Shown: in pieces, positions 1 through 64,000 of the stretch
Layout of the letters: the number at the start of each line of letters is the position of its first letter
How positions within the stretch are numbered: position 1 is the stretch's first letter
Assembly: GCA_052327205.1 (NCBI GenBank)
Contig: CM126224.1
Location: forward strand, 23,808,001 to 23,872,000
Length of the DNA stretch: 64,000 bases
From: Somniosus microcephalus
Taxonomy: Eukaryota
Direction: 5' to 3'
Translations under genes and position numbers: made by a program
Notes under the pieces: model-generated
The model's input: only the letters and a program-made list of their open reading frames with translations
The model's database searches: none
What the model was told of the DNA's origin: nothing

Positions 1-2304
1 TCAAGGACAACCCAAATTTTAAAAGGGGTTCATTAGTTCATCTTTCCCTCCAAATTCAAAGTGCTGGCCCTGAACGCTTGCTGGTATTTCAACACGTTGA
101 GTTCATGTGGCTCATACTTGATCTTTACTGATAAGTCTGTACTTCCCCTTATCAGACTCCCATCTCACAGTAGGGCTACCTGACCAGACCCACTCACTGG
201 CTCCAAGGCTCTCAGACTGGAACCAGATCCCTGCCCGCTGAGGTAGGGAGGAGAGGAGGTGGTCATCTCCATGGGACATTCGACTATAGTTCAAAGTGAC
301 ACATTCAAACAATCCCTCACTATGCTGCATATTCAGTTCCAAAGTCTAGAACCTTTAAAGCGCTACCCTGTCCCCATTTGAACTAAAGTCCAAATGAAAT
401 ATTTAGTTCAGTGAAATAGGCCAACATATTTTCGTAGCTTCTGGGTTTAAGCTGGCCAAAAGGGGATTTTACATAGCTTTCAGCTACTGAGAACAGAAAA
501 TCAGCATCTTGAAAGCTGCTCCATTTTCTAGCTGTATACTTTGTAAAATTTAGAGCGTCTAGTTGTATGTAGACTATTGATGTAATGGCTGAAAAAATGT
601 TTTGCAGGGAAAGATGACTTTGGCTGCGGTTGCTGAACGAGACGTCTATTTTACTAGAAACAGGTTTGACAATAATTTTGTGGCGGTAATAACTATTTTC
701 ACTACGTACAGCTACAGAATGAAGTCTTTTTTAACTTAATTGAAGACACTATTGAAAGAAATATATTTCGTCTTGTAATAAAAGCAGTATGGAGAAAACA
801 TTCAAAGCTAAAATAATCAGAAGCAATTTGTGTTCACGAGCAGAATGATGTACTGTTTTTTCTTGCATGCTCTGCACTGAATCAGTTTTGAGGTTGTGGA
901 GAAACTTAAAACCTATAATAAAATAATGAACAACAGTTAGAGTAGCATATCTTTAAATTAAAAAAAACTTTAAAAAAAGAAAAGCATGGAATCGGATACA
1001 AAAGTTCAGGAGAATCTTTATAGATTATATAGATGTACAGCTGAAATTAACCAGTGATTATGAAGGGGAAATTAAATCCAATTCATTAATTAAATTAATT
1101 TCCCCTTATCTGAATAGAGAGACTGCTATGTAAGTCCATACAGTCTCCTCCCATTTGGATAAGTCCTTTACTACTCTTACTGGTGTCTGCCAATATATGG
1201 TTTGGCACCACACAAGAGCCCAGTAAAACTGCAACACCATTACACTTTTTTTGAACTGGGCACCATTATATGTTTCTCCATATCTTAATATGACTTGTTT
1301 TAGGGTAACCTTTCCTCCCATCTTCTGATATAAAAAAAAATCCAAGTTCAGTAATACCACCTATGCATAAGGTTTCAGTCACAACTAAAGGGAAAAATAT
1401 ACACAAAGCATGTATTTATCCATATGGAAAGCAGATGTTTTGTAAATTTACATATGAGCAACATCAAACTGGTAAAAGAATCAGCTGATTCACAAGGGAT
1501 CGCTTTTTGCAGAAAGCCACATCAGCTTTCCTACATGCTTGCTCAGCATCATTATAAGCCCAAGTGTCTCACTTCATTTCAAATTCACAAAAATCAAATG
1601 CTATGCCGAGCAAATCATGTTAAGGCAGAGAGAAACTCTACATCTTGCAGGACTAACCCAATAAACTCTGGCATTGGCGCTTGGAAAGGTTGGCAAGATA
1701 CCAGTTAAGACCAGAGAGATTACACCATAATCTTGGGAAGAAATACAATCTCTTCATTAATATTTTATAAATTATTATTGAGATGATGTAAAGAAAAAAA
1801 AATGCAGATCGAAGCCAGAACACAGATCCCACTGTACACTTGGCGTCTCCGATCTGTGGGGCTCCAGGTCTCATGTGAAGCCCTGTCACCCAGCAACTAC
1901 AGAATAATTAAACTTCCTTGAGAACTGCTTATGATGGCAAACTGCACCAGGAGTAAGATGTCTGCCATTTCATCAAAACAGTAATCTACTTGTCTGTAAT
2001 CATGTAATGATTAATAATGTTTCATAATATGTGTCACGCTGGGTAAAACTATTTGTTTTGGATATTATTGTATAAAATAATAGTTGTTACTAACTTTTCT
2101 AGTAGAGGTCAGTATGCTCAATAGTTTTTGTGATATACATGTCAAATTGCCTCTTAATAATTTTTGCAGGTTCTGTCTAAATAGTACATAAAAGATCAAG
2201 AAATAATCTAGGAACAGCGTAATTATATAACACAATAAGAAAAAGCCTGTGTTTATATTAAATCTGGATTTCTGCTAGAGTAATGGATAATCAGAAAGGG
2301 AGGG

Positions 2305-2521
2305 TGTCATAAATCGCAACTTCTACAAGAAGTACTACTGAACGGCCAGCTGAGGGCGCCGCCTGAGGAGTATAAATACTCGGGCGTGGGCCCACCTTGG
2401 CCAGAGACAGTCTGGAAACAGGAAACTAGTGACTACTAACTAGACCTCCATGTTTTGTTACAAGTCGATTAAAGCCTTGCTTTATGTACAACCAAGTGCG
2501 TAGTGAGTCTTTATTACGTCA
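2305..2521 (+). repeat. 5' LTR
   Basis: Starts TGTCATAA and ends CGTCA. TATAAATA at 2371-2378 and ATTAAA at 2468-2473. Matches 6586-6802. Confidence 0.95.
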
Positions 2522-2621
2522 ATTTAATCGACTTGTTATCGTCTCCACGCCTTGGGCGATTCGGAACAACCAGCTGCAACTTGAACTGCAGAAAGGGACC
2601 TGGGCAAGAAACTGATCCATC

Positions 2622-5600
2622 ATGGATAAACTCCTTAGACCTGCTCGTCTCGACCTGGACCCGAATGCAACTGCGGCAGCGAAGGTATGGAAGCATTGGT
2701 TTCGTACCTTTAGCAACTTTCTTGAAGAATGTGGGGCGGGTGCCTCTAATAAGTTACGAATGCTTATTAACTACATATCCCCTCATGTGTATGATTATAT
2801 TGAGGACTGTATAGACTACAACGCTGCTATTGAAATTTTACAGCAGCTATATGTCAAGTCCCCGAATGAAATCTTTGCTTGACACCTACTGGCCACAACT
2901 CGGCAGCAGCCTGGGGAATCACTCAATGAATTCCTCCAGAAACTTCACAGGCTCAGCAAAGATTGTAACCTTAAAGCGGTTACAGCTGAACAGTATCAAG
3001 AGGAACTAATCCGCGATTCCTTTATCAATGGGATTGCGTCCCCTTTTATATGTCAGCGCCTGCTGGAAAATAAAACCCTCAATTTACGGGCTGCTTATGA
3101 CCAGGCATGTTCCCTGGACTTGGCCAAGAAGAATGCAGACACTCATCTCCCACCACATGCACAGGCGGCAGCTATCACCCTTAATAAGTCTTTCGATAGG
3201 TCTCGAGTGGATGCCCCTGCTGATGATGACTCTACTCTAACGGACAACGACCCTACCCTAGAGGCCTTTGCTGATGACGACCCCGCCCTAGCAGCATCCT
3301 GGCAATCGGGAAGAAAGTGTTTCTTTTGTGGAGGTACGTTCCATTACAGAAAATTTTGCCCGGCTCGTAATGCAACCTGCAATCATTGCAGCAAGAAAGG
3401 ACACTTTTCCGAGGTATGCCAGTCACGGGCCTCTGCTAACAAGAAAGGCTGCTCCTCTAAAGTATACCGGTCGAGAGCTCCTGTTAGCTTCACAGCTGCT
3501 ATCTATGGAGCTGCTCCTCCCCCAAGAACCACTGCTAAGGCTACAGCTGCCGAAGGAAAAATTACCCCTCCTCCCATCACAGCTGTTTTTCCCCAAAGTT
3601 TGTCCCATGCAGCTACGAAGGTTTCAGTAAATGGGCACACTCTAAGCGCGCTAATCGACTCCTGCAGCTCTGACAGCTTCATTAGTAAGCGGGCTGTCAG
3701 CAGGTTAAAACTGCGCATTTATCCCTCGGACAGGGAGATTGCAATGGCTCCAACGACTCTGACCACCAATTCTTTTGGCTTCTGTCTTGTCAACCTCATC
3801 CTCAATGGTCGCACGTATCCCTCCACCCGGCTCAGAGTACTCGAAAACTTATGTAGCGATGTGCTTCTGGGACAGGACTTCCAGAAGCAGCACAAAAGAC
3901 TCACTTTTGAGTTTGGAGGGTCGAAGCCGGAGCTTACCATTTCTAAGGTGCCGTTTTGTGCGCTCTCGGCGGCCTTACTCGGTGAGCCCTCCCTGTTTGC
4001 CAATCTCTCCCCCCGCTGTAAACCCATAGCCACCAAATCGCGGCGCTTTAGCCAAGACGACCGAGCATTTATCGAGGCAGAAATCTCTCGCCTTTTAGCT
4101 GACAGTATTATCAAGCCGTGTTTATCCCCCTGGCGGGCTCAAGTCGTCATTGTGAAAAACCCTTTAAAACAACATAAGAAACGTCTGTGTATTGATTATT
4201 CGCAGACTATTAATCAATATACTGATCTGGATGCCTACCCACTACCACGCATAGACGACATGGTCAACAACCTTGCCAAATACAAGGTATTTTCAACCTT
4301 CGATTTAAAGAGCGCGTACCATCAGGTACCGCTGAAAGACTCTGACAAAAAGTATACGGCCTTTGAGGCCAATGGTCGGCTTTATCAGTTTTGTCGCCTT
4401 CCATTTGGGGTCACCAATGGGGTGGCCGTCTTCCAACGGGCAATGGACGGCCTAGTCCGGCAAGAGAACTTGACGGATACCTTTCCATATTTAGACAATA
4501 TCACTATTGCCGGCCATGATCAAAAGGAGCATGACGCTAATCTTCAGAGATTTTTTGACGTTCTCCGTCGTCGCCACTTAACATTAAATGAATCCAAATC
4601 GGTGAAATCAGTGCCATCAGTGAACATTCTCGGCTACTGGGTGGGCAACAGTGTTATTAAACCGGACCCAGAGCGACTTCGTCCACTTCAGGAGCTCCCT
4701 CCCCCTACAAATCTCGGCTCTCTTCGTCGGGCACTTGGCATGTTTGCTTATTACGCAAAGTGGATACCTCACTTCTCCGATAAAATACAGCCCCTGCTTC
4801 ATGCGAAGTCTTTTCCATTAGAAGCAACGGCTATTTCTGCCTTCAACCTCCTCAAACGACAGCTGGAGAAAGCCACGCTTCGCTCCATTGATGAAAACCT
4901 TCCTTTTGTGGTCAAATGCGATGCATCGGAGGTGGCGATCTCGGCTACCTTGAATCAAGGTGGTCGGCCCGTGGCATTCCTATCCAGAACCTTACAGGGT
5001 AGCGAGCTCCATTACCCCACCCCCCGTCGAGAAGGCGGCTACAGCCATCATCGAGGCTGTACGCCAATGGAGTCATTTCCTTGCTCGGCGTCATTTCACG
5101 CTCATAACTGACCTGCGCTCCATGGCCTTCATGTTGGATAACCGAAAGCGCACGAAAATCAAAAATAATAAAATTCAACTCTGGAGGATGGAGCTGGCCG
5201 CCTTTGGATATACTATCCATTATCGACCCGGCAAACAGAATGTGGCCCCAGATACCTTCACACGGGCATTTTGCTCTTCAATGTCAACGTCGACTCTGGC
5301 GGATCTGCATATGGACTTATGCCATCCTGGCGTTACCCGTATGTTGCACTTTGTGCGCTCCAAAAAATCTACCATTCTCAATGGAGGACGTAAAGAAAAC
5401 ATGCTCCTCCTGTAGGATTTGTGCAGAATTGAAACCACAATTCTTCCGCCCATCAGATGATTTACTCATACATGCAATGCAGCCTATGCAGAGGCTCAGC
5501 ATAGACTTTAAAGGACCATTGCCTTCGTCGACGCGGAACACCTACCTACTTACGATGGTAGACGAGTATTCATGCTTTCCCTTTGCCTTCCCCTGTCCTA

Positions 5601-6451
5601 ATATGCTTACCTCTACGGTAATTAAATGCCTCGAGCAGGTCTTTTCCCTCTGCGGGAGGGCCAATTTTATCCACACGGACCGGGGTCCCTCCTTTATGTC
5701 GAGTGAACTTAAAAGTTATCTCTCCCAACGGGGAATCGCCTTGAGTAAGACGACACCATATCACCCAATTGGCAATGGACAGGTTGAACGATACAATGCC
5801 ATCATCTGGAACGCTGTCCATCTGGCTCTGAGGTCACGCAACCTACCAGACCAGCAATGGGAAACTGTGCTCCCCGACGTGTTACACTCTATCAGGTCTC
5901 TTCTCTCCACATCCACTAATGTCACACCTCATGAGCGATTCTTCAAGTTCCGGCGTCGCTCTACACATGGGACATCTCTACCCTCATGGTTGGTGGCTCC
6001 AGGCCCTGTGCTACTCCGGAGGTTCGTCCGGTCGGCCAAGAACGACCCTCTCATTGACGAGGTGGAGTTAATGGAGGTAAACCCCACGTATGCGCACGTG
6101 TGGTACCCCGATGGCCGGGAGTCCACCGTCTCGCTCAGAGATCTGGCTCCCTGCCCAACCGGTCACACGGGCCCGAATGATGTCAACACTCCGCACCCCT
6201 ATGAAGATGACGCCCTACCTGGGACATCGAGGGATCTGCCGGCAGTGCTACTGGATCAACTCAGGGAGCCAAACGCTACCCATAGGATGGCCACCCGAAA
6301 TCAGGACGCCGGACAATCTCCGGCTACAACCCAGGATGAGGCCAGCTCTGCGCTTGTGGGGACCTGCACCCAGAGCCATGATATTCCCAGGCCTCCACAG
6401 GACAATCAAGACGACGCGGACTCTACCAACTTACCGGTACGGGCCAAGTGA
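2622..6451 (+). pseudogene. Disrupted single gag-pol polyprotein of the Gypsy element
   Basis: ORFs 2622-2882 and 3120-5111 share a frame, split by a TGA at 2880-2882 (likely from CGA). +1 frameshifts occur near the C-run at ~5015-5026 and the A-run at ~5362-5368. Motifs: Zn knuckles CFFCGGTFHYRKFC and CNHCSKKGHFSEVC, protease LIDSCS, RT LCIDY/FDLKSAYHQ/LPFG/YLDN, RNase H CDAS, integrase HHCC and D-D-E (IDFKGP, TDRG, VERYN). Confidence 0.93.
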
Positions 6452-6585
6452 CCCAGGGACCAGGACACGGTCCGGGGAGACTTGCCTTCCAGTCACAAGC
6501 AGAAAGCTAAATGACTATGGCTATTTTTGGTCCGCCTAGTCCGTTAAAGGAAGACTGGACTTCCAAACCTTTTAGGGAGGAAGAA

Positions 6586-6802
6586 TGTCATAAATCGCAA
6601 CTTCTACAAGAAGTACTACTGAACGGCCAGCTGAGGGTGCCGCCCGAGGAGTATAAATACTCGGGCGTGGGCCCACCTTGGCCAGAGACAGTCTGGAAAC
6701 AGGAAGCTAGTGACTACTAACTAGACCTCCATGTTTTGTTACAAGTCGATTAAAGCCTTGCTTTATGTACAACCAAGTGCATAGTGAGTCTGTCTTATGT
6801 CA
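6586..6802 (+). repeat. 3' LTR
   Basis: Directly follows the polypurine tract, ends TATGTCA and is followed by the TSD GAGGG. Confidence 0.95.
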
Positions 6803-6885
6803 GAGGGTATAAAATATAAAATATATTTGTAATTTAAACAGGTTCAGAGGACACCACAAACCATGTATTGTTACCATATTAGAAT

Positions 6886-7230
6886 CGCTCCTCCCTAGCT
6901 CTGTAGCCTCCTCCGGCCCTACAAGCCTTCGCGATCTCTGTGCTCCTCCAATTCTGACCTCCAGCGCATCCCCGATTTTAATCATTCCACCCTTGGCGGC
7001 CGTGCCTTCAGCTGCCTAGCTCTGGAATTTCCTCCCTAAACCTCTCCGCTTCTCTACCTCTCTCTCCTCCTTTAAGATGTCCCATAAAACCTGCTTCCTT
7101 AACCAAGCTTTTGGTCATCTGTCCTAATATCTCCTTATGTGGTTCAGTGTCCAATTTTGTTTGGTAATGCTCGTGTGAAGCGCCTTGGGACAACTTTAAA
7201 GGTGCTATTTAAATGCAAGCTGTTGTTGCT
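6886..7230 (+). mobile_element. L2-clade LINE 3' fragment
   Basis: Reverse-complement similarity to the L2 3' end at 7598-7950. Ends in a GTTGTTG tail. Confidence 0.75.
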
Positions 7231-7597
7231 GACATCTGAACCAGAGATTAGATTACAGCCCTACTTAAATACGAAGTGCCTTTATTTTGCATAATATGAA
7301 CTAAACTGGACTGTTTTTTCCCCAAAGTTATTTTTGTTATGAATGAGCAGAGGAGAAGTCATTGATTGAGAAACAATCGTGACATTGTCACTGCGGAATC
7401 AGTGTGTCACGTAATTCACAGGAGGGTCTAAATCAGTGAATTACTTTACAGCTGTGACACTAAATTACAAGGAAATTAAAAGCCTAATAAGGTGGAAAAA
7501 GAAGGCGAGACAGGGGTCAGGAGCTTTCAAGCTGCTCCATGTTCACAACCTGTATTCAAACTGTCTTTCCTAGGCCTATCACATTAGGCAAACACTG

Positions 7598-9278
7598 AAC
7601 AACAACAACAACAACTTGTATTTATATAGCGCCTTTAACGTAGTAAAACATCCCAAAGCGCTTCACAGGAGTATTTAAAGACAAAAAATTTGACACCGAG
7701 CCACATAAGGATAAATTAGGGCAGGTGACCAAAAGCTTGGTCAAAGAGATAGGTTTTAAGGAGCGTCTTAGAGGAGGAAAGGGAGGTAGCGAGGCGGAGA
7801 GGTTTAGGCAGGGAATTCCAGAGCTTAGGGCCAAGGCAACAGAAGGCACGGCCACCAATGGTTGAGCGATTATAATCAGGGATGCTCAAGAGGGCAGAAT
7901 TAGAGGAGCGCAGATATCTCGAGGAGTTGTGGGGCTGAAGGAGATTACAGAGATAGGAAGGGGCGAGGCCATGGAGGGATTTGAAAACAAGGGTGAGACT
8001 TTTGAAATCGAGGCACTGCTTAACTGGGAGCCAATGTAGGTCAGTGAGCACAGGGGTGATGGGCGAACGGGACTTAGTGTGAGTTAGGACACGGGCAGCC
8101 GAGTTTTGGATGACTTCAAGTTTACGTAGGGTGGAATGTGGGAGGCCAGCCAGGAGTGCATTGGAATAGTCAAGTCATAGAAACATAGAAACATAGAAGA
8201 TAGGAGCAGGAGTAGGCCATTCAGCCCATCGAGCCTGCTCCACCATTCAATGAGATCATGGCTGATCATCCAAATTCAGTACCCTGTCCCTGCTTTCTCC
8301 CCATATCCCTTGATCCCTTTAGCCTTAAGAAATATATCCAACTCCTTCTTGAATATATTTAATGAATTGGCCTCTACTGCCTTCTGTGGTAGAGAATTCC
8401 AAAGGTTCACCACTCACTGGGTGAAGAAATTCCTCCTCATTTCTGTCCTAAATGGCTTACCCCTTATCCTTAGACTGTGACCCCTGGTTCTGGACTCCCC
8501 AACCATCGGGAACATCCTTCCTGTATCTAGTCTGTCCAGTCCTGTCAGAATTTTATAAGTTTCAATGAGATCCCCTCTCATTCTTCTAAACTCCAGTGAG
8601 TATAAGCCCAATTGACCCAATCTCTCCTCATACGTCATTCCTGCCATCCTAGGTATCAGCCTGGTGAATCTTCGCTGGACTCCCTCCATGGCAAGAACAT
8701 CCTTCCTCAGATAAGGTGACCAAAACTGCACACAATACTCAAGATGTGGTCTCACTAAGGCCCTGTACAACTGCAGCAAGACATCCTTGTTCCTGTACTC
8801 AAATAGTATAACACTAGAGTAACAAAGGCATGGATGAGGGTTTCAGCAGTGGATGAGCTGAGGCAAGGCGGAGATGGACGATGTTACAGAGGTGGAAGTA
8901 GGTGGTCTTTGTTATGCTGCGGATATGTGGTCTGAAGCTCATTTCAGGGTTAAATATGACACCAAGGTTGCGAACAGTGTGGTTCAGCTTCAGACAGATG
9001 TTAGGGAGTGGGATGGAGTCAGTGGCTAGGGAACGGAGTTTGTGGCAGGGACCGAAAACAATGGCTTCGGTCTTTCCAATATTTAATTGTAGGAAATTTT
9101 TGCTCATCCAGAACTGTATGTCGGACAAGCAGTCTGACAATTTAGACACCGTGGAGGGGTCGAGAGAAGAGGTGGTGAGGTAGAGCTGGGTGTCATCAGC
9201 GTACATGTGGAAACTGACGCTGTGTTTTCAGATGATGTCACCAAGGGGCAGCATGTAGATGAGAAATAGGAGGGGGCC
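7598..9278 (-). mobile_element. 5'-truncated L2-clade LINE interrupted by a CR1 insertion
   Basis: Minus-strand peptides YADDTQLY...LQLNIGKTE (8814-9206) and LHWLPV...GGRAF...PKLWNSLP...LKTYLF (7716-8051). (AAC)n tail at 7598-7615. Confidence 0.9.
8177..8804 (-). mobile_element. CR1 LINE 3' fragment nested in L2
   Basis: Peptide LYRALVRPHLEYCVQFWSP...RTRGHSLRI, (CATAGAAA)n tail, near-identical to the 3' end of 39266-41918. Confidence 0.92.
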
Positions 9279-12200
9279 AAGTATAGGCCCCCCTCCTATT
9301 TCTCCTAAGAAGGAGTAAGTAAAGGGCTTAGAAATACGTCCCACTCACTAATTTTAGGGGGCCCAGCAATTTCTTTTTAAACAAAATCCAAAGCATTGCT
9401 GGTAAGAACAGTAAGGATATAGTGGCCATTTGCAAAGTATAAAATGGAGAATGTTCAAAAAACAGTGTTGATGGAACAAATCTGATGGTTTCATGGTATG
9501 TAATTGGAGTGTTTCAAGTGTATTAGGAAATCTGTTTTTAAGGTTATCATTAATCTAATCAGAACGGCTGGCTTCTGAATCTGAGCTGGTTCTCCAGGAT
9601 ACACTCGAATCACAGCCATGAGGCTCAAGTAAAATAGTACAATGCAGTATAAAATAACATCATTGTAATTGATCTACATTTCACTGTGAATTTCACATTA
9701 CTACATGAAATTACAGTGATTGAGGTATTTAATGTTCTTCCATTATTTACCAATTTTCTCTGTAAAACTTCACAAAGGTAATAAAAACAATTTGGCTAAC
9801 ATTCTGAAAGTACACTTTGCAATTGGCACACAAGTTGATTAAACCACATTAGATGGGATTTTATTGTGTGTAATACTTTTACTGCCCAATTTTCAAATGG
9901 TTTTATGTTATGATAATAGCACTGCAGGGTAAAGCTCTATACCTAATGGAATCCACACTGATTGAGATAGTTTAATGCCAGTGTGGGTGGAATAGACGAA
10001 TGGGTAACGAGGGAGTGGGGAGGAGCGTCACTGATATAACTGTCCTTCACCTGATTATCAACTGTTTTGGAAACATAAGGACTATTTCTATTCGCCATTA
10101 TCAACACAAAAGTGCTTCCAGCCATGTTTTTATGTGACATGAGGGAGGGGAGAAATTGAGAATAATATTTAATCCTTTGCACTTTTCCTGCTGAATGAGA
10201 TGCTGCTCCCTTTCCCTTCTCCCAATGGACATTCATTTTGCCTTACATTTAAATCACAGAATAGCATCAGCAGAATATTTTAGCAGTTAAAATGGGTAAC
10301 TCACTGCAGTGCAAAGTGAACCTGTACAAAAATCCAGGCAATCCTTTTTAGGCTTCACACATTTGGGTTGCAAGAGCCTATTTTGTCTTTAAAGAATAGT
10401 TCTCATACTGTTTTTATAATTACTAACACAATGCAGACAGCTATAAGTTGTGTATAGATTTTAACCCTTTGAGGTCTAGCACAGCACAACCAAAGTCACT
10501 TTTTTATTTCAAGAATGTGAGAGAAATATTCTGTAGATTTCTATAAATGTCATTTTGTAACATTCAGCAAAAGGAAAACAACAGCAAATATTTGGGATAT
10601 GTTAGAATAGATAATATGTACACGTTTTAGTGTGGCTGGAAAGACTGCAAAAGTATTTTTCTTTAAAGTCCAAAACTACAGTTTTGTGTATGGCATTTAA
10701 CAGATTGGAATCATGAATCATGACTAATTAGGATTTCATGTAATGAAAACATTAAATAGAATTTGATGGATTCAAATCTGTATGGAAGTTAAGAAAATTT
10801 GCACTTTTAAATAAATATTATATTTTATAAAAGTATGTAATATTAACATACAGCGCAGAAACAGCATCAGTCACATTAAATTGAGGATTTTTTTTAATGA
10901 TTAACCCATGGCCTGATACAAACATTAAGAAAAAATGTAATTCTGGGAAATGAGCTCTATGTCCTAGACTTGAAATATGCTTCCGAGCTACACATGAACA
11001 AATAGTAAAGATATAGCACGACATCCAGCTGGTTTTTTTGACAGTTTTTTTTATCCGGTCCCGACATATTTTACAGTATATGTTAGGAAGCACAAGGGTA
11101 CTGAAGGAGGTGCAGACACAAGTTAGGTAGATTGCAAGCTGCAAGTGAAATTCCGAGCCAAATCGAAGACAGCAGCTAGCCTCAATCAACCATCAGGGTT
11201 TTTAACCTGAGAGGAGATGGAAAGTGATAGTGTAAGTGTCACCAGTCAGCAGGAGGCTCATCCTCCAGCTTCAGGTAGTTTGACATACAATTAAAACCTA
11301 CTGGTATTCTGCAGCTTTTATCAGCATGTGCAATCTTTGCAAGATTTAGATTTTCCAATTTTGGAAATGTTTCACTTTCTGGAGTGGAATCAGGCGAATG
11401 TTTAAGACGTATCAGTGGGATGACTTTTGGATTGCTGTAGCAAAGAGACAGCACAGAAATGGGAGGCATGGCCTCCCTCTCTGCTGTAAACTTCGATGAA
11501 GTGTTTTTATTTGTTATGCACTTATAAAGATGCATACCGTTATCCAAACCGAAGCTTAAAATGCAAAGCAAATGGATGACTAAGAATGAGTTGACACTGG
11601 GGCCAATTTTCCAGGTGCAGGCTGTCGGCAGAGAGCCTAGGTAACCTAGGCAGCCGAGGTAACCGCCCGCACAGATCCGGAAATCGTTGGTGTGCTGCCC
11701 GTGATTTCCTGACAGCAGGCGAGGTTTCCCACTAGAGCAGGTACTCCAAAAATGGGCTGTAATATCGAATACGCTGCCTCCATTACAGAACTACCCTAAT
11801 TTCCTATCACGCTATTCAGCGGAATGGACTTCGTCCAAAACTATTGACCTCATTAAGTTTGAAGACAGTCGCTGAGCTAACAAAAATCAAGTTATACCGC
11901 AGCCTGTGCCTGGTTACAACTTGCACTCTGCCCACCAGAAGAGAGTTCTGCACAACCACCCACCTCCGCTCCTCTGGCAGCTATCTTTTAATGTTCGGTA
12001 AATGTGGAAAGCAGCAGTTGACATTTAAAGGACTCTGCGGGATTTTTTTGTAGAATCTGGCTGCGTACCATACTGGAGTTATACTCCACATGGTATCAAC
12101 CCCAAGTGCCATGAGATGGCCTCTTGGATGGATCTCACAGCTCTTGGCTTTAATGCATTCCAGAAACAGATTGAGAGTTGACTCCAGGGTATGCTGCCAC

Positions 12201-13049
12201 CTTCACATCAAAAATCATGCAAAACCACTTCATATTGGTGCAAGGTGTCAGTATAACTGCCGACTAAAAAACATCACCTTTGCTATCAGGGTCAGTTCAT
12301 GGCCCCTGCATATCCTGCGGTCACTAGGGGCATCCTCAGTGCCAAGGCACACAAGTCTTACAACGGCTCAGATTTATCTTTTCAATCTTGCTAAGCTGCT
12401 AGCCAAAAGTAGCTAAATAATTCCAAGTGCTGCTCTTTGGCTCAGACACTCTCACTCATACTCCTGTCTCCCAATTGCCAGATCTGGAACAAGTTGTCAC
12501 TTGAATAAGTTTACTGGCACCACACATGAGCCCAATGTTGATGGGAGTTCACCACCTTATGAAGGGAAGTTGTTACTGCAGTGTAGATCTTCCTGCTCCA
12601 CCCTTGTATCGCATTCAATGCTGTTATGTGCTGTGTCTACCATATTGGTGAGATCATTTTTGGTTTACAAGCACGTTGCATACAACTGGGATCATGTATT
12701 TATCACGCAGCATTTACAAAATTTGAATGAAGGATATATTTTAAAAAATGGATACCACATGATTTATAGTATTTTTGGAATGCATTAAATCTCCTTTGTG
12801 TTTTTGGCAGGGTGGACTGCAAACACTCAGAGACTCTCTAACTTTTATTCACCACTAGTATATTAACCCTTTTTGAAACACAGGGGTGTAGTAATTCAAA
12901 CTGTAGTAAAGGTTTCTTTCAAGGCTGGAATATTGTCCTTTCCAAGAAATATGCATACACGAATAGTGCAGCATTCACTTGTTCTTTTTTACGTTCAACT
13001 TGTTTGTGCGCATCTAAGAACAAGAAGTGAAACTGCGAACCAGTCAGCA

Positions 13050-13200
13050 CCTAGAAGAGAAAGATGGACTTTCCTGGTGGGACCCTTCATCAGAACCCAG
13101 CCAAAATCTCGACTAATCTTTCCCTTTCAGTTGCTGACTGACCCGCCATGCATTTCCCAGTAGTTTCTATCTCAGATTTCATGCTTCGGAGTTTCTCCTT
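13050..13200. mobile_element. Decayed Penelope-like terminal-repeat fragments, apparently in inverted arrangement
   Basis: GACCCTTCATCAGAAC resembles the copies at 17015, 34601 and 46991, followed by an opposite-orientation piece. Confidence 0.45.
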
Positions 13201-13889
13201 TCATCTAGATTTTGTTCTCATAGTTGCTGCAAGTAATACCACAAACATGCGCCAAACAGACCTGTTTGAACCACATAGGTGATGTGTAAGCAGGTATTGG
13301 CCCTACAGCTAAACAGCATTGCTGCTAACTTTGGTTTCAAAATTCACATTTTTTCACATGACTAATCCCCCCAGAAACAAGTAATTGCACACAAAAAAAT
13401 GACAGTGTTCATAAAGAACAATCTGTACCAAAAAAAAACTCCTTGATTTTTAAACCAGTTTTACAAGTTTTGGGATTCATTACACACTCAGGGATATACT
13501 GGTGACAACAACATAAAAACCCAATCCAGCAAATGCGCCAGTAGCACGGTACATCGTTAGTAAGAACTCACTGGGACCAACAAAGTTTATAATCCAAGGT
13601 ATTTATTAGTAAGGTTTATCATAATTCACTAAGATACACAGAGATTCTGCTGGGACTGGCAAAGTGAGTTTTCTTAACAAGGCCATTGTAATATCGTAGC
13701 TCTCATTAACAAGCTTGAACTTTATATTCATTAATTCCTAAGTGATTTGTTTTAATAAAATATTAAAAATTTATGAGCGCAGTTATTTGCTAAACAAAAG
13801 ACCTATGCAGCGGGGCATTAGCTGAAATGTAAAACTCTTCACCATCTTCCAAAGCGTAGCGAAGTGTCCTTTGGTACATCTGCCAATGT

Positions 13890-14280
13890 GTCAGTGTGCC
13901 TCAGTTGGCACTATTCTCTCCTCTGGGACAGAAGGTTGTGAGCTAGTATGAGCTAGGTTTGTCCTTCAGTGCAGCACTGAGGGAGTGCTGCATTGTCGGA
14001 GCTACTGTCTTTCACAGAGGACGTTAAACTGTTAAGGTGTGCATTAAAGTGGCACTAGTTGAAGAGCAGTGACTTGGCCTACAATCCTTCTCAAATACCA
14101 TCTAAGAAAAACCAGATTGACTTGTCATTCATCTCGCTGCAGTTTCTGGGGCATGGCTGGTACAGGATTGCTATTGTGTTTGGCTACACAGCTACAGTCA
14201 CTGCCCTTTCAAAAAGTAATTCATTATGTTAATTGTTTTCAGCTGCTTAAAAATGGAACTATATCAATGCAAGTATTATT
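13890..14280 (+). mobile_element. Decayed tRNA-headed SINE (same family as 21369-21836)
   Basis: Shares CAGTGCAGCACTGAGGGAGTGCTGCA and the 3' tail with the better-preserved copy, in opposite orientation. Confidence 0.7.
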
Positions 14281-17014
14281 AAGTGATAAAGATAAAAGTT
14301 TGCAGTGACTGATCTTTACTCAAAAAAGTGTTTGTGTCAGTCTCCAAAAATTGTTGAGTGCATAGAAGTCTCAAGTTGTGATGGTTTTGACATTAACTAG
14401 GCCTAAATGGATAGGCAGAAGCAAGTGGTAGTGGTTTTGTGATCTTGGAGAGCAGGTAAGGGAATGTTGAGCTCATAGGTGAAATTCCAGATGGATATGG
14501 GCATTGCATCAGACGTTTCCACAGTTTTATCCAATTAGAGATAACTAGGTTTTTTTTAAGTATAAGCTGTCATCACCATAGATAATTCCCATTAAGGTTG
14601 GCAGTAAATAGAAAGCGCTTAGTTCTTTCCTTTATAATATTACCATTTACCAGTAATGTATGGTCGATCGGGCTAACATTTCATAGCAGCGTTACCCCTA
14701 CAGAAGCAGATTACACTGAATTGTGATTCCCTATCCACTCTCTTGGCTATTCCTAATATACTAATAAAAGATCGAAACCCTCACTATTTTACTCGTTTTG
14801 AAGGGAAATGTCACCAGGCATAAGATTGATTTGTTGAACTTTGTATGATCATTTTCTCGGCAGAGGGTACTACCTTTAAAAATGGACTGCAACAACCCCC
14901 AAATAGCTGGAGCGAGAACCACTTACTGCTTCTAAAAACTGATTTGAGAATCAAAGTGGTGTGTCTGGCGCAGTGGCCTTTCCTGTCATCGGTGGCCAGT
15001 TCTGATCGGAAACATCTGCATTGTCTTACACTGGTCAGCTACACCCACCGTTCCTCTGAACCTCCAAATGTTTCCCCTCTTCTCTGTTTGATGCTTCCCT
15101 GGGTCACGGACCTCTGAGCACAAATCATCTTGGCTAATAGTGGGGGGTTGGGGACAGAGAACAGAAGGCTGTGAAATTCAATCTGAAAACGTTGGCGAAC
15201 GTTATTTTTCTTTCCGAGGGAGCAAGTTACCGTCAGCTGCGAGACCACAACAAAGTGCAAGGAAATGGGCTCCGATACAAATGTTGTCCTTTCAGTTTAC
15301 GAAACCTCTTGTTCAGGGAGCACAGGGTATCCAGTGTGCTGCACACCCTGCTGTGCAAAGGTTCATGACTTACCCTGGATTTTGTTCACTTTGATAGATG
15401 CAGAACATACAACAATGTCTAGTTTCCAATAAAACAGAGCAGTTAGTTTTTACTGGGCAACACTCAGCTTGCGGCACTATTTATGAATTACTGCCACTGT
15501 GGTAAACAGGTCAAGAAATTTTGAAGCACGGTCATTTTTATCACTCAAGCAAAAATGCTTTAAAGTTTACCTAATGAAAACCGGATTTTTCTTCCCCGAG
15601 CCCAGAACATTGCATTGTAGAAGATGGGTACTCTGTACCCATTTCAGATAGGCCAGGGACCTCCAGAATAAGTTTGCTTAGCTCTGGGTAAGCATCTGCC
15701 ATGAATCCAAACACTAAAGTTCTGTACATTGTGTGTGAATGAGCACTGGCCCCATTCATAGGAGAATCATTTGCAAATTTGTGGCCATTACCTCTTCCTG
15801 TTTGTCTACTCTGCACTGCAAAACGGAACCAAAGTACGCAAGTCAAGGTTGGATAGTACAGTGTAATTCAACAGTGATACTGTACTTAGGAGGGATCATT
15901 GTTTTGCTGCTGCCTTAGTTTTTATATATTGTATTGAACCTTCTGAAAAGGCGGAAATTCACCCACAATAACTGATCGTCTAAATGTTAAATGATTGCTG
16001 ACAGGTAGATTATAAGGTATTGATTTTCTTAAAATTGCACGGTCCTATTTGTGTCGCCCTGACTTTCTTCAGGCTCAGGATATATTATTCTTCATGAACA
16101 GAAAACAAAACACACACAAATGCCCCAATGTTTAGTGCACTCGTTTTCAAAAAAATGCCCGTGGTTTCGCCTATTTTCCAAGAAAAACGACATGATTTAT
16201 AGCAGCTCATGTTAAATTTGAGAGTCTAAACTGAGGCGGACATACTTGCCCACCTGCCGTACGTGTATTAGTTCTAGCTGAAGAGAAGTCAATAAAGAAA
16301 GGATAGAAAAGAATTTGCTGGGCTGGTTAAAGTAATAAGATTTGTTTCAGTGCATCTGATCTTTACTCTAACAGACTTCCAAACAGTTGGACAAGTAAAT
16401 AAAGCACCCCAGGGAATAACCATTTCAAATGGTTTACCACAGGGATATGAACAAAGGAATTTAAGTTAGTCAAAGGTTGCAGCTATGAAAGTATAATACT
16501 GACCACAGAGAGAAATTCTGGCGTTACATTAGCCGGCAAGCAGTGTGTATTTTTTTAAATCTCCTTTCCAACCATTATATTGACGTATCTCAGTATACCT
16601 GCTTCCGAGTCATACAGGGTAAGTTATCCTCTTTAACGCTACTGGTGTGGCACTTCCCTGTAGCCTCTGTACTCAATAATAATTTCAAAACAATGGAGAG
16701 CTTGAAAATCTTTTCCTATCTTTGTTAGCCCGAAATTCATTAAATTATGCATCTTATGCCAAATGTGCTCTCTAAATAAATATCCTATATGAAAATTAAC
16801 AGCATGTCATACCTTTTCTTTACATAACTGGAGCGGCAAACTACATTTGCAATCGTTTTCTTTAAGGCTAGGTGCAAAAATGTCTAATTAAAACAAATTA
16901 ATAAAACTGTCTTATTTTGCCATTAACTGTCCCCCCTCCTCCCCCCCCCCCCACCCCATTTTCTCCCTTTAACACGTTCTCTACTGTTAAGTGGAGATTC
17001 AAAGGTGAGGTAAA

Positions 17015-17110
17015 AAAAACAGAAAATGCTGGAAATACTCAGCAGGTCAGGCAGCATCTGTGGGGAGAGAAACTGAGTTAACGTTTCGGGTCGATGACCC
17101 TTCGTTCAAA
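17015..17110 (-). mobile_element. Penelope-like terminal-repeat fragment
   Basis: AGAAAATGCTGGAAATACTCAGCAGGTCAGGCAGCATC is shared with the end of the GIY-YIG-encoding fragment at 34601-35175. Confidence 0.7.
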
Positions 17111-20100
17111 GCGAAGGTATGGTTCTGTAGCCATCACTAGCCCTAATGTTTCCTAATTATGTAATATTTCCTACACTGCAAAGGTGACTACACTTCAAAA
17201 GTGCATCATTGGCTGTAAAGCGCTTTGGGACGTCCTGAAGTTGTGAAAGGTGCTGTATGGACGCAAGTCTTTCTTCTTTCTCTAGTACCTCACCCTAACT
17301 CTTGTGCTTCATGTATGAGTCCGGACAAGCGATGTTCGCAGCTCAGACCAGTCCTTTCCTCCTCTCACATGCGCACACGCCATATATCCTAGATAGTGAT
17401 CGAGACCAGGCTCCCTCGCTAAACTTCCCTTCAGACACACACCGAACATCAAGTCTGGGACTTTCATTGTCTGTGTGACTCGGTACCAAAACACGCAGCG
17501 CATTAATGCATGGAGTCATCCTGGGAAACCTGCCACATGCTCCTCTCATTAAAAAGGGTGCCTCTAGCTCAGAATAAGATAGTGTTCATGAAGAAGGTCT
17601 GAAACTTTATTGCATTAAAAAAATAACAATTTAAAAGGATAAAAATAACAATTTTCGACCAACAATATTCAGCATAGAAACGTGATGCTCGAACAGATCA
17701 GTAACACTTCTTTCCATTTTTAATTGTAACAGTCACTATAGGTTCATGTGACATGCGGTGTATGATTTTTACAGCACAGTGAAGCTTTCTCGCTTTAAGT
17801 GTCCACAAGCGGCTGCACAGCCGGTATTGCGAACAATGGGAATGGTGGTCAATCCGGGATAAGAAAGGGTTAAACATGCCCATCACGATTAGAGAGATAC
17901 AAGGTTCACCCGACAATGTAGGGTGAAATCTGTCCACTGTGCATTTGGCTGTTGGGTGTAACAGCATTGTCTGATGCCATCCAAATGTGAGTCAGACTTC
18001 TTTTCTTTGCCTGACACGAATAAGGGGATTAGGGTGGCATGCTTCCGTCAGCTCACCATATTGGACAAAGAGCCTCGGGGTTTAGTGTCACAGTTACTGA
18101 TAAAAGTACAGGGGCCTGTCAATCAGGTTTCTCTTAGGTACTTGTGTTGGTGACATAATCTTATTAGGGGATAAAAGAGTAAAGTCCCTTTTATATGGAA
18201 AAGTTAAGTTTAATTGCTCTCATCCTATTATTTCCCCCTTCCATCCATATGCTGTTTTGCTTTCTATGTTAAAGAGAGACACCTGTTATGTTTTCTGTAC
18301 AGATCGCTTTAAAATCAGAGTTTTGCGGCTGTAGCAAATTAGAAAAGAACAGATTAAAAAAAGGAAATCCTTTTTCTGTCATGTTACAACCATATTACAA
18401 ATGAACACACAGCAATGGAAGAGACTTCAAAAATTCAGATCTTGTCATTTACATTGATCAGAAATCCATCCACGTCCATGCAAAATTGTTTGTATTTAAA
18501 TTAATTATTGTACATTTTGAAATTAGACTATCAGGATAGGAATAATTTTCTCAAGACAATTTTTAGAAACTTGTTAATCTGCATTTTGCATCGGAAAAGG
18601 CAAATAGGTTTCCCCTTCCCTCCCCAAAATAAAACGACATAAATCTTAAATACTATCTCGTGAATTAAAAGTACATTCTTTGGGTCTTTACGCTGAGAAC
18701 TGTAATATTGCTGCCCTGTAGTATACAGCAAGAATGTAATGTCTGCTTTTCTTAAAGGGTACTGTGGCTCAAGAAATGTAATGTGGCTCAACACATTCGG
18801 CCGAAGAATTTTTAGACTCTTTCGCTAATGCTGCAAAATATATTACTGCTCAAGGGATCATCCTTAAACCAGTACAGCGCAGAAGCCAGAAGAATAAAAT
18901 GAAATCCCATTTATTACACACAAGTATAAAGGTCCATAACAATGATAAATCAATTTCATACAAAAAGAAAACAAAGAGTTAATCTCAACGGTTCATTTTA
19001 AACCAATGCAATTGCACACAGGGCCAGGAAACTATCAAGAAGTTCTGTCTGTCAGCTCTATTCCTTCTAAAATTTATAAAATTTACAAAAAGTAGTCACT
19101 CATGGGACAATAGGGCCTTATAAAGAGTTAAACAATAACGCAGTATAACGTTAAGCATGGTAGCTGTTGTAAACGGCGGTACTTTAAGCAAACGCATTAT
19201 ACATTTACTGCCGATCAGTTACCTCTTTCCCCGAACATCTAACCAAACTTACAGAATTTTCCCAAAAGAAGATGGATTCTCTTAGTGACTTGAGGTCAGG
19301 ACTCAGCTCTTTAAAGTATATTATTAATAAATAAACATTCATCGCAAAAAAACCCTAAAGGTCTTTGGGGAGGAAGATTGTGTTGTTTTTGGCATCAAAT
19401 GACACAGGACACTTATGACATATAGGGATCAGTCTAGCATGACCGATGACATGGCAAATATCTACCAGTCAACTTTCCTTGGCTTCCTGAGTACACTTCT
19501 TTCCAAACGCTTTCATTTGAAAACCTGACTTAAAATATATTTTGTTTTGGCTTTCCGCAGGTTTCAGTTATTTATAAACGGTAGAATTGAAGTACTCATT
19601 CCAGTTCCAACTGAACCTTTACGACTCCCCAAAGACCCTGGGGTGATGAAAATCAAATGGTTAGGATTGGGCTCTTTTATGCTGCCATTGTTTATAGGCA
19701 TCGTTGCTTGACTGACATGTTACAATTGGTCTCCAGTTTAATCAGTTGAAGAAGCCATACTGGAACCAGCATAGGTTGAAGCTATGAAATTCTATGTTAT
19801 TTTCATCAAGCCTACATTTTCTGTCTAAACGTGAGGCAAGATAAGCTTTGATTATTCATGTACTTCAGAGTCAGTTACTTTTTTTTAAACAACATGTGGC
19901 ATACGGATTGTGATTGTGGTCTGCCGCAAACGATTTGGAAAACAGACTCTAAAGTGGGAGGATTATAAAAGTATCTGTGGATATACCATGGGAGGCAAAA
20001 TAGTATTTTTCTAAAATGCATTTTTATTTTTACCATGCATTCTGAACTTTTTTCACGAATTTACATAATTGCGATGCATATCTCGGGAACAGCAACAGAC

Positions 20101-21350
20101 TGCATAGCAAATGCTTTAGCAACTGTTCAGAAATCAATGCCTCAGTGCATTAGCCATCATCTCGATGAACTCATTTTGACATGCATAACTGTTAAATGTC
20201 ATGGAAATAACCAGACAAATGCTTGCATTTACTGAATTCTTTCTCTTTTATTCAATCTTGCATTAGAAGGCTGACCCATGAGGGACTAGTAGGCAGAAGG
20301 CCAACTTTGTGTTGATGGAGTACCTAGGGAAGCAATTCAAGGTTGAAGGCAGTTGGCCATTGGTTTCTGAATAAGAATGAATTCAACATTCTGTGCAAAT
20401 AGTGAAAAGCTCCAGTTCAAACACAGGACCCAGAGATATGTGCTGTATATTTGGACAAGTTGTGCCCACAGCTCACTGTTGTCATGTGGCATTTTGATGC
20501 ACTACCCCACTGACTGTTCGCTCTGCAGCTTTGATGGAGAGGGAAATAAGTTGCTGCATACAATAGAATTAAAAGAACATTTTGAAGTAAATATTTTGAC
20601 ACACATTTTCTCAATAAAACCAAAATAAAATTACAATTAAAAAAGCACTTTTCAAGAGCTGACAATGATTTCAAATTCCTCAGCTGCTAGAGTAGAGATT
20701 AAATAAATTGGAGAATTAATATTTAACATGATACAACAACAATTTGCACTTATACTGTGCCTTTAATGAAGTACAACATCCCAAGGTGCTTCACAGGAGC
20801 GTTATCAAACAAAACTTGACACTGAGCTATATAAAGGGATATTAGGAAAAGTGTGCAAAAGCTTGGTCTAATAAGTAGATTTTCAGGAGCGTTTAAAGGA
20901 GGAGAGAGAGGCGGAGAGGCGGAGAAAGTTAGGGAGGGAATTCCAGAACTTAGGGCCAAGGGCTGTTGAAGGCACGGCTGCCAATAGAGGGGCGATGGAT
21001 GAACTGAGCATTGGCCAGCCAAGTGAGTATTGGAATAGTCGAGTCTGGAGGTAATAAAGGCATGAATGTGGGATTCAGCAGCTGATAGGCTGAGGCAGAG
21101 GCAGAGACGGGCAATATTACGGAGGTGAAAATAGACGGTCTTGGGGATGGAGAGGGTATAGAATCGGAAGCTCAGCTCGGGGACTAATAGGGTGGCGAGG
21201 TTGCGATCAGTCTGGTTCAGCCATAGACAGTGGCCAGGGAGGAGGATGGAGTTGCTGGCTAGGGAACAGAGTTTATGGCGGGGACAGAAGACAATGGCTT
21301 TGGTCTTCCCAATATTTCGTTGGAGGAAATTTCTGTTCGTCCAAAACATC

Positions 21351-22262
21351 AGGAACGGTAGAATAGTGAAAGAAAAAAGAAAGACTTGTATTTATATAGC
21401 GCCTTTCACAACCACCGGACGTCCCAAAGCACTTTACAGCCAATGAAGTACTTGTTGAAGTGTAGTCACTGTTGTAATATGGGAAACGCGGCAGCCAATT
21501 TGCGCACAGCAAGCTCCCACAAACAGCAATGTGATAATGACCAGATAATCTGTTTTAGTGATGTTGATTGAGGGATAGATATTGGCCGGGACACCGGGGA
21601 TAACTCCCCTGCTCTTCTTCGAAATAGTGCCATGGGATCTTTTACATCCACCTGAGAGCAGACGGGGCCTCGGTTTAACGTCTCATTTGAAAGACGGCCC
21701 CTCCGACAGTGCAGCACTCCCTCAGCACTGCACTGGAGTGTCAGCCTAGATTTTTGTGCTCAAGTCTCTGGAGTGGGACTATGAACCCACAACCCTTTGA
21801 CTCAGAGGCGAGAGCGCTACCCACTGAGCCATGGCTGATTATTATATTACTGGATTAGTAATCTAGCAGCCTGGACTAATGATCCGGAGTCATGAGTTCA
21901 CCACAACAGCTGGGGAATTTAAATTCAGTTAATTAAATAAATCTGGAATAAAAAGCTAGTATCAGTAATGGTGACCATGAAACTACCAGATAGTTGTAAA
22001 ACCCCATCTGGTTCACTAATGCTCATTAGGGAAGGAAATCTGCTGTCCTTACCTGGTCTGGCCTATATGTGACTCCAGACCCACAGCAACGTAGTTGACT
22101 CTGAACAGCCCTCTGAGTTGTACCAAACCGCTACAAAGAAGTTTCACCACACGGACTGCAACGGTTCAAGAAGGCGGCTCACCACCACCTTCTCAAGGGC
22201 AAGTAGGGATGGGCAATAAATGCTGGCCTTGCCGGTGACGCCCACATCCCATGAATGAATTT
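21351..22262 (+). mobile_element. tRNA-headed SINE family B (resembles MetaSINE type), head interrupted by another SINE
   Basis: Core ATCTGGTTCACTAATG...GGAAGGAAAT...GTGACTCCAGAC and tail CCCACATCCCATGAATGAAT. Other copies at ~23530-23960 and 27661-28115. The family name is from memory, not a search. Confidence 0.75.
21369..21836 (-). mobile_element. tRNA-headed SINE family A (DeuSINE/SacSINE1-like) with L2-type tail
   Basis: Minus-strand head GCCATGGCTCAGTGG...GGGTTCA (A/B boxes). 3' tail shared with the L2 ends (TTGTATTTATATAGCGCCTTT on +). Multiple copies in the window. Confidence 0.8.
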
Positions 22263-23529
22263 TTTAAAAAGCAGCGTGACAAATCAAAGGCAGTGGAGTG
22301 GTCAAGAGAGGTAGTGGTGAGGTAGAACTGGGTGTCGTCAGAATACATATGGAATCTAATGTTGTGTTTTCAGATGATGTCGGCGCAGGGCAGCATGTAG
22401 GTGAGCAAAAGGAGGGGGGCAAGGATAGATCCTCAGGGGACTCCAGAGGTAATGGTGCGGGAGCGGGAAGAGATGCCATATAGGAGTAAAGGTGACTACC
22501 ATATGACAGCACTCCACCTCTGCAGTTGCTTAAATCGCCATTATATTGTCACTAGAGCACTGGCATACTTTAGGCAGTAGTGCAAATGGAATGCACCCAG
22601 CCATATTGCCCATTTGTATTGGTCTTGGGTGGTCAAATACATGCATGGGGTGCAATCGGCCTTCTGGCCATCTTCTACTGATTGAAAACAGCCGATAAGG
22701 ACATTCAGATATTTTCAGTCAGTAGAAAGTAGAATGGCAGCACAGCAGACAGCTTAAATAAAATAAATCTATACATAAAGGAAGGAAAGGCTGTCCACCT
22801 GAAGCACAAAGAAAGACAGAACACCATTCTTGGTGATGACGGAGGCTTCTCCAGGGTTGTCAAGGTTGATGTTGGGCAGACTCCGTTATGCTGCAGCTTT
22901 TAGGGTCAGCGTGAGGAAATAATCACAGCATGACACCATCCTAAAAAGTGCAGCATTATTGGATTGCTAGTGAATGTCCAACCATACGACACAACAGAGT
23001 TCAGCACCGTATTATTATTACAATGATAAATCACTTCTGTTCTCTGCAATAAAAAAGGTTCCCACTACAAGAATCTACGATGTTAGTTAAACATTCTCAC
23101 CCATCTATACTTTATTAGCCTTTTTGGTATAGGTAGAATACTTACGGAGAAACAGCAGTCTATGTTGCTCCTACTACGATGTAGTGCTTGTAAAGTAGGT
23201 CTGCATAGCCCTACTTGATCACTCGTAGAATACAAATGTATACACGTGGCACCGTATTGCCAATTCCTCTTAAGTATCCTATTTTTCAGCAATAAAGTGA
23301 ACTTAAACCATGTACTCAGGTGGGACTTAATTTATGTTGGAAAATAAAATTTAGCTGTGCTTTAAACATAATTGTGATTAAATTGGCATCACAAGCTCTT
23401 CTGTTTTTGTGAAGGACTAGACTGAACAATGAGGGTAACTATGCATTTACCAAATATTTTGTCCTGTATTCTGCTTTTCAGTATTCAATTACAAGCCGTG
23501 ATCCTGGTAGCTAGGTGTTACAAGCACAG

Positions 23530-23950
23530 GTACGGTCGAGTTGTGGTTATGGTACTGGACCAGCAATCCAGTGGTTGTGAGTTAAAATTCCACCACAGCA
23601 AACTGTAAAATTGAATTCAATAAATCTACTCATTTGTGGCTAGTACCAAGCAAAATGAAAGCTGCCTGATAGCCCCACCCAATCACTTTACTAATGTCCT
23701 TCAGGAAATGGAACCTGCCATCCTTACCTGATCTGGCTGATATGTGACTCTAATCCGTACTATGCAGTTCACTCTCTACACTCTCTAAAGTGGCCTAGCA
23801 AGCCACTCATTTGTTTTAAATTAAAAAAGCACTATGTAACACAATGATAAGAAACACTACTGCGGGAGCAACATTACAACAAGGACTGTAGCAGTTAAAG
23901 AAGGCATCGAGCACCACTTTCTCAGGGCAACTGCAAATAGGACAATAAAT
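23530..23950 (+). mobile_element. Decayed SINE family B copy
   Basis: Similar to 21840-22262 and 27661-28115. Confidence 0.7.
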
Positions 23951-24366
23951 AGCTGGGCTTGTTCTCCTTAGAGCAGTAAAGGTTAAGGGGAGACCTAATA
24001 GACATATTCAAAATTTTAAGGGGTTTTGATAGTAGGGAGAAACTGTTTCTTCTGGCAAGTGGGTCAGTAACCAGTCATCACAGATATAAAATGATTGGCA
24101 AAAGAACTAGAAGGGGAAATGAGGAGAATTATTTTCACACAGAGGGTTATTAAGATCTGGAACACACTGTCTGAAAGAGTGCTGGCAGCAGATTCCATAG
24201 GAACTCCCAAAGGGCAATTGGACATCTACTTGAAGAGGATTAATTTGCAGGGTATGGGAAAAAGCAGGGGTGTGGGGCTAAATTGGACAGCTCTTTCAAA
24301 GAATCGGCACAGGCATGATGGGCTGAATGGCCTCCTTCTGTGCTGTAAGATTCTATGATTCTATGA
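23951..24366 (+). mobile_element. Older CR1 3' fragment
   Basis: Peptide EMRRIIFTQRVIKIWNTLSERV and TTCTATGATTCTATGA tail. Confidence 0.8.
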
Positions 24367-24479
24367 AGATGCTGGTGTTTGTTTAGATATAGTCCTACAG
24401 GAGCTAGCAGCCTTCTGGTAATTGCTCAAGTGGCTATTCTTCATATGTGAACCTTAACAATGAACGTCTATTCCTGTTC

Positions 24480-25045
24480 AATGTCCTGTTTGAGTTTCAA
24501 GGCCTGCATCTAGTCCATCATCAAGACTGCCTACTCCCAACTACATAATATTTCCAGCCTTTATTTGCACCACACTCCCACTGCTGCTATGCTTTCATCA
24601 TCTCATGTCTTAATTTCTTCAACACTCTCCTGGCCTGCTTCCTGAGCTCCACCATATGTAAACTACAAGTCATCCACAACTCTACTACTTGCATCCTATC
24701 CTGCACCTAGTCTCCAACATCGATCACCACTGCCCTTGCCAATCTCCATCGGTTCTCCAACATCCCAGCGCGTCAACTTTAAAATCCTCACTCCTATTTT
24801 CAAATTCCTCTATGACCTCACTCCACCCTCCACAGCCCCACATCTCAGCATATATCTTCTGTTCCTCTGACTCTGGCCTGCTGCGCATCCCCCATTCATC
24901 CTCTCCCACCACCCCCCCCCCCCCCCACCCCGACCAGTGGTATTAGTGGCAGGGCCTTCAGCCACCTTGCCCACACACTCTGGAACTCTCTTCCTAAACC
25001 CATCCATCTTGCCACCTTTCTCTCCGCCTGCCAGTCTATTATTTA
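24480..25045 (+). mobile_element. Decayed L2 fragment
   Basis: Reverse-complement similarity to 7750-8160 and 8820-8950. Confidence 0.6.
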
Positions 25046-25467
25046 ACACCACACTGCATAGAGCATTTGCTATCTAAGTGATCAGGGGAGCTTGGGAAAA
25101 TGTTTCCTTTTAAATTCTTCATATTCTAAAATTTAATTCACACAAGAACCATAAGTGTTGCATATACTTAAGGTGTCGGCCGTGGTTCAGTGGGGGTGTT
25201 CTTGCCTCTGAGTCGGAGGTTTGTGGGGTCAGAGACCCACTCCAGGGGACCTTGCTGTCCTACATTACAACAGTGACTACATTAACCCCCAAAAAAGTAC
25301 TTAATTGATTGTGAAGTGCTTTATGTCCGGAGGTCATGAAATGTGCCATATTAGTTCTTTCTTTCTTTACCTGGTGACCATTGTCAAAATAATGAAAACT
25401 TCAGTCTTCAAAAATAGTCTGCCAGGATGGCCGATCCCACCATTAATCAGAATGACCCCATGTGATT

Positions 25468-25770
25468 AGAATTATAGAATCATAGAATGGTTACAGCACA
25501 GAAGAAGGCCATTCAGCCCATCGAGCCCGTGCCGGCTCTCTGCAAGAGCACTTCAGCCAGTCCCACTCCCCCGCCATTTCCCTGTAGCCCTGCAATTTTT
25601 TTTCCCTCAGGTACTGATCCAACTCGGTTTTGAAAGCTATGATTGAATCTGCCTCCACCACCCTTTCAGGCAATGCATTCCAGACCCTAACCACTCGCTG
25701 CGTAAAAAAAGATTTTCCTCATGTCGCCTTTGGTTCTTCTGCCAATCGCCTTAAATCTGTGCCCTCTGGT
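25468..25770 (-). mobile_element. CR1 3' fragment
   Basis: Peptide VRVWNALPERVVEADSIIAFKTELD and (ATAGAATC)n tail. Confidence 0.85.
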
Positions 25771-27660
25771 TAGTTATTTGAAGCTGGACTTTCCGTAGGG
25801 CGAGACAACTCTACCAGGTTTTCTTCTTCTCACTTCCAGCCCTAATTGAGGGTGTTCAACCAAGGGAAAGTGCTTTACATTTCTAACTTGCATTCAATCA
25901 GAGAGCTACTAAATCCTGCTCCTGGCCGGTAGGCAGATGAACTCAAGCAATAAGCAGCCCTGGGTCTTAAACCTCAAGAACTGGTTAGCAGACTCGACCG
26001 TTTAAACTAATGTAACCTAAACACCCAGAAGGAAAGGAGCGAAACTCAGAGAGTTAAATTTTTAAAACCTATTAGTTGCCCCATTATTTGCCTGTAAACA
26101 TCAGAGCGGAAAATAATTGTACACATGCGCTGCTTTTACAAAAAGGCTGCTGACATCTGAATAACCTGTGAGTTGTGCACAAGGGAAGCAATACAAATGA
26201 ATGTTCTTCTTGAAGGGTACTCACACTGCACCGCAGGCTACAAATAGGTGCCTCTTATATTAATTAATGTTGCGAAACATAGTATTAACGGACCAAAAAA
26301 TGTAGTCGATTACTTCACTACAGGATGATTGTGCAGAGAAATCATGCTTTACTCCATAAAAACTTGCAAACAGGTAAATAATAGTGGCATTATAGACTCC
26401 AAAGAACTGAAAGCACATTTTTGGCAGAATGCCGCACATATAGTTCACAGAAAGGGCATTACGATCATTAACTGATGGATATCCTCTTCGCATAAAAGGC
26501 TTTTGGCCTGAGTTTGATCATTCTGTCATTCTGATACTGCGCTTTATTAATACCAACAGGCAACTATTATAAACCAGGATGGGTGAAGCATCTTAAAATG
26601 GCAGAAGCTGCCGCAACCCCCTGCCCCCTCCAAAAAGTAAAAGTTAATTTAAAATAAATATTATTTCTGCTGATTTTTTTTTTAATGAAAAGTCAACAAA
26701 ACAGCTGTTTGGCTTCAAATTTCTCCCACACTACAAGCAACATTAACCCTAACAAACAGGCCATCCCCTTCAAACTGAGCAGTGGCGCTAACAAGAGAAG
26801 GAGAGTGTGAAATTATTTGTTCTGCTCTTTTAGCCCACATCAGTATAAATATCCTAGACATGTGACACTAAAGGAACAGCAACTCGTGAAATACACCACA
26901 CAACTGCATTTTATTCCCTCATAAACGAGAGAAAAAATAAATGAAAGAAATGATACCACGTCAAGATCAGGCACTTGGGCACATTACAGCCAGACCTGCC
27001 GAATCTTAATGTGCTCAGCGTTCACTTTAACAGGTTTTGATTTTTTATTTTTCCACGTCCTTTTTCTTTACAAAAAGGATTGTACAGGATACTGTACTTA
27101 AGAGCGTGTTGCAAGACAGAATATATTGAGGGGTTCGGCAGGCCTTATAAATTGTTAAAAGTAAATATGTCACCTGGACCCAGCGATACGTTGCAGACTG
27201 GAAACACACACCGCCCATCACGCAGAATAACGTGTTTTGTTAAGGTCCTAATGTTAGTGAATCTGGCTGAGAACTTGCGAGATGACTGGATGGAGCAAGA
27301 GTTGGCAGCCACCTCAAATGATAGCGTGAGAGCAAATAATATGGAACTGTGAAGTGACAGGTCATGTCATTCAGATTAGGGCGGTATGAAGTCTTGTTTT
27401 ACTATTTGATATAGAGCATTTGAGTAACTTGCATATATTTGTGACAATAAAATCCTTTATGAATTATAGTTTTTTCCCCAGTTCCTCTATTTCAAGAGAG
27501 TTCACATTTTTCATCTAACTGCTGTACAGCCCCAACAATTTCTTGCCTCCTCCCAACAGTGTGCTTGTTCTCCATCTCATTCCGCTAATGTGTTTGCTCT
27601 GCACACATCTACAATACATGGATTCAGCACTGTTCCGTCTACCGCTCCAATGCGAGCAAA

Positions 27661-28115
27661 TGGGAATGGTAGTATAATGGTTATGTTACTGGCCTAGTAA
27701 TCCTAGAGGCCTGGAATAATCTGGAGATTTGAGTTCAACTCCCACCATAGCAACTGGGGAATTTAAATTCAGTTAATTAAATAAATTTGGTATTAAAAAG
27801 TTGTCATAAAAACCCATCTGGTTCACTAATGTCCTTTAGGGAAGGAAATGTGCCATCCTTACCTGGTCTGGCCTACATGTGACTCCAGACAACCAATGTA
27901 GTTGACTCTTAACTGTCCTCTGAAATGGCCTAGCAGGCCACTCAGTTATACCAAACCGCTACAACAAAGTCACAGTGGGAGTACCTTCACCATACGGACT
28001 GCAGCGGTTCAAGAAGGCAGCTCACCACCACCTTCTCAAGGGCAATTAGGGATTGACAATAAATGCTGGCCTTACCAGCAACGCCCACATCCCGTGAACA
28101 AATTTAAAAAAAAAC
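27661..28115 (+). mobile_element. SINE family B, full-length copy
   Basis: Head GGTAGTATAATGG...GAGTTCAACTCC (A/B boxes), the shared core, and an A-rich tail. Confidence 0.8.
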
Positions 28116-28489
28116 AAGAATGGTGAGCTATTGCAGTCCTCGTAAAAGAAGTAAAACAGCTTTGTCCATACATACTGGCACCATAGTATTAAGAGAGCTT
28201 GTAGTGTGTCGACAGGAGGCACAGGATATGGATGGAGAGTGGGGTGCGGATCATGAGATTTGAAGGAGAAAGGAAGGCTAAGACATGGCGAGAAATCTAG
28301 GCAGAGACATAGAGCAAGCAAGAGCAACAGAAAATAACTGTCATTATTCGGAACATTGCTGAGAAAAAAATAAGCATGTGGAAGAAATAATCAGCGACAA
28401 AAATGGAGTAAGTGCCACAGTTTATTTATAAACACAAAATATTGAGATCAATGTCCTACCTTGCCGGATGAAGTATTTTTTTCTGGCTT

Positions 28490-28885
28490 TACTCCTCTTC
28501 TGAAGGCAGAGAATCAGGCTGAGTATACAATAGTTGCCTAGGCACCAAGAGCCCTCGAGTACATCACCCAAGTGCCCATTCATTAAGTGTGAGCCTGGAC
28601 GATGAGTATTACTGAAGAGGGGAAAGAGTGGAGTCAAACTCTACCCTGCCAGACAACCTCCTGTGCTTATTTCCAACGGGGGCTACTGGGCAGAAGCCAG
28701 GAGTGGGAATGGACTTCACTTTCCTCCTTAACCTATGGACACCGTACAGCCAATTGTGGCATCTCACTGCTGGGACCAGCTGAGATCAACGAACTCAGTG
28801 CAGACCGAGCATCAAAGCGGCGGCCCTCCTGATCGATATGGTTCAATCACACAAAACCACTCTGTGCATTTAATCACCGAGTCAG
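28490..28885 (-). mobile_element. Old tRNA-headed SINE family C
   Basis: AACTCAGTGCAGAC.../GTGTGAGCCTGGA motifs recur at ~17290-17520, 45090-45230, 48300-49070 and 51180-51515. Confidence 0.5.
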
Positions 28886-29159
28886 AAGGGAAGCTCAGCT
28901 CACAAGTACTTGATTTCCTTTTTCGTTGTAACTTCTGTTTATTTTTTCCATTCACGTGTTGTTTGGAGACACACAACGCCAGTTCAACAAACGGTTGCAA
29001 GAGTAACATTACACAAGTCATTTTTCAAATGTGGGTGCAATATTGATTTTTAACTAGATTGAGGATATTTTATATAAAGAATATTAGCCCTGCATTTAAT
29101 TGCTCCTTTAAGCTATTTCACCATTTTTATATTTTCTTGGTGCATTCGTGCAGACACTT

Positions 29160-29916
29160 AGGTGATTTTGCCAATAGGGGCGCATTGGAGGCGGGACTGC
29201 AGCTTGTCGTGTTTTAGTCCCGCCTCCATCGACTTGTGGCCAACCCACGCTATTTTCCCTTGATTGACCTTGTTAAGACCGCCCAGCGGGCTCAGCAGGC
29301 CAATTAAGGGGAAGCCGGTTACAGAGAAGCTTTGAGAAGCTGTCAAACACTGACATTCTCTGTTGTTTGGTGAGTTCTTGTATTTGAGGCTCACCAAATC
29401 GGTTTTCTGAGCAGAAAGCAGATGGCTGTTACATCGGAGAATACAGCAGCCATTCTGTCATCTCTGCCATTGAGATGCCGGAGCCTCCGGATCCCCAACG
29501 ATTGAAGTCTGCAGGAAGAAACAAAGGTGAGGAAACATTTTTTATCACTTTTCACTCACCTTACATATATACCTCTCCACACTTGCACCCATCACTCACC
29601 TCCACAGCGCATTTCTGGACCCCTCCAACCCCCGCAGACCTACTGCTCGCCTCGCTGACCCTGGCGGGGTTCCCGACGTCGGGAAGCCCACGCCTCTGGT
29701 GGAAAATTGGGGATAATCCTCTTAACTACCTGTTAACAGGCAGTTAATTAGCTGTAATCCCCTTCCCGCCTCCAGGAGACGTAACCCGGTGCGGGTCGTC
29801 TACCCGCCTCCTGGGAAGATGGCACAGAGGCGGGTTGGGGGTGGGATGGGTACCCGCCCCCAGATTATGCCATTTTTCCGGCAGTCCCGCCTCCCCAGGG
29901 CTGGCAAAATTGCCCC
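29160..29916. mobile_element. Non-autonomous DNA transposon (MITE-like), relative of 43748-44562
   Basis: Imperfect TIR GGTGATTTTGCCA / TGGCAAAATTGCC. Internal blocks GGAGGCGGGACT..AGTCCCGCCTCCATCGA and TAACTACCTGTTAACAGGCAGTTAATT are shared with 43748-44562. Confidence 0.75.
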
Positions 29917-30761
29917 CGAATACACAGAAATCACCAAAGAAAGATAGTAAAACATTGACCTAAAAATCTGGTTGATGCCGCACATTTTTTACAGGTGTAA
30001 AACAGGCCCTAAAACATCCAATATGGCGGGTGGCGTGCATGTGCACATTCCAAGCTGGCCATTTTGGCAGAGGTAGAAAAGGAGGTGTCTAGGGTCTGCG
30101 CCTCAAAGAAGTGATATGCAAATAGGCCTAACGCCTGATTGAGGCCCGTTTGCAAAATTGGGCTGCGCTGAATGCAGTCGGCATCAGGCCTGCTGTGTCC
30201 AGGAAAATGTGGTCTACATGTGGCTTAACCAGCAGTCCTTAAAGAGACCCCTGGAGGCTGCACCAAAAAGGTACACTTGTTACAAAACACTTACCTGAAT
30301 GTGGAGTTGGGAGCAGCAGCAGTGTCAATGACCGTTGCCAGCCCCGCTCAGCCCCCTCCCGATTGCTCCCCTCTCCTGCCCGCCTCCCCCCATCCCAGGA
30401 CCAACCTGAGAACCGCCGCTAGCGATACAGCGGCCCGATATCCAATGTCGATTTACCGGCGAGCTGCCTAGAGACGCCCAGCACATGTCCGCAGCTTGTC
30501 AGTCTGAATTAAATGAGGCCCATGGCCCAATATCGGGTGTGCCTCTGGCCTACCAGTTCCGGCGCATAGATTGTTCCCTGTGTCCACTTCGTGCCGGCCT
30601 GCTTCTGATTTCTAAGCCATTTTTAGGCTGATTTGTTTATGTGGGGGGGGGGGGGGCTCGTGTGGAGCATAAACACCAGCATAGGCCTGTTGGGCCGAAT
30701 GGCCTGTTTCTGTGCTGTACATAATATGTAATTATTTGTTTTTCCATCAATAAATTTCCCT

Positions 30762-32205
30762 CCCAGTCACTGCCCCACCCCCTCACCCTTTCCCCCCCAC
30801 CCCATCTCTGCCCACCCCCCACCCCTCAACCCCGTCACTGCCCCACCCCCTCCCCCCACCCCCATCACTGCCCCATCCCCTGTCACTGCCCCACCCCTCC
30901 CCCTCCCCCCAGTCACTGCCCCAACCCCTCTCCCCACCCCAGTCAATGCCCCACCCTCTCTCCCCCCCACCCCGTCACTGCCCCACCACCTCCCCCTCCC
31001 CCAGTCACTGCCCCACCCCCTCCCCCCACCCCAGTCACTGCCCCACCCTCTCCCCCCACCCCAGTCACTGCCCCACCCCCTCTCCCCCACCCCAGTCACT
31101 GCCCCACCCCCACTCACCCCACCCCCTCCCCCTCCCCCCAGTCACTGCCCCACCCCCTCCCACCACCCCAGTCACTGCCCCACCCCCTCTCCCCACCCCA
31201 GTCACTGCCCCACCCCCTCTCCCCACCCCAGTCACTGCCCCACCCCCTCACCCCTACCCCCTGTCACTGCCCCACCCCCTCCCCCCACCCCCAGTCACTG
31301 CCTCAACCCCTCCCCCACCCCCAGTCCCTGCCCCACCCCCTCCCCCCCACCCCAGTCACTGCCCCACCCCCTCTCTCCCCACCCCAGTCACTGCCCCACC
31401 CCCTCCCCCCCGTCACTGCCCCACCCCATCTTCCCCCACCCCCTCTCCCCCACCCCAGTCACTGCCCCACCCCCTCTCCCCTGCCCCAGTCACTGCCCCA
31501 CCCCCTCTCCCCACCCCCATTCACTGCCCCACCCCCTCCCCCCCACCCCAGTCACTGCCCCACCCCCTCTCTCCCCACCCCAGTCACTGCCCCACCCCCA
31601 CTACCCCACCCCAGTCACTGCCCCATCCCATCTCCCCCCACCCCCTCTCCCCCACCCCAGTCACTGCCCCACCCCCTCTCCCCCACCCCCATTCACTGCC
31701 CCACCTCCTCTCCCCACCCCAGTCACTGCCCCACCCCCCAGTCACTGCCCCACCCCTCTCCCCCACCCCAGTCACTGCCCCACCCCCTCTCCCCCACCCC
31801 CAGTCACTGCCCCACCCCCTCTCCCCCACCCCAGTCACTGCCCCACCCCCTCTCCCCCCACCCCAGTCACTGCCCCACCCCCCTCACCCCAGTCACTGCC
31901 CCACCCCCTCTCCCCCCACCCCAGTCACTGCCCCACCCCCTCTCCCCCAACCCCAGTCACTGCCCCACCTCCTCTCCCCACCCTAGTCACTGCCCCACCC
32001 CCTCTCCCCCCACCCCAGTCACTGACCCACCCCCTCTCCCCCACTCCAGTCACTGCCCCACCCCCTCTCCCCCAACCCCAGTCACTGCCCCACCCCCTCA
32101 CCCCCACCCCAGTCACTGCCCCACCCTCTCCCCCCCACCCCCTAGTCGCTTCCCGACACCCAGACAATGCCCCACCCCCACCCCCAGTCACTGCCCCCTG
32201 CCCCA
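30762..32205. repeat. C-rich minisatellite, ~30-bp unit CCCCAGTCACTGCCCCACCCCCTCT(CCCCA)
   Basis: Dozens of tandem copies of the core CAGTCACTGCCCCACCC with variable C/T spacers. Confidence 0.97.
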
Positions 32206-33481
32206 CAGTGACTCACTATCTTGTTCCCAGTAGCTACTGTGCTCCCTTCAAATAATTCCATTAAAAAGTTGACAGGTATGTGAATTGGTGTATAAAATTC
32301 ACCAGTGTTATTGTATAAAAACTTCGCCCTTCGGGCTCTCTACTTATGCAGCAGGGTTAGGTTTTGGCGCGTTCTGCAACTTCTCAGAACGAGCATTCCT
32401 ACTTTTTTCCTGCAACCCAGAAAGTAAAAGTCAATAATTACAGAAACGAAAAGAAAACCTACAGAGAAGTCTTAGTTCATTTATATCTTTAATTATCAGC
32501 AGTAAATGAATGTAATTAACTATGATTTAATGCATATATTGCACAGGTCACCATTAAAATTGTACTGAAATTTCTTTCCTTGCAAGATACCATCACTATG
32601 CGTATCAGATTACACAGAGACACTACCTCCTTTTGTCAACCTTTACAGACTGCACTTGGATGTTTTATACACAGTACACCCATCAGCACACCCTAGTCTT
32701 CCATCAATCCTTTTTTGTACAAAATATATCTATTTACAGGCTGATCGGTAAAGACAATTTAACCACTGAAGGTTTGTTTTCTCTATTGCTGTAAGTGGTA
32801 CATTTTAAGTAATAAAACCAGCATCAAAATGTGCAGGAACCTGCAACATGTTAAATATGGTGTTATATTACAATTCAGTTTCAGCAGCAAAGGCGATCCC
32901 AGATAATATCTGCTGCAGCTTTGGAGAAGCTTTTAGGGTAGGTTTTCTGTTGGAGGTGGGGGTGTACAATTGCGTGCACAACTGGTTGTCCACATGTTCT
33001 TGCGTAACCATCAGAAATATACATCTTTAAAAAAGAAAGCAGAGATAAAGTGTGTTGTGGGACGCAGCTTGATTTGGAAGATGCTACGAAAAATATAGAA
33101 TGAAAATGGCAGCGATGAACTGCAGACATGCACATGCCTGCAGCCCCTTGTTGACTTTGTGCTTGTAGGCGCATAAGTGGCAACACTAGTCGTGCACATA
33201 CAAGCACAAAGACAGCAGGGGACCTCACACATATATCTGTAGTTCAGCCCGACCCGCCCTCATTTATTGTAATTGTATCCAAAGTATTTCCCTTGCCATT
33301 TGTCTCACATATGAAAAATGTTGGATGCAACATCAGAGCAAGCGAACTGCACAGGTGAGAAGGCCACAGATAACGGACAATGGGTGTGTGACAACACCGA
33401 TACCAGACAGTAATATGTGCCAGAAATTGGAGACGTGAAACTGAAGATAAACAATTTGAATATTCTGACAAGTATGCAAAA

Positions 33482-33995
33482 AGGGAAGAACTAGCATTTA
33501 TATAGCGCCCTTCATGGCCTCAAAACATCCCAAAGCGCTTTACAGCCAATGAAGTATTGTTTTTGAAGTGTAGTCACTATCGTAATGTAGGAAATATAGC
33601 AGCTAATTTGCGTACAGCAAGCTCCCACAAACAGAAATGTGATAATGAGCAGATAATCTGTTTTTTAGTGATGTTGGCTAAAGGATAAATATTGGCCAGG
33701 ACACCGGGGAGAACTCGCCTTCACTTCGAAATAGTGCCATGCAACGTTCCCCCGGTCCCGCGCAGTCCGGGACTGGCTTTTCAAATGTAAAATTTTGCCC
33801 ATTGCGGAAAATTGAGAATTGGTCACGCAGCTCCTTAAAGGGGCCATGCACCCAAAAAAAAAATTAGGGGAAACATTGGTGCCATGGGATCATTTACATC
33901 CACCTGAGAGAGCAGACAGGGCCTCGGTTTAGTGTCTCTTCTGAAAGGCAGCACCTCCGACAGTGCAGCACTCCCTCAGCACTGCACTGAAGTTG
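33482..33995 (-). mobile_element. SINE family A copy interrupted by a hAT-like MITE
   Basis: Collinear with 21380-21735 apart from the 33742-33878 insert. Confidence 0.85.
33742..33878. mobile_element. 137-bp hAT-like MITE
   Basis: 8-bp TSD GTGCCATG at 33734-33741 and 33879-33886. Imperfect TIR CAACGTTCCCC / GGGGAAACATTG. Confidence 0.85.
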
Positions 33996-34289
33996 CAAGA
34001 GAAAATTTTTATACAATTATTTCCAGTAGTGTGGTGTAAAAGTTTTCATACGCATCAGTTTGATTATATATTACAATACAATGACTTTCACTTTAATACA
34101 ATTTAGAGCTTTTCAAACATTTTCTTGCCAATTATACTCCAGTTCAATATTGGTACAAGTATGTTAACTCTGGATGTATACAAAAATTAAACGGAAGACG
34201 TTATATGCACTCACTTCATTTTCTGTTTATCTACAAATCAAAGTGTTTCAATAACCTGTCCAAATTTGATGAGGAAGGTTACATGAAAT

Positions 34290-35460
34290 AGATTAGAATT
34301 CTCCTGACCTCACTTTCAAACATCTGACAAAATAATTACAGATGAGGGAGGCCCTTTGGCCCATCTTAATACATCCACCGAGAAGAATTCTACAATCACT
34401 CCATTTCAGCACTAATTGTTTCTGAAATGATTTTAGGGTTTTTGCCTCCACTGTTCTATCTGTAAGTTCATTCCAAGCATTGAACACTCTTTGCATAAGA
34501 AAGTACTTCCTGATATCAGTCTTAAATTTGCCTCTTGCTAGTTTGACCTCGTGTCCCTTAGTCCTACTGTCACAATTTAAACTAACCAATATTTACCATT
34601 ATAACAACAGAAAATGCTGGAAAAACTCAGCAGGTCAGGCAACATCCGTGGAGAGAAATTTGAGTTGACGTTTTGGGTCGAACCCTTCTTCAAAACTGGA
34701 AAGAAAAGAAAATAGATCAAAGGCAGGGCTGCGATCGGACAAAAGAAACAAAAGAAGTAAAAGAAACAATAAAAGGTATTCGAAGCTAGACGAGATGGTA
34801 ATAGGCCGAGATTAGGTGTGAAGTGTACTGGCAGGGCAAGAGATAGCTGCCAGGTGTGAGAGAGAAACAAAAGGAAAGGGGGCGGGGGGGAAAGGAGTGG
34901 AAAAATTACAAGAAAAAATGTAATAGGGGCCGAGGTTATGATCTGAAATTGTTGAACTCGATATTGAGTCCGGAAGGCTGCAGAGTGCCTAATCGGAAGA
35001 TGAGGTGCTGTTCCTTGAGTTTACGTTGAGCTTCCGTGGAACAATACAAGAGGCCAAGGACGGTGAGGTCCGAGTGGGAATGGAGCGGTGAATTAAAATG
35101 ACAGGCGACCAGAAGCTCAGGGTCACCCTTACGGACTGAACGGAGGTGTTCCGCAAAGCGGTCACCCAATCTGCGTTTACCATTTCCATTTTCTTAACAA
35201 TCTTATATACTTCTATAATATCGTCTCTCATACATCTCCTTTCTAGGCTAAAGAGCCCAAATTTCGCCCGTCTTTTCTTATAACTCAGTTCTCTGACACT
35301 TGCGGCTCTTTGTATAGCCTCCAAAACCTGAAGGTTTCCTTTGTTTCTCAGTGACTAGAACTGAATACAGTGCTCAAGATGCAGTCTGACCAAAGCACTG
35401 TACAGTTTGATCGTGGCTTCCTCTGCCTTATACTCTACTGTTTAGGCTACATCGTTCAGC
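34290..35460 (-). mobile_element. Ancient CR1 3' fragment interrupted by a Penelope-like piece
   Basis: Peptides GLFSLERRCMRDDIIEVYKI (right part) and SRTKGHEVKL...KYFLMQRVFNAWNEL (left part). Confidence 0.8.
34601..35175 (-). mobile_element. Penelope-like element 3' fragment (GIY-YIG endonuclease C-terminus plus terminal repeat)
   Basis: Peptide GDRFAEHLRSV...VACHFNS..HS...RKLKEQHLIFRLGTLQPSGLN (34936-35169). Flanking direct repeat TTTACCATT at 34592-34600 and 35176-35184. Confidence 0.85.
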
Positions 35461-37155
35461 TATGACAGAAGCTGACACTAACCTGAGCCCTCACACAGAG
35501 GAATCCTTGAAAAGCTAGAGGGATATGTATCTGCTGAATCTGAACTTGACAAAGTTATTAGCAGCTGTTACTAAGTGCAAGAGTCCAGTCACGCTCCACA
35601 TATGCCAACGTCAGGAGTTCACAGTCGCACGTTTTTGGAATGAAGCATATAGCCACACATTTCAGCAGCTGGTGGATTTATTTCTAACAGTGGTTGGGGG
35701 TTATACCCTGTCATACATGGCTATTTTCAGTCGGACATGGGATGAACACCTCACATACATCACCAACATACTAACCCAGTTGCACAGAGCTTGGTTGATT
35801 GTTAAGGCTGAAAAGTGCAACATCGGTGTGACTGAGGTAATGTGCTTGGGTCATCGTGTGGCTGGGGATAACCCAGAAAGGGGTTTGGGTGTTCCTCAGG
35901 TTAGGCGGTTATTATCATGGGTTTATTCTCAACTGCGACAATAAAGTGGCACCTTTCAGTGATTTGATACAGCAGGTGAATCACAACCAGATCATCTGGT
36001 CTTGATCCAGGATTTTGTAAACCTGAAAGAAGTCCTGTGTGTAGACCCCATGCAAACTGCTCCAGATTATTCCTGGGAATAATCACTGGAGAGTGGCCTC
36101 TGTGCAGTGCCAAGTTGAGTTAAAGTCACAGGCTATTGCCACAGCAAACAGCTTATTCAGCAATCGGAAAGGAATATTTAAGCATCAGCTGGGCACTGCA
36201 GAAGCTACAACCATATTTTTATGGGATTGCATTGACTATCTATTCCACTATAACAACTTGCATTTACATAGCGCCTTTAACATAGAAAAACATCCCAAGG
36301 CGCTATTATTCTGACCACAATCCCTTAGTATGGTGACATTGACAGTCGTCTTGTGACAAAAGTGCACACCTGTTGCAATAGAGCATCACCCTACAAGGAG
36401 AAAGATGGTTGTTCAACATGGTCGTGCATCTCGAAACAGGAGTGTTGATGTGCTGTCGTATAAGGAATAAGAATGGTTTCAGTCCTGCCTAGCACCACGT
36501 CAGCAGTACTCACAAGTATTAAATACGAATGGGGAAGGGAAGCGATGTGACACAAAATGATGTATTTCTGTCTAAGTTTTAGCTTGGAATGGGCTTCTTT
36601 AATTCTATCGCAGTACTTAAGGGGTTAAAAGTCAGCTTCATTCACAGAATTGCTGCAAAAAATCAGTTGTTGTTGTCAAGCAGGTGCTGAAGGAAGGAAT
36701 CAGGCCATTGAATTTAAATACTAGCATATTGTACGATGTGTTCAGATATATTTTGACTGGCAGCTGGTTTTGAATTTAACACAGTTATTTAGATTCACTG
36801 GGTATTGGTCACTTTTTTGAAGGTATTTATGAATCTGGCCTCAAATGAGAGTCTGTTTGTAACCTTCAAAGAGAGATGGTCATGCTAGATAGACACCACA
36901 GTTAGTGAAAAAAGGAAAAGAAAAAGGATCAATACACAAGACTATGCCATACTTTTACATAGCCATTGCAAACAATATGATTTTCTACTATATGGGGAGC
37001 TAGTTAAGCTTAAAAACTGTAAAGATATATGTTATGTTACAGCTGCTATTTACTTGTTCTTTTACTGTTTAACAAATTTATTTGGCAATTAATGCATAAA
37101 TCAATGTCTCATGCAGTGTTACTCTACCACCTTCTGAAAAACAATGAGGATCACG
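35461..37155 (+). mobile_element. Highly decayed Gypsy remnant (RT, RNase H, PPT, probable LTR)
   Basis: RT remnant AIFSRTWDEHL...LIVKAEKC...LGHRV. RNase H remnant YSDHNPLVW...LLQ*SITLQ...VDVLS at 36307-36470. Purine tract 36531-36545, then TGTGAC at 36546. Outer boundaries uncertain. Confidence 0.65.
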
Positions 37156-38169
37156 TGGAAGCATAGGATAAACCTAGTATCTGAAATAACTTGAAAAGGT
37201 TCTTTGACAAGGCCGCACGTTTACCTAGATATCTAGGCAAGTGAAGATTCTCTCTCTGGAACACAGCTGCCGGGATTATCCTCCAATACTGGTGCTCCAG
37301 TGGGACTGGACTTCCGCCTACCCCTCTGTCATTGCTGGAAACCTTACCCAGTTTCCTGGGGCAGATTTTTCACCCAAGCATGGTGGACTCCCAGCGGGAT
37401 TCCTGCCACAGAGAGTGGGGGGCCTACCATGTCCCGGCCACAAAACCCCAGCTGTGCGGCCGCGGAACCAGAAGAGGCAGCTGGGCAGTTAAAGGGACAG
37501 AAGAGCCCTGAAGGCACCGTGATTGGCATCCTAGTGGACCTCCCCATCCCAGAACGTTCGACCACCTTCCCCATGGCAACTGTGGGAAGCAGCGCTAAGC
37601 GAAGCAGACAGGAGGAAAATCCTCCAAGGAACCCAAGGGATCCCCCACCCACCCTGCCACCCCGCCCCCAGCATTTACACATGCTGGGTTGGGAAGGAGG
37701 CCAGCTGTGGTCCCGGAGGGGGTAGGGGAGGGAGATACAGGTCAAGGGGTGAGGCAGCAATAGGTGCTACCACACACTTTTTTTCTTCATTCTCCGCCGA
37801 GATCCTGCCTGGTTTTGGATGGGGTTGCAGAGGAGAATCCTAGGCTGGGAGTCAAAAATATCCGGAGTAAAGAAAAGAGAATGTAGCAATTAATATTTGA
37901 GAAATATGACTGAACTATTTCTAGCTCGAAGTTTACACTTCCACACTCGTGGTTATGCAAACGCTAAATACAACACTTGCCCAGTTTTACAAATACAAAC
38001 ACTAAATCATTCTAATTTGTACATGATTACCAGCATATTGCACCTCAATATATATAGTGCCCCAATAAGTAGTGTTAGATGGCCTATACTAGAAACATTT
38101 GCATTATGTATTCTGCATTATACTCACATTGATTGTAGGAAATTGGAAATATTAAAATAAATTTCAAGG

Positions 38170-38840
38170 ACAGCAACAGTCCAGTTTCAGAAGAGGGCCG
38201 CTAAATTGATGCATAATTTAAATGCCCTTAGTTACCACAATAAATTTAGAGATCTTTTTCCTCTAGAAAAACATAGACATAGGGGAGATTGAGTTCTTTA
38301 AACTCATGAAGGGACTAGATTGTGTCCATGTGGATAGACTATTTGAATTAGATAGGCTACAGAGAACCTGGGGACATGCATATATGTTACATCAGTGTAG
38401 AACTAGGTTAGATGTCAGGAGGTTTTTCTTTTGCAGGGGGGTCATTAACCTTTGGAATACATTGCTAGCTCATACAGAGAGTGTGACAACTTGTTCCAAG
38501 CATTCAAGAGGGAGCTGGACGAGTTCCTGGCTGAGGCTGATATCGCTGTGTACAAAAGGAGGGTGGGATGTTGGGTGATGCACTTTATGGTCACCGTGGT
38601 CTCCTGGAACCTCATTTCATTGCCTTTGAGGGTCCGAGAGAAATTGCCCATAAAGTTTCTTTCCCTGAATCGGCCTTGAAGCCTTTATCTGTACTTTTTT
38701 TGCCTCTCCCAGGAGATTAAGTGGCTGTTGCTGGGTGTGAGGAGTGTTGGGGATCATGATGTTTAGTGCAACATGACTGTATGGAACAGGCTTGATGGAC
38801 CAGCTGGTCAATTCCTGTCATTTTCGTATGTCTGTATATG
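38170..38840 (+). mobile_element. Ancient CR1-like 3' fragment
   Basis: Peptide MKGLDCVHVDRLF...RTWGHAYML...RLDVRRFFFCRGVINLWNTL. Confidence 0.75.
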
Positions 38841-39265
38841 GGGACGGAGTCTCAAAAATAAATTTACCATCATTATATTCAACAGCACTCATGTTGTAAG
38901 AACGAAATAATAAATTCTCCAAATTGCCATATTGCCTGCATGATCTACAAGGTTTCCCCAATTTAACAAAGGGGGATGACATCCACACAGATGTAAAGAG
39001 GAAACTTTGCTAATTTAACAATTTTATGATGCTAATTATTCCGCCCACTTGTCAGAACGACTGACAAAATTTCTCAGACTTTCTCCCAAATCATCTTGAA
39101 AGTATTTTCTGTAGCAATCATGAGAGAGACAGGAGAAGTGACCCAGAAAAGCACAGAGCTAGGAAAGAGAAAAGCGAGTATGAAATATAGTTTTCAATGG
39201 CGGTTTCTTTTGTGACCTTTCTGCAAATGACCCTGAATCTGTGGTGTTCAAACTTTCCTGCGTGG

Positions 39266-41918
39266 AGAAACATAGAAGATAGGAGCAGGAGTAGGCCATT
39301 CGGCCCTTCAAGCCTGCTCTGCCATTCAATGTGATCATGGCTGATCATCCAAATTCAGTACCCTGTCCCTGCCTTTTCCCCATATCCCTTGATCCCTTTA
39401 GCCTCAAGAAATATATCCAACTCTTTCTTGAATATATTTAATGAACTAGCCTCCACCGCCCTCTGTGGCAGAGAATTCCACAGGTTCACCACTCTCTGGG
39501 TGAAGAAATTCCTCCTCATTTCAGTCCTAAATGGCTTACCCCTTATCCTTAGACTATGACCCCTGGTTCTGGACTCCCTGGCCATCAGAAACATCCTTCC
39601 TGCATCTAGTCTGTCCAGACCTGACAGAATTTTATAAGTTTCGATGAGATCCCCTCTCAATCTTCTAAACTCCAGTGAGTATAAGCCCAATCGACACAAT
39701 CTCTCCTCATACGTCATTCCTGCCATCCCAGGTATCAGCCTGGTGAATCTTCGCTGCACTCCCTCCATGGCAAGAACGTCCTTCCTCAGGTAAGGTGACC
39801 AAAACTGCACACAATACTCAAGGTGCGGTCTCACCAAGGCCCTGTACAACTGTAGCAAGACATCCTTGTTCCTGTACTCGAACCCTCTTGCTACGAAGGC
39901 CAACATACCATTTGCCTTCTTAACCGCCTGCTGCACCTGCATGCTTACCTTCAGCGACTGGTGCACAAGGACACCCAGGTCTCTTTGCACTTCCCCTTCT
40001 CCCAATCTATTGCCATTCAAATAATAATCTGCCTTCCTGTTTTTGCCACCAAAGTGGATAACCTCACATTTATCCACATTATAGTGCATTTGCCATGTTT
40101 CTGCCCAATCACCCAACCTGTCCAAATCGTACTGGAGTTTCCCGACATCCTCCTCGCAGCTTACACTCCCGCCCAGCTTTGTGTCGTCTGCAAATTTGGA
40201 GATATTACATCCAATTCCCTCGTCCAGATCATTAATATATATTGTGAACAGCTGGGGTCCTAGGACCGATCCTTGCGGTACCCCACTAGTCACTGCCTGC
40301 CACTCGGAAAATGACCCGTTTATTCCAACTCTTTGCTTTCTGTCTGCCAACCAGTTCTCTATCCAAGTCAATACCTTGCCCCCAATCCCATGTGCCTTAA
40401 TTTTGCACGCTAATCTCTTATGTGGGACCTTATCGAAAGCCTTCTTAAAGTCCAAATACACCACATCCACTGGTTCTCCCTTATCTATTTTACCAGTTAC
40501 ATCCTCAAAAAATTCCAGTAGATTAGTTAAGCACGATTTACCTTTTGTAAATCCATGTTGACTTTGTCCGATCCTGTCACTGCTTTCCAAGTGCTCTGCT
40601 ATTACATCTTTTATAATAGACTCTAGCATTTTCCCCACTACCGATGTCAGGCTTACCGGTCTATAATTCCCCGCTTTTTCTCTACCACCTGTTTTGAATA
40701 GTGGGGTAACATTAGCTACCCTCCAATCCATGGGTACCGTTCCAGAGTCTATCGAGTTCTGGAAGATGACCAGTAATGCATCTACTATCTCTAGGGCCAC
40801 TTCCTTAAGTACCCTGGGATGTAGACCATCAGGCCCTGGGGATTTATCGGCCTTCAGTCCCATCAATTTTCCTAACACCATTTTCCTACAAATACTGATT
40901 TCTTTCAGTTCCTCTCTTTCATCAGATCCTATGTTCCCCGGCATCTCTGGGAGGTTATTTGTGTCCTCCTTTGTGAAGACAGAACCAAAGTATGTATTTA
41001 GTTGGTCTGCCATTTCCTTGTTTCCCATTATAAATTCCCCTGATTCTGACTGTAAGGGACCTACGCTTAACTTCACCAATCTTTTTCTCTTCACATATCT
41101 ATAAAAGCTTTTACAGTCAGTTTTTATGTTCCCTGATAGCTTACTCTCATATTCTATTTTCCCTTTCTTAATTAATCCCTTTGTCCTCCTTTGTTGACTC
41201 CTAAACTGCTCCCAATCCTCAGGATTATTGCTTTTTCTAGCCAATTTATATGTCCTTTCCTTGGATCTTATGCTATCCCTAATTTCCCTTGTTAGCCATG
41301 GTTGAGTCACCTTTTTTGTTTTATTTTTATGCCAAACTGGGATGAACAAATTCTGTAGCTCATCCATTCAGTCTTTGAATGTTTGCCATTGCCTATCCAC
41401 CGTCAACCCTTTGAGCGCCATTCCCCACTCAATCCTACCCAACTCGCTCCTCAGACCATCGTAGTTTCCTTTATTTAAATTTAGGACTCTTGTCTCTGAG
41501 TCAACTACTTCATTCTCCATCTTAATGAAGAATTCGATCATATTATGATTGCTCCGACCCAAGGGGCCTTGTACAACAAGATTGCTAATTAATCCTTTCT
41601 CGTTACATAATACCCAGTCTAAGATGGCCTGATCTCTGGTTGGTTCCTCGACATATTGGTCCAGGAAACCATCCCATAAACACTCCAGGAATTCCTCCTC
41701 CACAGTATTGTTATTAATTTGGTTGGCCCAATCTATATGTAGATTAAAGTCACCCATGATGACTGCTGTGCCCTTATTGCACGCTTCTTTAATTTCCCTT
41801 TTAATGCAATCCCCAACCTCCACCTTACTGTTTGGAGGTCTATATACCACTCCCACTAATGTTTTTTTCCCCTTAGTATTTCTCAATTCTACCCATACAG
41901 ATTCCACATCATCAGAGC
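39266..41918 (-). mobile_element. Young 5'-truncated CR1 LINE; ORF2 (partial APE endonuclease plus RT) with one in-frame stop
   Basis: 41368-41907 (VVYRPP, MGDFN, ILDWVL, SNHNMI) is in frame with 39355-41367 (KSPGPDG, NYRPVSLTS, YLDFKKAFDKV, GVPQGSVLGP, FADDTK), separated by a TGA at 41368-41370. CR1 3' UTR and tail present. Confidence 0.96.
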
Positions 41919-42469
41919 CTTTTCAAATACTGGTGTATGGAGTGTGAACTTCCAAAAGTCCGTTTCCAAACATAAACCGTGCTATGATTGCAGAAAATAT
42001 TTTTATTAGTATACAGCAACAGGTATTCCCATCAGGTGGGCAGGTGGCCTGATCACAGGTCTCTCTGTATGCAGCTTGCATTAAGTGCTTGGTTGTGCAT
42101 AGAGGTGGACCAGAATGATACATTTGCCAATTTTCCTTCGCCCTCAAATGGAGAAGTAAGTAGCCTCTCCTTAGCACCTGCCCTGGCAGCACTGCTAAGA
42201 TGGTGAACTCATTATATGGCAAATCACAGAGGTGAACCCGTACCCTACCATTCAGTGACACAGTAACAGCAGTGCCGACAAATTTCACCATCACACCAAA
42301 CATACCAAAGCCATCTTGTGCTGTTTAAATATTTGTCACTATATTTGCAGCAGCAAATAGAGGGTCAGATCTAGTCTGGGATGTGTTAAAATGTGACCTT
42401 CATGCATTACTGTACATTTCCCTGAATTGAATTTCATAATTAGATACAGCATAGAAAGGAAGGAAGCAA

Positions 42470-42812
42470 CTTAGGAACAGGAGTAGGCCATTCAGCCCCT
42501 CGAGCCTGTTGGGCCATTCAATTAGATCATGGCTGATTTGTACCTCAACTCCATTCACCTGCCTTTAGAAACATAGAAACATAGAAGATAGGAGCAGGAG
42601 TAGGCCATTCGGCCCCTCGAGCCTGCTCCGCCATTCTGAGATCATGGCTGCTCATCCAAATTCAGTACCCTGTCCCTGCTTTCTCCCCATATCCCTTGAT
42701 CCCTTTAGCCTTAAGAAATAATCCCTTGATACCCTTACCTAACAATTATCGACCTACCTCAGTTGTGAATTTTTCAATTGACCTAGCCTCTACAACTCTT
42801 TAAGGGAGAGAG
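42470..42812 (-). mobile_element. Two nested CR1 3' ends (young copy ~42567-42720 inside an older subfamily)
   Basis: Two successive AGGAGTAGGCCATTC.GCCCCTCGAGCCTG 3'-UTR motifs. The outer copy resumes at ~42721. Confidence 0.75.
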
Positions 42813-43747
42813 CGCGTCATCCATACCCATTTTCAGAGGTACCTCTCACCATGATGATTCGGACACCTCCCAGTCCACAAGTTGGGCGTCTGGTTTACAA
42901 TCAAATCCCCAACATGTTTGTGCCCCTCTACTCACCTCTTTCCCCTCACATTGCCTTTCTGCTGTGCTGCATCACCCATTGATGAAAAATGAATGATCTT
43001 TATGCTGTACATTCATTTTTTTAGTATTTTATAATACAATTAGGTAGGGTCTGAATACTACACCTGGATTATAACATCAGGTCTCATTATAAATATGAGA
43101 GTTATAAGAAAAAAGTTTTAAATACTGACAGGAAGAACACCCACAAAACTGTGTAGAAATGTTTTGACACTTCCCATCACAATGGTGGATAATTATCACT
43201 AAATTGCAAATAATAAAATACGATATTTGCAAACCGTACAAATTGTGACAAAAATAAAAGTCACACGATGCATTCCTGATGTCACATCGGTTTAAAAAAC
43301 TTTCCCAGAGCACTGTGGTCTGTAACATATACGTCGCAATATAGCTTAAAGCTATTGTGTGCAAAAATAAATAAATGTTACAGAGAGGTAGCTCCATTAC
43401 ATAAAGTTTATGAAGTGGTTTTCTTTTTCCAGTCCTTGGAAAATGGAACTATAAATAAGCTTCCTACTAAGCCACAAAAGGGGCCAGTGAGACACATCCT
43501 GTAGATGGAGCAAACCAATCTGTGAACTCACCCTGCCTTCAGATATTTAGAGCCCTTGGTCAACACTCAAGAAACGACATACGTAACATTTAATGTAGAA
43601 TCATAGAATGATACAGCACGGAAGAAGGCCATTCGGCCCATCGTGCCTGTGCTGAATGTGATTACTAAGGATGTAATGAAATGGCATCGAGCAGTCTTAA
43701 TCCCAAATACACTACTCAAATGTCTTAGAGCTAAATTCTAAAATTAA

Positions 43748-44562
43748 GGGCAGGATTTTAACTCAGGAGTCGGGTAGGAGGCGGGACTACAACTTTCGGG
43801 GTTGTAGTCCCGCCTCCATCGAGATGCGGCCAATCCATGCGATTTTAACTTGATTTACCTTGTTGAGCCCGCCCAGCAGGTTCAGCAGGCCAATTAAGGG
43901 CCACCCGACAACAGAGAGATTTTGACAGATGAAATATCAGCGTTTCACAGCTGTTTGAAGCTGTCAAACACAGACAGTCTTACTTCTAACCTGAGTCATT
44001 CTCCACAGACTCAGTTAGAAATCTCTCCTGCACAGAAAGCTGAAGACTGTCACTTTTGACAGTTCGCAGCCATTCTGCTTTCTGTGCTGGTGAGATGAGG
44101 GACTCCCGAGACCTAAAGGAAGGAAGGCTGAAAAGGTAAGAAAAGGTAATTTAAACTTCTTTAATCACTTTAGACACACCAAACACACTTACCTTTGCAC
44201 TCATGCACACATTACTCACCTGAACACCGACATCTCGACACCTCCAAGTCCTTCAACCCGATGGCCCGCCTCCTCTAACTTGGCGTGGTTTGGAGCCGTC
44301 GGGAATCCCACACTTCAACCTTAAAAATCGGGATTAGGCTAAAAACTACCTGTTAACTACCTGTTAACAGGCAGTTAATTGGCACTAATCCCTTCCCGCC
44401 TTGGGTAGGCGGGTCCCAGTGCGGGTCGGATACCCGCCTCCTTTGAAACTGGCATGGAGGAGGGTTTGGGTGCGGGATGGGGGCGGGACCCCTGATTTTG
44501 GGATTTTAACCCCCCCCCCACGCCTCCAATCCCGACTTCATGGCCCAATGAAAATCCTGCCC
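43748..44562. mobile_element. Non-autonomous DNA transposon, PIF/Harbinger-like
   Basis: Perfect 12-bp TIR GGGCAGGATTTT (43748-43759) / AAAATCCTGCCC (44551-44562). TAA on both sides (43745-43747, 44563-44565). Confidence 0.85.
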
Positions 44563-46288
44563 TAAGAGTGGATGGAAAAGCACTATTTACTCTAATTTAG
44601 CTCCGACAACTCTAAGAATAGGGTTGATGGGAATTTTGAGGCACTGTGAAAGGGGTTCACAGCCATCGGTGGCATAGGCCACAACTAGCAAGGTCCATCT
44701 TACTATCACTGGATGTACAACTAAACCACTTTAACTCTTTAACATAGTTATCATTTGCAGTAACAGTTTGAATGTGGATAATAGGTATACTCACTGTTTA
44801 TTTCAAGATTCACATTGTTACCAGAACAGGTTATATTTTTCCCTTTCATTTATTCCTATTATACAATCTACTGCCGATAATTCAGTCATTACTTGCACTA
44901 AAAAGGTTGAATTATCGAGTAATTTGAATTAAGCAATGTAAATGACACAGGAAAGTTGGAATTTAGTGCTGAAAAAAAGTCAAATCATCAGATTACTAAC
45001 TTTGAATTATTCAGAGTAGACTGCATTCTTCTGTTCCTGAAAAGTTACCTGATACTCATCAGAAAGATGAAATCTGGTCATTTTTCTCCTCCCCTAACTT
45101 TAAAATTAGGAGATCAATTGTACCAGCTTCCTTCTCCTCCAGCCAACAATGGTTAAACTCAGCACAGACAGGGGATTGAACCTGGTCTGTATCACCGAGC
45201 CACATGGTGCATTTCCCCACTGAACTCCCTGGGACTTGAGAGCAGGGGAGTACAGTGATTCAGGACTATTTTATCTTCTTTTAAAAATGTAGAGATTATT
45301 GGCCATTTTCATAAATGCACACAACCACATTTACTTACAGAAAAAGGCTAAAATATCAAGCTTAAAACTATTACTGAAACTCTTATATTCTCAATCAGCT
45401 CAGCTTTATAAAGTGAGTATTGTACATGCCAAAACTCTTAAAAGGTTATAAGAATCTTTATCGTTGCAGTATTTTGTGTTAGAAATGTAGTAAACCTGCT
45501 GCAATAAGCAATCTGCCTTTTTATATTGCTTCTTCAGGAGAACAACAACAGATTTCTGGGCAACAGCTAACAAACCGAATCTGGTTTTCTCTGACTAATC
45601 AGAACATTTTTGCCACAGCAAATAGAATTACTAGAAGGCAACAATGACAAAACAAAAAGTCAATATTGTATTAACACATTGCCCTTAATCTTAATATTGT
45701 GTTCTGGCATCCATTCCTATAATCACCTGCAAGGTAGAATCGTCGAAATAATTTGGCATGGTCTGAAGATTTCCACCATGTAAAGTATGCAAAAGTACAT
45801 AAGAAAGTTTAGATAAAAGGATTAACATGCTTAGCTTAAAGCAAATCTCATGTGTCCACAAATCTTGGAACAGGGATGTCATAACATACATTGAACTAAA
45901 GGATTAGTGAATAGCACTCAAGTTTATCATAGATCTGTGCCAATTTTACCAAATGCTCTGGCATTCTTAGAGGTCAATTTAAGAACTATGTGAGTAACTT
46001 TAATGGTTAAATAAGATTATGCCCTTAATTTTTACATGTAATATAACTAAACTATATATTGAACTAGGCTTATGTGTCACAGTATCAAATACTTCTAAAA
46101 TGCATAAACTCTCCACCTATGTAATACCCGATAGTTAAGTATATATAATATATACACATTCAAACAATAAAACTGCTTATTGCATAAATGTCCAACTAAA
46201 GTTTCTGTTATTTTGGGAAGGTGTGGTAATCAGAATATTATCAGACTGAGAATTTCTATGTCCAGACAAGCCAACTGTGGTGGGAGAG

Positions 46289-46721
46289 GAAACATAGAAA
46301 CGTAGAAGATAGGAGCAGGAGTAGGCCATTCGTCCCCTCGAGCCTGCTCCGCCATTCAATGAGATCATGGCTGATCATCCAAATTCAGTACTCTGTCCCT
46401 GCTTTCTCCCCATATCACTTGACCCCCTCAGCCTTAAGAAATACATCTAACTCCTTCTTGAACATATTTAATGAATTGGCCTCAAGTGCCTTGTGTGGTA
46501 GAGAATTCCACAGGTTCACCACTCTCTGGGTGAAGAAATTCCTCCTCATCTCAGTCCTAAATGGCTTACTCCTTATCCTTAGACTGTGGCCCCTGGTTCT
46601 GGACTCCCCCGCCATCGGGAACATCCTTCCTGCATCTAGTCTGTCCAGTCCTGTTAGAATTTTATAAGTTTCAATGAGATCCCCTCTCATTCTTCTAAAC
46701 TCCAGCGAGTATAAGCCTAAT
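46289..46721 (-). mobile_element. Young CR1 3' fragment
   Basis: Peptide MRGDLIETYKIL...RRNFFTQRVVNLWNSLP, near-identical to the 39266 copy. Confidence 0.92.
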
Positions 46722-46799
46722 AGAGATTTTTTTCCCCACCTTTTCTTTTTCTCTCCCTCCTATTGGTCTACCAAACTGGAAAGTCCTGCCTCATGCCTT

Positions 46800-47535
46800 T
46801 TACAAAGAAAAGAAAGAACTCACATATATAGCACCTTCCATGCCCTCAGCACATCCCATAACACTTCACAGCCAATTAATTGCTATTGAAGTATAGCCAC
46901 TGTTATTTTTGTAGGCAAATGCAGCAGCCACTTTGCAAGGCCTCATAGACAGCAGTGAGATAAATAACAGGTCAATCAGTTTTTGCGGGTACAATAGCAA
47001 AATACTGCGGATGCTGGAAATCTGAAATAACAACAGAAAACGCTGGAAAAACTCAGCAGGCCAGGCAGCATCCGTGGAGCGAGAAACAGAGTTAATGTTT
47101 CAGGTCGATGACCTTTCGTCAGAACTGGAAAAAAGCAGGAAATGGGACAGATTTAAAAGCAAGTTTAGGGGCTGGGAAATGGGGGAGGGGATGAAGGCAG
47201 GAGAAGTAAAGAGGCATTAAGAGATATTCAAGGCAAGAGGAGATGGTAATGGGACAGGTTAAGAGACAAAGGATGGCTCTAGATGAAGTGTGAATTGCGC
47301 TGGCAGAATGAAAGACAGCTGCCCTGTGGGAGGGGGAAAAAAAGCACAAACAAAAAGTGTGGATAAAAAATATAAATATGATTTTGCAGGTGTTGTTTGC
47401 AGGTATTGATTGAGGGATAAGTGTTGGTCAGAAATTGGAGAATTCCCCAGCTTTTCTTCAAATAGTGCCATTGGATCTTTTAGATTTACCTGAACAAGTA
47501 GACAGGGCCTTGGTTTAACATCTCATCCAAAAGAA
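46800..47535 (-). mobile_element. SINE family A copy interrupted by a Penelope-like terminal fragment (46991-47381)
   Basis: SINE halves at 46800-46990 and 47382-47535. Flanking repeat TTTTGC(G/A)GGT at 46981-46990 and 47382-47391. Confidence 0.7.
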
Positions 47536-48366
47536 ATATAGGCATCTACAGGATTAAAAGGACAATGGAATAGGTCTAGCTGCCCTGTCCCAGTGTCTAA
47601 CGAATATCATATTCTACGGATCTTCTCATATCCATCCATCATTTTTTTTCTCTAGGAATTGATCCAACTCTCTCTTGAATTTGTTGATATAATCAACCCC
47701 CAAGGCCTAGCAGTCCATTCCATACATTCATCACTCTCTTGAGTAAAGCAGTTTGTCAACACTACTCTATCGCCAGTTACTAGCCACTTTCTGACTTTCC
47801 CTCCCTGCCTCACCTCCAACCAGTTCAACACCTTCCCCAATGGTTATCTAGGATCAAAAACTCACTGAGTAGGGAAATGCGAATATGAAATAACATCTGA
47901 GCCCACCAGTATGCTCCGCCACCAGATAATCCTATAAAAGATCCAAACCTTTTTGTTTCCAAAACAGTGAGATGGGAGAATGCAATTCACAATGCTGCAT
48001 AGCTTGCTCATGATGTAAATAATGCGTGGGTGTTCCAACTGCTGTCTCTCCCACTCTTTTAACATGAAAATGTCACATAAAAAGGTTTGCTTTTATTATT
48101 TTAACCCCTTAATACCACTTCTGAAACCTTCTTCCATTAGAGATGGTATTAAAAAATATAATGCATCATTGATAAGAATCTTGCAAAACATTAAATACTG
48201 CAACATCTGTGAAGTTCTTCCAATGGTTTTTTTTCCTGTACTAAAAATGACCAGTTTGTCTGGAAAGATGCAAAAATAAAAAAAAGGAAAAGACCCTTCC
48301 CCACCATGGCTCAATATTCACGTATTGTGGTACTGAGTCATACAGACCAGTAGAGTTACATGTTCA

Positions 48367-48730
48367 TAAGAACATAAGAACCTAAGAAATAGGAGTAGGA
48401 GTCGGCCATTTGGCCCTTCAAGCCTGCTCCGCCATTCAATAAGATCATGGCTGATCTTCTACCTCAGCTCCACTTTCCTGCACTATCCCCATATCCCTTG
48501 ATTCCCATAATATCCAAAAATGTATTGATCTCTGTCTTGAATATACTCAACGACTGAGCCTCCACAGCTCTCTGGGGTAGAGAATTCCAAAGATTCACAA
48601 CCCTTTAAGTGAAGAAATTTCTCCTCATCTCAGTCCTAAATGGCCTACCCCTTATTCTGAAACTGTGACCCCTGGTTCTGGACTCCCCAGCCAGCAGAAA
48701 CATCCTCCCTGCATTTACCCTGTCAAACCC
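48367..48730 (-). mobile_element. CR1 3' fragment inserted in a family C SINE
   Basis: (CATAAGAA)n tail. TGTTCA duplicated at 48361-48366 and 48731-48736. Confidence 0.85.
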
Positions 48731-50505
48731 TGTTCAATTCCTGCTGTGTGCTTAGCCAGCCAGTCTCTGCTGGGGAGATGTGGTGTGGGGGTTGCACAAA
48801 TGGTCACACTATTCCCCACCCCTTCCCCCAGCTTACGAAGAATAAAAGAACAGCAGATTAAGATCCCACTCCTGATTGCTATTTAGCAACCCCTAATGGA
48901 ATGTGCATGGCTGGAGATTGGGTGAGAACAGGATCAGGCCTGGCTTCAATGATCCTCATGGTTCAACGAGTCTCCGAGACTCACCATCCAGGCTCACACT
49001 TGAAAAATGTCACGGGTCCTCTGCTGTCTACTGTATCATATCATGAGTTACTGCTGTCAGGGGAAAAGGGACAAAGGAGGACATCGGAGAGATAGAATCA
49101 TAGAATGATACAGCACATAAGGAGGCCATTCAGCCCATCATGCCTGTGTAAGCAGCATATATAATTGGAAGGCGAAAAAAGGAGGTAAAAGCAAGCAATG
49201 TGTATCTATAGATATGAAAAAGTTGATGGCCATGTTACTCGGCTCAAGTGGTGGGATCCATCACTTCTTATTTGGACCACTAAATTGAACAGCATTTCAG
49301 CTCAGGAGGGGTAAAATCAGCAGGACACATATCTGACCTGCAATATATATTTCTGATGCAGCGTGCCCGTGGCTACAGCCAAAGACCAGGCAGTCCAAAA
49401 GTCTTGTCTGAAGGAAGACATCACAGAGGCAGGAAAACAGCAATAGAAGATATAACAGGAGTCAAACTACTGGTTGCTAAAGGTGTAAGATAGTTTTCTG
49501 TTTTAACCGTACACAGCAGCAAATAGTGGGACTCGATGTGAGACAAAGCACACTGCATTCCCCTCAACTATTTCATTAGTTGTTGTCCTAACTCTATTTT
49601 CTTCAGCTGCTGAGGTTACAGAAAGACTAAGCTAAGCCTCTCGCCTCCATATTGTTGCCTTCATTTTGCTGATGGGAGAATTAATTTTCCCAGAAAATAG
49701 GAGGCCTCTATTTGTTCAGTAAACTGAGAAATAGTTTTTAAGTACCAGCAATCTAAACATGGAGAGAATGAGGGTGTATTCTGATCCTCCCAACCTTAAC
49801 ACAATTCCCTAATGACGTGCTCTCCCCAAAAATTCTTCACACTGCTGAATTAGCTCCTCAACAGCTGCTGTGCAAGGAGGAGGATGACTGGAGGGAAGAA
49901 GAAAAAAACGAATGCAGGTTAATCGAAATCTGGTTAAGAAAATCTGCAAATGTTTAGGAACTTTCAAAACAGATGCTGCTGTCGCTCAGTGTTGAACGGC
50001 ACTAACACTAAAGATGCTGTTGCCATTCAGATGTGCATGAGGCAGTTAAAACACTTCATGCTTAATGCTGGATTCTGATTCTTTAACAAATGTTGGGCTC
50101 CTTTGTTTGAAGAATTTAAGAATGGGAAAACATTTGGAACACAGGAATGCAAAGCATATAATGCTTGATTGCATTTGCAAATACTGCGCTTAATTTAACT
50201 GACTGAGCAAATTTGAGATGTGATTGGAATGGTAAATGCAGTTATGAAATAAAGGCTCAGTTAACTACAAAAGACAATTGTGTGATCACAGCTCAAAAAT
50301 GCAGAGATCCACAAACCAGCACTCTTAAATTCTGACTCCGCATTAGTTACTATTGCAATTATTGATCTAATTATTTTACTAACTTTTGTCACATTTCCTT
50401 TTTTGAACTTAATTTCACATTTCATTCATTCCGTGCCTAGTGTCCCAGAAGGAATTTGGAGTATTTGCTGGCAAAATAAAAAGAATGACGTATGCAGCTT
50501 TGGAA

Positions 50506-51063
50506 GGGGGCTGCTGTTGACCTTTGGTTGCCCGTATCCACGGTGAAGAGACGGCCACGATTTTGAGGCACCGGCCTCATTTCAATCGAGCCAGTGAGCG
50601 GCCCGCCAAATGGGAATCGCGATGCAGCTCGCCAGATTAAGGCTGGCTAATATCGGGCTGCCTCGGCTGCCATCAGGGATGGCCGCAATCCCGAGTGGGG
50701 TTCCCAGGACAGCAGTGGCCAAGATTATTTTTGTGAGGTGTGGAGGAGATCTCCTGCTTCTTCCACAAAAAATAATATTGAACTTACCTTGGCTGGGCCC
50801 CGTCTCCTCTATCGACCATGGGAATGAGTAGAGTGTTGCTGCAACCATTTCCAAACTAAAATGGCAATCGGGGTCCTCGTTTTGCATATTGAAATGGGCC
50901 TACCGCCTGAAACAAGCAGGCGCATTGGGCAACAGGTGGTAAGCCCCTTTCAAATTGATGCCAGCCTCCTTGTTGGTGTTAACGGGGCAGTGAGGCTTTC
51001 AACCCCATTCTGAGCTCATTACCATCCCCGTTAATGCCAGGCGAAGCAAGTGAAATCGGCCCC
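50506..51063. mobile_element. Decayed GC-rich MITE-like element
   Basis: Ends GTGAAATCGGCCCC. Internal inverted motifs (GGCCTCATTTCAAT / ATTGAAATGGGCC). Similar in style to ~29960-30620. Confidence 0.5.
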
Positions 51064-54000
51064 AAAATATTACTCAAGTTAAAGTGGCAGAATCTTCTAC
51101 TTTTTTTTTAAAGTTATAGATGTATTTGCTTCCTTTTTCCAATTTCCTCCCCCTTTCATTTCTCCTCCTCTCCTGAAGGCAGTGATTTATGGTGGGGCTG
51201 TGGCACCTGGTATTCTTCATGTGCAAGTGTAGAGAGGGAATGTCAACTGGCTATTCCCAGTGGGGTGAGCATCCATTGCTGCCCTCACCAGGTAGCTACA
51301 TGTGCAGATGTTTCCAGCAGTGTTCAATGGATGGCGATCAGAAGTGGGGTGGGGGGGCCTGACTGATTGTTCCCATCCCTGGCCCAGGTACTCTGAGGAG
51401 AACTGTACCACCCCTATCAACAAACCCGGCACCAACCAAGAATTCAACCTTCCTTGGAACTATCTGATCGTTCAGTGCACAACGGGTGGTGCACTCAACC
51501 ACTGAGCCATCAGGGCAACTCAATATTTACTTCTGCAGCAAAACTTTGAATCCAAATGACAGCAGGGCAAATAGGGATAGACAATAAATGCAGCTTTTCC
51601 AGCACCACCCATATCCCGACAACAAACATGTACAAAACTAATTGCTAGCTGTCTAAAACCGTGTTTTCTAATTGTTCTATTTGTTAGTTCATAAAAAATG
51701 ACTGCACTGATAATTAAAACTACTTCTAGAAATTAACTAAGGCTACAATTATACTATGGCTACTGATTTCCTCCAGCAGACTCCTTCAGCATTGTTTCAA
51801 GCTAGGCGTCAAAACTGCACGCACTGCAGCTAAGGGGCATGGCCTCCTCCAGGGTGTGTCACACCGCTTCCCTCCAGAATCACGTCTAGACCTGATTTCA
51901 TAATTACACTGTCACATTTGTGTCAAAGCGAAGTGAAAACTGCAACAACGTAAAGATGGTGGTGTAACTGTAACCTTAGATTACAACAGAAATTATAATC
52001 TGAGGCGAATAGTTGACATGCTGGGATATCGTATAAGTACTACGACTAAATTCCTGTCTGTCCGCTCAGCACTGACGGTGGGGCCAAATCGTATACATGC
52101 ATAGTATGATTTCTTTAGTTTTTCCCCCCACAGTGAGCCCTCATTATAAACAAAAGTAAACCGTTTCATTTACTGAAAAAAACCTCCAAAGATGTTTATT
52201 TTTAAATAATTGTTCCATATTTTGTTCACTTTTTCTTTAAATAACGAATAATGCAAAATACACGGAGCATACCAAATTAGTCATCTTTTCAGAAAATCAG
52301 ATGACCTCCAGGTTGGATTATTTTCTTTTGTGTGTGACCAGGCCCTTGTGTGCAATAGCAACCAGTTCAGTCTCCAATTTGGGAAGCGCAAGATTTAATC
52401 CCAATTATCAAATGAAAACGGTTTAAAAACTGTGATTGTGCAGCCATGTACAGTTTTCTTGTGGTCTGAATTGATACTTTATCATAGAAAGTATTAGCTT
52501 CTTTAGAAGGTAAAAAAAAGTTATTGTGATCCACTATTGCAATTTGTGGGCTGCCTATCATATTTAAGTAGGTCCAATAAAAAGGCACAGGGAAAAAAAC
52601 TGTGGGTTACCATGCTGAACATACCTACTTGTAAAAGCATTTCAGAACCAGTGCGCTTCCAAAGAGCTGTTGATTTATGCGGCTGCATCCCGTCTCATTA
52701 AATGTTTGTCGCTGTCAGTCTGAGGTGGTGTTCACAGCAGGCTGCCATGTCATGTCACACCAGGTACCACGATTCAACAGAGGTTAATAAGTATAAACTA
52801 TTCTGCTACAGAACAGTTTACAGATCTCCGCTTCAGCGCTTAACATGTCAGGTCAATGTGTAACTTATTTGTACATTTAAATAATTTTACCTCAGGTCAG
52901 TAGGATATAGCAAGACTCCCGAGTTCGGTAGACCAAGTGAGATTTGATTACAGTATTTTGAACTTTGCGCTATTTGACCGATCACAGTCCTTAGCCAATG
53001 TTAAAGAAACACAATGTTGGGCCAGTTTTGCATTGAAAGAAAAATCTTCCAGAAACACAATAACCTCAACAAGATTTCCCTGTGTAAGCATTTACTGCCA
53101 GTATCCATGGTGATGGATTTTCATGCTGTAGCTATGAAATTCACATTGTTGCCACTAACCACTTAAGGCCCTGTTGGGAAGCCCAGTGAATGCCTGACAA
53201 AAGTTGATGCAAAGCAATAGTTGTTGTCTTTTGTTTGTTGCCAGGCTTCTAGCAGAGTACTATTATGCCCCAGTGATTGAAGTGGCCATGTTAAAACCCT
53301 ATATATAAAAAGGGCCTAAATTTTAGTGACAGGCATGAAGTGTGATAATGCAGTGGACTGCTATGTGGGGTAGACCCTTTATTTTTTAAGAATGACATCA
53401 CACTGATTCTTTCTGGAAAGCCCAAATTTGGTGAAACAAAATCTTACCGAAATAACTAAGAGCCCGGGCTTAAGTCAGAAACCTACAACAACAACAAAAT
53501 AAGAAGTGAAACAAATTGAGCCTTTGTGTTGGGAATGCACAGAATCCGTCACAGGATAAATATGTTGGGGACTTTAGCTCAGAAAGTCCAGACTAAGCAC
53601 TCTACCGTGCATCAGTCAATCTCATTACAGCCTGGGCAGTGTGGAGCATATATATGCGGGCAAGTGTTTGCAAATATTTAGCACACTGAGGTGTTCTGAT
53701 GTGTTAGTAATTCAAATGCTGCATTACCAGAGAAATTCAAGCAAGTGACAGAATACATATAAAGTTCTTTAATTGTATGGTTTGCAATGAATTCCTTGGT
53801 ACAGCACAATATAATTACATTAGAACTTTCCACACCCAACTAACTATATTTTATTTTAACGCCATGGGAGGCGATGATACGTTTTTCTGATTATGTTAAT
53901 CAGCTGTCCATAGCAATAATTAAATAGCTGGCAGTCTTAGTTTTTCCATAACTCTCCAGAGCAATTATATTTTTTAAATTATCAGTATATACAACAGCGT

Positions 54001-55659
54001 AAGCAGCAATTCAACCTTGGGGTTCTGTTCTCCATTGAAGCTTCACTCTGCGGACTTGCAGACAATTGAGAATCCTTTGATTAAATTACAGCCATACAAA
54101 TGTTCCCAATCATATTACGCCTATATCATAGTTCATGTATGTCATGGCAATTTTGATATGTTTACGGTTTACTTAAAATAACTATTCCATCGACAACACA
54201 GTTATCAGCCCACGCTCCTGACAGGGCAGGACACTGAGCACGTTCCTAATAGTTCGAAAGATCAGTGCAATTATTTTCGAAAAATACCTGTTGACATTAT
54301 TTTTATGATTTTTGATGTGCTGGATTTTATGTGCGGCACTTACTGTAAAAACGGAGCCGCACAACAATGTATAGCAACTGCCTTGGAAGAACAGAATCAT
54401 AATTTCTAGCAGACAAAATCGTTTTCAGTCATGCTCAGCTTGAGTTCAATTCCGGGAGTAGGAATAGGAATATACAATTAAAAGTCGGCGTATCGAAACC
54501 TCTCGGAGCGCGTTGCTTTATGCAGACACCCTGTCGAGCATACAGGTAGTTCATTCCCTTTAATTGTTAATGATGTGCTCCTCCTTATCCGCAATTGCAT
54601 TTATTCTTTTATTCCATGTGGGCTTGTCTCGCTATTTCTTTTGTTTTAATCGTTCGTTGTGCGTTTTAATAGTTCTATTTTACACACTTGTTGAAAACTG
54701 CTTCTCTTTATGACATTTAAGTCAAACGCACAAACAACTGCAATTGGACTTCATACATTGGAGGACCTAAAAATCTATAATATTGTCTCGGGCCTTATGT
54801 TAAGATTGACTCCACCGCACTACCCGACACACACGCTTACTGGGTGCTGGCTTAACATTTCAAACCTTAGGTTCGAATTCGACTTTCTTTCTTAACACGC
54901 CGCCTTACTCGCAGAAGTGAAAGAATTGTGTTGAACTTGCTCTCTCGAGGTTCACCCCTCCGGTTCTCGATGTGACTGATCTAAGTACTGTGCGTTAAAA
55001 AGCCACCAGCCACGGAAAAAGTAACTGAAATTATCATATGTGTTCAGAACTCACAGCTCACTGTACAGTGTTTGAATACTGAGTTAGCAGTTCTAGCCCT
55101 CAGGAATGCTAATTGAAAAGATATCTGCGGGTTTAACAATCTTGGTTAAGAGCTTCCAAGTTTAGTTGAACTGTTCAAATCCTCAGGCTCCAGACAGCGA
55201 CCAAACTCTCAAATGAGTTGAAAATGGAAATCCCCCTACAAGTAATTAAAGGTCAGGTTTTGGCCCCATTTAAACACAAACAGGGTAGCTGATATTACTG
55301 GAGTTTCCCTGGCGTGTTACTTGTTATTTTACCACCTGCTATTGTAAAGCTCTTGTATATCATACATGATCTTGAAACTTTTTAAAAGTTAAAAAATAAT
55401 CAATCATGTCACTCTTGAAGGACTGACGGTATTTCTGTCATAACGCGGAATAAATCAGCGAGCTGGAATGAGGTGTGCTTTGTTTCTTCAGTATTAACAT
55501 CAGAATTTCTGACTCGGCTGAAAGGCACCGCCTCTGTGCATCAACTTGTCACATGAACTCTCAGAAACACTTCAAACAAAGGCCTGCGCTTCTCGGGCCT
55601 CCGCCGTCAAACTTCGCTTTGAGAAAATGAATATCGTCCGCGCCATTCAATTGGTTTAC

Positions 55660-56450
55660 ACCTTTCTCCTTCCACTTTCTCTCCTACCACCTTCCCTCCC
55701 ATCTTTCTCCTTCCCTCCTTCCACCTTTCTCCTTCCACATTCCACCTTTCTCCTTCCCTCCTTCCACCATTCTCCTTCCACCTTTCTCCTTCCCTCCTTC
55801 CACCATTCTCCTTCCACCTTTCTCCTTCCCTCCTTCCACCTTTCTCCTTCCACCTTCCCTCCTTCCATCTTCCCTCCTTCCACCTTCCCTCCTTCCATCT
55901 TCCCCCCTTCCACCTTCCCTCCTTCCATCTTCCCTCCTTCCACATTTCTCCTTCCCTCCTTCCATCTTCCCTCCTTCCACCTTTCTCCTTTCTCCTTTCA
56001 CGTTCCCTCCTTCTACTTTCCCTCCTTCTCCCTTTCTTCTTCCACCTTCCCCCCTTCCACCTTCTACCTTCTCTCCTTCCACCTTCCCCCCTTACACCTT
56101 CCCTCCATACACCTTTCTCCTCACACCTTCCCTCCTTCCACCTTCTCTCCTTCTACCTTCTCTCCTTCCATCTTCCCTCCTTCCACCTTCCCCCTTCCAC
56201 CTTTCTCCTCACACCTTTCCTCCTTCCACCTTCTCTCCTTCTACCTTCTCTCCTTCTACCTTCCCTCCTTCCACCTTCCCTCCTTCCACCTTCCCTCCAT
56301 ACACCTTTCTCCTCACACCTTCCCTCCTTCCACCTTCTCTCCTTCTACCTTCTCTCCTTCCATCTTCCCTCCTTCCACCTTCCCCCCTTCCACCTTTCTC
56401 CTCACACCTTTCCTCCTTCCACCTTCCCTCCTTCCTTACACGTTCCCACT
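55660..56450. repeat. Polypyrimidine/polypurine degenerate tandem repeat (CCTTCC/TTCCACC units)
   Basis: About 800 bp almost free of G on the + strand, with 15-mer-like units CCTTCCACCTTCCCT. Confidence 0.95.
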
Positions 56451-58953
56451 GCCCAAAAGCACTTTGGACTGATTCTGTTGTGAGTAAACACTATGGAGAA
56501 ATCCAGTTTCCTTTATATTTCAGAGGGACGGTTTTTACGTTCATAGAAGAGAATTGTTTTCCCAAAAGGAAATGTAACTCTTTAATAACGAGTTAAAATT
56601 ATAATTAACAACTCATAACTTAAACCAATATGTCAACATATTGCACAGGATTGTAAAATCTCCAACTTTGAAGCAGTATTGCAAAATTTGTACCTCGCTC
56701 GCAGCTTTCTCTCTGTTTTAGGAATATGAATTTCGGATCATACAGCAAGGCCCACTTATTGTCCTGTCGCGTCGACAGATTTACATTAAACTTGCTCTAG
56801 TGCTGTCGCTGTTCTCTCCCCCTCTAATTATTTCCACTCAACTATCTATCTTGGCTGGATCTATTAATGGAACATCTGTCCTTTAATATTCAAAACTGTA
56901 TTTGTATACTAAAAGGACTTTGGAATCATGCTGTATCTTAATAAAATTAATAATGACAATTATAAACGATTCTTTTGGTCTACAATCCGCTTGTCGCACT
57001 TGTTGAAGGAACGAACCTCGAGGCTTGAAGCGATTGTACCCCAAACTCCACTCAACGCAACTTTCACCAGAACTTTATCAAAGGTACGTTTACTGATCTA
57101 AATCAAATCAAGATATGACCGTGTGTTACAGTCCTGATTACAAGAATGGGAAACAACGGGCGGTGAAAGTCTGATGGAAGAACTTCGATTTTTTAAAAAT
57201 TTGTCATTAACAAAAAAAAATACAGAACTGGGATGGGGTAATATTATTTTCTCTTGTATTTAGAACGGACAGACATATCCAGATCCGAGCATATGCCACA
57301 ATAGAAAGAGGTTACAGAATAAAATACGGAACGACCGATTTAACCGAAAGCAGTAACTCTCCAAAGGCGAGTGACACCCTTGTCCTGAAACTCTGATCAT
57401 TTTTTTTTACAAATTCGCCGTGATACCTTAAAACAAGTTCTGACCCTTTCGAATATCTATATCTGTACCCGCGGTGAGGGAAATGCAATAGTGCCCGATT
57501 CACGGGACTTGGATGTGGAAGCTGGCTGACTTAGACTAGAGGACTGATGCCAGCTCAACACTTGAAGCGACCGAAGCGGGGCTGCAGGACTTGCCCTGTC
57601 AGAGGTGTCTGGTTAGTGGTATGTCGGCGGGGGGACTTCTGTTGGTGGAGGTCGGTTTTGGAAAAGTGCTAACTTGCCCGTGGTTTCGCGATTCGGTATT
57701 ATTTTACCTGTGTGTGTGTGTTTGGTTTTAGATGCTCGCAGTTTATCTGGAGAAAGATGTGGTTGATGAGGGGCCGGGCGGCTGCTCTGGCCCAGGTGAT
57801 CATACACCTTCACCATAAACAAGAGACATTCAGAATAATAATAAGGAATACAACTGGTCGGACTAAAGGCAGGTACACCTGGGGCTGTGAATAAAAACAC
57901 AGGCACATATTCTATTCCATTCTGTTTTAAATTGCCGGTTACTTTATAAGAATGGAACGGTGCCGCCGTTTTTCTTACTGTTTCTTATTAAGGTAATTAT
58001 AGAGAAGGGAAATACTTAAGGCATCATTTGGGGTTTGCGGTGTGATTTTATTTCCAAAGCTCAGTCACTTCTTTCGATACATAAATATAGTTCTTGTTTC
58101 TTTTTTTTTAAATGCAACGCATAATCTTCATTTGTTTCGAGAATGATTCTCTTTACTGCAGGAATGACCGCGTGCGGTGTATCGAATCCCCGCAGCATGG
58201 TGTAACTGAGTCAGTCCACAGTAAATCTCGGTATTGTGGCGAACATTGAGACAATTCTGGATACAACTGAAGGTCCACCAAAGTTATCAAACGGCAAAAG
58301 TGTTGCTCGCTGTATAAAACCCGCCGACCTCGGCTTGCTGCGGGATTGCTATTGGAGTGTTATCATTATTGCAGGGTTATTGTAATTCAGAAAGCCAAAC
58401 TGCATCAAATAGGAGATGGATTCGGGCTGGAAGCACTAGAATACTCCAAGAACACGACCCAAACACCCCCCACGCACAGCCAAGTGAAATGAAAGCACTT
58501 CAGAACAAATCCAGGACAGTCCCATACAGTCTCAGTAAGACACACACCCATAGGTTCCGGCCTCAAATCTGTCATCTGCAAATCTATCTGCTCGAAGCAG
58601 CATGTAAAAAAAAACCTAGACACGCACATTAAATATTCTGGGAGGGCTGAATTTATGAGATTTATAAATACTACGGGGGAAACAATGAAACAGATTTGTA
58701 GGCCCCATTGCATTTTTTGCAACGATTTAAAAAAAAGTAAGTATCCCTAATTTTAAAATAAACGCTACCGTAAAATCTCCGCCAATAATACGGAATGGAC
58801 AGCAAGAATTACCATGGAAACAATATTTTGGAGGAAAAAAAAATCTCCAAAAAAAAAATATCGAAAGCTGAGGCTTTACACCGAACCAGGCCCCCGCGAA
58901 AAACTTAACGATACACCCTTGCGTTCTTTAAAAGGACAAGTGGAGAAACTTAC

Positions 58954-59140
58954 TGTTCATAGTCGTGTTTGCAGTAAAGTTTCCTGTCTCGGAAATAGCA
59001 GCTCCTGGTGAGAGGTTGTTGACACACAGTACACTGCAAACAATGTTCGTGCCAGGAAGCTTCGTTAACTCTCATCAGAAAGCGATCTTCTATCGGTCTT
59101 TGGCAACCCTCGCATACTTCTTTGTGCTTGCAATCAGACC
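58954..59140 (-). CDS. LMX1B: LMX1B exon 2, first LIM domain
   Basis: Translates (G)[68 protein letters not shown] acceptor and GTAAGT donor. 187 nt, phase 1 to 2. Absent from the supplied ORF track. Confidence 0.97.
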
Positions 59141-59702
59141 CTGCAGCCGCAACAACAAAAAGCGAGTATTTAAAAAAAAAATCCTGCCGGATTATGATTA
59201 TTCTTTTGCCTGTTATTATTTAGTAGTATAAATCGAAGTGACCGGTTCCCAGACAAAGCGTCGAGCTGTATCTTCCCACTGCACCCCCCCCCCCTCCCCT
59301 CCCCACCTCCCGACCGCTGGATTCACCTTTATGTCCCTAGTTTTCTGCTTAAAAACGCAAACTGCCCAGTGACAGTTCCACAGACCGTGTCACTCATTAA
59401 AAATGATTTTAGGGAGCAAAGCAATTTAGAGAGAGCACAACAAAGTTAGCCCAGTATTTACGCTGCCGCTTGCTACCCTTATCAAATGTAGTTTCATAAA
59501 GAAATCACGTTACACATATTGCTGCTTCCTGAACCATCCCAAATAAATGAAATATGTGCAACTGGCCCGCCTGTCACTAATCTATTCATTTACCGCATAA
59601 TAAAAGTCAGCAATGGCTTGAATCGCGATATGGCTGCAATAAATGCCTGGCGGTTACTTTTTAACTTTTTTTTTGGTTGAAGTTTATAAACATTTTATTT
59701 AC

Positions 59703-59841
59703 CCAGTAGCATTCCCAGGGTAGCAGGACCTGAACGTAACGGGTGCTCCTCCATTTTTATGCCGTCCAGCATCTTTGGGCAGTCGGATTCTCTTCTGCTG
59801 AAGCACCTATCCAGGGATTCGGGACCTGTTGCGAGAGCCAT
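59703..59841 (-). CDS. LMX1B: LMX1B coding exon 1
   Basis: Translates [46 protein letters not shown](G), matching the known LMX1B N-terminus rather than LMX1A. Kozak AGGATGG. GTAAAT donor at 59702. 139 nt, phase-compatible with exon 2. Confidence 0.96.
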
Positions 59842-60299
59842 CCTTAGCTTCACTATATACAAGCACAAAACGGCGCCCCCCCCCCCCCCCAACACTCTCA
59901 GCTCCAACTTTAATGCTAACTTTAGCACAATCGATACAAACTATTTCCTATATACGTTCACATGCACAGGAGGGGAGGGGGGTGAAGAAAGCCTTTTAAC
60001 TTGGTATTCGTGGATAATTGATCGGTGCACTACAAGTAAATCAGCACTTGGATCAGTTAAAAAAAAGGCTTCTCTTAAATAAACACGTACTTATTAGCAC
60101 CTGAGGGAACCCAGTGAGGAAGGAAGGGCGCCGACTGAAACTCACTAGGGCAAAGTTGCAATCCACGCTTCTCGGGGTTTTGTTTTTTTTGAAGAGGAAA
60201 TTAACTAGGAGTAAATCCCAAGAAGCGAGCTGAAGGTTTTCCCTGGGTGCTCGGATGGGAATGTGCCATGGAGCGTTCTCTGGAGCGGGTGGGTATAGA

Positions 60300-60600
60300 G
60301 GCTGGGAGTGAGAGGAGGGGAGGGGGGAGGGGGGATGGGGAGGAGGAGGAGGGGGGGGAAGGGGGAGGTGGTTAGCCCGGCGCACGGATACATACGCCAG
60401 TACGCTGGCGCTGCGCCCCTGCTTGACATTTCGACGTGTAGCAGTGCGCCGAGGTGACGGGGCCGCCTCCAGAGTGACAGCCCCAGCCGATAAATAGGGC
60501 GCCAGCTCCACACTCAGACCCAGGTGGGAAGAATTTCACTTTTATTTCCATTGCTTTTATATATATATAAAAAACACTTTCCATGTTCCTGGTTCAAGTC
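60300..60600 (-). promoter_or_regulatory. Candidate LMX1B promoter / 5' UTR start
   Basis: CpG-dense stretch 60375-60505, TATA-like TATTTAT on the minus strand at 60490-60496, (TA)n at 60558-60569, and a G-run tract at 60304-60370. The TSS cannot be determined from sequence. Confidence 0.5.
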
Positions 60601-63600
60601 AAAAAAAAAAGAAAACGAACAAAATGAGAACGAGATGCAACATTATTTTTGTTTAAAAAAAACATACGTATTAATAAGATGTTAGGTAACATTTCAGGAT
60701 AAGAATGCCGAAATGCACATTTCTTTCCTGGAAATGTGAACTGGCGTAAGTGACGAGTTAATCGTTTCGGAAATACTGTGTTTTTGTTTATGTTAAAGTG
60801 ACAGGGAAGGAAATCGTTAAACGTGACCAATTGCTGCCCAGAGACTTGCTGCAGATGTGAAAGGTGAGAGCTTTTAAATATTGAGCAAACGTAACACGTC
60901 TTATTTTGGCCATGCAACTGTTCTGTTACTGATGTCGAGGGCCCCTAGCGTGGCTTTCTTTGACTTAACTCGAGATAAGTGCGTTTATTGTTTATTTTAA
61001 AACGCACACACGTTTAAAGACTTAATTAAAGTCAACGCCACAATTCCCGACACACTCGGTAGAAAACCCCCCCGAAGCCGCAACTGCTCCCCATAACACC
61101 GAGCGAACCGTCCTGTTGTTTGGACAACTTGATGCACGTTCAGTGTTTTAAACAAATGTGCCTCGAGTTCGAATGAGTCTTTGGTACTTTAAAAAAAAAC
61201 TTCTGCACATTTGACCTGCTGTTTAATTATTGCAGGTCAGGGGTTTTAGCTGGCATCAAACAAAGGTTGTTAACGCACATTTCAACTCTAAGGTCGCTAA
61301 CGGGCCCCTTTCTGTGCGGAATCGGTGCCAGCAAAATACGAATCCTGAGTGCCCGTTGACTCCCTGCACACTGCACCTGGCGATTGCCGGCGATAATCTC
61401 CGACAGAACCAGTGCCTTTAGCTCAGGGAAGCGAGAATGATTACACTCAGGATCCTGTTACCAACACAAGAATCACAGAGCAGCCTGTATCTCTGGCTGA
61501 AATATGCAGAGATGGATTTTCAGATAATGTTCAGCAGCGCGCGGGCATCGTTTGTCATTTTCTGACTGCAACGGGGGATTGGAGATAATATTCAACCATG
61601 TCATTACAAAACGGGCAGCTGGTAGAATCCCCACTCCGTTGTATGTTTGGTTCCTACATTTCATATTCTATCAGAAAGCTCTACTCACAGGCAGCTTCAT
61701 CCCAAATTTTATAACAAGATGACAGAATAATTTCCGAAATTGCCAGGGAGGCCTGTAAGGGATAGTAATGATAAAAAGAATAGTGCCTTTCACATTTGGA
61801 AGCGATCCTCTTTGGGATCCCTCTTTTTTTTGTAATTCTCTCTAGTCGAGCGTTTGGCTTTTGAAGGTCGTAATATCTCAATTAAAATATTTTTTGTCTT
61901 CCTTTAATACGTCTGAATTTCATAAATTGCACGTGTTCCTAGGTGTTAGTGAGCCACCAGTGTAAGATCGGTGTCGGCTGCTCGCTGGTTAGACAGCAGA
62001 AACGGTCCCTTTCACAGAAGGCTCTGTTTTTTTTTAAGTCTTGAAGTAATGGTTGCACTTAAATACTTTTGTTTAATTTTCGTGTAAATTGTTCCCAGCA
62101 ATGTGCTTAGAAAGTTCCATTGTGCGCTATTTTAAAATAACTTAGATGCTCCATTGCCCAAAGAAGCTTGATGCTGCAAAGGTGCAGGATGGGTGAGTTG
62201 AGGTGACTCATCTTCTTTCACTTCATTAGCGCTCAAGCGTTAAATAATAGGGGCTTTTTTTTAACATCACTGTGCCGCTTTCACGCTTTAAATTCAGCTG
62301 AAAGTGGCCCCTGGTTTTTTTTTTCGCCCGTAGTGTGGGTGAATTCGACTGCACTTCTAACGCTGCTTTAGCACAGGAGCTGGTCGGGCAGAAAATCAGC
62401 GGCACAGTCAGAGGTGGATTGTGAACCGAGAACTGGCTCTCTCTGCAGGCGCGAAACAATTGGTTTTATTTAATTAAAAATTACTTAGTTGTTTATAATC
62501 GAAGCTGCGAGAGAGAGAGAGGGAGAGAGACGCCAGGAGCAAACTGAATAACACATTGATGTCGCTTCCACATAAATATTTTCATACAACATCTGCTGAA
62601 TTCGAAAATATCTAGCATTAACTTCAAACGCTAAACCACCACAAAATCCATTTGAATGGACAGCATTTTAGATAATGTTATCTAAATATGATCCACGTTC
62701 ACAGAATAGTCGAGGCTGTTAAAAAGGGGGGGGGGATGTGGAGTCGCGTTATTAAATTCTAATTGGCATCCTGGGGAAATCGCCTGTTTATTTAAAGATC
62801 ATAAAATTACACATTTATTTTAATAGATATTTATCATTTGCAATGTGTATTTTATGTCAGTTAACGGATGCAAAGAAAATTACCAGCAAGGTTTAAAATA
62901 ATTGTAAATGATTTAAGTTATATTGTGACCTAGTTTTTAAAAATTTACTCTTCAAAGCAATTGTTCTGTTAGTTCCCGACATTCGCACCCTGTCAGATTT
63001 ACACGCCGTTCTATTATCTAATGATTTCTCTTGATTTTGAAACGAATAGGTTTTTTTAAAGTAATCTACGGTTCATGTTCCCAAAAAATATTTTCACTGC
63101 TATATCTGCCAGAAAATTGGGTAATTGAGCACTCGGGCGGATTTATTTCCCCGATTTCAACATATTTGTTTTAGGCAATTTTTGAATTCTAGGGTCAGAA
63201 ATGCTGGGATAGTCCCCGTGTTACGAATGTGGCTCTCGTTCAGTAAGTGTAGTTTCACCGTCCGTGCAATTACATTCAGGTTTAATATTGTAAAATATCC
63301 GCTGATCAAAATTCTACAATTCAGCCAATTTCTAGTTGTTTCAGCCGTCCTCTTTTTACAGCAACTGAAGAAAATATACAAGTAACAAATTGTAGTTGCA
63401 TCGTCAATTGGAAATCATATATGTTTTTTAAATTATCTATCAACATTCTTAATATCAGCGCTGGAAAGGGCAATGCCATGGCGAGAATTTATTTATTTAT
63501 CGTGGGACTGCGTATTTTTGCAATGCCTTTATTTACAGTCAGTCGTTATCTTTAACAAATTGAAACTCAGAACCACAACTGAAGGCAATAAAACCGTACC

Positions 63601-64000
63601 CTGGCCTCTAATTTGTTCTTGTAAATATCTGAGTTGGGAGTTTGATTTTTGCACTCTTTGTCTGCTAACTGTCTTAACATATTCTTTTATTTGCCTTTGC
63701 AAAATGTGTACTGCATTCTCAGACTTTTTTGTTGGAACGCTGTCGTTGCCCGTTGGTAGTAATTTACAGGACATATCAGGGCGTTAAAGGAGCGACGCTA
63801 AATTCGCACGTGGCAAGGAGTATTTCCATTCTTGTGAAATTAACATTTCTCACTACAAGCCATCATCTAAATCGCAATTCAATAAGTAGATACATTATGC
63901 CTCAATCGTAAAAGAAGTATCCCTAGCGTTAATGCTAAGGCAGTGTGGTCTAGTTGCTCTGTATTTCAACTAACATTTTATTTTGTGAGTGCAACAAATT

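Follow-up and report, generated by a model that had tools for sequence, protein, structure and literature searches.

In retroelements of the Ty3/Gypsy group, how is reverse transcription primed when the position directly behind the 5′ LTR holds no TGG-initiated, tRNA-complementary site? This question is raised by an element at 2305-6802 of the window, that is, of the whole 64,000-nucleotide stretch of Somniosus microcephalus DNA that was analyzed (Table 1). The element is assigned to Ty3/Gypsy (Metaviridae) by its LTRs, target-site duplication, polypurine tract (PPT) and PR-RT-RH-IN domain order, and the top match of its RT among solved structures is the Ty3 RT (E 2.5e-36). Both LTRs are 217 nt long with TG..CA ends, and the two copies show 7 differences; a systematic difference between the 5′ and 3′ LTR ends was considered and dropped as private to this single copy. 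The coding frame is interrupted by a stop codon (2880-2882) and by frameshifts in the RNase H and the integrase N-terminal region. Directly past the 3′ LTR (6885-7966) lie two diverged, inverted copies of a repeat that are 79-84% complementary. Elsewhere, the minus strand of the window contains a frame of 670 codons without interruption (39355-41367), which encodes an RT domain (PF00078) and is LINE-like by appearance, and long low-complexity pyrimidine-rich arrays with open frames (30725-32255 and 55522-56596).

Table 1. Features of the Ty3/Gypsy element and their positions in the window.
Feature	Position	Strand	Remark
Target-site duplication GAGGG, 5 bp (left)	2300..2304	+	
5′ LTR, 217 nt, TG..CA	2305..2521	+	
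TATA box (TATAAATA)	2371..2378	+	Predicted start near 2401-2403
Putative self-primer, a stretch of the LTR complementary to the PBS, with ATTAAA at 2468-2473	2460..2473	+	
Conserved AAA^RCCT motif	2471..2477	+	RNase H predicted to cut between 2473 and 2474 (±1)
Single spacer base A between LTR end and PBS	2522..2522	+	
PBS without TGG, complement of own LTR, TTTAATCGACTTGT	2523..2536	+	
Single Gag-PR-RT-RH-IN frame, disrupted in this copy	2622..6451	+	
Two CX2CX4HX4C zinc knuckles (Gag)	3318..3419	+	
RT catalytic motif YLDN, not YXDD	4488..4499	+	
Polypurine tract (PPT)	6574..6585	+	
3′ LTR; at 6741-6754, copy of the segment with its poly(A) hexamer	6586..6802	+	
Target-site duplication GAGGG (right)	6803..6807	+	

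The first-pass annotation of this locus had reported that the PBS position is occupied by an exact 14-nt complement of the element's own LTR, and this was recovered: the 8 nt next to the LTR end contain no TGG, and the PBS is 100% complementary over 14 bp to 2460-2473 and to the corresponding copy in the 3′ LTR, a length that none of 20,000 shuffled LTRs attains (best shuffle, 12). The ATTAAA within the pairing segment, the TATA at 2371 and the double-knuckle Gag that it had listed are likewise present. The family to which the element belongs is abundant, with 2,498 leader candidates at a first look and 377 LTR-PBS junctions with exact flanks. Among 76 distinct junction-type matches, 42 pair at 14/14 positions, 25 have one mismatch and five have two or three; the remaining four, with eight mismatches, are probably no junctions. 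The fold of the whole leader has only modest stability (z -2.15), and an Rfam scan of 2200-2800 gave no match at the gathering score.

Eight families of the S. microcephalus genome share the same geometry, in which an LTR ending in CA is followed by one spacer base and a complement of about 13 bp to the LTR itself. Relatives comprise approximately 87 proteins of 1,250-1,550 aa, with 44-70% identity over RT-RNase H, and all are animal where a source is named (Palaemon, Trichuris, Narcine, Periplaneta, Myxine, and Pycnogonum); a ray protein (P0009) is among them, in keeping with a cartilaginous fish as host. Gag queries led to additional families in the same genome and to 80 metagenome loci, and no relative was found in the viral contigs searched. 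Twenty-five representatives (eight from the S. microcephalus genome and 17 from metagenomes) were picked for the presence of a leader, and their LTR ends were placed by LTR pairs (13) or by the nearest CAATTT (12), the latter being partly circular. The pairing between each LTR and its own PBS averages 13.0 bp and spans at least 11 bp in 21 of the 25, whereas swapped LTR-PBS pairs average 5.2 bp and span at least 11 bp in 16 of 600; the own LTR is the uniquely best partner of the PBS in 20 of the 25. L115, in which the 5′ LTR appears to be deleted, was excluded from the counts of paired positions, and in the other 24 representatives, positions 4-13 of the duplex are 96.7% Watson-Crick, as against 15-36% when the strands are slid. 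The suggestion that the LTR segment and the PBS covary in relatives while staying complementary is borne out by 11 disjoint pairs of close relatives, among which 24 of 27 changed pairs are compensatory. L071 and L073, the LTRs of which are nearly identical, are distinguished by one transversion on each side of the duplex, and the change is found in both LTRs of L071.

A scan anchored at the Gag start, rather than at the leader, was applied to 35 of the 80 metagenome loci (37 had a Gag start, two of them without flank). In 27 of the 35, the duplex lay where it was expected; the strict automatic count is 21, and six further loci, in which the duplex shows one change or is shifted in register (L072, L076, L085, L109, L130, and L133), were added by inspection. 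No such duplex was scored in the other eight (L062, L063, L081, L112, L113, L117, L135, and L140), of which L081 contains a mutated version. Pairing of the PBS with the own LTR is a trait of this clade, and we judge it to be both real and functional.

At the level of individual copies, renewal of the PBS by copying of the primer was considered as a further sign and rejected: the first 100 of the 377 junctions of family F1, inspected by eye, contain no PBS recopied from the primer, and at the tested pair a single compensated double mutant exists genome-wide, the change being absent from the 3′ LTR. L181/L240 (G000:C9:122654300-122659700) bears complementary transversions in the 5′ LTR segment and the PBS that do not occur in the 3′ LTR, which may reflect either chance or quasi-palindrome correction at the DNA level. 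Some further peculiarities of single copies or families were observed: in L166 (G000:C5:184189927-184193382), a copy of family F2, about 20 nt spanning the LTR end and the PBS are locally inverted, probably through a template switch; in L221/L242, also a copy of F2, the 3′ LTR stops at about 4630-4640, three bases past the predicted cut site, and is followed by other sequence; and copies of family F3 (L201-L220) have an A-rich run of variable length between the PBS and the Gag start.

These data bear directly on the identity of the primer. A host tRNA fragment or another small RNA might anneal to the PBS, given that half-tRNA priming is known in copia elements, according to the available part of PMC6317226, and that our comparison with host tRNAs spanned two isotypes only; this would nevertheless be an extremely improbable primer, since the eight families of one genome have eight distinct PBSs, each fitting its own LTR. 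No TGG occurs 0-5 nt past the LTR in any of the 25 representatives. The host screen, a weak one, gave 63 tRNA matches, mostly from one array, and the best match of the PBS to the four distinct tRNA sequences covered was 6 nt; a better tRNA match had been named beforehand as an observation that would count against a tRNA-independent route. A 16-nt pattern search for sources other than the LTR returned mostly copies of the PBS itself. The covariation across families strongly supports priming that is independent of tRNA, and self-priming from the 5′ LTR, whether from an internal segment or from the RNA 5′ end as in Tf1, is very probable.

The segment itself has a conserved end. Its last three bases are AAA in 25 of 25 representatives, followed by C at +2 (25/25) and T at +4 (23/25), which defines the motif AAA^RCCT; upstream of the predicted cut, -11 is A in 19, -10 is G in 24 and -9 is T in 22 of the 25. 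Pairing is kept up to -13 (21/24) and is lower at -14 (13/24), and the distance from the cut to the LTR end is 20-65 nt among the representatives, L115 aside. A canonical poly(A) hexamer lies within the paired segment in 19 of the 25, which is what would be expected if the duplex were a leader hairpin only, serving to mask the 5′ poly(A) signal or in packaging, with a different primer in use. This explanation is improbable. The duplex is kept in six representatives without a canonical hexamer in the segment (L225, L064, L065, L066, L077, and L102), and in two of these (L064 and L065) the hexamer lies farther downstream instead; thus, priming rather than signal masking appears to be the constant. 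Masking, moreover, needs no start exactly one base past the LTR end, yet the PBS begins at that base in every family, an offset that fits priming because the end of a primer has to coincide with the start of the PBS; nor was an alternative primer site found after the LTR end. The duplex and the cut motif are constant, and the overlap with the hexamer is frequent but dispensable. The masking hairpin envisaged by the first-pass annotation may therefore persist as a secondary role of the duplex, but it is not its main one.

A feasible model may be as follows. Transcription, directed by the TATA box, would begin about 70 nt upstream of the cut, and the segment in the 5′ LTR would pair with the PBS by folding back. 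The element's own RNase H would then cut after 2473, behind the AAA of AAA^RCCT, to leave a leader fragment of 55-73 nt that is held through its final 13-14 nt. This position of the cut is assumed by analogy with Tf1, in which RNase H cuts at the primer end: the Tf1 RNA's initial 11 bases pair with the PBS and the RNA duplex is cut between bases 11 and 12, as stated in the available part of PMC7175516. From the leader fragment, RT would copy 49 nt back to the cut to give a short strong-stop DNA, which would jump to the 3′ LTR through the 10-30 nt that separate the cut from the poly(A) site. A need for sequence between these two points would account for the usual position of the primer end at the poly(A) hexamer. 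As a by-product, the same duplex would conceal this hexamer in the 5′ LTR but not in the 3′ LTR. On this analysis, we lean towards the view that a widespread animal Ty3/Gypsy clade without a chromodomain self-primes via an internal segment of its own RNA. Against this view stand the eight metagenome loci in which no such duplex was scored and the absence of recopied PBSs among the F1 junctions inspected.

The earlier suggestion that the copy in the 3′ LTR (6741-6754) could act as primer, via an RNA circle or a second RNA, has in its favor that the complementarity is equal and that the bases upstream of this copy are in the RNA whatever the start site. On mechanistic grounds it is highly improbable: a cut at this copy would presumably remove the acceptor for the strong-stop jump, and the distance to the PBS is 4.2 kb, compared with 49 nt for the 5′ copy.

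More depends on where the RNA begins. If it started at or just before the segment, the primer would be the first 11-18 nt of the RNA, as in Tf1; self-priming outside the chromoviruses would then stand and the claim of an internal primer would fall. An initiator-like A-G-T is placed 11 nt before the cut (the conserved -11 to -9 bases described above), and 11 nt is also the length of the Tf1 primer (PMC7175516, in the part available). In 16 metagenome representatives, no TATA box was found within 170 nt, which also agrees with a start at the segment. In seven of the eight families, representing two subclades of the S. microcephalus genome, TATAA[AG] nevertheless occurs 85-103 nt upstream of the cut, in three of them with a GC box in front, and these conserved elements would be left useless by a start at the segment. 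In addition, the pairing extends 5′ of the initiator-like AGT, to -13 in most representatives and thus past the A at -11, and -13 is a pyrimidine in 20 of the 25, a poor Pol II start that was counted in favor of an internal primer.

Some evidence on RNA ends comes from reads of family F4 (L225) in organism C. On the presumed sense strand, read depth rises at the segment from 5.6 to 28 in X15 and from 83 to 120 in X16, with no rise at TATA+30 in either; in X15, 12 molecules have an end at -18 relative to the cut, although these may be duplicates. The reads stem from 5′, 3′ and solo LTRs alike, may include duplicates, and derive from one study whose species label may differ, so that they weakly favor 5′ ends near the segment, that is, the ordinary Tf1 geometry. 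Reads of family F1 are mostly LTR-only matches in which no start is visible, and a search for poly(A)-tailed retrocopies from which RNA ends could be mapped gave none with the F1 or F2/F3 patterns. A short helix starting at +1 is present with at least 4 bp in 14 of 24 representatives (combined p 0.02, the rows not being independent), and the three-duplex pretzel of the Tf1 type was not consistently found, the flanking fold giving z from -1.2 to +1.3 in 23 representatives. The placement of the segment about 60 nt inside the RNA is thus plausible in view of the TATA boxes and the pairing 5′ of the AGT, while the F4 reads weakly hint otherwise; taken together, a start at the segment seems rather unlikely, and an internal primer remains our preferred reading. 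The gag of F4 is covered by strand-biased RNA reads in X15 and X16, which suggests that this family is transcribed in organism C. Four LTR families that otherwise have little in common (L221, L222, L225, and L226) also share a short AGAGGCAT motif, located between the TATA and the segment.

The position of the clade was examined in a tree of RT-RNase H with 60 rows, in which the outgroups did not include Tf1 and sushi and which was read as unrooted. A branch with support of 100/100 separates all 24 duplex-bearing rows from six chromodomain proteins. The first-pass annotation had seen no evident chromodomain, and none was detected at E<=0.1 in the integrase tail, nor is PF00385 listed for any of the 87 closest proteins (P0001-P0087). 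The clade lies outside the chromodomain Gypsy proteins sampled, and the element is not a chromovirus. It is likely, by analogy with Tf1, that tRNA-free self-priming operates here in an element outside the Tf1/sushi group. Its Gag contains a double zinc knuckle, a feature of the Mag lineage that is not by itself diagnostic.

Of the 24 duplex-bearing rows, 17 have YLDN or YMDN at the RT active site, three have YLDD, and four are unreadable there; thus, Asn is not required for the duplex. The success of Asn in this clade is notable because the equivalent Asp-to-Asn change abolishes transposition of Ty1, as reported in the available part of PMC2148107. An identity with Kuafuorterviruses/Troyka was considered and rejected on the basis of their IADD/VADD/LADD motif (PMC11673190, in the part available). 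It is tempting to speculate that a large animal Gypsy clade acquired self-priming independently, with an internal, tRNA-sized and capped leader as primer that would be cut at a sequence-specific AAA^RCCT site and carry the poly(A) signal region as its final 13 nt, a single duplex that both primes and silences the 5′ poly(A) signal, and an RT that is mostly YXDN; this combination as a whole is put forward tentatively, with a chance that we place somewhat below even.

A second self-priming clade, outside the chromoviruses and with relatives in rays, hagfish, crustaceans, a sea spider, a cockroach and a nematode, would indicate that tRNA priming had been abandoned a further time and with great success, and the clade would presumably present no target for silencing by 3′ tRNA fragments. 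The conserved cut motif and the 13-bp core may also offer a compact system for the study of RNase H cutting an RNA-RNA duplex. Annotation tools that require a tRNA PBS would miss or downgrade such elements.

Some animal Gypsy families are reportedly listed as self-primed in Repbase. For the name 'Selfy', a literature search found no paper, and no prior account of a self-priming, non-chromoviral animal clade was found in the literature searched, although Repbase, subscription journals and supplements may describe this clade. The available parts of the published accounts place self-priming in Tf1/sushi, Tcn1 and the plant TAR copia elements (PMC6317226, PMC10085805, PMC4600332, PMC7175516, and PMC5341516; the same placement is found in PMC5006619, PMC5445492, PMC6934838, PMC3601003, and PMC7472051), and the main text of surveys of molluscs and annelids (PMC6238403 and PMC8556966) contains neither PBS nor primers. 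Within Ty3/Gypsy, self-priming has thus so far been confined to the Tf1/sushi chromoviruses in those parts of the literature, and the present clade would be a second, non-chromoviral one.

Among non-chromoviral elements, the clade resembles the Mag lineage and the MolGy clades in being animal and in having short LTRs (for Mag C, a mean of 174 nt is given in the available part of PMC3601003), and it may already bear a Mag or MolGy name. Among self-priming elements, the TAR lineage of plant Ty1/copia (Houba and Osr-1) is predicted to have acquired the mechanism by an independent origin (PMC6317226, in the part available), so that convergence has a precedent; the TAR elements are copia elements of plants, whereas the present clade consists of Gypsy elements of animals. 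In the Tf1/sushi group of fungi, vertebrates and mosses, which includes Tcn1, self-priming is predicted from LTR-PBS complementarity; this group is described, in the available parts of PMC6317226 and PMC10085805, as a monophyletic sublineage of the chromoviruses, while the present clade falls outside the chromodomain proteins sampled. The closest parallel is provided by Tf1 and Tf2 of Schizosaccharomyces pombe and Tj1 of S. japonicus, which, like this clade, carry a PBS complementary to their own LTR just past the 5′ LTR and use no tRNA, and in which the element's own RNase H frees the primer (PMC7175516, PMC4600332, PMC5341516, and PMC10085805, in the parts available). All three belong to the chromoviruses; their primer has 11 nt and sits at the 5′ end of the RNA, and three duplexes form a pretzel around the PBS. 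By contrast, the present clade has no chromodomain, forms a separate RT clade, and combines a 13-bp core, a poly(A) hexamer overlapping the segment in 19 of 25 representatives and a TATA box far upstream, with no consistent pretzel.
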